Part shown: piece after piece, positions 1-64,000 of the stretch | Numbering within the stretch: the first letter of the stretch is position 1 | Layout: each line of letters starts with the position of its first letter | Assembly (NCBI GenBank): GCA_951406725.2 | Contig: OX597819.1 | Coordinates: 100,874,001-100,938,000 of the forward strand | DNA length: 64,000 nucleotides | DNA from: Octopus vulgaris | Lineage: Eukaryota | Direction of reading: 5' to 3' | Notes under the pieces: model-generated | Seen by the model: only the letters and a program-made list of their open reading frames with translations | Database searches by the model: none | Told to the model about the DNA's origin: nothing | Program-made: the position numbers and the translations under genes

Positions 1-14
1 CAACATATGCACCT

Positions 15-340
15 ATGCGAGGGCGTTGCTGTGTGGTACGAAGCTTGCTTCCCAATCACGTGTCTTCTAATATAACGGCGGTTCGACCAAAGCCTTGTGA
101 ATGTATTTAGTAGACGGAAACTTAAAGAAACCTGTCGTATATGTGTACATGTGTGTGTATGTGTTTTCCGTTCTTGTTCCCGACCAACGCTTGACAAGCG
201 GATTTGGTGTGTTCACGTGCCTGTAACTTAGTGGTTCAGCAAAATACCGATAGAATATGTACCAAGTTTTACTAAAAATAAGTTCTTTGGGGCAGTGCTC
301 CAGTATGGCTGCAGTTTAAGGAATTAAAACAAGTAAAATA
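15..340 (+). mobile_element. Degraded tRNA-derived SINE, family A (internal deletion)
   Basis: Collinear with the intact copies at 23422 and 55370: ctgtgtggt..aagcttgctt head, gaccaaagccttgtga..gtagacggaaact body, gtgctccagtatggctgcag..aaacaagtaaaa tail. Confidence 0.8.
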
Positions 341-1284
341 TTGAAAATTATTTGTTCAATATTTGAACATTTTGCTCTAAAATGGAATTGTATTTTTAGT
401 TTAACTGATAAATAATGTTATATTCCTAATTCAAATAATAGGCGATAGTCGGTTTTTGTTCTTGCGCAGGTTCTAATCCTAGCCTATAACTGAATTCATA
501 ATTTATTTTGTTTCTTATATATTTTACCATAGGCTTCTCAGCGTAAAAAAAAGATATATCGTTGGCACAAAGGATTTTAATCAATACTGAACTACACAGT
601 AAAATACTTGATCATAAACATGTTCTTCTACGCGTCAATATCCCACGATGTATCTGAGTTGATCTAGGTTACGGCATTTCGTTATTTTGTACATGTTTTA
701 ATTTTCTTTTCCAGGAGGGAAAAATTCTGCTTGATGGGTAGATGTTTCTTATCAACATTACGATCTAGTTGGAGTTAATTTGCATCTAGAATGTCGTACT
801 AGTTAGCAATCAAGATCACACGTAACATGTTCGAATTCCGTTTACTCTGTGACAAGAGTACTATTTCATTCTATATATTATAATTTACTAATCTTAAAGC
901 TGTGATCATCTAACAGTTGATTATCTATTTTCTGATGTAAGTAACCGATGTTCAAATCTTGGTCTCACCACTGGAAGTATTTTGTAAATATTTTACATAA
1001 CACTATTCGAAGTGTCTAAAAAAGCTATGGAAAAAGGTTATAGTTTTCCCTACAACGTCTTATATGGCAAATCATTCAAATATACCCATATTATAGCTGG
1101 GTTTAGTGTATAATTTTGATTTCGAATTCTTGTTACAGACTGAAGTACTGTTTTGTTTTATTAATTTTTACTGCATCAGATTCTATTGCGTAAAATATTC
1201 AGGTTAATATACCTAATTCAGCTAGTTATTTATACGTTATTATTTTATTGGTTAGCATGGTGCACTCTTCATATATCAGTTTCA

Positions 1285-1490
1285 AATTTAGGCACAAGTG
1301 CAGGAATTACAGGGAAGAGAATAATTTTTTTACATCGACTCCAATGTTCAACTGGTACTTATTTTATCGTCTCCGAAAACATGACAGGCAAAGCTGACTT
1401 CAGCCGAATTTGAATTCATTGCGTCAAAGGAGACGAAATGCTGCTAATTGTTTTGCTCGGCGTGTTAACGATTCTGCTTGCTCGGTACCT
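1285..1490 (-). mobile_element. Degraded SINE, family B (Nin-domain-like)
   Basis: Reverse complement of the 11754 copy: actggtacttattttatcg..aggcaaagctgacttcagccgaatttgaatt..cggcgtgttaacgattctgc. Confidence 0.75.
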
Positions 1491-1899
1491 TACACACTCT
1501 GTTGATATATCATGACTTGTTCGAACTCACGTCATAATATTAAACGCGTGTCGAAATGAATTTACTTCACAAAAATATGCAACCAGTAATGAAAATAAAT
1601 AAACATTCGATAAATCCGGACTCCATGTTTGCATAATTTGGTAAACTGCATCTACCAACATTATGAAGTAACTCCGAGCCTCCAGAAACGGCTGTCGGAT
1701 TTGTAACACCATACCTTCTCCTTTTTGATTTTCTGTGTGTTTGTACTCTGTGTTAGTTTTCTCTGTAAATTTATACTTGAATATTCGCCATCTGAAAATT
1801 TCAGCCTTTTCCTTCTTTCTCGTTACATGTATACAGGTATATATATTTTCTATATCTAACCCAAGTAACTTTATTTGTTTTCTTGCATCTCCAGGCTTC

Positions 1900-2478
1900 C
1901 GCCGCAAAAAACTGCGTGATGCAAACTTCAGGCATCAGTCTGCCGACCGGCGTCAGCCGCTGCAGACGTACTACCACGTGACACTTCTTTGTTTTGCAGC
2001 GCTTCTCCCCTGTTCGTCGACTTTTGCGATAGCTGAAACGAAGGCACAGCGTGCTTCTGTGAAATTCTGTTTTCTGCTGAGGAAAATGGCGGTCGGAACA
2101 ACTGCCATGCTTAAAACAGCTTACAAGGACGCTTGCTTACGGAAGATCAAAAGCAGTCAGGACTGAATGCGTGTCATGAACTGAAAGACCAGCTGGAAGT
2201 TGATATGGACCATTTTTCAAAGGTCATCGCTGATGGCGAAAGTTGGTGCTACGGAACTTGAAGATGTGGAAGGTGAGAATGAAAAAAAAACACGGAGGCG
2301 CTAAAAGGTATCATTTCACAAGAGTACCAGCACTGCTTCGAATAGTAGAAAACGCGTCTAGACCGACGCATTGCTTCAATTGGAGAATACTTTGAAGACG
2401 ACAGTGGTGAAAACATATAAATGTCAGTGAATAAAATAATATTGCGAAATTCCGGTTTCTTTTGGGTATCCCCATGTA
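1900..2478 (+). mobile_element. Internally deleted mariner transposon remnant
   Basis: Fragments QRASVKFCFLLRK..AMLKTAYKD (HTH), LTEDQKQSGLNACHEL..FSKVIADGESWCYG (first catalytic region) and EYQHCFE..RLDRRIASIGEYFEDD (C-terminus). TIR-like end ttccggtttctttttgggtatcccc at about 2450-2475. Confidence 0.85.
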
Positions 2479-3109
2479 CATAATGTCCTTGAGCAATATA
2501 TTTCACAATACGTTGCATTTGTTCAGTTATACTGATTACTAGCCGATTGCTGCTGCTGTCCGCTTTTCTCACTTTATTAGAGTACGATAAATACCGATCT
2601 GTGTCGACATGGTGCTGTCTATTTTAGCTCACTAGAGTACCAAACCAAGCTTAAATAGTTGACTGCCAACAAAATATTGCAGTTTTACCAATTGGAGTGG
2701 ATGCACACATCAATATTATATAGCTGCAACACTCTATGTTAATTCTTATACACACAAGCATACATAGACATACAACTTATCATACACTCATACGCACCTA
2801 TACACACGCGCGCAACCTCTAAAAGCGGACCATATTAAAATGGAATAACGTTAAATAAAATGAGGAATAGGATTCAAGCAAATATAAATTATATCAAATA
2901 GATTATATAAAAAACGGACAAAACGCCCACCTCCATCCAATGGACGGTACTGAGTTGTCAAACATTTAAACCAAATTTTCTCAAAACAACTTGTCCGACC
3001 GTCCCATATGCCTCCTCTTTGAGAGACACTGGTTTAACCTAAATTTGAGACACCAGCAAAAGAAGAAATAAAGATATATTTTTTCTATTCCAAGAAAAAA
3101 CGATTTTAC

Positions 3110-3299
3110 AAATGCACGTTTCCACGGCTTTATCGATCGCCTTCTCACTTGGAATCGATTTTTGTAATTTTTTTCAAGACTTATCCACGCCCTGATACCG
3201 TCGGTATCTACATATCAAATTTGAGCGCAATCGGATGGAGGATGCCAGAGATCCTTGAAGACACACACACAGACAGACAAAAACGGGTTTTATACAGAT
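3110..3299 (-). mobile_element. Helitron-like non-autonomous 5' end fragment
   Basis: Ends caaatttgagcgcaatcggatg..cacacacagacagacaaaaacgggttttatacagat, the same terminal layout as the Helitron at 61097-61731. Confidence 0.45.
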
Positions 3300-4329
3300 G
3301 TTCCAGCTTTATTGATAATATTTAATCCCAGTTTATCACAAACTAGGAGATTTATTATCAAAGATGTTCTTATTCTGATCTTTTTGCATATTACGATCTC
3401 GATTATTCCCTTCTGTGGAATTTGTGACAGAGTTGGCTGGTATGATATTTCTGACATATTCTGCAATTGTGCAGAGACCTCCTCTTTGGTTCGTATCAGT
3501 TAGATTCTGAATTACATCATCTTTCATGCTTTCTATGAATGGCTGTGTTTATTTTGTTTTGCTGCTTTTGGTGTATTTATTTTTGTTCTATATTTCCTTT
3601 TAATGTCTTGTTGCTTAAAGAAACATTATTCAACAATGTCTGTGGGAGGACGAATTGGTGGGAAATGCACATTTGGATTAAACTGTAGCACACATAGAAT
3701 TACGAAGGGGCGAGATAGAGTATCAGAAGGATTGAAGGGTGAGAGTGAATAAGGGTAAACGGGGTGGATAGAAGCAAACGGAACGTCGAGAATTAAAAGG
3801 CAAAACAAAAAGAAAAAAAATTTGAATTGTAGTTGTCTGTTAGTTTGTATTTGATGTACGACCGCCTGTGAATCTTATTGCGCGCGTATAGTCAGCTTTA
3901 GCACTTAGACACAAACATTATCACAGAAAGGCATATAGATATGCTCACACACACATAGACACACAGACATATGTTTTTGCGTGTGTGCGAATGTATGTAT
4001 GTGGGTAGGAGGCTAGATAGGTAGTTAAGTAGGTAGGTAATATATATGTACACAGATGCACACTCATATATACGCGTATTTATACCTGTTGTGTCTGTTA
4101 GATACATTATATATATATATCTTTAAAGTTGATACGTTCAGCGAGAGAATGGAAATAGTTTAAACGTTTAAACAGAAAAGACAAAAGGACTTGGAAACAT
4201 GATAATTGGACGTGGAAAAATAGCATGTGCTAATAGTAGGTGCATGTGGGTGAATAAGCTGATATAGTGGATAACACATGAGTATATGAATACCTACGTT
4301 CATGCAGTGATCTCTGCTTATAAATGATG

Positions 4330-4620
4330 TGACCCACAACTATGCTATCTCACATCTCTCTGACTTATGCGCTACTTTGTCCACTGATCAACAAACTGGC
4401 GAGAAACTTAGTTCCCCAATGCAGGAACCCTTGAGACACTCCTACCTCCACCACACATCACTATTGTTACATCCAACCTCCTCTTCAGCATCACCCTAGT
4501 ACCTATGCTGTATCGTTCCACTCCAGAACAATGGTCCTTTGCAATCTTCTGCTTGCTTATGTATTATCTGCAGCAGTTCACTTCCATCTTTTGAAACGAT
4601 GCATCGACAGTACCAAGTAC
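4330..4620 (+). mobile_element. Possible CR1/L2-type LINE ORF2 3' remnant
   Basis: SFHSRTMVLCNLL..VLSAAVHFHLLKRCID resembles the C-terminal SFFPRT..LWN.LP motif; highly decayed. Confidence 0.3.
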
Positions 4621-4993
4621 AGTAGTCTTGAAGAACTAAATACGCAAGCCAATGATCAAATAAATCTCAAACGTTAGCATACCGCTCTTTCCTTATTTGC
4701 ACGGGAGCCAGTGTTAAATGTATATTATCAAAAATGTAGAGCATGATTCCGAGAATTTTAGCTGCTATTTCTAAAAGGTTGAGCAACCATACAGCAGCTG
4801 CTTCTTTTGGTAGTTCAAGTTATTGTTGTTGTAGTTGCTGAATTTGATGTTGCTGTTGAGCGTGATGTCGGTTGTTTATTCGACAGTGTAAATAACTGCT
4901 TCTGGCGAAAAAAATTCTTCTTTTGATATTGCCTTTGAGACTTCTTACTTATATACATTCAACCATTCCACCATTCCATGAGGCTCCATTTGG

Positions 4994-5123
<130 letters not shown>

Positions 5124-5432
5124 TTTCCTATTTATGTTTGGTGCAGAGACTGCTGCTCCGCCCTTACGTTCTAAGTTGATATGCATCAAATGGAAATTGA
5201 AATTTAGCTTCGGAATAAAGAAGGATAGTGTGGATGTGAGTGTATATCGGTTCGTGTGTCTGGATGTGTGTGTTTGTGAATGCATGTGCATATATGCGTT
5301 TTTGCGTGTGTGTGTGTGGGAGGCGTGCATGTGCTAAGCGAAAACTTATCTGTACATACATAAGCATAATTATGACATGTTTGTATGCATATGTATGCAT
5401 GTGTTTATATATATATGTGTGTGTGTGTATGA

Positions 5433-5463
<31 letters not shown>

Positions 5464-5563
5464 TGACGGGAAGCTTTATGAAAATAGACAAAAGACGAAG
5501 GCAGGTGGGAAACAAACAAACAATTGTATTAGTATGGCGCTCAGGAAATATAAATAAAACAAG

Positions 5564-5601
5564 TCTTTAACGTTTCGAGCCTACGCTCTTCAACAGAAAG
5601 A
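5564..5601 (-). ncRNA. Minimal type I hammerhead ribozyme motif (core CUGUUGA)
   Basis: UCUUU-CUGUUGA-A-GAGC(GUAG)GCUC-GAA-ACGU-U-AAAGA: stem I UCUUU/AAAGA, stem II GAGC/GCUC, palindromic stem III. Confidence 0.7.
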
Positions 5602-5844
5602 TACACAGAGAGAAAAAAAACACAGAAAGAAGGAGAGAAAAAAATGCGTGCAGTAACTAACGAATCAACATGGCGATCTGATTCCGGCCAGAGGTCAAAG
5701 ATCAAACATGAGACGCGAGAGCGAAATAAGGGGAGATAATAGGGTTGATAATAGGGTTGAATGACCAGCTATTAGTGCGTAGGAGAGGTCTGGACGTGTG
5801 TATGTATAGGGTTGGTGTATGTATTAGTATGTACTAGTATGTAT

Positions 5845-5883
<39 letters not shown>

Positions 5884-6444
5884 AGAGAGTATTAGTGCGT
5901 ATGATAGGTCTGGACGTGCGTATGTATGGGGTTGGTGTATGTATTAGTATGTATTAGTATGTATTAGTACGTATTAGTATGTATAAGTGTGTGTGTGTGT
6001 GTATGAGAGAGTATAAGTGCGTATGAGAGGTCTGGACGTGTGTATGTATAGGGTTGGTGTATGTATTAGTATGTATTAGTATGTATTAGTACGTATTAGT
6101 ATGTATTAGTTGGTGTATGTATTAGTATGGCACATCATATATGATGTGATGTGTAAAGTCGTGTGGTGTAGTGTGGAGAGAGGAGAAGAGGGGGAGGGGG
6201 AAGGGAGGAGAGGGGGAGGGGAGGAGGGGGAGAGGGGGAGAGAGAGTAGGGAGAGGAGGAGGGGAGGAAGGAGGAAAGAGGGAGAGGGGGAGAGAGAAGG
6301 GGCGTGAGGGAGCAGAGGGAAGGGGAAGAGGGAAGGAGGGAGGGAGAAAGAGGGAAGAAGGGAAGAGGAGTAGGGCTGAAAGGATGAAGGAATGAAGAAG
6401 TAGGGGTCGGGGGGGAAGGATAGGTGAGGAGGGGGAGAGGGGGG

Positions 6445-6780
6445 TTAGATGAGGAGGGGGGGGGGGTAGTTGAGACCAAATGGCGTATAAGAGCGAAGAG
6501 AGAAGATTAATTCCTGTTCACGGCGCAAACGGGAATCCGGATGGCCTCTGTGTAAGGACAAACCGAACACAGATAGGTGTTGCAAGGTGTGACCGGTGAA
6601 GCGGAAATGGCGTGAGACCGGTGTGTCGTTCGCAAGGTGGATGTCACGAAGGTGTTCCGCGAACCGGTCAGCCAAGCGGCGTCCTGTTTGTCCGATGTAC
6701 AAGGAATGGCAGAGAGAGCAAGAGACGCAATAGATAATATTGCTGGAGGTGCAGGTGAAGGAGTGGATGATGGGATAGGG
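6445..6780 (-). pseudogene. PLE GIY-YIG endonuclease C-terminal fragment
   Basis: [69 protein letters not shown]: IIY/YIG motifs, CxxC, conserved R, H, E and GLN. 5'-truncated at (TA)n. Confidence 0.92.
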
Positions 6781-6879
6781 TCATATACATATATATATAC
6801 GTATATATATATAAATATAAAATATATATATATATATATACGTATATATATATATATATATATATTTACATATATATAC

Positions 6880-6950
<71 letters not shown>

Positions 6951-6953
<3 letters not shown>

Positions 6954-7291
6954 TACGGAGATGTACTTGCATAGCAAGCGACTTGATCTGAGATCGTGTG
7001 CTGGAATGAAAACAATTGCAGCGTGGAAGGTGTTTATAAGCCATTTAAGAAATACGCAAAACCGTTAGATTCACTTTAACATTTAAATTTGATTTGTCAA
7101 AATATTTTCGTCGCTTTGAGACCGCGACCTGTTCACTGACAAAGCTTCGATGCAGCACAAAGCTTTGTCAGTAAACAGGTCGCGATCTCAAAGCGACGAA
7201 AATATTTTGACAAATTAAATTTAAATGTTGAAATGAATCTAACGGTTTTGTGTGTTTCTTAAATGGCTTATAAACACCTTCCACGCTGCAA
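6951..7291. mobile_element. Fold-back pair of PLE-type termini, each with a G3-C8 hammerhead motif
   Basis: Arms of about 130 bp (7016-7146 and 7159-7291) are near-perfect reverse complements. Same family at 24970-25425. Confidence 0.85.
7093..7143 (-). ncRNA. Hammerhead ribozyme motif, G3-C8 core variant
   Basis: UUUGUCA-GUGAACA-G-GUCGC(9 nt)GCGAC-GAA-AAUAUU-U-UGACAAA: 7-bp stem I, 5-bp stem II, palindromic stem III. Confidence 0.7.
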
Positions 7292-7414
7292 GTGTGTCCT
7301 CATGGGGCTAAAAACTACAGTAGTATCCACCCTTAGGGGTTAGCCATATTGAAATGGCAAAAATACGACACGTTGTGTTACCGCTACTGTATATAACTCA
7401 CATTGATATTTATC

Positions 7415-7458
<44 letters not shown>

Positions 7459-8863
7459 CATACATACATACATACATACATACATACATACATACATACA
7501 TACATACCGATATATATAGAGATCAATAGAGAGGGAGAGAGAGAAACAGAGAGATATAGAGATAAATATATACTACAGAGGTAGCCGTATGAGTGAACAA
7601 ATGAAAGAAAGAGATACTCAGCACATTTAGTTTACGTGTATTATTTTAAAAAATAGTATGATTCGGCCCCGTTCGACTCACCGAGTGGAGACATATAGGA
7701 TCATCAGATATGTGTGTGTGTGTGTGTTTGGTATGAATGTCTGCATCGATATCGTTGTTAACCGTACCATTGAAATTGTTCGAATTAAAGTCATTAATAT
7801 CCGTTAAGTAGTCCGTTTCTTCTTTCATATATCCGGCTATATAACCGACATTTTTTTCTCCTTAATTCTTTTCCCGAGCTGCTGCGACTAATTTATTTAT
7901 ATCTATTATTTTACTTTTTCTGTCGGCAGGTTGTTTTTATCTGGCATCAATCCCTCTTTTTTGGTAGGTAAATATAATAAAATTATGTTTTAAAATGGTA
8001 AAAGCTCAGACCCGATGTCTTTACTAATAGGGATAATGTCCAAAGTGTTCCACATGGATTCCATCAAGAAAATTCTGCTAAAGAGAAGTTTTGTCTTTTT
8101 TTTTCTTCTTTTCTCTTCAGCTGTCATGGAAAAAAATTTCTTGGTGTGCAAAAAAGTACACTCGAATGAATAACAACAACAGCAACACCAAAACCATAAA
8201 GCTGGCGACGGCAATGAATATGATGATGACAACGTTGTTAATTAGATCAGGATGATGATGATGAAAATGAGATGATGTTTTATATTGGCACCACACCAGG
8301 AATGAATAATAAGAAAGAACAACCTATGGTATGGAATTTAGTAAATCATTGGTGCATTATTCTATTGACCCCGGAAAGAATGTGGGCCATATTCGAAACC
8401 TGGCGGCGCTTGGACAATAAATATATGTACTAAAATAAGGATAAATACGAATACTATCGCCACAAATATTATTTTAAAATGCTCCGTAAACGAATTAACA
8501 TGAGATGGATAAAGCTTGAAGACAAAGCATATTATGAAGGAAATATAAAAGGAACAGAAGGGATAATGAGTGAAATAATGCACGAATGAGAGGAAGAAAT
8601 AATAAAAAGAAAAGGAAAACGAGAAGGAATGAAAGAGAGTCGGTAGCAATTATAATTTTTCGCCTAACATCTGGATCTAATGGTTTTTAATGTTTATATT
8701 TTTCCTTTTATCTATATATGAGTTATATCGGCATCATTGGGGAAATAAATCTTTTACAGCTCTGTTTAGGCCTATCAGTTTTCTCAATAGAAAGCACGGC
8801 CCTGTTGCTTTTGCCCTCACCTCCCTCAGGTTCTTTCTCTGTATCTTCTTTCTCTCTCTGTCC

Positions 8864-9011
<148 letters not shown>

Positions 9012-9234
9012 CATACACATACATATATGCGTATATACTATATATATATATATATACATATATATATACATGTGTGTGTGCGAGTGCATATGTGTCTACA
9101 TAAATATATGACTATTCAAGTATTATTATTGTATGTATACATATATGCTTATAGACGGGTAGATGTGGATAAATATATATAGAAGATATGCTTGTATTTG
9201 TATGTATTCGTGTGCCTGTGTATCTATCTATTTA

Positions 9235-9269
<35 letters not shown>

Positions 9270-9632
9270 GAATAATTTTCTCACTGATTCTCTCTTTGTC
9301 ATTCGCTCTTTCTCTCTCTCTCCCACTCTCATTGACTCACACTCACATTTTATCTGTCTTTCTCTGCTTCCGCCACACTCTTTATCTCTATTTCTATTTC
9401 CACACTCAAGTGCAGCCATAAACAACACAAATACTTTCCACCATTTTGCATTTGCTTCAAAGTCCCGCCGTCACGTCTCTTGGCTGGGAGCATTTTTAGG
9501 ATTTTTTTGATTTATGTCGGTTTTCGCCTAAACACATACCTTCTGACATAGATATAGTGTTTGCTTACACTCATAAACTGAATCTTAAGCGTATATGCTA
9601 TACATAGTTAAATATTTGTTTGTGCTTATATT

Positions 9633-9679
<47 letters not shown>

Positions 9680-9791
9680 GCACTCAAACACACATATAGA
9701 TAGATAGACAGATATGTAGACATATATATATTTATATATGTAAAATATATGTTGATTGATACAGAGGAGAGATGTATAAATATATATGTAC

Positions 9792-9859
<68 letters not shown>

Positions 9860-10367
9860 AGAGAGAGAGTGGGAACGTACTATGTTTACACATACAAATC
9901 TACATTCTTATACTTGTATATATAAAGAGATGAATATACAAATATATTTAAATCTGCATTTGCATATAACTATGCATAATATACGAATGTATATGTGTGT
10001 GTGTGTATACTTTTTCGCGCGTATGTGTACGAATATAAATCTATAAAAAATGTATTCGTGTTTCCTTATTATATACGCTGTATTTTAGGGACTATTATAT
10101 ACTCAACGTCCTTATATATCGAAAGATACGTATCCAAGTACCTGCCTCTCTCTGCTTTTGTATATATATAAATATGTGTGTGTGAGTGTGCCCGTGCAGG
10201 TGTGTCCGTCCGTCTACATGCATATATATATATATACATACATACATACATACATATATATGTATATGTGTGTATATATACATCTTTATATATATGCATG
10301 TATATATATATGTGTGTGTGTATGTATATATCTATCTATCTATATTTCTATCTATCTGTATGTATGC

Positions 10368-10419
<52 letters not shown>

Positions 10420-11076
10420 GTGTATATGTATATAAATGTTTATGTATGTTTGTATATGTGTGTGTGTGTCTAAATGAATGTAAATACGTCTTACATATTT
10501 ACATTCATGCCTTATAGTATAAACAATCACGTAAACACACTTTCATGTGAACACACGCTACATGCAAACATACTCACACACACACAAATTCATAAACACG
10601 TTAATACATATACGTGCGTATTCTTGTGGGCGGGCGCATGTGTGATGATCAGTACGTGTTATTGTGTTTGTGCTTATATGTACGTGTGTGTAATCACATA
10701 AGCACTGACTACTTTCACATCATGATCAATACATTGAAATCCATAATTACGAATTTTGTATGCACTGACACGAATCGAACCCCGGTGGGTAAGACACCAT
10801 AGCACCATAGAAGCTCATTAATCACAAAGCCCTATTGGCTTTAACATTATCAGACTTCGTAGGATACAATTTAGCAAAATGGACTGATGTAAGAAGTAAC
10901 TAAACCGGCTGAAAATCCGAAAGTATGGACAGTAATTTAAAGAAGAAGAAGAAAAAAAACATGGCCAACCGGATATATTATAGATATGTGCATAAATACA
11001 GTTTGTCACAATCTATACGTGTATATGTATATATTTATATATATATGTATGCATGCACATATATGTAGTTTTTCTT

Positions 11077-11214
<138 letters not shown>

Positions 11215-11753
11215 GATACATGCATACATACATACATACATACATACATACATACATACATACATACATACATACATACACGTACATACATACATGTATA
11301 CACACACACAAATATATAGAGAGAGCGAAATAGATAAATAGATAGTTAGATTGATTGAAAGATAGATATATTCTTTTCTTCTTTTATACATTTCAGCTCT
11401 AAGTCATTGAATGTCAAGAGAACAGGAATCACGTTTTAAAATTCAATAGCTTACAGTGCTTTCTGCTGTAAGGAGCAGTACACCCATAATAGAGTGACTG
11501 TACCATATCCAGTAGCTTATTCGGAGCCATTGCAGAATACATAACATTACAATATGAAAAAAACATGACGATAACCGCTATATGCAAGCGAGAATTGCAT
11601 GTCGTGAGGTCATGTGCCATATCTGCAGTAATTATTTTACCTATCTACGTAGGTGCGAGTTGATGTTATCATTCTCTTGTTCATCTACACACTCTTCTCT
11701 AAAAGATGATTCAAATACAGGAAAAGAGCGATGAACAGGTACTATGGGAGCAA

Positions 11754-11983
11754 GGCGGCGAGCTGGCAGAAACGTTAGCACGCTGGGCGAAATGCGTAGC
11801 CGTATTTCGTCTGTCGTTACGTTGTGAGTTCAAATTCCGCCGAGGTCGACTTTGCCTTTCATCCTTTCGGTTTCGATAAATTAAGTACCAGTTACGCACT
11901 GGGGTCGATGTAATCGACATAATACCTATGTCTGTCCTTGTTTGTCCCCTCTGTGTTTAGCCCCTTGTGGGTAATAAAGAAGT
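11754..11983 (+). mobile_element. Full-length SINE, family B, with 17-bp target-site duplication
   Basis: tRNA-like head (tggcagaaacg, gagttcaaattcc), Nin-like core gaggtcgactttgcctttcatcctttcgg..aagtaccag. TSD aggtactatgggagcaa at 11737-11753 and 11984-12000. Confidence 0.92.
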
Positions 11984-12127
11984 AGGTACTATGGGAGCAA
12001 ACTTTTCAAATAATCAGCAATCCACCTGAATCAAGAAACAAACAATATGGTTATGAATTCAGCCCTATGAAATGTAGGTCACTTACAATTTTTCATCCAT
12101 CAATATATATCTACATGCATATGTAAG

Positions 12128-12790
12128 ATTTAAAAGAGAAAAATACGCACTCTTTACATATTTTAGTATAATTTTTAATATATCGACCGGTTTCGCTATC
12201 GCTATTCATGATATTATGTTTTACTTATTTGAATATGTATTTTCTGAAGAAGAAATTTTGTCCATGTTATGTGTGATGGTATCTACGAGTGAATGACTTC
12301 ACAACTAGAAAAGTAAGGGGAGGTAATTAGTTATCATTATTATTGTTATTGGTGTGAGTAAGGGAGATAACTGTCCGGTTTTCGGCAATGGGAGGGGAAT
12401 ATATATTACAGGCAATAACAGTTCCCGAAAATCTTGTTCATTGAGGGGATTTATGTAGTGATGCAATCGTGAATTGAAATATGTAAAAAAATAAAAGTTG
12501 GTTATGCGTGCATATTAAGACGTGTTCTGTATTTTTCAATGAAAACATTTTATTTAAACGTTCTTGTGGAGAGATTATGTCTTTGGACTGGTAGAAGGGT
12601 AAGACTATGAAATTTGGTTTGATGTTATCTGCACATTTTTCTATATGTTCACTGAGAGGAATTTGCCTGTATTGCGGGAAACGGATTTGCTCTTTATGTA
12701 GATAGGTTCACTTTCTCAAAGTCATACTCGTCTGTCCACACAATAAATAATAAGAATGCTACGTTATATCAGGTTACTACAGGTGATTGA
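12128..12790 (-). mobile_element. PLE 3' remnant: decayed GIY-YIG, 3' UTR and terminal HHR
   Basis: Minus strand from 12741 reads CGQTSMTLRK*TYLHKEQIRFPQYRQIPLSEHIEKCADNIKPNFIVLPFYQ, a GIY-YIG pattern (GQT..LR.R..H..I..P.S.H). HHR at 12180-12214. Confidence 0.8.
12180..12214 (-). ncRNA. Hammerhead ribozyme motif, A3-U8 core variant
   Basis: AUAUC-AUGAAUA-GC(GAUA)GC-GAA-ACCGGU-C-GAUAU: perfect 5-bp stem I, palindromic stem III, GUC cleavage triplet. Confidence 0.7.
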
Positions 12791-13038
12791 ATTCATATGA
12801 GATATCTTATAGGGAAAATTGTAGAGTATTATTGCCTATTGTTTCACTCCGATTACTAAAGTGACGTAGAAAATCTGATGAAAAAAAAATCTGATAAACA
12901 CCCAGTGAGGTTCGAAACTCAAGCACGTTGTTTAGTATCTGCAATCTAATGAAAACTAAATTTGACCTATTTTGTTTGACCAATATGAAGCTAAACACGT
13001 AAATATATGTATGTATGTATGCATGTATGTATGCGTGC

Positions 13039-13078
<40 letters not shown>

Positions 13079-15051
13079 ATATACATGTATATTCTTGTGC
13101 TTGCTTGCATAATACATACACATACGCGCATGCTCGCATGCATGCACGCACTCATATACTCATAATATCTCTAGAATTACCGAAGTTTTTTGTGCCATTG
13201 CATGCAGATATAAACTGGTTTCGTTTTGGAAAATTTTAACTCCACATCCATAGACATAATATATTGACTACCGCTATCAGGAACCGATGAGACGATGGGG
13301 TACAGATGCTTGGTAACCGGGGTTTATGCAAGGCTGAATGGAAAATGAACCTGTTTTGGCGATGATTATTTTGCAACAGTACATATTTTGTTTGGCAGGA
13401 AAAGACAAACACACGAGTACGCAGTAATATACATATGTAAAGAAAGAGAGAGAGAGAGAGAGAGCGAGAAAGAAAGCGAGTGAAGAAGGATGAGAGAAAT
13501 AATTCACTTTTTTAATATTCCTAAAGAACACTCACACAGGTAAACAAATAGAGAGAGAGCAAGTGAGCGAGCGAGCAAGAGAAAGAGGGAGATAGAGATG
13601 GAGTGAGAGCGAGAGTGAGACAGAGAAAGAGAAATAGACAGACTGAGAGGGATAGAGGTGGTTTATTGTGTCCTTACTGTCTCTCTCCGACTTTTCTTCT
13701 CACAGTAGCAAAATTCGATTTCTATTTTGTAAAACACGTTCATAAATCCATTGTGAGAAATGTTTTCTTAACGTGCTTATAAATGAACAATTGTACCTTG
13801 ACAAAGCTTTGCAGACGCCAGTAAATGTATTTTTGTTGCTTGCATATAAGAAGTGCAAGTCCCACTGGGTTATTATCAAGAGATGTGGTTTCTTTCACTT
13901 ATGAAGCGAAATGACGGGGAAACATGTGTCTATATGAAGACTTCATTTCAAGCCCAGCTAGATGCATGTATAATCTACATGATACTGTTTTTCCAAGACA
14001 ATAATTACAGCGAACGTCTTCCAATATTTGAGTATACACAAAGTATGCTTGGTGCGTTTTTAACTAACATAGAGTGTGCTTTTAAGTAATATATACTGTT
14101 GTTTTATTTCCTTGATTTATTTTGCGCAAAAGATTTTCCTGCTTCTTTTATTTAATATTGTTTAGTAAGCTTTTATCTTTTCGTTTTAACAATATTTCTC
14201 TCCCATGTGATTTATATCTGCACCAGCAAAACATGTTCTAGATGTTGTGAGAAATAAGCGTAGGATTATCAGAAGACCGAGTTGTTACTGTATTAAAATA
14301 AATGCAAAATTCAGCGTCATTTCCACTTCTACAATTCATTCGAAAATGTTTGATGAAGAGAGGATATAAATGAAGACATTTGTACAAGAACCATGCAGAG
14401 TCATTCAGCTCAATGTGTATATTTGTTTAGATGTAAGTGCGTGTGTGGCTGGAGTGCAAATGTGTTCGTGTTTGTGTGTGTTTGAGTGTTTGGCTGTGTG
14501 AAGTTATATGTAACAGATGTGAAGTTATATGTAATTTTGGAATACGTATCATGACGGCAATGAATATTGCGATTCGATCAACAGAGTTTGATAAAATAAA
14601 TTCAAAACAGATGAAAATTAAGCCAGATAGTCTTAATAGAATCCCCTGTAAGGCGTTGCTACAATATAACTGACGTCCAGTGACTGCAATTAGAAATGAA
14701 AGTAGATAGTTATATATTTCTGAGAAAAAATATAAAGGAGAAAAATATAACTAGACAAACAATATTTATATATGTCTGCGATGACGTCAGAATGTCTGCG
14801 TTGCAATCACACACACGTACACACGTATATAAATAGTCGGTTATATTTATGAGACTGTGATATGTGTGTTAAAGTTTATGGAATTACATATAAACTATCA
14901 ACTGATATCTGTAATCTCTCATAAATATCGCATATTATATACATTCCGACAGGAGCCGTATCACTGTATCACTGATGTAAAGTCAAAGCATAAAGTATCA
15001 ATATGAAAAGAAAACATACGTACAAATATATATACACTTACTAAACCAATG

Positions 15052-15104
<53 letters not shown>

Positions 15105-15207
15105 GTAAGCACACACACGTATGTACGCATACACATATATATGAATGAAAGTAATGGAGTAAGAGATCCGAATAGATATTTTCAAATATGTATTTATTGA
15201 AAAACTG

Positions 15208-15271
<64 letters not shown>

Positions 15272-15869
15272 TTGTATGTATGTATGTATATGTATGCATG
15301 TAAGAATGCATATATATGTTTGTATTTCTATGTATTTATCTGTGTTCTGTGTGCGAATAAATATATACGAACATACATCTATACGTGCACATACCTACAT
15401 ACTCACATTCATACTTACAGAGACACACTTGTATTTTTGAAACTGGAGATTTTTCTCTACTCGAGTTTCATGCAACTGCCATCTTTAGGCGAGAAATGTA
15501 TTTTGTTGGTATATTTACATTCGTTTAAATGAACGATATATCGAGCTATGTTTGACCATTAGTTTGTTGGGTTGTTATTTTTCTGCCCCTTTCTTAATGC
15601 CTTCATTTTGGTTTGATGCGTGGTATTGCGCTTCCGTTTCTCCAATTTGTTAATGACGAAACTATTTGTAATTCTGATTCTTTTATTGCTATTGCTTTTT
15701 AGGAATTCCTGATCGCCTCCATATATGCATATACTCTTTAAATTCCTAAAATTGTTTCAACTTTAAAGCTGCTGCCGTTTGGTAGCACCACCGTTATATA
15801 TCTTTAATTATTTCAATTGATAATTTCAAAATGAAGTATCTCTCACCCTCATGAAAGATGTTCATTCTA

Positions 15870-17065
15870 TTATATTAAATCGTCAAGTATGAAATTTGTA
15901 ATAAAGTATATGGCGAACTTTGACAGGTGCTCATTTTGTACCATTGTCATATTTTGACAATCTTTATTTTTTGTTAGAAAGCTGACACATCTATTTCGTT
16001 ATTCTAACTCATTCTGCGCTTTATAGATTATTTATATATCATTTTATTTTTGCTATTTTTGTTTAAAGATGGATAAGTCGGAAATTCGTACAATTTTGAA
16101 ATATGATTTCTTTCTTGGAAAGACAGCATCACAGACAGCTCGAAATATTAATGGAGTAGTTCATTCTAATGTTATTACAAAGCAGACCGTATGGAATTGA
16201 TTTTTAAAATTTCGTTCTAGTAACTTTCACATCTTAAATGAGCAATGCGGTCGTCCAGAAACAAAGGTGGATAATGACAAACTGAAAGCCAGATCCATCT
16301 CAAAGTGCCCGTTATTTAACGTTGTTTTGTGGTGTTAGCAAGCAAACAATATTTGCTCACCTTGTTCAAATCGGTAAAGTGAAAAATTTGAATAACTGGG
16401 TTCTACATGAACTCAATGAAAATCAGAAACAGCAACGTTTGTATGCCTGCATTATGCTACTTTCTCGTCACAAAAAGGAATTATTTTTGAATCGAATTAT
16501 AACATGTGATGAGAAATGGTTCCAATTCAACAACCTTAAATGTTGTGTACAATGGTTGGACAAACAAGCCACCAAAACATGGTCCGAAAAGCAAAATTCC
16601 TCAAAAGAAGTTGATGGTGGTCTGGCGCAGGTGTGATACATTATGATTTCATTAAACCTGGATCATCAATCACGGCCGAAGTATACTGCAGATAACTGGA
16701 CCAAGTGATGCAGAAACTTACAAAAAAACAGCTTAGATTATTCAACAGGTCCACCCCTATTTTATTGCAAGACAACGCCAGAACACACGTCGCAAACGTG
16801 ACATTGGCGAAACTACAGGAGTTGGAGTTGGAAGTTCCCCATCATCCACCATACTCATCTGATCCTGCCTCCACTGACTACCACTTCTAGAATTTGGATA
16901 ACTTTTTAATAGGAAAAAATATAATTCCTACCATACTGTAAAACAGGCCTTCCAAGATTTTATTGACTCTAGATTACCAGGCTTTTACAGTTCCAAGCTG
17001 GAGAAGCTACCACTGAAATAGCAAAAGTGTATGGACAATATGGGTGCATATTTTTGATACATTTA
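15870..17065 (+). mobile_element. Mariner (DD34D-type) transposon with near-full-length transposase pseudogene (ATG at 16069)
   Basis: MDKSEIRTILKYDF..TARNIN (HTH), WVLHEL, IITCDEKW, LLQDNAR, HPPYSSDPASTDYHF; several stops and frameshifts; TIRs not clearly recoverable. Confidence 0.92.
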
Positions 17066-17717
17066 TTTAAAAAGTGTACACATATAAATCTTACATAGCC
17101 ATCTTAGTGGAAGTAAATTCTGGACACCAGCAAATTCGGGACACCAACAAGTTCGCAATTTTTCTTATACATCAGAATATTGGAGTACTGTTCTCGACGT
17201 GATTATAGTCGCAAACTCGTTGACAATTTTCTGTATCGTCTTTCCGTTTTCGAAGCGAAGATCATATTTCCCAAATCACAATCTCGTCCACTGTCTCCTA
17301 TGTACAATATCTATTCAGTTGTCCGCTACGATTTGTTTCGGTTTATATTCTGATTGGATTATGGCTGCCATCATTATCAGTTGGTGATCTTACTGTTGGT
17401 GTTTATTATATTTATCTCTTAAATGTAATATACACCAACTTGCTAGCATATGAATTCCAAATACAGATTTAACAAAATACTTCCAAATACTCCGCCAAGC
17501 TAATTATCACTGATTTTAATATTTAAAAAAATCACTAGTTTGTCCGTTCATTGCCATTTATGTGCAGCCCTGTCTCTCTTTGATACGTGTTGCATACTGT
17601 CTTCGTTGAGTATTTTCATATTGACATCTATTTTACGTTGTTTAATCTATGTATGTATGTATGTATGTATGTATGTATGTATGTATGTATGTATGTATGT
17701 ATGAATGTATGTATGTG

Positions 17718-18265
17718 TCACTTTTGAGTGCTACTGGGAACATGTAACCCAGTACAACCTGTTGCATGGTCGGGTGGTTGGTGACTAAACCGGCAACCCC
17801 ACCAAGCTTGCTTGATGAGGAGGGTGTTTATTGGACTTCCTGCGGGATGAAAAACAAAACCCGTCAAAGGGCGGATGAACTCTTGAGAGTCAACGGCCAT
17901 CCAATAAATGCCTTAAGGCTGTATCATGCGCGGGGACATAGAAATAATCGTACTGAATACCCGATCGCGTGGTTAAACCATTGGGAGTGAAGGACTCCTA
18001 GCCTTTGTTAGGGCATCCTTCTAGGAGAAGGTAACTCAGGTAACTGGGATAACTCCGACATAAAACCTGCGGCTCAGTGGTTACCGATGATGTTGACTTG
18101 TTCTTCTTTTCGGATTATGGCTGCTGTTGCTTAGTGAGTGGGATTGACTCAGTGCACAGCCTTTCCTCACTTTAAAAAAAATCTTCTTGCACAGGCATTG
18201 CACGATAACAACATTGATTAAGCTTCGTGCAATGGCCATACTCGATAAAGAGGGGGCAGCCACCA
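17718..18265 (+). mobile_element. Non-coding element resembling an RTE-clade 5' UTR, embedded in (TATG)n
   Basis: Contains gggcatccttctaggagaaggtaactc..taaaacctgc, similar from memory to RTE 5' UTR motifs. (TATG)n on both sides; no ORF homology. Confidence 0.5.
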
Positions 18266-18356
18266 TGTATCTATTATGTATGTATGTATGTATGTATGTA
18301 TGTATGTATGTATGTATTTATGTGTATGTATGTATGTATGTATCTATGTATGTATG

Positions 18357-18387
<31 letters not shown>

Positions 18388-18879
18388 GTACGTATGTACG
18401 TACGTATGTATATATGTATGTATGTATCTATGTATGGGCAGAATGATAGTTAGAAAGGTAACATATTTACATATGCCTATATGATTGTGTGTGTATGTTT
18501 GCGAGACTATGTGTGTTTGTGTATTTATGTTAACTTATGGGAAATACCCAAGAGTAAAACAACCTACACCTCAGAGATTCCAGCCATCATCAGTGACGTA
18601 TTTTCGGAGTTATTTTATCGGCTGTGATAGAATTGATTTTGTTTTAGTTTCGATAAAGATACATAGCTATAATATACACAACGATGAATAAAGCGGATTC
18701 TATAAATTCGTTTGTTTTTAAGAATTTAATAATCAATACCATCATCATCATAATGATTCAACTTGGCTGTGTTAACAGAGTAATTCTACCAGATAGAAAT
18801 AACGACTATATTTGATTTTAAAAACACTCAAATACTTTACTAAATATTATGCTCTTGGCTAAAACGTATTTAATTATAG

Positions 18880-19108
18880 GTCGCTTCGGTGAGTGATAAT
18901 GTAGAATAGATAAAAAGAAGAACGATAACATTCGAACGAAAAGCATTGCAGCATTTACAGTCTTCACGTTCTGATTTGACATTCAATGGAGGTCGACATT
19001 GCCTGTCATTTCTCTCGGGGTTAATGAAATAAGTAACAGTCGGACACAGGTCAATGAAATCAACTAGGCCAACCCCAAAGTTTTAGGCCTTTGGCCTACG
19101 ATAGAGGA

Positions 19109-19173
<65 letters not shown>

Positions 19174-19233
19174 ATATTATAGAATCGTTAGCACGCCGGA
19201 CAAAATGAGCACAACAGTTCTCACATCGACTGC

Positions 19234-19317
<84 letters not shown>

Positions 19318-19471
19318 ATATTATAGAATCGTTAGCATGCCGGGCGAAATGCTTAGCTGTATTTTGTCTGCCGCTGCGTTCTGCGTTCAAATTCTTCGGA
19401 GACTTTGCCTTTCATCCTTTCGAGGTCAATGAAATAAGTACCAGTTACGCACTGGGGTCGATATAATCGAC

Positions 19472-19531
<60 letters not shown>

Positions 19532-19684
19532 GGCAGTGGGGTAAAAGAATCGTGCCGCTGCGTTCTGCGTTCAAATTCCACCGAGGTTGATTTTGCATTT
19601 ATGGGTGTCGATAAATCAGGTACCAGTGAAATATCTGTGATCGACTGCCCCTTCCCCACAAAATCCTAACCCTGTGTAGAAAGG

Positions 19685-19719
<35 letters not shown>

Positions 19720-19905
19720 GGCAGTGGGGTAAAAGAATCGTTAGCACGCCGGACGAAATACTTAGCGGTATTTCGTCTGTCGAATTTCGCTAAGGTCGAC
19801 TTTGCTTTTCATTCTCTCGAGGTGGATAAAGTGAATACCAGTCAAGTACTGGGGTCGATGTGATCGACTTATCCCCTCCCCACAAATTTCAATAGAAAGA
19901 ATTAA
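18880..19905 (+). mobile_element. Cluster of about five SINE-B copies or fragments separated by (TTA)n
   Basis: Repeated gaatcgttagcacgccgg heads and gaggtcgac..tgcctttcatcc cores at about 18880, 19180, 19325, 19530 and 19718. Confidence 0.85.
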
Positions 19906-20849
19906 TATCCTCCCATCCTCCCCCTAATCATCATCATCATCATCACCATCATCATCATCAAGATGGTGGTCATTACAATCATTGTTATCATTATCATCAA
20001 CCATCAACGGTTTCTCAAACAGTTTCTTCAAATTTGTTCAATTCATTTTATTATTCTTGTATAGAGTTTCAACGCAAGATCGATAGTGACTAAATGCTAC
20101 AGATGATTAATAGCAATTTATAATATGACTGTATTATATCAACAGGTTTCGCAATGATTTGTGAGCGAAAGAGAATAGAAACGTCAGCCGTTTGCAATAT
20201 CTATGCATTTCCGTCTTAATCATATTACTATATGCAAATATACATAATTTCATCGCCTCTTTTGAGGTAAAAATCTCTGTAGAGTCGATTTTGTGTTTCA
20301 TCATTTCATTTTAATGAAATTAAGTAACAACAGTAGAATGGTGGTGCAAAAATTTGATATATCGTATTGCGAACTTTTCTCTGACGTTACTAACATGAAA
20401 TGAATATTAATCATGAAATATGGCAACCTGTATAGAAGAAGAAGAAGAAGAAGAAGAAAAGCTCATAAGGTGCTATAAAAGTAAGATTCAGTTTCTATTT
20501 CTGATTAAATTATTTCAGTTTAGAAAAGCATGAAATTTGCACATTCATTATCACTTGACAACAAATTTATATACGCTTATGGCAAAACCTTACACATCTG
20601 CATCACAGAATCATCCATATCAGTTGCGAATTGCTTTATATATGTACATGATATGTGGCTTAATGGTAAAGGTTTTGGGCTTACAATCGTAATGTTGTGA
20701 GTTCGATTCACAACGGCACTTTGTATCATTTTGTTTAACAAAAGTGAAATAGGAGTGTTAGAAAATATCAACATTTTATTTCATGTTTCTCCAATCTATT
20801 CGGTTGGCAAAAATGAGTTGTACCTGAATTTCATAGAGTCCGCCTTGTT

Positions 20850-21000
20850 ACATTATATGACACGCTGTAACGCCCTGGGAACTACGTTAATTGTACGCCT
20901 GCCTGTGGAGTGCTCTGCCACCTAAACGTTAATTTTACGAGCAGATTGTTCTGCAGATTAGATCAACTGGATGACTCAATGTCGTAGCCGTCGCAGTGCT
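20850..21000 (+). repeat. Probable interspersed repeat fragment (unclassified)
   Basis: ctgtggagtgctctgccacc..cgttaattttacgagcag..gatcaactgga resembles a cephalopod repeat from memory; no second copy in the window. Confidence 0.35.
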
Positions 21001-22705
21001 GTTATATACATTGCAATACATGAAGTATAGTACATAGGCGACAGCAAGTGTTTTGGGCGGGCAGGAAAAAAAACGTACATGCTACTAACCCCGGCGAAAC
21101 AATGACACAAATGGTAGCGATGAGGAGGGGAGTCGAAAAAATGTAGTTCGTTGCCTGAGCATGAGGTGTAGGTCTTCCATGGAAGCGAAGGCGAGGGCGC
21201 TCACGCATGGACGGACAATGTGACGGCAACGACATAGCTTAAACATGTCAGCCATATAGCTTCTCGAGCCATGTAGCTTCTCTACCTGTGTCAACGAATG
21301 CGAAATAAAAGGGCACGACCTGAACGACTCCTCCGTGCTGAAATCCTGTAGACATTCAGAAATGTTGTATATTATTCTGTGGTAAAAGACTTAACAGATT
21401 TATTGCGGTCGTACAACGTGAAGCCTAGGTTTTCAAGTTGTACCACTTTTCCCTATGATAAAACATACTGGGCTGATACAGCCTAACCAGCTCTGTAAGA
21501 CCAATCGGCATGTAGCTCTCTAACACTAAAATATATAGTAGTGCCTATTTAGAAATAGGTGGGCTGATTCATTTCAAACCGAAATGTTTTGAGCTTAGAG
21601 TCTATTATCAAATTTGGAATGGTCAACTAGGAATATGCACAACATTAGTTTATACATTGTTGTCCTTCCGTGTCCAAAATAGTATGGCGGTTGTGATGTA
21701 AAAGGGGTCATTGAGAGTCCATCTTTAAATCGCTATCATCAGCAACAGCAGTGACAGCATCATCACCACGATCGACAGCAATGTCATTATCATCATGAGC
21801 ATTATCATCATAGTCAACGTCAAATTTGATACCAAAACTAAGTCAAGTTATCGATTCCGTTCCAGTCACTGTCAGTTTTCATATTCTCCTAACTCAAGTG
21901 TGCATATAAAAAAAATTGTCTAATGACAATTTTTGTAGAACATTTTTTTTATTTGCAGTTTCTGACATGGAAAAGAAAAATATAATAAATGACTTTTATT
22001 TAGTAAATTAATTTATTAATGAATTTATTTTAATTCTAGAATTTTTATTTTACATATTATATTCTCTACTTTTTAATCAAAAAAAAAAAAAAAAAAACAG
22101 AAGTAAGAAAAAACAGAAAAGAAAAAAAAATCTCTTTTCATCAAATATTGTCCAGAAAATTCTGTCGGAAATAGAAGCAGACAAAAAAAAATTACTAAAA
22201 TATAAATAAAAAAGAAAAGGAATATTCAGATATCGAAAGTTTGTCTTTTGTGTTTCATTATTCATATCACGTTTCTATAACAATCTTTGCCCATATGATT
22301 TCAGCTTAGCGTCTTGGAGATTGCCGTTTCCACGTGGATCAAATCTGACAAATTGTTTGCTTCACGCATTACTACGGCCATCGCAGAAGATCGCTGAAGA
22401 AAATTATTAGGACTTTCTTTACACATTCATCATTCTTCATAAAATTATTTTCTACGAATGGCGACTGTCACAGTGAATCGCGTAAGGCTGTCTTTCAAGT
22501 GGATGTGTATGCGTGATATCTTTAAAAATTGTGGTGGTGAGAATGGTGGACTGTCAGTAAGCACATGATTTTTGACAGAAAGTAGATCACAACCAAAAGA
22601 CATGCTTTCCAAGATGGATGGAAATGTTTCTACTCAAACAATTTTTCTTTTAATATCTTCTTACTCTTCTATTTTTTTATATCTATATGTCCACACACAT
22701 ACACA

Positions 22706-22771
<66 letters not shown>

Positions 22772-22979
22772 GTATGTTGATATATGACTATGCGTGAGTG
22801 TATGTGTGTCTCCTTGACTTTGTTACAATCTAAAAGAGGCATGACTTTTTGTATATAGTTTCCTCTATCTCTCTCTCACTCTATATACATATATAGCATA
22901 AGAGGAAGGGAGAAAAGCTATATAGAAATATATATATGCAGTTTAGTATCTATGTGTATGTATTTTTGTATGTATCTAT

Positions 22980-23039
<60 letters not shown>

Positions 23040-23359
23040 GCATATGCAACGCACATGTATGTATTTACAAATGCACGCTTTCACGCATATATCACAGAAG
23101 TACACACGCATATCCATTTATGTATCTATCTAGCTAAGAAGATACCTAACTACCTAGATAGCTACACCCCTCTCTCACTATCTACCTACCTTCCTACCAA
23201 CCTACCTACCTACCTACCTATCCGAAGGAAGTTTGGTTTGATCAGTATAAATACAAATTCTCCCTCCTATTTCGATCAGCAATTCTTGCGCTTCTAACCA
23301 TTTCTAACTAAAAAAATGTGAATCACATATATATTTATATATACATACACACGCACACG

Positions 23360-23401
<42 letters not shown>

Positions 23402-23421
23402 AATATATATATTTATATATA

Positions 23422-23566
23422 GGTGCAGGAGTGGCTGTGTGGTAAGTAGCTTGCTTACCAACCACATGGTTCCGGGTTCAGTCCCACTGCGTGGCATTTT
23501 GGACAAGTGTCTTCCACTATAGCCTTGTAAGTGGATTTGGTAGACGGCAACTGAAAGAAGCCAGTC

Positions 23567-23650
<84 letters not shown>

Positions 23651-23830
23651 CTCAACATCGCTTGACAACGGACGCTTGTGTGTTTACGTGCCCGTAATTT
23701 AGCGGTTCGGCAAAAGAGAGCGATAAGTACTAGGCTTACAAAGAATAAGTCCTGGGGTCGATTTGCTCGACTAAAGGCGGTGCTCCAGCATGGCCGCAGT
23801 CAAAATGACTGAAGCAAGTAAAAGAGTAAA
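23422..23830 (+). mobile_element. Near-complete SINE, family A, with internal (TA)n(TG)n
   Basis: A box tggctgtgtgg, B box gggttcagtcc, CORE-like ..ttggacaagtgtctt, tail ggcggtgctccagcatggccgcagtc..aagtaaaagag. Confidence 0.92.
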
Positions 23831-24287
23831 AATATAGTAAGAGAGCTAGGGAGAGAGAGAGAAGGAGAGAAGGAGGGAGAGAGTATCACAAGTTTATCTC
23901 CTTTATATTTTTAAACCACTTGAGCTGCTATATATATTTCTACCCTTCCTGTGAATCATGGAGGAATTGTCTTTTATTCCAGTTCGTTGTTGTATAATAT
24001 TACTCATGACATAGAATGGTGACTGAAAAAGACCGAAAATACCCAAAAAGTTACTGGTTACTCGTAAATTACCCGATTTTATGAATGCTAAATGATTGCT
24101 ACATGCTGCGTGTGGTATTTCTTTAAAAGTCATAGATAGGTAACTTTAATTTGGGACAGACGAAAATTTAGAATGTTATTGCTTGTAGATATATGCTTTG
24201 TCAATCATTTTCATTTATCACAGCACGAGTGAAGTTTCAGCCGTTTTGCGGATCAAAATGTTTTTGATATATGTTAGCGAAACAGAT

Positions 24288-24800
24288 GTAGGCATAGGAA
24301 TGTAGTTAAGAATCTCGCTTAACGACCACGTAGTTTCGGCTTGATTCCCACTGTGTGACACCTTGGGCCAACTGGGTCAACCAATGTCTTATAAATGAAT
24401 TTGGTGAAAGGAAATTGTATGGAAGCTTGTCGTATATATGAGAATATTTGAATTTGTTACTCACCACCACAACTTGACAACAGCTGTGGGTTCGCTTATG
24501 TCGTACAACTTAGCGGTTCGGTAAACATCACCGATATAATAATTAAATAACTGACTGACTGAACTTCCCATTCTCTTGGAATCTCATCGTAACTACCTCC
24601 CGAACGTTCGGTACCTCTCCTAATCTATATAACCTGCACTCCACTCGGAATACCACTGGATCTTCGTATTCTTTCAGATTCTACCACAATGGATCTTACT
24701 GGCTATTTTAGTTAATAAAAGTTAGTACGAATGGAATGGCCCTTGAAGGAGATTCCCTAGCATGGCGGCCATCGGATGATTGTCACAAGTAAAAATATAA
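24288..24800 (+). mobile_element. Degraded SINE-A interrupted by a ~170-bp unrelated segment
   Basis: Head and body at 24288-24545, tail ctagcatggcggcc..acaagtaaaa at about 24745-24795. Confidence 0.65.
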
Positions 24801-24969
24801 AAAAAGAAAAAAGAAAAAAAGGAAGAAAAAAAGGAATGTTAAAAAATATCGAGTATGCGTACATAAAGTTTTAAACAGTTGGTTTTCGTTGATTATATAT
24901 TCAGGAATACATTATGTAAATTACATGGAAATTTCCATAAAATTCATAGGGTGTAATTTATTTTTACCA

Positions 24970-25425
24970 TTTAATTTTCATTTGTGATCAAATATTTTCG
25001 TCGCTTTGAAACCGCGACTTGTTCACTGACAAAGCATGGCGCTGTATCTGAGAGAATATCAGTTAGTGCATGATATATATGTGTTTATGTATGTACGTGT
25101 GCATGTATGTACGAATGTATATATGCGTACATGCACACATACATGTATACATGCATACATACATACAAACATATATACATACATAACAACATAATATCAT
25201 GAACTAACTGTAACTCTCAGATGCAGCGCAAAGTTTTGTCAGTGAACAGGTCGCGGTTTCAAAGAGACAAAAATATCTTGACACAAAAGAAAATTAGATG
25301 TTTGAAGTGAAACTAACGGATTTGTGTGTTGTTGAAAGGCTTACAAATATCTTCCATGCTGCAATTGTTTTTGTTCCAGCACACGATCTCGGATTACGTA
25401 ACGTGCTAGGCAAGTACATATCTAT
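24970..25425. mobile_element. Second inverted pair of G3-C8 HHR PLE-type termini, with microsatellite spacer
   Basis: cgtcgctttgaaaccgcgacttgttcactgacaaa versus tttgtcagtgaacaggtcgcggtttcaaagagac. The right arm continues as the reverse complement of 6960-7090. Confidence 0.85.
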
Positions 25426-25564
25426 AATTTATTTGTAAGATCCCTTAATATTATGATTTAATAACTTTATATGTATATAATTTTAAAAAGGCTTTCCCAT
25501 TGTGAGCGGCAGTTGAAATGCTAGAACTGCATAACGAATTATACTCATTCAAGATGGCACGCTC

Positions 25565-25605
<41 letters not shown>

Positions 25606-25724
25606 CATGTGTGTTTGTGTGTAAGTGAGTTTAGAGCGATATATCACCGGGGCAGATAGAGAATTAGCTTTCAGTTAGGTTCCATTTAACAGTTAACACA
25701 ACGATCAGTATCTAACTTCTGTGG

Positions 25725-25778
<54 letters not shown>

Positions 25779-25834
25779 TTACTTTCTTATTTGTTTCAGT
25801 TGAGTATGGCCATGTTGAAGCACCGACTTCATAT

Positions 25835-26790
25835 TTTTTTATCGGAGAGTGTGGGAGTGGGTGTAAGGGATGGGGTGGGTGTGGGGTGGTATGGATAAGG
25901 AAGGTGAGTTTGGATTGAGTAGGGACGGGGTTTCGAGGGAGAGGTGGCAATGAAGGGATAAGGGGAAGGGGGAAGATGGGTAGGAGTGAATAGAAGAGAG
26001 AAGGAGGGTAGGAATGAAGAGAAGTAGTAGTGGAAGCAAGAGAGGAGATGTGAAGGAAGTGGGTGTGAGAGAAAGAGAGTAGAGGGAAGGAGGGTTAGAT
26101 GAAGAGGGAAGGAGAGTTTAGCCCATGTGGCGCAAAGGAGCGAAGAGAGACGATTAATTCCTGTTCACGGCGAAGATGGGAGTCTCGATGGCCCCTGTGC
26201 AAAGAAAATCCGAACACAGACAGGTGTTGCAAAGAGTGACCGGTGGAGCGGAATGGACTGGAGTCGCCGGAAGGCTCGGAGAATAGTACGTTGGAGAGGT
26301 ATGGTGGTGGGGTGGTAGTTGAGGGGAAACAGGAGACGGCGGGGTGGGTGCGGGATGAAAGCTGATGCACGATCTACGGAAGGTGCTCTGGCAAGGGCGG
26401 TGTGGATAGTGGTGAGGGGATATCCACGCAGGATGAAGTGGCGAGACTGAATCTCAGTCATGGTGGTCACTACAGAGCCTGCGTAGACGGAGGAACTGGG
26501 AACAGGTGATGTAAAGCTTGGTGTGTTTAGGGTGGGAGGAGGAGAATTTGAGGTGTGAATGTGATTCGTTGTGTTTGTAGTGGATGGAGGTGGTGAGAGT
26601 GGAGTGATGAATGCTGACCGAAATGTCAAGAAAGGAGACAGAGGTGTCAGACATAGTGCAGGAGAAGTGGAGGGCAGGATGGAAATATTTGGCAAAAGAG
26701 AGGAAGGAGTCTAGATGTTCGCGGGAGAGTGAGCTGCACCAATAGAGTCGTCAATATAACGGCCATATAGTTCGGGAGTGGAACCAGTGC
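25835..26790 (-). mobile_element. PLE remnant: RT catalytic and thumb fragment joined to the endonuclease C-terminus
   Basis: PELYGRYIDDSIG (YIDD at 26747-26758), SVSFLDISV, TSIHYK, SSSHP, SQFLRLRRLCS, F..RGYP, then [33 protein letters not shown], closely related to the 6445 element. Confidence 0.92.
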
Positions 26791-26864
26791 AGTTGAATTA
26801 AGCACTTACGTTGAGGCACCAAATCAGTCCGGTATTGTACGCACAACTCGAAGTTAGTTGAATT

Positions 26865-27070
26865 AAAAGCAAATAAGTAAAAGGGATGTACAGATATTAG
26901 TGCATTACGGCTGTTTCAAGCGGCTCCATTTAATCGCTCAATTCAAAAATTACATCAATTTAAAATAAAGCTGTTTATTTGAAGTTGATGTAATGTTTGC
27001 ATTGATCAGTGCCGCTTGAAACGGCCGTAATAAATTGATATCTGGACACCCTTGTTACTTGTTTCCTTTA
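26865..27070. repeat. Degenerate ~200-bp palindrome with HHR-like remnants
   Basis: aagtaaaagggatgtacagatatt..ttacggctgtttcaagcggc mirrors gccgcttgaaacggccgtaa..gatatctggacacccttgttactt. Confidence 0.75.
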
Positions 27071-27189
27071 TATACAAACAAACAAACACACACACACATG
27101 TATATATATATATATACAGAGAGAGAGAGAGGAGAGAATGACACACACGAACATAGACACTAAATCGCATACATGTATCTATATAAGTC

Positions 27190-27780
27190 TTATGTTTCGT
27201 GCTAATATGTAATTTTTAGCTAAATAATGTTTTTTGCCTGCGAAGCACGTATGTTACTACTGAGATAACATCAATTTTAAAATTTATCCATAGATGATAT
27301 TAACAGTAGTGACATTTTATTTCAAATCTTAGTGCTTGAATATTGTGTTTATAAATATTTCTGCACCATGTGCTGTTTCTGGAGGAAAGAAAACCACTAC
27401 ACCAACGGAATATCACGTGACGGTCTGAAACTTTTACTATGTGGTGTACACTGAAGAAGCTCAAGGAAAAAATTTCCAAAAGCCGAAACCCGGGTATGTG
27501 GATGTCCTAAATTGCATAATCTTTCACAGTTGTGCTTTTGAATGTAATAATTCTTTCCTTTTCCTCTCATACTGTTATTTTTCTGTTATCTTGGTGCTTT
27601 ACGGTGGTTTAATTAATAATTTAGCTCTCATTTATACAAGTCGGTGCTTTTCTGCATCCTTACGCTTCGTACTAATTTGTAATTTATAGCTAAATAATGC
27701 TATTTGCCTGCAGACCACAGATGATATTAACAATAGTGACATCTTATTTCAAATCTTAGTGTTTGAATATTTTGTTTATA
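27190..27780 (+). mobile_element. Partial tandem (period ~470 bp) non-coding element with a canonical HHR, retrozyme or pLTR-like
   Basis: 27190-27352 recurs at 27660-27780; HHR lies between the two copies. Confidence 0.7.
27446..27501 (+). ncRNA. Type I hammerhead ribozyme, canonical core
   Basis: UACA-CUGAAGA-A-GCU(..)AGC-C-GAA-ACCCGGGU-A-UGUG: palindromic stem III, GUA cleavage triplet. Confidence 0.75.
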
Positions 27781-27844
27781 TCTCTCTCTATATATATATT
27801 TGTGTGTGTGTGTGTGTGGTGGGTGTCTGCGTCTGTGTGTGTGT

Positions 27845-28047
27845 GTGACCGCGTGTGTATCGTTGGCGATTTTCTTTATCCGTCTTCATTTCCTTGGATC
27901 TTTCCTTTTTCTATATTTCTGACGAAGAGCTCCGCTCGGAACGTTAAATCGTCTTTCTTCCTTTCCTTTCCTGAGCGTCCAATAACACTATACTTGTTCC
28001 ACGTCCTCGCGTTGTTGTGTTTTCTCTTTGTTCATGTTTGGATTCAC
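27845..28047 (+). mobile_element. PLE terminal remnant with HHR motif (27915-27949)
   Basis: attt-CTGACGA-a-GAGC(tcc)GCTC-GGAACGTT-aaat (GAAA mutated to GGAA), followed by a tttcctgagcgtc..ata tail like those of the 60899 and 63437 copies. Confidence 0.7.
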
Positions 28048-29136
28048 TATATAGATGTACACAAGCATATATACATATATATAAATATATATGTAAGTAT
28101 TATGTATGTATGTATGTATGCATAAATGTGTTTATATTATTTCGCATATTTTACACTCATTTCTTCCCGAACGAAGGAGAAACTAAAAATTATAATAAAT
28201 ATTCACCAACTGGCCACAATAATAAACATTTGCATGATACTTTCTCTACACAAGCCAAGAAATTTCATGTAAGAATCTCGTCAATATGTTAAACTATATT
28301 AAATGCTAGCTTTTGAAGGAACCAAATTTTAGTCTAAATCTTTACATGTCTAGATTCAATGCATCAAGTGAAAACGTATTCTTGAAAAGCCATATGAAAA
28401 AGCGGGAAGCTACTCAATCAGGTTCTACATGCATATTTTAAAATGCTTATCATAAATGTATACTTCCTCTGTATTTTATTATATCATTTAAGAATTTTCG
28501 GTCTCCGTTATCGTTTTCAAAGTTCCTTCCATTGTACTGTATAGTGTTATAAACAGACACGCCATATTGTTTATAAATTATCCAACGTGTATCAATCATT
28601 CCACCATTTTGGAGTATCATTTCGCTATCTCCTATTTTTTACTTCTTTTTCCGCCATGATATACTGTACGCTTTATACCGAAGATTTATAGTTTCAATTT
28701 CAGAGGGCGATCAATTACTTATGATGAAAATCTTTTTCCAGACAAATTCTGAACACACAAACACACGAGAAATTATGCACACATTGACACACAGAGAAAA
28801 ATATGCGTTATTCACACAGACACAGATGCACACAGCTCGCACCCATTTAAACACGTACTAGTAATCATACGCATATATACACGCACAGAAATGTATGTAA
28901 AAATCGCGTAGAAGTTGAAGTTAATTTATAGAGGACTAGAAAATCACAAACCTACATGCAAAACGCACACCAACACTCACGAGCAAATAATCTCGAATAT
29001 ATAGATATGCTTATATGTAAGAACGCACGTATATGTATATGCACACAGACTAAAACACAAGCTCACGCATACACATATTTCTATGCATCTACATAAATAC
29101 ATACATATGCATACGAATTCTATGTGGGTGGAGGTA

Positions 29137-29178
<42 letters not shown>

Positions 29179-29231
29179 TATATATATATACATACATTCG
29201 TGTATACGAATCTCTGTGAATTTGCATGTAA

Positions 29232-29288
<57 letters not shown>

Positions 29289-29489
29289 ATACCTGTGTGT
29301 GTATTTATATGTTTGTGTGTATGCTTGTGTGTGTGTGTGTAAACATAGGCTGCAAATGCATATGCATGAACACAAAAATACAGAGTAAGACGCATCCTAA
29401 CATAAAAACACACACACGACCGTAAGAAGAGTATATATATATATATATATGCAAATATATATAAAATATATAAACATATATATATATAC

Positions 29490-29541
<52 letters not shown>

Positions 29542-30082
29542 GCATGTGTGTGTGTATAGATATGTATATTTATGTATGTATGCGTAGATATATATATTCA
29601 GATTCATACATAAACATACGCATATGGTGCCGAACACGCGCATACCTTTACGCAGCTTTGCAAAGACGCGTGTGGATTAACATATATGATTTATTATCCA
29701 ATATAAACTCATGATTAAGTATTCATGAGGAAAATGTGGGAACATCTTTTTAAGACGAATATTTACATATATATACATATATACATGAATATAAAAGCAT
29801 TTAGATGTACACACATGCGTACGGACAATAGCATTGAGACGAGTACCCACTCGTAAACATAAACATACGTACATACACACATGATCAAATAATTATTCTG
29901 TATGTATATGTGAATATAGTTGTGCATATATACGTATGTGTAATTACGTATGTGTAATTACACAAATATACATATATTTAATAATACATATGCATGTTTT
30001 TTTCAAATAAACACATACGCCTAGGCGCATACACTAAGGCACATCTTACACGGTCATATGCACCTATAAATTTGCGTATGTA

Positions 30083-30124
<42 letters not shown>

Positions 30125-30585
30125 TATATACCTATAAATATGTTATATATATATATATACATATATATTGGCGTATACGATTATTTATATATAAACATAT
30201 AGATGCCTATATATATATTTAAATATACATATATACACTCCTATGCTCGCAGAGGCGGCACGAACTATACACACACACATAGTAAATATGTATAGATATA
30301 TTTCTTTCTAAGTAAACGTCTGTTTGCAGATATATGTGAGAAAAATGTGTAAATATGTCTTCAATGGAATTTAGTTTTATCACCATAAGCAGTATATTTG
30401 ACGGTGCCAGTATTCTATTTGAATTGGTCGATCTTATCAATAGAGAAATACGTCAAATGCCATGATCTTGAAATGCTTTCATTTTTTATTCATCACTTCA
30501 AAGTCGTTAAACCATACAGTACAATTTTATTTAAGAGATATAAACGGACAGACAGACGAGTTACATAGATGGAACTATACACACG

Positions 30586-30649
<64 letters not shown>

Positions 30650-30996
30650 CACTCGCGCACTCACAAACACCTGCACACAAACATACACACACATGCACAC
30701 GCAGGTACATATATGTGTGTGTTTGTGAGTAGGTGTGAATATATGTACTTCTAGAAGCATAAATATACGTTTTCATATATGTATTGTTATATAAGGAAGT
30801 ATGTTATGATATATATATATATATATATAGCACATACTCACACATATTTATATATATATATGTATATATAAAGAGAAGAGAGAGAGAAAGAGAGAGAGAG
30901 AAATTTTCATATGTGTGTATGTATTTTTATCTGTGTGTTTCTATGTACATACAAATGTATATGTACTACACACACAAACACAAACACAGGCATGTG

Positions 30997-31027
<31 letters not shown>

Positions 31028-31173
31028 ATATATATATATATATTTACAGAGAGAGATAGGTATAGATAGATACAAACATACATACATGCATGCATACATG
31101 CATACATACATATATACATACAAACATACTTACACACACACATACATACATACATACATACATACATACATAC

Positions 31174-31204
<31 letters not shown>

Positions 31205-31783
31205 CATGCACGCATGCATACATATATTTGTATTTTTGTGTCGGTACATGTGTCTGTACATATGTTTGTATTAATGTGTATATATATGTACGGAGCAGGA
31301 ACAGAATAAAAAAAAATATTGTTGTACTCTATAAAATATATTTTCAAAACATCTTAAACAAAATATGAAACACTAAGACGATAATTAATTGCATTTGATT
31401 TTGAAGTGTTACTTGTGTGAGTAAAATATTGATATTATTATTATTTTCAATTAATAATCCTTTTAGCGAAAGTCAAATGGCCTGAAATTTTGTTGGAAAC
31501 GATTTTCGTCTATATCATCGACGCCAGATTTGTAATATTAATTTCTATCTCCTCTGAAATGATGGGAGGTGGAGTTGACCGGAATTTGAACTTAGAATGT
31601 AAAACCGGAACAAGTGCCACTAAGCCTTTTGTCTGGCATGCTAAAGATCTTACCATCTCGCTTGCATTTGGATTCATATTTTCACGCAAGAACAATCTTA
31701 ACGACTGCGAAATGCTGAAAGTCAAACCTGGCCGTGGTTGCATTTCAACGCAAAATATTAATAATAATAATAACAATAATAAC

Positions 31784-31814
<31 letters not shown>

Positions 31815-31815
<1 letters not shown>

Positions 31816-31905
31816 CCTTATCAGACGGGTAGTCATGATGGGTATACAGGACTTCGTATATTTTACCCCAGTGTCACTTTGATGGCATGAACTGCCCTCT
31901 CACTC
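31815..31905 (+). mobile_element. Short 3' end of the (TAA)n-associated repeat family
   Basis: Reverse complement of 34843-34930; ends ctctcactc followed by (AAT)n; (AAT)n on both flanks. Confidence 0.85.
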
Positions 31906-31934
31906 AATAATAATAATAATAGTAATAATGATGA

Positions 31935-31975
<41 letters not shown>

Positions 31976-31996
31976 ATAATAGTGATGATGATGATG

Positions 31997-32092
<96 letters not shown>

Positions 32093-32093
32093 T

Positions 32094-32124
<31 letters not shown>

Positions 32125-32535
32125 TTATATTATTACTTTTATTGTATTTTTGTTGTTATTTCAATGCACAGTTTAGATATACATATGGTAGGGGACGTGC
32201 TAAAAAAATGGCAGTGATTATCAATACATAACAAAATACTTAGATAGTAAGTACATTTCTAAGGATATAAGAACGTTTTTTTTTATGTTTTTATCTTCGG
32301 ACTTTCCAGGAACCATGATGCTACTAGGCAACCTTCACCTTTTTGATAATTCTTCATTCATATTTCTTCTTTTTAATATCCGAATTGCAATGTTGAATAT
32401 GAATCACTCTCTTAGTTTTTATATAATGTAAAATGCATATCTTTTTGAGCCCTCATTATGCAGCCTACTATGGCCAAAATTTTGAACTCGTTGATTATTA
32501 TTATTACTACTATTATTATTATTATTATTATTATT

Positions 32536-33071
32536 GAGTGAGAGAGCAGTTCATGCCATCAAAGTGACGAAGCCCAATATACCCATCATGACTACCCGTC
32601 TGATAAGGGTACACCAGGCACATGCATCACAACCATATGTGCGTGACATCGTGATCTCATATCAAGATAAACAGCACATAACCTTGCAGGTGGGGCCCAG
32701 TTAGAATTTTCTTCAGGTTGAGTAGCCCATCCTGCTCAAAAGGTCACTGATCAAGGATGTTTAAGGATGTTGAAAGAACCACCCATGTTTCCACAGGCGA
32801 ATTATTCAAACCCCAAAGAATCCCTCTCAACACATGGCTATGATGCTCCTCCACTACTTCTGCTCGTGATCAGAGATGCACATATCGTCAGCCACTAAGG
32901 GACATGCTCAACTGGTTAAAGTCAAACAACTGACAAACAAATCCGTGGTATTGAGCAGAATATTTGCTGTAGCCCATCTTTTATACCAAGACAAAACAAT
33001 GTACATGATAACACTTCCAATCAGTTAAGATCAGAAGCCATTAGAGCCACTGCCTGGTACTGCATCAGGGC
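32536..33071 (-). mobile_element. (TAA)n-associated non-coding retro-sequence, probably an R4/Dong-type 3' UTR
   Basis: Highly similar to 34843-35305; (TTA)n on both flanks; all copies share the same 3' end. Confidence 0.75.
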
Positions 33072-33500
<429 letters not shown>

Positions 33501-34437
33501 TACTACATGTTTGACTTTTGCATTGTATTTGTACAAATTGATCCAAGTATCACGCAGAGACATCAAAAGACAAATTTCAAATTTCAAATTGGTGTTATGA
33601 GTAGGATGTCATATCTTTGGTTGTGCACAACATAAGTAAATTAGAAGTTTATTTTAAAAGTAGTTTGATTATAAGATGATAGTCTGATGTAACGATGACA
33701 GCAAAATTTGTTTACTGTTATGTAACATTTAAAACTACGTGTTTGCGAACTGAAATATTTTTAGGATTACATAGACAATATTTTATGTAGGATACATAAA
33801 TGTTTTGATTTTTTAAATTTCCTGGTATCTGCGCTAGGTAGCAATCTACCACTTTCCTATCATTCCTAATGCACCTATGGCAACTGGTATTGTTTTAGTC
33901 TTGAGGTTTCACGTTTTGCCAGTTTCTATTTCAAGATATTTATAATTGCTTAGTTTTTGGTAGGCCTTGACACACATTTTTGTCGATTGGGACAGTCATA
34001 TCGATAAGGAGGAATGATTATTGTCTGAAGTCCTTCAATCTAATGTCTGGCCTATTTGCATCTATCTTTCTGTCAGTTTGAATGGGGAAGCTCCAAAGGA
34101 GTGATATGTGGTCGTTTTCAAGCACTGGTGGTAGTTTGTGTTCCCACTAGTTTTTATCATGGGTTAAGTCCAATTATTTGAAAATTACCCAGTGAATATA
34201 CTGGGCTGCTCTATCATGCCAGTTGACATACACTGTAGGTGCAAGAAGACTGCACACGGAGACACCATGATCAAAAGTTTCATTTTATTGATTCCATACA
34301 CATGTTGTGCTACTGCCGTTCTTTAAGATGCTGGCCTGGTAGATCCTTGTATGTAGGCATTGATCTTGGACTGCTATGATAGACGCTTCTGTCTCACATT
34401 TTAAACTAGAAGACACTATCTATTGATGGGTAAGGGC
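33501..34437 (-). mobile_element. 5'-truncated R4/Dong-clade non-LTR retrotransposon (zinc knuckle and RLE pseudogene)
   Basis: LKCETEASIIAVQDQCLHTRIYQ..ETFDH..VCSLLAP..HDRAAQYIHW..LLWSFPIQTDRKIDANRPDI..LLIDMTVP..K..YKYLEIE..IPVAIGALG; (TAA)n on both flanks. Confidence 0.9.
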
Positions 34438-34477
<40 letters not shown>

Positions 34478-34526
34478 CATCATCATCATCATCATCATCA
34501 TTAATATTATTATTATTATTATCATT

Positions 34527-34633
<107 letters not shown>

Positions 34634-34634
34634 C

Positions 34635-34714
<80 letters not shown>

Positions 34715-34725
34715 TAGTATTAGTA

Positions 34726-34822
<97 letters not shown>

Positions 34823-34842
34823 GTTATTATTATTATTATCAT

Positions 34843-35304
34843 TGAGTGAGAGAGCAGTTCATGCCATCAAAGTGACACTGGGGTAAAATATACGAAGCCC
34901 AATATACCCATCATGACTACCCGTCTGATAAAGGTACACCAGGCACATGCATCACAACCATATGTGCGCGACATGGTAATCTCATATCAAGATAAACAGC
35001 ACATGACCTTGCAAGTGGGGCCCAGTTAGAATTTTCTTCAGGTTGAGTAGCCCATCCCGCTCAAACGGTCCCTGAATAAGGGTTGTTTAAGGATGTTGAA
35101 AGAACCACCCATGTTTCCAGAGGTGAACTATTCAAACCCCAAAGAATCCCTCTCAACACATGGCTATGATGCTCCCCCACTACTTCTGCTCGTGATCAGA
35201 GATGCACATATCGTCAGCCACTAAGGGACATGCTCAACTGGTTAAGGTCAAACAACTGACAAGCAAATCTGTGGTATTGAGCAGAATATTTGCTGTAGCC
35301 CATC

Positions 35305-35305
<1 letters not shown>
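34843..35305 (-). mobile_element. Second copy of the (TAA)n-associated element
   Basis: Aligns with 32536-32980; (TTA)n on both flanks. Confidence 0.8.
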
Positions 35306-35393
<88 letters not shown>

Positions 35394-35654
35394 TAACAGA
35401 AATATTTCAGTACATGTCTTTACATGTTGCTGTGGCGGTGTATGGCGGGGAAGATATTTTTTCTATATAAAGATACTCCATATACGAAAAAAACCTTTCA
35501 TTTTTCTGAGATGGTTCATATTACGAGATAGTTTCTTTTCATTGTTTTTGCAGATTCATAATTCTTGGTTCATGATGTTTTCAGATTTGATCTATCTTCC
35601 CAGCCGCACGCTGTCACAAGTCCATGCTATGTGGTATTCGGTGCGGTACTGTGC

Positions 35655-35731
<77 letters not shown>

Positions 35732-36769
35732 GATTATGATTATTATGATTATTATTATATTTATACCTTCAATATTTGCTTCGCATGATAACACTCTACA
35801 CACACACTCTTATATATGTTTGTGTGTGTGTATCATGTGTACCGTCCCCTAAATAGCATTCTTAAATATTAGTGATGTATTATTCATAAATGAAATATTA
35901 TCTGGATAATTAATATTTCACATGCATCTAGTAATAATTAAAAATGCCTCGTAGAATTTACTACATGCAAAAAAGTATTTATTCGGGAAAATACGCCTAC
36001 TACGTTTCGCATCAAACTAAGTAATAATAGCACTATATAAATTTCCCAAAAATTAAATCCTAATCTGTAACCTAAATATGGATTGACGTCCTGGTTGAAG
36101 TTGTATTACTGCATTTTTGTGTATATGCGCCTGTGCGTGTGCCTATGTGTTTGTAAGTGACTGTGTTTGTGAGCCTCTGTGGGTGTTCTGGTGGGTGTAA
36201 GTAACGAGCAAGAAAGTGAATAATCAACGCTTCATTGGTAGATGGATAGTTTCTTGTCTTTATTGAGGGATGCTAATAAGACTCCATTGGTTTCCTGGGA
36301 ATAAATTTGCAATTATTCAATCGTTGTTTTAATTAGCTCAGCCCATTTGAAAGACAGGAAACAAGGTTTCAATAGCAACCTCGTATGAGCCGATGACAGA
36401 AAGACAAAGTGTCTCATTAGGTGCATAAAGGGAAGTGATCATTCAAGAATTATAACATTGACAATTTCAACATTGTCATACAATGAGGCATCATTTATAA
36501 GTATAAGCGTGTTAGTGTATAACTGATATTGTGGATACACACATAGAAACATAGTCAAAACTACCAATCCATCTCACTGAAATATAAACAGAACCACTTA
36601 ACAAACACACTAGATACGCATGATCCAGTTACGATCTATAAACCATGACCAAGAGGGCAGCAAGTGAACAAACGGCTACAAAAATACCATAATATAAATA
36701 TGGTATTTTACCAACATGTTTGTGTGCAAGCGCACATATTCCTAAAAATATTCTAAGTTATTATACCAG

Positions 36770-37900
36770 TTATGAATTTTAAAGAGAAAATTTCCTAAGA
36801 GTATAAGAGGTAAATTAGGACAGAAAGAAAAATCAAATGCAGAGAATATTATGAAAATAATTATTACATATATACATAAGATGTTCCGCTTTTAAGATAC
36901 CCCGCTTCATTATAAAGCATCAAAGACCGAGTTGCAGCAATTAAATAGAACTAGAAAGCAACCCACTCTGAAAGTAATATCGATAGGTTCTACTTATCAG
37001 TAGGAGGGAAGAAGATAGTTAAACGCAGTTCATACTTTAAACACTATGAGTATGGAAATCTATGTTGGACGTAGCAAAGTAAGACTATTATTGGCGGCTA
37101 GAAATATCCGAAAATGTACTGAAATAATACAGTCTTTCAGCGGAGTAGAACGGAATAAAGTACAACAGCATAAATAGCTGGGCAGAGATAGAACTAGATG
37201 GACAATAAAAAATTAAATGTTTTGAAAGTAAAGATAATATGTTGTGACTGACGGATTTAAAACTGCGAAACTGCGTTGCACATAATAGCCGCTTAGGAAT
37301 AAGCCATTAGAAATCATCTGATAAAAATATTGATAAACTTCAGCCAGACTGTAAACGCAGAATCCGTGGGGAAGGAGAGGAAAGTGATAACATTTTAAGT
37401 TACTATAGTAAGCTAGCGCAAAAAGAGTAAAAGCAGAGGAATAACTTTTATGTAGAAGAGTAAGTGAGGATAATAGTCGATTGTATATATTCCATATAGC
37501 AAGAAAATGCTATGAGAGGATGTCAGAGGATTTAACGGAGGATGAGAAGAGAATTTTATGGGTTTTACCCGAAAACTTACCATACTGTTGAAGCAAGAAA
37601 ACCAGATAAGATTGAAAGGTTGGTAATGCTACAGCTTTTGCAGTACCATACGATAATAGAATGGATATTGAATAAATTGAGAAAAAACGAGAAATATCAG
37701 AACCGAGCTAGAGAGATGAAGAAAATGTAGAAGTCTTAAGATAAAAGTAATTTCTATAGTACTTGGTGCACATGGTACCTCACAGAAGCCGGTAGTTGAG
37801 ATACTAAATATTATTGGATTTGAGAGTTGAAAGTGCAATCCTGTATTCTGCAAGTATACAAAAACAAACAAAGAAAAATAGACTCTTAGGATTTAAGTTG
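36770..37900 (+). mobile_element. Old, heavily decayed R4/Dong-type LINE
   Basis: Fragments VPLLRY, HSESNIDRFYL, HTVEARKPD, FAVPYD, EKYQNRAREMKKM, IKVISIVLGAHG and KSAILYSA occur in the expected order. Confidence 0.65.
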
Positions 37901-38394
37901 ACCTGTTTTCACTAACACACAGGAATACATCCCCACAAATTAATGTAGCATGTAATCGCTTTAATGACAACAATATTTTATGGTTCATAATCTATCTACG
38001 CTTAGGTTACATTTGTTAAAATGGCGCTGGTTAACGTAGGCATACAATTACAAGGGAGATAAGCGATACTATAGTTCCTGAATACTTGTTTCCTTTTGCT
38101 CCGTTAATTACCTCTTTTGTGTTTGTGGCGCTTGTTGCCGTAAGAAATCGCGCTTGAAATCTTGATCACATTCAACCAAACAAAATGGTTGAACTACGTG
38201 CGTGATTGAATAATTGTGAATTCATCTGTATGGAACCATTGGTATCGAAGTAACAACATTTAAATTTTAATGCAAATATCATACACACTGACATGTACAT
38301 ATTCATACACGTACGAGCTTGGTGACTCAAAGACAGTTTCTCATGCAGCATAGGACGACCCCCCCCACACACAAAGACATACACAAACACACAC

Positions 38395-38449
<55 letters not shown>

Positions 38450-38597
38450 CGCACACACATGTGAGCACACAAACACAGAACAGTCGCACGAACATATGGA
38501 GGAAAAAAATAAATAGGAAATGATAAAACCATTACTGTTTCCCTTCGCCCCCAAACTACTGCTACTACTACTAATAATAATAATAATAATAATAACG

Positions 38598-38667
<70 letters not shown>

Positions 38668-38929
38668 TAATAATAATATTAATAAATAAAAATAATAATA
38701 ATAATAATAATGATAAAAATAATAATAATAGTAATAATAGTAATGATAATAAAAATAATGATGATGATGATAGTAATAGTATCATAAAGAACAATAACAA
38801 AAATAATCATCTGAGCGAAAAGGAAAGAGATATTTAGGGAACTTCCGACAACATAGTTTAAATTCTTTAATCCTTAATAGTGATCTATCTGTCTTAATAT
38901 CTTCTATTTTCCTTACTTCCTTTTATGTA

Positions 38930-38963
<34 letters not shown>

Positions 38964-39471
38964 GTTATTGTTGTTGTTATTGTTGTTGTTGCTATCTTTG
39001 TTTTTGCTTTTACTGTTATTGAAGCTGTTGTTTTTGTTGTGGTTTTTGTATCTTTAAAAATATTATTGTTGTTGTTGTTGTTATTCTTATTGTTGTTATT
39101 ACTACTATAATTATTGTTATTTTATATTTATCTTTTTATTTATTATCTTATATTTCTCTGTTTTTTCTTCTTCTTATAAAATCTCCAATGTTGGATTTGT
39201 CTTCCTTTCAATTTTAAAACGAAATAGATTTAAAACTTATGCTTTTTATTTTAATTTAATTTTATTCGCAGTTGTTTTTATTTATTATTGGCAATGTTTT
39301 TTTTCTTTTTTTTTTACGTATTCAATAGGAATATTGAGATATGTCTAATCAGACTGTTTATAATTAGTCTTTTTTATATTCTGCAAAAGAACGAGCTAGA
39401 GCTGTATGGTCTGTATGTGTATACACACATATACGCACTTATACACACATACAAATATACAGACATATATA

Positions 39472-39523
<52 letters not shown>

Positions 39524-40751
39524 TATTTATATATATATATATGGAGAGAGACATAGACAAGGGAGAGAGATGGCGCTGTGGAAGAACCAACAAACAAACA
39601 CAGGAAGATGGGGAAGAGAAATGGGGAGGGAGAGAGAGAGTGGATGGAGAATAATATAAAGGAAAATACTAGCTAAAATGCCAAAATGTCCAAAATTGTA
39701 AGCCAGGAGACATATCTTAATTATTCCGTCTATGATTACTACTATTTATTCTCTGCTATACCAGATCATGAATCATATCAAATTTAGAAGCTTTCTTTGT
39801 TTTCTAACATCTTGTTTAAAAAAGCATTGATTTATTTACATATTTTCTATTGAAAACAAATGACTTAAATCTTATTAGAGAAAATAGCAATTTTCTTCGT
39901 TTTGTGACTGCATTTAAATCTCTACAACTACTCAATACTTCAAAAATACTAAGAAAGGATCGATAAATCATTCCACATGCATGACAAAATAAGAACGATG
40001 TCTATGTAGAGCAAATATCAAATGTATATATGCGATTTTTTTGAATGCTCAATTTTCTTACTGGTGGGCCCAAGAATACCAGAAATTCATGTAAGTTTAT
40101 TTTCAATGTATTTGCGTATACGACTTATAGCATACATACTAGTGCAGACATGTAAAATATTATAAACTAAAATATACTGCTTTTCATAACATCGACTGCA
40201 GTGCGACCAAATTTTGTTCATATTCTAGGGAAGTCGCTACTAGTTACATTTGATGTATTTTTTGAACAGTCAAGTGTCAGTTTGCTCGGTAAGAAATAAT
40301 GCATGTTAGATTTCGCAGATCTAGCATCATATTAAGCCTCTGAACTTTTGAGCCCACTTTCGTACGATTGCTAATTACTCTGAGGCAAATACAATGAATT
40401 ATAATTTCCAGCAATATAGCAAAGTAACAAGAGTCTACTTGGCCACAAGATTCTTAATCACACTCCAAAGTTCTATCAAACATTAATCAAGCTTCACTTC
40501 AGAGAATTGCTATCAGATATAAAAATCTCTGCTTCTTCGTATCCCACATTTAATCAAGTATAGATTAACCTAATCATATTGGTTCCAAACTTTGGCGAAA
40601 GGTGCTCAACTGGTACTTATTTTATTGACCTCGAGAGGATGAAAGTCAAAAATCGACCTTGGTTCGTAACTGTAAACAATTTAAATATTTAGCACTCATA
40701 TTAATACCCATGTGCCAGGAGGCACACCCGCCTACTGATACATATATACAT

Positions 40752-41417
40752 ATTCAACTTACGAGGAAAATAAACAAAGTTTGCTTTAGAAGCGTTGAGA
40801 TGTATTGCAAGACACAGAAATAATTTATTTTAAAACGCATAATTACGCTAATATAATAGCATGAATAAGCTAAACTAACCATATATTTCAGAAAAATTCG
40901 TTACCGTCCGGCAACGAGACTCGAACTCACATCCCTGTCATTACACGTCAAGTGCTTTAACCTTTGAACTAAACTGCCCAGCAACGAATTGTTCTGCAAT
41001 TTTAGGTTTTATATATCTAGCTTTATAAGACGCTAAAGTTAAATTCAACTTTCGATGAAAGTAAACAAAGTTTGCTTTAGAAGCGTTGCGTTGTATTGAA
41101 AGATACATAAATTATCTATTCTCAAACGCATGATAATACTAATACAATAGCATGAACAGGATAAACTATTTGTTTACTTTCATCGTATGTTGAATTTATC
41201 GTTCGCGTGTTATAAAGATACATTTTTAAATCCTAAAGTTGCAGAGCATTTCGATGCAAGGCAGTTTAGCTTAAAGGTTAAAGCACTTGGCGCGTAATCA
41301 CAGGGATGTGAGTTTGAGTTTCATGGCTGGCCGGTAACGATTTCTTACTGTAATATATGGGTAGTTTATCCTGTTCATGGTATAGTGTTAGCATTATCAT
41401 GCGTTTGAGAATAAATA

Positions 41418-41422
<5 letters not shown>
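40752..41422. repeat. 291-bp unit containing a tRNA-like segment: about 1.4 direct copies plus one inverted copy
   Basis: Unit starts at 40752 and 41043; inversion junction at 41168/41169; a further fragment lies at about 47905-47975. Confidence 0.85.
40904..40980 (-). pseudogene. tRNA-Thr-like sequence inside a repeat, not a functional tRNA
   Basis: GGCAGTTTAGTTCAAAGGTTAAAGCAC..CGTGTAA..GTGAGTTCGAGTCTCGT: A and B boxes, anticodon TGT (CGT in the + copy at 41260-41332), imperfect stems. Confidence 0.55.
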
Positions 41423-41481
<59 letters not shown>

Positions 41482-41509
41482 ACGCACACACACACATATA
41501 TATATATAT

Positions 41510-41770
41510 GACAGTGTGGTAAATAGCTTGCTTACCAACCACATGGTTACGGGCTCAGTTCCACTGCCTGAAACCTTGCGCAAGTGTTTCCTATTATAGC
41601 CTCGGGTCGACCAAAGCCTTGTGAGGGGATTTGGTAGATGGAAACAGAAAGAAGCCTGTCGCATATACATATATATGTGTGTGTGTTCGTGTATCTGTGT
41701 TTCTCCTCCACCATCGATTGACAACCCATGTTGGTGTGGTTACGTTCCCGCAACTTATCCGGTGGGCAAA
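41510..41770 (+). mobile_element. SINE-A copy, 3'-truncated
   Basis: gtgtggtaaatagcttgcttaccaaccacatgg..tagcctcgggtcgaccaaagccttgtgag. Confidence 0.85.
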
Positions 41771-41772
41771 TT

Positions 41773-41857
<85 letters not shown>

Positions 41858-42172
41858 CACACACACATATGTAGATGTAACAACTTAAGAACAAAAATTT
41901 TAAAAAATTATAAGTATGTATGTATGCATACACACACAGCTAGAAGTATGCTTAATCTCATATATGTATATGTGTGTGGGTGTGTCTTTGTGTGTGTGTG
42001 TGTCTGTCTGTCTGTTTGTATATGTGGGTGTGATGATATACGAGTATATATGTGCGCATATGTTTGAGCGAGTTTAAATACTCATATGACTCCTTATATA
42101 TATATATACGACTTACATACAAAAATATATACTGGTTTATACACACAGCTGATAGGCACTAACACAGACACA

Positions 42173-42218
<46 letters not shown>

Positions 42219-42571
42219 TATATATACTACCATGTCTACGTGTATAATTCGGTATTTGTTTATATATACAATACTTTTGTATACATAAATATATCAGTAT
42301 TTATATACGATATAATTAACACGAACTAATGACTGTTTCTTTAGTTAGTGGTGAGTATGTAATCAAACTACAGACTGACGTGTCGATTCATTGTGTGTGG
42401 CACAGATAGAGTTATGACACGTTGCCTCTATGTCTGATAGTGGCTCGCATATGAACAGCCATTGTCTTGTTTTCAACCTCCACCTAGAGATATTACTGTG
42501 GTCGGTGAGAGACATTGCAATACTAGACCAGATAACATTGCATACGTACACATTCTATGCGGCGCGCACTC

Positions 42572-42634
<63 letters not shown>

Positions 42635-42665
42635 ATGTATGTATATATGTATGTATGCATGTATA

Positions 42666-42725
<60 letters not shown>

Positions 42726-43060
42726 TACATATATACATTATATATATGTATACATTTTATATATAATATATATATATATATCGAGAGAGTGAGGGGGGGC
42801 AAATACATCGACATAGATATGTATATATATTTTTTATTAACAATTGCGTATGTTTGCGTGTATTTGTATGTGAGAGTGCGCGCGTGCGTTTGTGTCTGTC
42901 TGTGCGTGTGTTCAAGTTCTAAGTCTAAGCATGTCTACATCTATATGCATATCAATTTCAACGTATACTTTTATTCATAACTAGTTATTTATGTGGGCAA
43001 GGAGGAATGTCTATGTATTTTCACTCATCATTCATATATATATATGCAGAAATTGAGAGT

Positions 43061-43106
<46 letters not shown>

Positions 43107-43495
43107 CACACATCGACATATATACATATATATATATATTTGTAATGACCTATATATATAAAACACGCATATGCATGTACATACACGTGGATATATACGT
43201 GCATACACATATACATATACACTCGCATGCATACATACATACATCCTTGCATACAAAAAGAGAACCTGAGAAAGAGACCGTACGTTAGGAATGAAAGCGT
43301 GATGTGTGCCTATTTGCCAATGCTGGATGTAATGCATCCGTACTTGAAATTTTAGTAAATTTCTGGTATTTTTTTCCCCCGGAAAAGACTGAAATTCCCA
43401 AATGCGGAATTTTACAGCCGTGCTCCCAGTACTGATCTCCCTACTGGAACTAAACATGGAATGTATCTCTCTTTTTTTTTTTGGGGGGGGGGGCA

Positions 43496-45580
43496 TAGCT
43501 CAAGTTTTCTGTTGGCGGTATTTCTAACTAAAATTAGTGCGTCGTCATCTTCCAATTCAGGGAATTCTTCTTTGAGTAAGTGTAAAAGGTAAATTCTAAG
43601 ATTACACAACTTCTTCAAAACCCAAGGACTAGCCATCACCATTGAAAATGATAACAACTCAGTGAACCTCCTAGACGTTAACTTTAACCCTAATACTTCA
43701 TCTTATCAACCTCACCATAAACCTAACAACAATAGCACATACATACATGCACATAGTAACTATCCTTATAATATTATAAAAACTCTAACTTCTAACATAG
43801 AGAGTAGAATTAAATTATTGTCATCCAATGAGGAAAATTTTCACAACCACAAAGACAACTATAATCTAGCACTTAAGAAGGCAGGATACAAGTATCGAAT
43901 TGAGTACAGCAAAAACAATAGCACTTATTCTAATTAATCCAATAATTATCCATATTACTGAACCCATATCAACTAGTATATTAGAAAACTCTGTCACAAT
44001 TAAATTCTCTCAATAATAATCATCAGCAATACATTAGCAACAGACAAATCCTACAACAATAATAAATATCATAATAATAAACTCTATAAATATGGGTACC
44101 ATAACGATAACCTCACTAATAGAACGAATAGCATTAATTTTACCAACCCACAAATCACTGTTAATAATGTAATCAAACCCAAGTATAAGGACAATATATG
44201 CCGAAAACAAATAACTAAAGATAGAAATATAATATGAACACTACACACTTAAAAATCAAGCTTATCCCACAACATCTCATCCTTCTAACAATTCATATAA
44301 CCGCATAAATCATATTAATAAAGTTAGGAATAATATAGAAAAAAAGAAACCTATACCACGTGTAAGAATAAAATGTCCCACAAAATATAAACCACTACGT
44401 TAATAAAAACAACAATAACGTCATTTGGATCATAATTCCTTTTGCAAAACATCTAAAATCTAATTCTATTAAATCCATTCGAAACAACATAAAAAAAAAA
44501 ATTTAACTCTAAATATGCAAAGATATTTAATAATAACAAAATAATCAGATTTGGATTTTCAGTAGCTCCAAGCCAATATAGTATCATTACTTTATTTAAC
44601 AATTGGAAACTAAACCAATTCTATAATAAAAAAAAAACTCTTTGTAAGACACGTACTAACTTCAATAATTCCATATCTAATAACAACAATTATCAGAATA
44701 AACAGGCCCCAATTACCTCTAATACATATAGACATAACAATAAAGTATCAACTAATAATTCTAATTGTAATTGTAGAAACCCGAACAGTTGTGAGTTAGA
44801 AGGTAACTGTAAAATGAAAGATGTAGTATGTCAAGCAACAATTATTACCCATAATCTCTCTAAATTTATTTACATCGGATGTACACAAAATGCTTTCAAA
44901 TTAAGATTAAATAATCATAGATCATCCTTTAATGACTCTAGAAAAGAAAACAGCACAGGTCTATCCAAAAAGGTTTGGCAACTGAAAAGAAGCAATACAG
45001 GTTACTCGATTTCTTAGAAAATACTTTCTTCTGCTCCACCTTATAGACATAATAACATGATCTTCAAATTATGCGTAGAAGAGAGTTTACAATAGTAAGC
45101 TACCAATTTAATATGAAGAATCTCTATTAGAAATCTAACTTTGGAACCCTACAAAGTAAAGGATGAAATAGAACTCAACCTTTTCTCATATATATATACA
45201 TTTGAGTTCACGACAACATCTTCACTCTTTCTATCGTTACATAATATTCCCCACCCCTTGAATATATACATAGGGTGTGATATCTGGTACAATGCTGCTG
45301 AATTGAAACAGCGTGGATATTGTGATTCGAAAACCTTAACCACTTAACTATTCATAAAGGTATGCAATGGTGTTTTTTAACACCTGATTATATAAGATGA
45401 TACATCAGTCTGAAGTGTAGAGAATGCAGGTATGAAATTTATGTCCACTTTGCATGAACTCACCTCCTAATATTTCAATCGGTTTGGTTTGCACTTATGG
45501 AATCCATGGATCTGTTGATGAATGGTATGGTCGACTGCACACAGAAACTCACATAAGTATATATCTGCTTGTGTGTATGA
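43496..45580 (+). mobile_element. Naiad-like Penelope element pseudogene with an inverted 5' RT segment
   Basis: GLAITIE..VNLLDVNF..YQPHHKPNN..YIHAHSNYP..ALKKAGY (RT), NVIWIIIPF, CNCRNPNSCELEGNC, VVCQA..YIGCT..FKLRLNNHRSSF..STGLSKKVWQLK..LCVEE (GIY-YIG). The CNC-x-C-x-C linker and STxLSKxVW motifs are typical of the Naiad clade. Confidence 0.85.
45509..45565 (+). ncRNA. Degenerate type I hammerhead at the 3' end of the Naiad-like element
   Basis: GAUCUG-UUGAUGA-A..GAA-ACU(CACAUA)AGU-A-UAUAUC; C3 appears changed to U. Confidence 0.5.
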
Positions 45581-46237
45581 GTGTGTGTATATATATCTGT
45601 GTCTTTGTGTGTGTACGTGTTACGCTTCTAAGTTAAGCTGAATTATCTGCGTCAGCAGCCCTTAAATACAACTTGATGTAAAATAGCTACAATTTGGTAT
45701 ATAGGGGCAATATTTTGCCTGGTGTTATTTAGTAGACTGAAATATTATTTTCTCATGCGTTTCCTGTGTGATTCAACTGTTAAATATATTTTCATTTTCA
45801 AACTTTTATTTTGCCAAATGCTAACTGCAATCCAATGAAATTTGTACAGTTAAAGTCTCTATCTCTTCTACACTGTATCTCTATTTAATGTTTGTCCCAC
45901 AGTGAGGTTCCCCTTATACATCTGAAATGAAATAACTGCTATAACAAAGCTTCATCTTACAAATCATCAATTATTTGAGCAAAACAGCTGGCAAGTTTTA
46001 GAAACGTTTTAATTCCACCGTAAAAATTACGACCAAAGATTCATTTCCTGCCTACATTTTCGTTGCAGAGAGATATAGATATGTAATACACAAATGTAAT
46101 ATCAAGGGCAGCTGTCTATGCATGGGGTGGTTTGTAATATCTATCAACACATCTCAACTCTGTTAATGGTGTTAATGCTTCTCCATTGATTAAGAAAATA
46201 TGAACACCATACAAAATTTAGGACATTAATTATAAGT

Positions 46238-46705
46238 ACAAGCGCAAAAGTTGCTGTGTAGTTAAGAAGCTTGCTTTTAATCATAGGATTTGGGGTTCTG
46301 TCCCACTGCAAGGCACCTTGAGCAATTGCATTCTACTATATTCTCGGACCGACTAACGCCTTGTGAAGAAACCTAGTAGAGAAAAACTGAGTGGAAGCCT
46401 ATCGTGTGTATATATGAGTTATCCAAGTGTGTGTAAGTGTGTGTGTACGTATGTGTGCGTGTTTGTGTGTGTGTGTGCTTTAGTGTGCCTGAGTGTGCGA
46501 ATATATGTGTGTATGTCTGCTTGTGTATGTATTTTGTGTTAATGTTTGTCCTTTTCCTTAACCCGATCACTTAACGATTCTTCGAAATGGACTGTTAGGA
46601 TAAGTACCAGAGTTTGAAAATTATAAATACCGTTTCGAATAAACCTTTTAAAAGCGGTGCTTCGGCTTGGCTTCAGTCCAGTGACTAAACAAATAAAAAG
46701 TAAAA
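46238..46705 (+). mobile_element. Degraded full-span SINE-A
   Basis: gttgctgtgtagttaagaagcttgctt..gtcccactgcaaggcaccttg..gcggtgcttc..tgactaaacaaataaaa. Confidence 0.75.
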
Positions 46706-46769
46706 GATAGTAGAGATTGATCAGGACAGGTTGTATACAAATGATTGTTTCATATATCCAGGTGAACCA

Positions 46770-46984
46770 AGGCGTCGAGCTGGCCGAAACGTTAGCACAG
46801 CGGGCGAAATGCTTAGCGGTATTTCGTCTGTCTTTACGTTCTGAATTCAAATTCCACCGAGGTCGACTTTGCCTTTCATCCTTTCGGGGCCGATAAATTA
46901 AGTAGCAGTTGAGTACTGGGGTCGATCTAATCGACTGGCCCCCTCCCTCCAAATTTCAGCCCTTGTGCCTAGAGTAGAAAAGAT
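46770..46984 (+). mobile_element. Full-length SINE-B with imperfect 17-bp TSD
   Basis: TSD tatatccaggtgaacca (46753-46769) and tatatccagatgagcca (46985-47001). Confidence 0.9.
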
Positions 46985-48299
46985 TATATCCAGATGAGCC
47001 ATCTTTGCTGGCTGATATTTCGTCACATTTGTCTTAGATTACATGTGACACAGCTGTTGTGATTCTTAAATTTTCTAAGTGTGCAGCACTTGTTAAATAT
47101 TAAAACAACATAATTCTTTAGCCTTAAGATATTTTTGCCTTCATACACACCTACTGAATCTAAAGAAGCCAGCCACTCACTGTTTCCTACATCGAAGGCG
47201 ACGAATGTAGCTGACAGCGCGAAAAGTCATCGACAAAAACACAAAGGCCGAAATGCATGCGGGGTCCTCGGTGACCGCTCTATTATTTTTTGTGCTTTTA
47301 ACGCAGTACGTACATAAGCGGAACATACTGGGTGATCAACTGTATCTACATTAATGATGATGCATAGCTGACTATTTTAATTTAATACTGCCTCAATAAA
47401 TATTTCTTAAGATGTTTTAAAATAGGTAATTCAGAAAAAAAAAACTTGTACAAAGTTATCTATTACATAAAATAATTAAATAAAAACTAACTGAAGTGTA
47501 TCTCCAAAATATTCGTGTATACCTGGGGAATCAAACACGAAATAACAATTCACTCCTGATATATAAATTATACTTTTGTCATAGAACTGGTAAAACGGCT
47601 TTTCTGAATCCCAGGCCGCCTGTTCAAATTGAAACCAACAAAATTCAAAAATTATTCAACTCTCCTTACTCACAAATCTTTCCACTGGTAATTAACCTTC
47701 AAATCAATTAAGGCATTAAATCTATGTATTTCTAACACACATCATTACCTCCTCTTGCCTCTTCAAACATCTCCATAACTTGGAAGCTTAGTTGTTTTTC
47801 ATTTCTTACCAATTATTCAGCAAAACGAAACACTTGCCTATATTCTTTTAGGTTGCATAGGTCCAACGATCAATTTGTCAGTTTTGTTTACCCTCTAACA
47901 AATTTATAAATCTTAAAGTTGCAGAGCATTTCGATGCTGGGCAGTTTAGATTAAAGGTTAAAACACTTGGCGCGGGACAGACACTTCAATATGAAAACAG
48001 ATAATTATCCACCGAAAAACACAGTATATGCCAAGGATCTGGCCAACAAATAGGAACCAAAACTACTTTGGTTTTATTAGCCTCCTTAGTCATTCTGGCC
48101 ATAATATCACTGGAAAATTCAACAAAAAAATATATATATCAAACTATAATGGAAATGCATAAGATTTGTTAATGATGGGGTATGAAAATAAGGAATCAGT
48201 CCCCAAAACAATTTGAGAGATAAGAATGGTAAAGAATAACATTAAGGAAAGAAAACAAAATCTATACAAACGTCGACGTATCTACACAGAACATTTTAA

Positions 48300-48496
48300 G
48301 ACAGTTGGTCATCGTCATCTTTATGATCACCGCAACTTACAGCACCACCACGACCTCACCATCCGTACAATCATCGTCTTCATCATCAACACCGCCACCA
48401 CAACCATCACAACTATTGCTACCATTGTCCTTTTCGTCGTCATCGTCATAATCGTCATAATTACCATCATCTTCATCATCATCGTCATCGTCATCG

Positions 48497-48529
<33 letters not shown>

Positions 48530-48543
48530 CCACCACCACCACC

Positions 48544-48577
<34 letters not shown>

Positions 48578-49515
48578 ACAGAGTCATTGTCATCGTCTGG
48601 AAGTGGTTATTGACGTTGTAAATGCTGTCATGTTCACATATTAACGTACAGACCAACGTCCAGAACAAACTAGCGTTCAGTTCAATACACCAACCATAAC
48701 CATCACCTTCTCCATCATACCAACGTATCAATCATATCTCCACGATATCCATCACTGACAATACAACCATCACCACCATCAGCACTATCACAGTCAACGC
48801 CATCACCATCCTGATGATTAAATAACATCGTATTACTTACCACCAACACCCCTAAATATCAAATCACAAACCTTGTAACACCAAAATCACCACCACCGTC
48901 GTCACCACCACCACCACCATCACCACCACCACCACCACCACCATCACCACCACCACCACCACCACCACCACCACGACCACCACGACCACCACCCCACCAC
49001 CACGACCATCACGACCACCACGACCACCACGACCACCACGACCACCACCGCCACTACAATCATAACCATCGCAACAAACATTAATACCAGATCCAACACC
49101 GCGACAAAAACCACCACTGTCGCCACAACCAATACTAGCGCCATCACTAACAACACAACCACCACCACATATTTCGTCATCATCACCAACATCATCATCA
49201 TCATTATCATTATCACTACCACCACCGGTACCACCACCGGTACCACTACCGGTACCACCACCGCTACCACCACCGCTACCATCCCCATCACTATATCTAC
49301 ATTCCCCTACCACCACTGGCAGCAGCAGTACCACTACCACCATCATCACCACCACCACCACCACCACCACCACCACCACCACAATCTCTACTACCACCAC
49401 AACCTCCACAACCACCACATCCTCAATCACCAACAGTACATACACGCCATCACCACAACCACCACCACCGCCTTACCCACAACCACCACCACTACCACCA
49501 CAACCACCAATACTA
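48300..49515. repeat. Mosaic of degenerate trinucleotide repeats (CAT/CGT/CAC/ACC)
   Basis: Direct reading; gives rise to the low-complexity ORFs at 48226-49445. Confidence 0.9.
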
Positions 49516-49732
49516 CCCAGAATTTGCCATAAATGTATCAGACGTGTCAAATTCAACTCCACTGGGGTCGTTTTCTAGTTTTTATAGCAAACTTCTCATT
49601 AAACTCTTAACCTCGTCCTCTTTCTTCCTTATTTCTTTCTTCGTCCATTATTTTCATTCAATTTCCCAATGTTTAGCTAAAGCTGGCTCTTTCCTAACCC
49701 TTCACTCGTATTACCTCCACAACCTGTCAGAA

Positions 49733-49863
<131 letters not shown>

Positions 49864-50139
49864 ATTTAAACTGTCCGTTTAAATATATTCATACTTACAT
49901 GTATTTTGCACACGCATATGTTTGTGTGTCGTGTGTGAGCGTATATCTATATATATATATATGTATATAAATACACTTACACACACACATATACACCTGT
50001 AAATATGTGTGTGTGTATACACGTATATAAACACACAGATACATAATATACATTCATATAAGTACGTAGAAATTATATAAAAACTTATACAGACGTGCGT
50101 CACTCACGTACACACATAGGCATGCATCACTTTCTCTGT

Positions 50140-50215
<76 letters not shown>

Positions 50216-50403
50216 TGTGTGTATGAGAGAGAGAATGTGAGTTTAAGATTGATTTGCGCTAATACACGCTCGTGCATAACAAATAATATGCATATGAAAA
50301 CTATGCATATCTGTCTAATTATGTGTGTATCCCTGTGTTTGTTCACATGTGTATACATGTGCATATAGATATATGTGCAAATATACACGTATATATATGT
50401 ATG

Positions 50404-50445
<42 letters not shown>

Positions 50446-50479
50446 CGTATATACATAGTGTGTGTGTGTGTACATATAT

Positions 50480-50544
<65 letters not shown>

Positions 50545-51114
50545 TGCATGTATATATGTGCGTATACGTAGTCAAATGTACAGGTCTAACCGTATATGTA
50601 TTCATACGTATACACATGCACATGTACCTAGATACCGAGGTATTAGTTGTGCCCTCAATACGCTCACTCATCTACCGTCAATCTTTCATTGCCAGTCTCT
50701 AGACACCCTTCACATTATCTGCTCATCAAAACTTATGTTCAAACTTCACTCACTTTCCATCAATTCATTTGTCTTCCTTCATACGTCTTCGCCCCACCTG
50801 TACTCTTCATCATCTTCCTTCTGATTTTCTTCCGTTTCTCATTAGTTTCATCTACCTCCTGTAATACCTCAACCCATGATCAACTTCTTTCAAGTAACGC
50901 TCTCACCAAAACTCTCTGACACTTTTCTTTGCTCCCTCTCTGCTAATGTCTCATTCCCGCGTCATTACTTTTCTAACAAGATAATTATCTGTATATATTT
51001 TTAATTACTTATCTTTTATTAAAAGTTTGCTCCTCTGCGTGATTTTCGTTATTTTACCTTACTACACTCTACGCCTTATCTCTTTCACTTACTTCCTCTA
51101 TCTGTTTGCCTACT

Positions 51115-51153
<39 letters not shown>

Positions 51154-51228
51154 CTCTCTCTGTCTATCATCTCTGTTTATCCTTCTATCTTACCATCATG
51201 CCATATATTTATGTATTGATCTTTAAAG

Positions 51229-51305
<77 letters not shown>

Positions 51306-51348
51306 CATCCATCTATCATCCATCCATCCATCCCGCCATCCCCCATCC

Positions 51349-51384
<36 letters not shown>

Positions 51385-51400
51385 CATCTATCTATCTATC

Positions 51401-51486
<86 letters not shown>

Positions 51487-51530
51487 GACAAGATGGAAGA
51501 TAAATAGACACATAAGCATAGATAGTTAGG

Positions 51531-51602
<72 letters not shown>

Positions 51603-53730
51603 CAAAGAGAGGAAGATATACAAACAGACAGGCAACCAGGCTAAAAGATATATATATACCAAATTGTTTCTATCGTTTTGGCTATCTCTCTCTTCATATG
51701 TGTGTATGTGTGTATGTGTGTATGTGTGTTTGTGCGTGTTTGTTCATGTGTGCTTGTGTGCGTTTGTATGTGGTGTTTGTGTGTCTGTGGGGGGGGGGGT
51801 GCCTGTGTATATATGTGCATATGTATGTATGAATCTATGTATGTATATGCATGTATAACTGTATGCATATTAATACAGAATGTATACGTGCATGCATGGT
51901 TAAAAGAGAACGAACAGAATAAAGAGAGACGTGCCTCTACTCCGATATCAAATTACAATTTATTTTTCACCCTTTATTCTCACATCACAAACTACCCCTT
52001 ATTTTCATTTCTCTCCTTTCGGCATGTTTTCTCATCACCCCATCTTTCTGGTTTTCTCTCTACTAACCGTCTTCCTCTCTTACATTCCTCTTCCTAGAAC
52101 TTTCTCTCCATCTTCACTCATTTATTTCTCATGTCCCCTCTCATTCTTATATTCTCACCTTACTGTACCTTTAACTTAGTTCCATCTTAAACTCAGTCAT
52201 AGCTTACGAGTAGCACTCTCTTTTTTTTTCACCATCATTATTATCTCCCCTTTCTCCACAAAAGCTTCACCCTTTTTTCTTTCTTCACACACATACAAAC
52301 AAAACACACTCAACATTTGCATACCCAACACACACATAAAAATACATATACATATAAACACAAAACTACTGACGCTTTCTCACTCTCCAACCTAATTTAC
52401 CCTGCCATCACTCTTTCACTCCCCCTCTCTCTTTCTCTCCTCTTTGAACACATTCTCACACCCCATCCACGTTGTAGCGTTCTCTCCTCTCACTTACTCA
52501 TCTTCCTCACACCATCACCACCACTCTCTCGTTTTTTCACCTCACACCATCTTTCATCTATTAACCTTCTCGTTCTAATTCTGTTCATCTTTATCCCCTC
52601 CCCTTCCCACTTTATTCGATCATACATAACGCCATTGATGACGAAGTCCGCCATTATATCCGGAGCAAAAGGTGTGAGCCAGGAATGGGGTACGAACGTA
52701 CATTGTTTACATCAGTGTAAAGTAGTATACGTATGTATGTATGTGTATGTGTGTGTATGTGTGTGCTTGTGTGTGTATGTATGTGCGTGTGCTTATGTGA
52801 CAGTTGGTTATATGTCCATCATATGTGTGTATGAAAGACCATTGGTGTTGTGTGGGAGAGTGGTGTGTGTTTATTTAAATGTAATTTACTTTTACGGCGT
52901 TTTTAAAGCATTATAGTGTTTCCCGTAAAATATTGATATAAACAGGTAATTGTTATTCATGGAAAAGTTCTACGATGTTGCTTTTCCTTCATCTGTCAGT
53001 ATATAGTTGCGTGCATAGTGTGCATGTATGTATGAATATACATACGTGCTTGTGTGTGTGTGTGTGTGTGTGCGTGTGTGCGTGTGTGTGTCTGTGTATG
53101 TAAGCATATATGTGCGTATAAATATCTGTATTTCTGTATGTATGCATGTATGCATTATTGTGTGTATGTATGTATGCGTGTGTCTATATATGTATGTGTA
53201 TATATATATGTGTGTGTGTGTATTTATCTATGCCATTAAGTTGCATCTAATGGTGAGGTTTGTGAGAGATCTGGAGTTATGAGGAGCCGGGATTCACTCC
53301 TTAATTATCATTGCTCCCAGTTCCGTTCTGGCCCAGAACGGTAGTATCTGCGATGGTTCTGTCTAAGGGTTAAACAAATCTCCCCAAGGTAATGGAAGGT
53401 CCTGATATATCTAACAAAGCTGTGCGGAAGATAGCTCATCTCGGAGAAGATTTTGTGATATAAAACTTGCAGTTAACATAGTACTAATAATATTATATTG
53501 CTTGTCAATAGAACATACTATGGCGATTGAGAGCTTTTGTTATTTAAATTCAATGACAAAGATGTCTCACTATTCATATCATTTTCTTATCCGTTTTGTA
53601 TCTTATAGCCTCTTACGGAGATGGATGCGGGGGTGAAAACTCATATCCACACACATGTAAGAATGAAAGTAAATCGGAAAAAGTCCGAATCTGAGACAGC
53701 TATCATCTAAGATTCAGCAATCAGCATGTT

Positions 53731-53766
<36 letters not shown>

Positions 53767-54499
53767 AGTGTGTGTGCTGTATGTGTGTGTGTGCATGTAT
53801 GTATGTATGTATGTATGTGTGTGTGCATGTATGTATTTATATATGTATGTATGTATATATATATATGTATGTATGCATGTATGTATGTGTGTATGTATGT
53901 ATGTCATTGTTCAGTTTTGTTTTCAAGATTTCTTGCCAGTAGAGAAACTTTCGGTTTCTAACATAGATTCAAGTCTCCTTCATTGGAATTTCAAAATCAA
54001 CAATAGGGTACTTTTGCATGTATGTATGTATGTATGTATGTATGTATGTATGTATGTATGTATGTATGTATGTATGTATGTTTGAATGAATGCTTGCATG
54101 CCTGCCTACATGCAACCATGCACGCATGTATGTACGAATGCATGTATATGTGTATGGCATGGTTGAATTGTTAAAAGATTTGTTTCGTTAACCTGCATGC
54201 CCGTCGATAAGGGGTGCACAGGACGGCATTGCCCTTTAATGGTGCACCCTCAGACTTACAGTGATGCACTTATTTCGAAACTCCACTTTAGCATTATTAC
54301 AAATTAGAGCTACCCAGATTATTACGAAGCACCATTAGAAACCAAAACCAATGACCCGGGCTCCATTCTGCTACATGGTATAAGTTTACGTTCTTTTGCT
54401 GAAGCCGCGTCTCATGCATAGAGATTTTACAATGAATTTTCGAAAAGTATTGCATATTTATACTGTTTCACTTTAAGATTAGGGTAGGGTTAAAGGTAA

Positions 54500-54680
54500 C
54501 GCGAGAATTAACCGGTTGATTGAAGAATTTACTAGCAAAGCCAAGTGAACCAAATATAATTGGTATAAATGTGAATTTATAATCTGAGTATAGAAGATAG
54601 CAGTTATCTATAATTATCATGTTTTGCCTGGTTTCCGAAGCGATATTCACATCAGCAGAAATCTATTACTGTAGATATAT
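54500..54680 (-). mobile_element. RLE endonuclease fragment of an R4/NeSL-type LINE
   Basis: TVIDF.ADVNIASE..KHDNYR..LYSDYKFTFIPIIFGSLGF, assembled across frameshifts. Confidence 0.5.
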
Positions 54681-54739
54681 TTCTTGACAATTCTAAATAT
54701 TTATGTATAACGTTGATCCTACAAATACACACAAACACA

Positions 54740-54793
<54 letters not shown>

Positions 54794-55030
54794 TGCTTGA
54801 ACATAGTTATTTATGTGTATGTCCTTTATTTGGAGGTAATTCGCACACATGCGCACGCACATATGCACATACTCGCTCACGAACGCATGTGTGTCTCCTA
54901 CTTTTCAAATTTACACATTTTCATGTAAGGATGATATATCTATATATAAAACTCAATTGCAATATTATCATCGATCTAGTCCGGTATACATCAGCAAATT
55001 GTATGATGTGGGCGTACTACTGCGTGGCTT

Positions 55031-55063
<33 letters not shown>

Positions 55064-55369
55064 ACATATATGTATACAGATAGATATGCCTATGCATTTA
55101 AATGCATACATAAATAATCTATGTAATAATATAGTCATACATACTTTTAACATGTCACAGAACTCTTACTTCCTTCTTATCTCTCTCTTTCTCACAACTT
55201 CTTTATATATATTAATTGTAAATTTTCATTTTAATGGTATATATATCAAATGGAGTGACTATAATCAAAATAAGCAACAAGGATATCCAAAGGTAGTGTA
55301 GTATAGAAGATACCGTTAACTTAAGTACCATATTCATCTGAATCTAAATTTTTGCTGAACTTATATATA

Positions 55370-55947
<578 letters not shown>

Positions 55948-55952
55948 GGCGG

Positions 55953-55989
<37 letters not shown>

Positions 55990-56319
55990 GGTGCCAATGG
56001 CGGTGCCCCAGCATGGCCACAGCTCATAGGCTGAAACTAGAATCAATCAATCAATCAATATATTATAACAATTATTTTGCTCCCAAATTTGAATTCGCCG
56101 TAAATCCAAAATTTTATTGTGGTATTTAAATGGAGCAACTGTCTTCAAAGACTCATATTGTCGTTGATTGCTCGAAATGGGGAGTAGATAGATAGATAAA
56201 GTGTCATTCTTTGTATTATTTATCCTTTATTTCTTTCGTTATTTGGGTATCTAACTAATTTGTTTTCGTATTTCCTCTTGTTTACGGTTGGTGATATCCT
56301 GTACACACACTCACTCACA

Positions 56320-56595
56320 CACATATATTCTTTTAATCTTTTCCAAACCGCTAAGTTACGGGGACGTAAACTCACCAACATCGGTTGTCAAGCAATGATG
56401 GAGACGAAACAGAGACGCATAAACACACACACACACACACGACAAATTTCTGTCAGTTTACGCCTGCCAAATCAACTCACAAAGCCATGGTCGGCCCGAG
56501 GCTATCGTAGAAGACACTTGCCCACGGTGCCACACAGTGGGACTGAACTTGGAACCATGCCATTGGGGAAAGAAGCTTCTAACCACACAGTCACT
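56320..56595 (-). mobile_element. SINE-A copy, degraded
   Basis: ccgctaagttacggggacgtaaac..ggtcggcccgaggctat..agaagacacttgccc..cagtgggactgaac. Confidence 0.85.
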
Positions 56596-56961
56596 CAGAT
56601 CACGGAAAATAAATAGATACAAACGTATATTTATATACAACATTTAACAAATATATATACACTCACGCATACATGAATATATATAAATATATATATATAT
56701 ATGATTAGAAAGAAATTGCTAACTCACATATGGTGGTGGTGTGACAAACAATTCAGAAATTTGTTCTTATTTGTCAATAGTAATTCAATAATCTAATCTG
56801 AAATGACAAAGTGATATACAATGCATTGTGGGATTAGGTTACACAGTATGTAAGTAATATATAAGGCTTAAGTATCATTTTGATATCTTATCACAGATGT
56901 GTTGTGACAATCATAAAATTTATCCTCTGTATTTCATTGACCTCTCCCGATATGAATTACA

Positions 56962-57013
<52 letters not shown>

Positions 57014-57347
57014 CATATATATATGATTATATATATATATACATACATATATACATACACAAATATATTTGTGTATGTGTGTATATATCTATATCTATCT
57101 ATCTATATATATATATACATATATGTGTATATAAATGAAAATACATATATATATAGAAAGAGAGAGAAAGAATGCTATACATACATAAACATATATGCAT
57201 GCATTCATACATACATACATACTTACATACATACATTCATACATAAATACATACATACATACACACATACATGAATACACTAAACGACAAGATCACATAA
57301 ATATTACTATATACATGGGTGTGCGTGCTCCTTTCTGTATATTTATG

Positions 57348-57381
<34 letters not shown>

Positions 57382-58639
57382 TATATATATATATATACAT
57401 TATTATTGTTCTTATCATCATCATCGTCAATATTATTATTATTTGTAGTATAAATATTTACAGAATTGTGTGGCTCTCATAGATATCTCTTCTAGCGGAC
57501 TCGGCTACCAGCCTCATTGTAATCGAATAGAGAGAATTGTAATGCAGAGTTCGGTGCAGCTGCAATCATGAAGAGCTGGATGATGAAATTGTTTCTTGAT
57601 GATTATATTAACCATAAAATTTTAGGAGCTATGAGAGTTGAATTTATTTACTTAACCACTTGACCCGCTAAGGATTCGAAATTTAGTGGGGGGCACGGGA
57701 CTTCTGGAGCCCAGTTATGAACTCATTTGCATACAGCCAATCAGAGCTCAGCTATCAGACTAATTTACGAACGCATAACATGTGGTGGGCGATAAGAAAA
57801 GGTCACTTGGGTAAGGGATGACCATGCTTTTCTCTTTTAATAATGCTTCTTGCACTTGTTCTTGTTTCAATCATGGTTGCCTCTGCGTAGTTATTTATGT
57901 TGTTGTTTACTTTGAGAGGATTGCTAGCACATCTTCTCCCCATATGTTTCCCATCCATATTTTTACCATATAGGTCCCTAGCAAAATCCGATAATAGGTA
58001 TAGATACAACTCTATCTAATTGCTTGTTTCCTTCGAATATCACGCATAACCTGGTGATCGGTCAACTTACAACACCGTTCTTCATCTTCACTTTACATGG
58101 TAGAGTATGTTTGTTAACTTGATTAGTTGTATGCAAGTGAGTTAATTACTGGGATCCGGAACTCTCGTGGGAAAAAAATTGCACTAAGGATTGCGATCGT
58201 TTCTTAGACTTCTTCGTATCAGAATAATTTCAGGGTATAATAAAATGTTTACACATAGGCAATATTATGCATGAAACGCGTTATGCAATCCAATTATTTA
58301 TTCTGAAATCAATGCGAGCAAGAAATGCTAACTCACCATAATATCAGGAAATCTTGGTTACAGCAACGATTCAACTTTTAAGGGAGTCCTCTAAGGAACT
58401 GAACTGGGACGATTACTGTTCGTGGTAGCTCTGTCAGTCATGCCTTCAGCCATACTGTCACCCATCATCAACAAATATATTATCACTCAAGGACCCGGAT
58501 AACATCCTAAAAGTACAGAAAAATCTGAATACAATATACGTGTATATCAGTCAGCTGATGAAAGTAACATGCCGTCACTTCTGAGGAGTTTGAAGCACAC
58601 CGCTTTCGGTTCACAACCAAATTTCAATCATAATATATG

Positions 58640-59030
58640 GGAACAGTGAAAGGTACCTCACCATGCTGCAAGATAAAATCTGGCCAGTAACTGAGAGAAT
58701 ATAGAAGATTTTATTTTTATACAACATTGCACTCTTCCATATTTTGCTATTGTTGCTCGTGAATGACTGAATGCCCACTTCCCTGGGAGATGTTTGCCCT
58801 GGTTAAAGCCTTGATTTAATATCCAGCGACTTATTTCTTCGGGGTTGGTTAAAAGAGCAAGTCTACTCTACCAAACCAACGACTTTGGGAAAACCTGAAA
58901 GGCGAATACGAGAATCTATGTCTTCCATCCGGCAGACGTTCCTTATGAAATCATTTGATGCAGTTTCCGGACAGCTTCAGAAGCTGATGGCGAATGCTAG
59001 TACCTATATCGAATTTTAAATAAAACTCCA
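58640..59030 (+). mobile_element. Tc1/mariner-superfamily (DD37D/DD41D-like) transposase C-terminal remnant
   Basis: NSERYLTMLQDKIWP..FIQHC..PYFAIVARE*LNAHFPGR..DL..SDLFLRGWLKEQVYSTKPTTL..YIEF*. Confidence 0.75.
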
Positions 59031-59074
59031 TGAAATAAACTTTCTTCTCATATTTAATGTTTCTAAAAATGATA

Positions 59075-59293
59075 CTCTTTCTCTTTTTACTCTTTTATTT
59101 GTTTCAGTCATTTGACTGTAGCCATGTTGGAGCACCGCCTTTAGTCGAGCAAATCGACCCCAGGACTTATTCTTCGTAAGCTTAGTACTTATTCTATCGG
59201 TCCCTTTTGCCGAAACGCTAAGTTACGGGGATGTAAACACCAGCATCGGTTGGCAAGCGATGTTGGTGGGGGGACAAACACAGACACACAAAG

Positions 59294-59340
<47 letters not shown>

Positions 59341-59390
59341 TATGTATGTATATATACATACAGCCTACTCACTACTTACCACACAGCCAA
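59075..59390 (-). mobile_element. SINE-A 3' half plus head fragment
   Basis: Closely matches 55375-55590. Confidence 0.9.
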
Positions 59391-59454
59391 TCCGACGGCT
59401 ATTATAGTTAAATAAATTATATGTATTTTAAAATCTGGTGTTACTTTTCAATCA

Positions 59455-59885
59455 CCCTGTGTATTGCTGTTTGCGAGCAGCATGCTTCAAACAATGTGTT
59501 GTCTTGGTTTCAGTTCCATTTCGCTGAATCTTGGACATGTTGCTTCTATTACGGATCCTCTGAAATCAAAAAACTTGTGAGCGGATTTGGTAGACGAAAG
59601 CTGAAAAAAATCCGGTGTCTGCGAGTGCGTGTCCGTGTTGTGAGTGTTTGTGCATGTGTGCATCTAAGTGCATGTGTTTTTTGTGGGGGAGTGCGTGTTT
59701 GCATTAGTATTTGTAATCTAATATCACTTGAAAACGGTATTGGATTGTTTCCATCCCCGCCTGGCAAAGTGACCGATGGGATAAATACCAGGCTTTAAAA
59801 TGATCTACTGGTGATGATTTGCCCGTCTAAGAACATCCAGGCGATGCCCCAGAAATACCACGATCCATTGACAGAAACAAGCAGA
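59455..59885 (+). mobile_element. Old degraded SINE-A
   Basis: cttgtgagcggatttggtagacgaaagctgaaa..ggcgatgccccag..gaaacaag. Confidence 0.65.
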
Positions 59886-60366
59886 CAGAATTAATCGATA
59901 TACAATATAGATAAACCTACAATTATTTCAAGGAAACCCATCAGCTGAGCTATTTGCGATTATGCAAAAACTTCACTGTTTTCTCACGCATACAAACATG
60001 CATACCTACATACATACACATGCATGACTGTGCGCGCGAGCGTGTGCGCATAAATCTGCTCATGCGAGTATAGAAATTCACAGTTAATGAAGAATTCAGT
60101 GTAAAAACTAGTATATGTAAATTTTATTCACCGTTTCCTTAGAATGTGACTCAGTTATTTGATCTTTCGTTTCTTCGGAGCAAACGGAAGTGGAAATATC
60201 CTGGCCATTTTGTTCGGAAATAGTGAATATTAGAAACATCCACACATGAATAAATACCTATATGCATACATAGATACATTCTGATATACTTACATATTCA
60301 TATGTATGTGTATATTTATGTATGTATATATATATATGTATGTGTGTAAATATATGTATATATATG

Positions 60367-60424
<58 letters not shown>

Positions 60425-60429
<5 letters not shown>

Positions 60430-60612
60430 TAATACATACACCAACCCTATACATACACACGTCCAGACCTCTCATACGCACTTATACTCTCTCCTACACA
60501 CACACACACTTATACATACTAATACGTACTAATACATACTAATACATACTAATACATACACCAACCCTATACATACGCACGTCCAGACCTCTCATACGCA
60601 CTAATACTCTCT

Positions 60613-60655
<43 letters not shown>

Positions 60656-61033
60656 ATACATACTAATACATACTAATACATACACAAACCCTATACATAC
60701 ACACGTCCAGACCTCTCATACGCACTAATAGCTGGTCATTCAACCATATTATCAACCCTATTATCTCCCCTTATTTCGCTCTCGCGTCTCATGTTTGATC
60801 TTTGACCTCTGGCCGAAATCAGATCGCCATGTTGATTCGTTAGTTACTGCACGCATTTTTTTTTCTCTCCTTTCTGTGTTTTTTTTTCTCTCTGTGTATC
60901 TTTCTGTTGAAGAGCGTAGGCTCGAAACGTTTAAGACTTGTTTTATTTATATTTCCTGAGCGTCATACTAATACAATTGTTTGTTTGTTTCCCACCTGCC
61001 TTCGTCTTTTGTCTATTTTCATAAAGCTTCCCG

Positions 61034-61034
<1 letters not shown>
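60425..61034 (+). mobile_element. PLE 3' UTR/terminus copy with HHR at 60899-60936, flanked by (TA)n
   Basis: Near-identical reverse complement of 5464-6075, including the three ~120-bp subrepeats. Confidence 0.92.
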
Positions 61035-61096
<62 letters not shown>

Positions 61097-61097
<1 letters not shown>

Positions 61098-61731
61098 TAG
61101 CAGTATCGCCCGGCGTTGCTCGGGTTTGTAAGGGAAATAACTATATAAGCATATTTAGAGAGTTATAGCCAAAACATAGCAAAAAATGCATTAAAAATGG
61201 AAAAATATGATGGTAATTTTTTTTTTAAATCGTTGACTCATCGTAGACATTTTTAGAGAGTTACTTCCCTTATATAATAGCGAAAAAATGCATTAAAATG
61301 GAATAAAAACGATGGTAAATTTTTTTTAAATCGTAGACTCATGTAGACGCTTTCTTAGCCATTTCTGTTTTGGTGTCTTCAAGCCATGAAGTCGTTGTTC
61401 TAAAAGAACACTGGTCTCCTTGACAACGCATTACGACGTTGATTTCCTTACACTCCCTTCCCCACAGGTGCAGGTGTGAGCGTGGACGCCAACTCCGCCG
61501 CCATCGACACACGAAAAATTATGCATTAAAATGGAATAAAAAATGATGTTAAATTATTTTTAAAATCGTAGACTCATCGTAGACGCGCGCTAATATTCAG
61601 ACGGGCTCGATATGAATCACGACTATAAGCTACCCGAATTTGGTTAAACTGTACCGCAAAATGTGGGAGTAGTTAGGAATCTAAATCGAAGGGGACAGAC
61701 ACTCACACAACTACAGTTTTATATATATAGA
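61097..61731 (-). mobile_element. Complete non-autonomous Helitron
   Basis: Minus strand reads A|TC..., then subterminal hairpin acccgagcaacgccgggc, then ...CTAG|T. Three internal subrepeats (tgcattaaaatgg..aaatcgt.gactcat.gtagac). No TSD. Confidence 0.88.
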
Positions 61732-61739
61732 TATACATA

Positions 61740-62105
61740 GCGCAGTAGTGGTGAGATGTGACAGCAAAGAAAAGCATACATTCACTCTCTGCATGCAATT
61801 AGACTCGGAAAGTTCGTGAGGAACCCATTGACCCAATTTGCTGACTTTTCCGATAGCACACAGGTCTCAATGAATGGTTGAATGACCAAATCCAAGCTTC
61901 TCTGCTAGTTCCTCAACAGTTACGATGAGATTTTGTTCCACCAGGGTTTTCAGGATGTCCTTGTCGAGTTCTACAGATCTTTCAGGATGAGGCACGTCTT
62001 CTAGGCTGTAGTTTATGGCTCGGGATTTCTGGAACCACCATTGACACTGCCTTACGCTTATTGTCCAATCCCCATATACTGCATTAATATTTCTTGTACT
62101 TTGCA
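61740..62105 (-). mobile_element. Mariner transposase N-terminal fragment
   Basis: STRNINAVYG..CQWWFQK..SLED..TVEELAEKLGFGHSTIH, a frameshift, then IGKVSKLGQWVPHELSE. Confidence 0.88.
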
Positions 62106-62311
62106 CACATTTATATTGTTATTCTTTTATATGTTTCAGCCTTGAGGTTGTGGCCATGCTGGATCATGTGTGTGTGTGTGTGTGTGTGTGTATATCTGTC
62201 TGTCTGTCTGTATGTATATATGTATATGTATGTGTGTGAACAATAATATTTTCAACAGATGTGTTGCAAATGTATCTGATTGTTCTCAAGCTTCAATACT
62301 GTGTGTGTGTA

Positions 62312-62342
<31 letters not shown>

Positions 62343-62719
62343 ATGTATTTATGTATGTATATGTATGTATGTATGTATGTGAATATGTATGTATGTGTGT
62401 GTATGTATGTGTGTGTGTATGTGTGTGTGTGTATGTATGTATGTATGTATGTATGAGTGTATGTTTACTTTATTACTAACACAAGCCACTACGGTTATTT
62501 AATGTAAAGTCTTCCTCAAATCACTCTCTCTCTCTCTCGCTATTTACTCTCTTCCAAGAACATTTTCACTCACTCTTAGCTCTTAGCTTCCCATACATTT
62601 TACTCATGTATCTATCAGCGTCATAGACAGAATACTTTCAGTTTAGTCTTCCTCAAATCACTCTGTCGCTATTTACTTTCATTTTATTCGTTGCCCACTG
62701 TGTGTGTGCGTTTGCGTGT

Positions 62720-62945
62720 GGTGTAAACCAGACTAAGAAAAGCATTTGACACACACACCAGAATGTGAGTTTTCTGTAAATTTTGCTTAATTGGAGTTTA
62801 AATTTTAAAAACTGGACCTGGCATGACGCGATGCATTCTACTCTCAAAAATGCCAGGTAAATTGTAATTGAAGAAATCCTATATTGTAGATTTGTATAAC
62901 TCCCAAAGGGAGGCAGATAAAATCTGCCTTTTATAATAAGAGATA
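62720..62945 (-). mobile_element. Helitron-like 5' end fragment
   Basis: Minus strand begins A|TCTCTTATTATAAAAGGCAGATTTTATCTGCC, a TC start followed by a hairpin; 3' CTAG end not found. Confidence 0.4.
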
Positions 62946-62965
62946 TATCTGTATATCTCTCTCTC

Positions 62966-63027
<62 letters not shown>

Positions 63028-63362
63028 TTTTGTTTTTGGATTTGGTTTGCAAGATTCTTTATGCGAGTTCGTATGTTGAAGCATATTCTATTGTTTCTGG
63101 GGAAAGTCATTTTCTTTTTGTGCCTTATAATTTAAACCACTCAGCGGTAAAATTTCCTCTTGTTCTTATTTTTATTTTCCTAAAATTTTCGTTGCGTCTT
63201 GCAACTATTTCAAAAGTCAAGACTATTGAAAATATTGTCAGTAGTAAAAGGTTGCATGATGCAACGAAAATTTTAGAAAATACAAATGAGAAATAAGTGG
63301 AAATTTTACCGGTGAGTGTCTTAAATTATAAGGCACAAAAAGAAAATGACTATCCCCAGACA
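63028..63362. mobile_element. Fold-back pair of PLE-type termini with degenerate HHR motifs
   Basis: 63096-63218 mirrors about 63240-63360; each arm has GTTGC..GCAAC-GAAAATTTTAG; left end abuts (TA)n. Confidence 0.8.
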
Positions 63363-63384
63363 TAAAAGAACAAGCCACTACACA

Positions 63385-63562
63385 CATTTTTCCCTTCTTT
63401 TTTCTCTCCTTGTCTCTCTCCTTGTTTTCTGTGTCCCTTTCTGTAGAAGAGCGTAGGCTCGAAACGTAAAAGACTTTTTCTACTCCTAAGCGTTATACTA
63501 ATACATCTGTTGTTTTGTACACCACCCGTCTTCGACTTTTTTTGTTTTTTTGCGTAAACACT

Positions 63563-63565
<3 letters not shown>
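63385..63565 (+). mobile_element. PLE terminus with HHR (63437-63472, core CUGUAGA), followed by (TA)n
   Basis: cttt-CTGTAGA-a-GAGC(gtag)GCTC-GAAACGTA-aaag; tail homologous to but diverged from 60937-61034. Confidence 0.8.
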
Positions 63566-63634
<69 letters not shown>

Positions 63635-64000
63635 TCTAAGACCCTGAACGAGAAAAATTCAATGACAGTACTCTAGAGTAAAGATTAGTTGCCAACATAA
63701 TGTGGCAGTTCTGATTAGGACGAATGCAACTGTTATTTAGCCCGAAGAAACATCGTTTCCAGCTGGCTATCGACGCACTATTTGCGTCCTTATATTTTCG
63801 AACAGAGATTTAGAAATAATTATTTTTATATTTAGGAAATCAGCGACTGTGTGTCAATTTGAAAAATATATATTTCGAAGAAGAATCTAATGTCACAATC
63901 TCTAACCTAGCATTTATTCTGTGTTGATGAAGTGAAATAACTCACAAACCACTGGCATACAGATATTTCTTTGAACTGAGTGGGGACACTAATCTTTCAG

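Follow-up and report, generated by a model that had tools for sequence, protein, structure and literature searches.

The 64,000-nt stretch of Octopus vulgaris DNA analyzed here (hereafter referred to as the window) contains on its minus strand, at positions 12180..12214, a 35-nt type I hammerhead ribozyme motif whose core carries an A3-U8 pair. The reading that we consider probable, by a modest measure, is that this motif is a hammerhead located in the 3′ tail of a Penelope-like retrotransposon, that A3-U8 characterizes the family of that element or a large subfamily of it, and that active tandem copies would cut their RNA as a dimer, slowly and possibly with the assistance of a protein, the copy present in the window being a fossil.

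The motif was defined from its sequence and numbering and from descriptor searches accompanied by shuffles. An earlier note, made from the sequence alone, had placed it at exactly these coordinates without stating the strand, and had described a perfect stem I, the A3-U8 pair, a 2-bp stem II, the palindrome ACCGGU and a GUC triplet, each of which was recovered letter by letter. Reading 5′ to 3′ along the minus strand, AUAUC (12210..12214) and GAUAU (12180..12184) constitute the two strands of stem I, supported by sequence and fold, and form five Watson-Crick pairs (12214-12210 with 12184-12180). The first strand is followed by the core box A3-U4-G5-A6-A7-U8-A9 (12203..12209, with A3 at 12209, U8 at 12204 and A9 at 12203), by stem II (12195..12202, position 12202 pairing with 12195), which consists of G10.1-C11.1 and C10.2-G11.2 closed by a GAUA loop, and by the core residues G12, A13 and A14 on the 3′ side of stem II (12194-12192). 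The palindrome (A15.1-CCGG-U16.1; 12191-12186) is predicted to form an intermolecular helix III and is followed by C17 of the GUC triplet at 12185, with the predicted cut lying between 12185 and 12184. A weak and AU-rich outer extension of stem I is further predicted within 12155..12239 of the minus strand, where 12239-12232 pair with 12162-12155 in a 101-nt fold. U4, G5, A6, N7 and A9, G12, A13 and A14, the A15.1-U16.1 pair and H17 are all present, and stem II opens with G10.1-C11.1, as in the type I hammerheads of Penelope-like elements. In contrast, the literal C3-G8 of the CUGANGA box is absent; A3 and U8 are found instead, which leaves positions 3 and 8 Watson-Crick complementary. There is no extra letter between A9 and 10.1 and helix II is shorter than 3 bp, whereas an extra letter and a longer helix II are usual, if not universal, in the hammerheads of Penelope-like elements (PLEs). 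ACCGGU is a short palindromic helix III of the type that permits dimer formation.

A loose type I descriptor, accepting any Watson-Crick 3-8 pair and applied to both strands of the 64-kb window, matched two sites, namely the 12180-12214 motif and one at 7136. The same descriptor yielded a mean of 0.39 matches in 150 shuffled windows (0.067 with a palindromic helix III), and none of these 150 windows contained a match of the quality of the motif, i.e. with a palindrome of at least 6 nt and a stem I of at least 5 bp. Of 100,000 shuffles of the 371-nt tail of the element, 126 contained a match of any kind, 38 one with a Watson-Crick 3-8 pair and a single shuffle one, as good as the motif, that also had a stem I of at least 5 bp. 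The strict descriptors were drawn up after the motif had been seen, and the figures obtained with the loose descriptor are the fair ones. Hammerheads with the canonical C3-G8 core did not appear among the descriptor matches in the 64 kb, where the only two good ones both have purine-3 cores.

That the motif is nothing but a chance look-alike in the AT-rich tail of a retroelement is, in our estimation, most improbable. In its favor are the accidental matches that loose descriptors give at times (the 0.39 per shuffled window reported above, and five weak matches with 3-bp stems I in the descriptor scan of the shuffled tails), a folding energy no better than that of shuffles, and the silence of Rfam, whose hammerhead model returned no match at E ≤ 10 over 12050-12350; nor was a hammerhead for this motif found among the best 150 of the 387 matches listed in the Rfam scan of the whole window. 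Set against this are the rarity of loose matches with a Watson-Crick 3-8 pair in the shuffled tails, a site and a strand that are those published for PLEs (PMC4209133; this and the other articles cited by PMC number are represented here by excerpts), and the finding by descriptor scans of no further hammerhead in the tail. A chance match had also been judged unlikely in the earlier note, from the position of the motif. The miRNA matches of the Rfam scan were dismissed as artefacts driven by microsatellites, in which the AT-rich window (GC 26-42%) is dense. Sequence-pattern scans for the motif outside the window returned three unrelated metagenome matches, shared over the pattern plus at most 17 nt only, and no viral match, and scans for related loci found no relative among 58 genome-contig stretches, none among 24 viral-contig stretches and one weak viral match elsewhere.

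The hammerhead lies in the 3′ untranslated tail (12132..12501, minus strand; part of the pseudo-LTR), delineated by contig cover and loose ends, of a 5′-truncated element copy of ~0.6 kb (12132..12738, minus strand) marked by steps in contig cover near 12161 and at 12738. The rest of the copy (12502..12738, minus strand) represents the C-terminal half of a Penelope-like frame for a GIY-YIG endonuclease, recognized by its homology to reverse transcriptase (RT)-endonuclease proteins; it is broken by an in-frame stop at 12710-12708 and by a frameshift near 12550, and ends with a stop at 12504-12502. The hammerhead stands 287 nt behind this end stop, on the same minus strand and in the same repeat family, which agrees with the distance of about 300 nt downstream of a decayed endonuclease given in the earlier note. 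When read through its in-frame stop, the remnant retrieved 89 proteins at E ≤ 0.001 (best E 1.3e-14) that are Penelope-like RT-endonucleases, confirming the GIY-YIG assignment made from the letters alone; a word-index protein search gave no match, and the remnant by itself had no match in Pfam. Eleven relatives were scanned with Pfam, seven of which matched GIY-YIG, four RVT_1 (two of these below the curated cut-off) and three both. The remnant aligns to the extreme C-terminus of RT-endonuclease proteins of ~750 residues, sharing 46% identity over 50 residues with P0018. A CX4CX2C linker is found in nine of the 13 printed protein relatives, the linker and RT having been cut away in the window copy, and other copies run past the truncation at 12738 into a CxxC...YI motif, as read by eye on a loose end shared by 19 contigs. 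From the homology of the remnant and the CxxC...YI motif of these other copies, a GIY-YIG endonuclease with a CCHH motif ends the open reading frame (ORF) of this type of element.

Judging from these relatives, the host is a C-terminal EN+ Penelope-like element, represented in the window by a 5′-truncated and broken copy. The linker of its relatives points, by motif rather than by tree, to the Neptune/Nematis clade: a CX2-5CxxC linker preceding the endonuclease is a mark of Neptune and Nematis, and the C-terminal EN+ elements of these clades resemble the relatives of the host element in having a C-terminal GIY-YIG domain and a pair of cysteines placed between its GIY and YIG parts (Craig et al. 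2021, PMC8557442). The A3-U8 motif had no match in the supplement of that article. The 3′ end of the element lies at or beyond 12132, the loose ends before 12161 matching the window at 25 of 30 letters by eye. Neither in 9000-12130 and 12739-16000 nor in the rest of the window was a tandem or inverted partner copy found. A look-alike of 35 nt (25169-25203; E 0.001-0.007), which lies immediately upstream of the second hammerhead family described below and consists partly of simple repeat, was rejected as an AT-rich match due to chance.

The 5′ junction of the element, at 12738, is spanned by a single contig in run X6 (organism C, piece 32) and, it appears, by another in X4 (organism B, row 12741, located 52 letters from the end of the contig); the 3′ junction, near 12132, is spanned by one in X1 (organism A, piece 1). 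Since the junctions are bridged in X6, apparently in X4, and in X1, the insertion looks older than the split of the bridging organism labels. No target-site duplication was recognized at the element junctions. Beside the element, at 11737-12000, a dispersed repeat of ~230 nt is enclosed by two direct repeats of 17 nt that match perfectly (11737-11753 and 11984-12000); its relatives lie at 46768-46935 (89%), 19325-19471, 19734-19871 and 1330-1484. It has the appearance of a SINE accompanied by a target-site duplication and may resemble an octopus SINE.

The prevalence of the element was assessed on contigs from four public runs, with four organism labels, aligned to 12010-12800 at 80% likeness (1930 contigs in X1, 2109 in X4, 1362 in X6 and 764 in X15). 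Cover rose at the first of the two steps mentioned above and fell at the second, difference rows rested on one contig each in the flanks and on tens of contigs inside the element, and depth in the element relative to the flanks was in the range of about 850-9,600, a ratio that signals a large repeat family and is not a copy number; depth likewise gives no basis for ranking the parts of the element against one another. These alignments show a single dispersed, multi-copy, 5′-truncated repeat family spanning the endonuclease remnant, the tail and the hammerhead, and the Penelope-like context that had been proposed for the motif is borne out by the protein relatives of the remnant and by the presence of motif and remnant in this one family in the contigs of the four runs.

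Whether A3-U8 is shared by the family was approached through the differences between these contigs and the window. The best 40 of 203 difference rows were listed, apparently ranked by top share (a rule deduced from the table itself) with a floor of 73.9%, such that letters with a share under about 74% are invisible. Shares were recomputed for the 24 of the 40 rows that rest on many contigs; the other 16 rest on few contigs and, by eye, have shares of 96-100% in one or more runs. Private changes of the window copy were seen at shares of 78-100%, and include the pairs 12279/12283, 12352/12357 and 12600/12607, whose members are 4-7 nt apart, and a decayed CpG at 12336. The earlier note had considered that its reading would fall if other copies lacked the A3/U8 pair. 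On the present, indirect evidence it did not fall: no row at 12209 (A3) or 12204 (U8) figures among the best 40 of 203. One contig piece, from X1 (depth 35.9), carries G3 with U8 together with a mismatch in stem I. The sole row inside the motif among the best 40 of 203 is 12198, which changes the GAUA loop to GAAA, the other letter accounting for 99.8% of the depth in X15 and for 9-29% in X1, X4 and X6. Loop II is the position at which we would expect a hammerhead to vary most easily. In X15, 65 contigs aligned across the 12198 mismatch, which lay as far as 38 letters from their ends, and no change is listed 6 or 11 nt away, where U8 and A3 are located. Compensatory stem changes between copies were not seen among the best 40 of 203 rows. 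X15 (organism E) has a dominant subfamily of its own, in which the other letters at 12198, 12219 and 12359 reach 93-99.8% as opposed to 7-29% in X1, X4 and X6, and whose GAAA loop II is a GNRA tetraloop.

These observations bear on a different origin of the core, in which A3-U8 would have drifted from another pair, whether from G3-C8 in two transitions or by way of G3·U8, and the active master element would have had a different core. The drift would have taken place either in this copy or in a dead subfamily that was amplified passively. We regard such drift as unlikely. The contig with G3 and U8 is in keeping with it, as are the fact that G3 would fall within a CpG and the invisibility of letters below about 74%. 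The in-frame stop at 12710-12708, at or next to a conserved endonuclease arginine and incompatible with an active element, is likewise not displayed among the best 40 of 203 rows in any of the four runs, either because many copies share it (through CpG decay or as a non-autonomous subfamily) or because clipping of the alignments hides it, and four of the five differences of the 12556 loose-end consensus also fall outside the best 40 of 203. As the stop and the loose-end differences are also missing from the listed rows, the missing rows at 12209 and 12204 are not proof of conservation. On the other side, with ~28 listed private changes in 578 nt, the probability that both given sites had been privately and independently changed is about 0.002; the control change pairs and the decayed CpG were detected; and the X15 copies, with their nearly fixed change in loop II, show nothing listed at the two positions. 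Finally, an origin of A3 by CpG decay is weakened by the near absence of CpG depletion (ratio of observed to expected 0.84 in the window and 1.02 in the element). From these comparisons A3-U8 very likely prevails in a large subfamily at the least, and is probably a trait of the family or of a subfamily.

A second, unrelated family of hammerheads was found in the window by pattern matches, in the form of two head-to-head inverted pairs (7012-7295 and 24962-25428; position 3 at 7136 and 25026 on the minus strand and at 7171 and 25242 on the plus strand). Members of this family have the core GUGAACA with a G3-C8 pair, an extra letter after A9, a 5-bp stem II, the palindrome AAUAUU and, in the best copy, a stem I of 7 bp. 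G3-C8 is kept in all four copies, one of which is intact and three of which are changed (at G5, at G12 and by an insertion in stem I, respectively). The G3-C8 pattern matched four times in the window and never in 100 shuffles. The Rfam hammerhead model found neither of the two copies in 7000-7300, and no parent ORF of the family was found. The first inverted pair is flanked by (TA)n on both sides. From their layout, a link of these hammerheads to Penelope-like elements may be inferred.

Folding of the 12180-12214 motif was examined for one and for two copies. The monomer folds at −2.6 kcal/mol with an empty centroid, and since 152 of 200 shuffles are as stable, folding energy gives no support to the motif. 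A hairpin across ACCGGU in one copy was evaluated at +3.5 versus −1.6 kcal/mol; at this cost in energy, a single copy cannot close helix III. Two ACCGGU palindromes, in contrast, pair at −8.3 kcal/mol in a helix III of 6 bp. The unconstrained minimum-energy fold of the homodimer is a double hammerhead in three of four contexts (35, 56 and 101 nt), the exception being the 170-nt context, in which stem I is lost. The dimer energies are ordinary: of 500 shuffles in each context, 388 were as good for 35 nt and 267 for 56 nt. The predicted double-hammerhead fold thus shows compatibility with a dimer, not selection for one.

In the mechanism that we propose, active elements arranged in tandem or partial tandem, an organization established for these elements (PMC4209133, PMC11167929), would yield one transcript bearing two hammerheads. 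A single copy would fail to close helix III, and two copies would join their palindromes into the 6-bp helix. A3 would pair with U8 in place of C3-G8 and hold the ribose of nucleotide 8, which is the proposed general acid of the hammerhead, with G12 acting as the general base (review, PMC6155905). The cut, after GUC at 12185/12184 and about 50 nt from the 3′ end of the element, would trim the precursor RNA to unit length, in line with the role in processing tandem precursor RNA that has been proposed for PLE hammerheads (PMC4209133, PMC6765202). Cleavage would probably proceed at a low rate and may depend on the protein of the element itself, much as the hammerhead of the anole Poseidon element PAc is cleaved with protein assistance (Frangieh et al. 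2024, PMC11167929). Having one hammerhead, the window copy would depend on another RNA in trans for any activity.

An alternative to this cleavage model, which we deem doubtful but less so than drift, is that the motif is the family-wide descendant of a hammerhead that no longer cuts usefully, having A3-U8, a stem II of two pairs and no sign of a contact between loops, and that it is kept as a fold or signal bound by the element protein near the start of reverse transcription. Results with PAc are in agreement with a non-cutting role, in that cleavage is dispensable for insertion in vitro, catalytic mutants still inserting, and no RNA-seq reads begin or end at the cut site (PMC11167929). So are the low in vitro activity general among the minimal hammerheads of PLEs, which cut poorly even as dimers (PMC4209133), and the absence of a stable monomer fold. 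Yet the motif has kept a Watson-Crick 3-8 pair along with G5, G12, A13, A14, A15.1-U16.1 and a permitted H17, a plain binding site would have no need of a paired 3-8 swap, and the second family of the window keeps another paired swap, G3-C8, in all its copies.

The closest known counterparts of the motif are the minimal type I hammerheads of PLEs (PMC4209133), which share with it the type I layout, a stem I of 4-5 bp, G10.1-C11.1, a palindromic helix III, a site behind an RT-GIY-YIG frame and a dimer model, and whose elements, like that of the window, are mostly single 5′-truncated copies. Among the 56 motifs of Fig. S3 of that study, none of them from a cephalopod, we counted by eye 53 with C3, three with U3 (two U3-A8 and one U3·G8) and none with A3 or G3. 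Helix II is of at least 3 bp in these motifs, and 54 of the 56 have an extra letter after A9, whereas the A3-U8 motif has a 2-bp stem II and no extra letter. Small hammerhead variants described by Lünse, Weinberg and Breaker are similarly linked to Penelope-like elements and cleave as dimers (review, PMC6765202). PAc is another instance of a hammerhead in a Penelope-like element, but differs from the present one in its natural C3-G8 core, its position overlapping the start of the ORF and its membership in the Penelope/Poseidon clade, the relatives here carrying the Neptune/Nematis CX4CX2C linker; an engineered G3-C8 swap partly rescues cleavage of its hammerhead (PMC11167929). Perreault et al. 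(2011; PMC3088659) name, in the part excerpted, U3-A8 only as natural covariation of the 3-8 pair, and call two-pair stems II frequent. The 2-bp stem II, which the earlier note had presented as part of an extremely compact motif, has precedents in natural hammerheads.

Hammerheads in PLE tails (since 2014), U3-A8 and 2-bp stems II are already known. A natural A3-U8 was not found in the full-text literature searched, a scope that does not extend to Lünse 2017, Arkhipova 2017 and the Perreault alignments. Within that literature, the A3-U8 core is new among natural variants, and the gain is incremental. Przybilski and Hammann reportedly found in 2007 that, in certain scaffolds, every Watson-Crick combination at positions 3 and 8 is able to sustain cleavage.

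A wider claim can be put forward tentatively, as a possibility worth entertaining rather than the expected outcome: A3-U8 may be the selected and working core of a high-copy animal retroelement family, borne by a 35-nt hammerhead with a 2-bp stem II, and, together with the G3-C8 family, the mobile elements of this genome would use both purine-3 pairs, completing the set of all four Watson-Crick pairs in nature. If this is true, searches based on CUGANGA and on Rfam would leave a large class of ribozymes undetected, and a hammerhead could be present in some elements reported as lacking one; a blind spot of Rfam is already apparent, in that neither the A3-U8 motif nor the two G3-C8 copies tested were detected. 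It is the 3-8 pair that puts the general acid of the hammerhead in place, and its natural covariation in print is U3-A8 in the literature searched. A family fixed on A3-U8 beside one fixed on G3-C8 would amount to a natural experiment that asks if every Watson-Crick pair suffices in the weakest hammerhead scaffold. Two such families would also be an indirect sign that Penelope-like elements select for cleavage, which was dispensable in the one reconstituted system.

Follow-up and report, generated by a model that had tools for sequence, protein, structure and literature searches.

Layout of the repeat unit

The window analysed here is a 64,000-nt stretch of the Octopus vulgaris genome (contig OX597819.1), AT-rich animal DNA of 26–42% GC in which the tandem repeats (150 rows) are mostly microsatellites. 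Between 40752 and 41421/41429 lies a non-coding repeat unit without an open-reading frame, which self-BLAST, repeat and profile alignments resolve, in plus-strand order, into a complete copy, a partial copy in tandem and an inverted arm. We number the unit with a period of 291, such that u1 falls at 40752 and again at 41043.

40752..41042, minus (the tRNA-sense strand, 3′ end at 40752): copy 1, whole 291-nt unit, u1–u291
41043..41168, minus: copy 2, partial unit u1–u126 in tandem, pseudo-LTR-like
41163..41172, no strand: inversion junction, u126|u27
41169..41195, plus: inverted arm, first part, u27 to u1
41196..41421, plus: inverted arm, second part, u291 to about u67
47902..47974, plus: separate fragment, u262 to u190

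The direct repeat (40752–40877 and 41043–41168) is 126 nt long with 106 of 126 positions identical (84%), and at a spacing of 291 nt it amounts to 1.43 units, copy 2 being upstream of copy 1 on the tRNA-sense strand. The inverted arm was recovered by self-BLAST at E 1e-123 (178 nt at 83% and 85 nt at 79% complementarity), it shares 188 of 233 positions with copy 1 and 60 of 68 with copy 2, to which its first part is identical at 25 of 27 positions, and its alignment continues to u59 at 41429, the last ~8 nt merging with a (TC)29 run. The arm spans the u291|u1 unit junction, which the direct tandem also contains, and the locus forms a long palindrome with a 99-nt spacer. At the inversion junction u126|u27 there is no in-register microhomology, one 4-nt match lying 2 nt out of register. 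A reading made from the sequence alone had described a 291-bp unit in partial tandem plus inversion with a further fragment at 47905–47975, and both descriptions hold: the fragment, at 47902–47974, matches the inverted arm at 67 of 73 positions and consists of 38 nt of leader and the 5′ half of a tRNA-derived segment, with no direct repeat of at least 4 nt in the flanks examined. No further copies were detected in the window by profile search (the next match, unrelated, has E 1.7), and searches of prokaryotic, plasmid and phage sets, which are distinct from eukaryote genomes, gave 0 matches to the unit in GTDB genomes, none in phages and one chance-level match (E 6e-3) in the plasmid set. The break points differ between copies (u1, u27, u59–67, u126, u190 and u262), as expected from the circular permutation that the sequence-only reading had proposed, but a head-to-tail multimer explains them equally well.

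A tRNA-derived segment inside the unit

40907..40978, minus: tRNA-derived segment of copy 1 (18.2 bits and E 0.8 with the Rfam tRNA model, over 40909–40978)
40971–40961, minus: A box of copy 1
40926–40918, minus: B box of copy 1, perfect
41260..41332, plus: tRNA-derived segment of the inverted arm (20.9 bits and E 0.14 with the same model)
41267–41277, plus: A box of the inverted arm
41312–41320, plus: B box of the inverted arm, one mismatch
40867..41023, minus: imperfect inverted repeat, ~45 nt each side, enclosing the tRNA segment

Both segments fall below the Rfam tRNA gathering score of 29 (E-values over 4227 families) and ARAGORN found no tRNA genes (0). The A and B boxes are 45 nt apart, and 74% of the cloverleaf cells are paired overall, compared with 36–50% for slid controls, the T arm reaching 100%, the D arm 87.5%, the acceptor stem 64% (6 of 7 pairs in the inverted arm) and the anticodon stem 50%. 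The segment begins 64 nt inside the unit, which bears out its earlier placement mid-unit rather than at the 5′ end, and a leader of 38–64 nt upstream of it is kept in 3 of 3 tRNA-containing copies, none of which begins at the tRNA 5′ end. Of the label tRNA-Thr-like the first half stands, the segment being tRNA-derived with A and B boxes, but ‘Thr’ is positional, being taken from the CGT and TGT triplets at the anticodon position.

A TATA-like leader is found about 30–37 nt upstream of the segment, a T5 tract ~13 nt downstream of the copy 1 tRNA, at the site of a tRNA gene terminator, and an interrupted T tract at the corresponding place in the inverted arm. These features could also be read as the relics of a tRNA gene that brought its leader and terminator along, was multiplied into a 291-bp array and has since decayed, with the template supplied by Pol II read-through and the tRNA as a passenger. 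The leader, the T5 tract and perfect B box of copy 1 and the acceptor stem of the inverted arm all suit such an origin, which we nevertheless regard as very unlikely, as the anticodon stem is only half paired, position 33 is G in both full copies, the segments are below the Rfam threshold and missed by ARAGORN, and the T tracts are not common between copies. On the tRNA-sense strand, 0 of 4 tracts of T4 or longer are common to two copies, and the inverted arm contains one where 3.8 are expected (p 0.022 by dinucleotide shuffle, 0.11 by mononucleotide shuffle); the opposite strand is likewise without a shared T4 tract, so that the T-tract signal is not strand-specific.

The inverted repeat around the segment, which the sequence-only reading had overlooked, has core arms at 40877–40902 and 40983–41008 and extends the acceptor stem. 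On the tRNA-sense strand of copy 1 this domain, a region chosen after inspection, folds far more stably than its shuffles (z −3.7, 0/200), with z −1.7 on the other strand, whilst the equivalent domain in the inverted arm does not (z +0.7); 26 of 33 pairs are kept in the inverted arm, with one compensatory double change. With two sequences, selection on the RNA, correction of a palindrome and a nested MITE cannot be told apart as the source of this ~45-nt repeat. Whole-unit folding was no better than shuffles (z −1.0, −0.2, +1.1 and +0.7), and consensus folds of two sequences cannot reveal covariation.

Elsewhere in the window, a perfect A/B-box pair at tRNA spacing at 20656 (plus) is probably another SINE head, and further pairs occur at 23432 (plus) and 55818 (minus). 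A similar pair at 45350 (minus), near a Penelope-like element (PLE) remnant, was discarded as not tRNA-like by Rfam.

Ends and flanks of the element

40752..40817, minus: one-sided ‘tail’, u1 to u58–66, at the left outer end only
40738..40751, no strand: left flank, short imperfect TA-rich stretch, from sequence
41421..41479, no strand: right flank, (TC)29 microsatellite

The inverted arm has no such tail sequence at its outer end, where the right end is blurred by the (TC)n run; the outer ends are unequal by 58–66 nt, so there are no paired TIRs. Flanks of (TA) and (TC)n had been proposed, and on the right this is correct, but the left flank has only the short TA-rich stretch and no long (TA)n. 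In this window a random break point falls within 5 nt of a run end ~9% of the time. As had been noticed from the letters, no A-tail is present near either end of the element (40752–41429), nor is there a simple-repeat tail. No TSD was found, the longest direct repeat near both ends being a 9-nt microsatellite word 73 nt past the right end, and no TG..CA ends, PBS or PPT are visible by eye in the sequence. A TRIM was rejected for want of LTRs with TG..CA ends, PBS, PPT or TSD, and a MITE or fold-back transposon because the outer ends differ by 58–66 nt with no TSD. Pieces belonging to two abundant SINE-like families lie on either side of the element, at 40602–40663 (five other copies in the window) and 41509–41770 (eight other matching stretches); they may be octopus OR-type SINEs.

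Penelope-like remnants and other fold-backs in the window

5403–6780, minus, and 60422–61097, plus: PLE 3′ end pair, 95% identical, with hammerheads at 5596 and 60904
26098–26860, minus: broken PLE RT-thumb/linker/endonuclease remnant, related to the element at 6448
43593–45100, plus: second, different PLE remnant with Asn-rich linker, Cys-rich motif and GIY-YIG
6948–7295 and 24963–25432: second non-coding two-copy family, head-to-head inverted arms of variable extent

The remnants show that PLE enzymes have been at work in this region. The first of the two PLE 3′ ends alone retains a GIY-YIG open-reading frame remnant (6448–6780), which matches the C-terminus of an 891-aa RVT_1 + GIY-YIG protein (E 1e-22). 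This RT + GIY-YIG relative maps to 6469–6771, 26116–26747 (26313–26747 at E 2e-16) and 43629–43856 (E 9e-4), and a second GIY-YIG remnant is present at 44493–45014; the Atlas matches for two ORF remnants are eukaryotic (Cnidaria, Mollusca, Arthropoda and Chordata). The remnant at 43593–45100, which presumably resembles the Hydra clade, has no hammerhead with one or fewer core mismatches in its 3′ region. Near-canonical minimal type I hammerheads, with one core mismatch each, occur in the window at 5596 (minus), 27919 (plus), 60904 (plus) and 63441 (plus), all four 99–106 nt from a TA run and all missed by Rfam; in three of the four U replaces A6, perhaps as a core variant of this lineage, perhaps through decay that they share. 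The paired 3′ ends have 122–124 bp tandem repeats in their 3′ region and a (TA)n target ~105 nt downstream of the hammerhead. Just past the (TA)n that ends the 60422–61097 piece, at 61150–61586, are imperfect tandem repeats of ~100 bp.

Besides the element the window contains four other fold-backs. The two-copy family at 6948–7295 and 24963–25432 has a one-sided extension of ~64 nt and adjoins (TA)n in its first copy, and its arms show by eye a GC hairpin and, after it, GAAA within a stem of 6 bp, with no CUGANGA box; a second family of the same layout means that the fold-back architecture is not unique to the 291-nt unit. Single-copy fold-backs are found at 63086–63370 (80% self-complementary) and 26858–27077 (73%), each adjoining a PLE remnant and a microsatellite. 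Other repeats in the window include a 92%-identical direct duplication rich in (TTA)n (32494–32984 and 34801–35310) with an inverted related stretch at 31813–32135, and an ORF remnant at 16286–16633 (plus) resembling a mariner-type transposase by eye, with no relevant Pfam match.

No sequence link between the unit and these PLEs emerged: when a profile was built from the four PLE 3′ ends of the window, its best score anywhere on the element was −2.9 bits. In 40 pairwise tests of the unit against PLE 3′ ends, copy 2 against 63372–63568 beat 300 of 300 shuffles, a result counted twice through overlapping queries, and two further alignments reached p about 0.03 through a shared 13-mer; given the profile score, and as copy 1 and the inverted arm gave nothing, we rejected this 3′ homology as chance.

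A hammerhead-like motif on the opposite strand

41046..41093 (equivalent 40755–40802), plus: hammerhead-like motif of minimal type I topology, judged not a ribozyme

In copy 2, the strand opposite the tRNA holds a motif in the minimal type I register, with 5 of 6 pairs in stem I, an 8-bp stem II, a palindromic CG loop 3 and UH, a better fit than the sequence-only reading had recognised. Taken at face value it would make the element a retrozyme, in which a variant dimeric hammerhead cuts multimers into ~291-nt monomers that are circularised and reinserted by PLE enzymes. The register of the copy 2 stems speaks for this, as do the unit size and low GC, which fit non-LTR retrozymes (PMC7229834), and the long stem II and palindromic 15.2–16.2, traits of PLE min-HHRs in the account of PMC4209133. 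That same account includes the catalytic boxes and the G10.1–C11.1 pair among minimal-hammerhead traits and gives U3–A8 as a core variant. The octopus motif departs from the core at C3, U4 and A15.1 and has an insertion of 2 nt before G12/GAA: the CUGANGA box fails at positions 3 and 4 in 3 of 3 copies, both complete copies have GAAG and the 2-nt insertion instead of GAAA directly after stem II, and the G10.1–C11.1 pair abutting the core is absent. Copy 1 gave no match in the same relaxed hammerhead scan, leaving the motif in one of two complete copies, and the third, in the inverted arm, is cut at u27.

Under criteria tuned to the motif only 4 of 1500 shuffles were equally good, but less tuned nulls gave 21, 185 and 683 of 1500, and nine sites that satisfy similarly relaxed criteria are present in the window. 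Variants of the hammerhead with a short stem III were reportedly described by Lunse et al. in 2017, a study that may list further ones. A covariance model of the window's four PLE hammerheads scored the candidate region at 9.7 bits (E 8.7, rank 18 of 19), on a different hairpin, and its own training sites, by construction, at 53–67 bits; the model is narrow, so this result shows non-membership of that family rather than inactivity. Rfam at gathering scores gave 0 matches in the whole window and, given a true minimal hammerhead as a control, failed to detect that as well; the lack of an Rfam match to the candidate is therefore uninformative about hammerheads, and the whole-window E-value scan was dominated by microsatellite-miRNA matches (among the best 150 of 387).

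The local fold around the motif has z −1.7 in copy 2 and +1.2 in copy 1, and circular folds of the unit, at z −1.1 to +0.1, show no marked self-pairing, unlike retrozymes. The motif is antisense to the A and B boxes and to the polarity deduced from the inversion, whereas the PLE hammerhead at 5596 is on the strand of its ORF, and the tRNA strand has no hammerhead motif with three or fewer core mismatches. The hammerhead echo pointed out by the sequence-only reading is weak, with a core broken at three positions and interrupted by 2 nt, and the motif is probably incidental or a dead relic.

Unequal divergence of the copies

Over u68–126 (59 sites), copy 1 carries 10 private changes, copy 2 two and the inverted arm three. 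Over three blocks, private changes number 12 against 3 for copy 1 and copy 2 (p 0.035) and 20 against 7 for copy 1 and the arm (p 0.019), whilst copy 2 and the arm differ at 7 of 86 sites and copy 1 and the arm at 46 of 251 (Fisher p 0.026); the tests overlap in sites and are not independent. Copy 1 is thus the sequence outlier, at p about 0.02–0.04. The distant fragment at 47902–47974 sides with the arm (8 against 3 private changes), a difference that on its own is not significant.

A single monomeric circle predicts equidistant copies, and the outlying copy 1 argues against it. Together with the broken core and the antisense motif, this makes a retrozyme improbable, and the earlier comparison with retrozymes and Sm-alpha, including its monomeric circles of ~290 nt, was not sustained. 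A local fold-back, for its part, predicts that the arm is a copy of copy 1; the arm is nearer to copy 2, and a local fold-back was rejected. The pattern fits a multimer of unlike units, and it also fits a new insertion beside an older copy, PLEs tending to insert into or beside existing copies according to PMC6765202. Gene conversion acting between the near arms could produce a similar asymmetry, although the distant fragment, too, sides with the arm.

The same comparison bears on an origin at the DNA level, either as a fold-back/MITE or Helentron-type non-autonomous element with internal repeats or through template switching during local replication, by which a tandem already present was duplicated and inverted. 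The long palindrome with its spacer and the other four fold-backs would agree with this, a nested MITE could account for the ~45-nt inverted repeat that encloses the tRNA, and an 8-bp hairpin 14 nt from the left end is loosely like a Helitron 3′ end. However, the arm resembles copy 1 less than it does copy 2 or the distant fragment, and the outer ends are unequal, with no paired TIRs and no TSD. The check for Helitron/Helentron features yielded that AT-rich hairpin only, which is not significant and is broken in copy 1, the copies being too few to define termini. On balance we think a DNA-level origin rather unlikely.

A non-autonomous element probably mobilised by PLEs

We propose, at a probability of roughly 55%, that the element is non-autonomous, mobilised by PLEs and equipped with an internal tRNA-derived Pol III promoter, a proposal based on one compound insertion and one fragment, all from this window. 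The partial tandem, the inverted arm, the one-sided tail and the microsatellite target without TSD match the published anatomy of PLE insertions as set out in PMC8557442: there, a 5′-truncated copy precedes the full one, an inverted 5′-truncated copy often adjoins the 5′ end, a tail of 30–40 bp marks one end, and microsatellite targets hide TSDs. Together with the PLE remnants nearby and the 0 of 3 copies starting at the tRNA, this supports the earlier view of a PLE-mobilised element rather than an ordinary SINE, for which most copies would be expected to start at the tRNA 5′ end with TSDs; neither such starts (0/3) nor a TSD were found.

In the proposed mechanism, a master array of head-to-tail, non-identical units would be transcribed, most simply by Pol III, starting at the boxes of an upstream unit and reading into the next, a read-through by which the 64-nt leader before the promoter would be propagated. 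A PLE protein would nick both strands of an AT-rich or microsatellite target and two cDNAs would be primed at different sites, u1 and about u59–67, the difference between the two sites giving the one-sided tail. Both cDNAs would cross the u291|u1 junction and stop at u126 and u27, and joining of these ends, end to end, would create the inversion, with self-cleavage unnecessary. That the truncated ends meet at u126|u27 with the 3′ ends outward suggests the tRNA-sense strand as template and u1 to u58–66 as the tail, a polarity inferred from the inversion alone. PMC11167929 reports that purified PLE protein cuts and extends both strands, that the PLE reverse transcriptase starts at two sites whose difference equals the tail, and that hammerhead cleavage is not needed by the protein in vitro.

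Several observations count against a PLE origin: no sequence link to the PLE ends of the window was found, the tail is longer than the cited 30–40 bp, the junction is without in-register microhomology and contact with microsatellites is common in the window. The 3′ side of the fragment at 47902–47974 breaks off within the tRNA, which is not typical of TPRT. The T5 after the copy 1 tRNA and the interrupted T tract in the arm speak against Pol III read-through, and read-through of the unit array is uncertain.

A tandem tRNA-derived SINE or satellite offers another route, its multimeric transcript being inserted by a conventional LINE with twin priming and the inversion being a one-off. Twin priming is an L1 mechanism. 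On an RNA of at least 2.1 units it would produce a junction of this geometry, and it predicts that one and the same unit was copied into copy 2 and the inverted arm, as observed. The element has neither poly(A) nor TSD, though, a cDNA overlap of 60–67 nt is long for L1 twin priming, and similar fold-backs recur in an unrelated family of the same window. Even with SINEs and LINEs dominating octopus-type genomes (PMC13282606, PMC8967140), we consider this route unlikely.

Returning to the element as a PLE-mobilised parasite, its milder form, a Pol III-driven PLE parasite without a ribozyme that is not yet described, is a possibility we hold tentatively. That such a multimeric tRNA-promoter parasite, in effect a SINE counterpart carried by PLEs, also has an active dimeric hammerhead variant on its antisense strand, beyond current descriptors, with both polarities processed viroid-fashion, appears highly improbable.

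Comparison with known elements

Non-autonomous PLEs (pLTR-only elements, MRC1 and other Chlamys elements) resemble the octopus element in their partial tandem and adjacent inverted truncated copy, and also in a one-sided tail, a microsatellite target, the absence of a discernible TSD and the absence of an ORF, on the descriptions given in PMC8557442. Three features of such elements are found here, namely a pseudo-LTR partial tandem, an adjacent inverted truncated copy and an AT-rich/microsatellite target without discernible TSD. In contrast to those elements, the octopus element has no 3′ similarity to the PLE ends of the window, its tail is 58–66 nt rather than 30–40 bp, and it has a tRNA-derived Pol III promoter, which the portion of PMC8557442 available does not mention for the Chlamys elements.

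Schistosoma Sm-alpha and Sj-alpha share with it a tandem unit of ~300 nt, an internal Pol III promoter and a tandem arrangement needed to copy the whole unit, as related in PMC6765202 and PMC8490949; in the same accounts the Sm-alpha transcript carries, behind its promoter, an active type I hammerhead of canonical form, whereas the octopus motif is non-canonical and antisense. Metazoan non-LTR retrozymes are alike in unit size, low GC, tandem copies and presumed PLE dependence, but are defined, in PMC7229834 and bioRxiv 10.64898/2026.07.22.740005, by a type I hammerhead per unit, which the octopus unit does not have. The TRIMp3 elements Helenus, Ajax and Cassandra likewise have a Pol III promoter derived from a small RNA inside a non-autonomous retroelement and not at its 5′ end; they are described in PMC10886601 as LTR elements with PBS, PPT and TSD, of which the octopus element has none by eye, and its inversion crosses the repeat boundary. 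Lastly, tRNA-derived SINEs (SINE2, including the octopus families OK, OR1 and OR2, which were compared by name only) have tRNA-derived A and B boxes and a size of 100–700 nt; unlike them the element has a 64-nt leader before the tRNA, no A-rich or simple-repeat tail, no TSD, and a tandem with inversion. On the features tested, the element falls outside the retrozymes, ordinary SINEs, TRIMs and MITEs.

Novelty and significance

No description of a tRNA-containing non-autonomous PLE or of a cephalopod retrozyme was found in the full-text literature searched, a body of sources apart from Repbase, Dfam and subscription papers, and this extends to the available text of PMC3531059, PMC4824008, PMC4758252, PMC8967140 and PMC11662667. 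The only comparable PLE parasite with a tRNA/Pol III promoter found in the full-text literature searched is the hammerhead-bearing Sm-alpha. According to PMC13282606, recently active O. vulgaris insertions include 893 unclassified SINE and 31 Penelope-like families, and the present family may already be catalogued among O. vulgaris repeats, for example as an ‘unclassified SINE’, in which case the gain would be one of reclassification. SINEs live off LINEs, and TRIMp3 elements off LTR elements; a PLE parasite with a tRNA promoter would complete the set as its third case. Short, and with fixed starts and many inversion points, such an element would also offer a compact test of the two-site, two-strand model of PLE priming (PMC11167929), and of whether PLE-driven spread can do without hammerheads.
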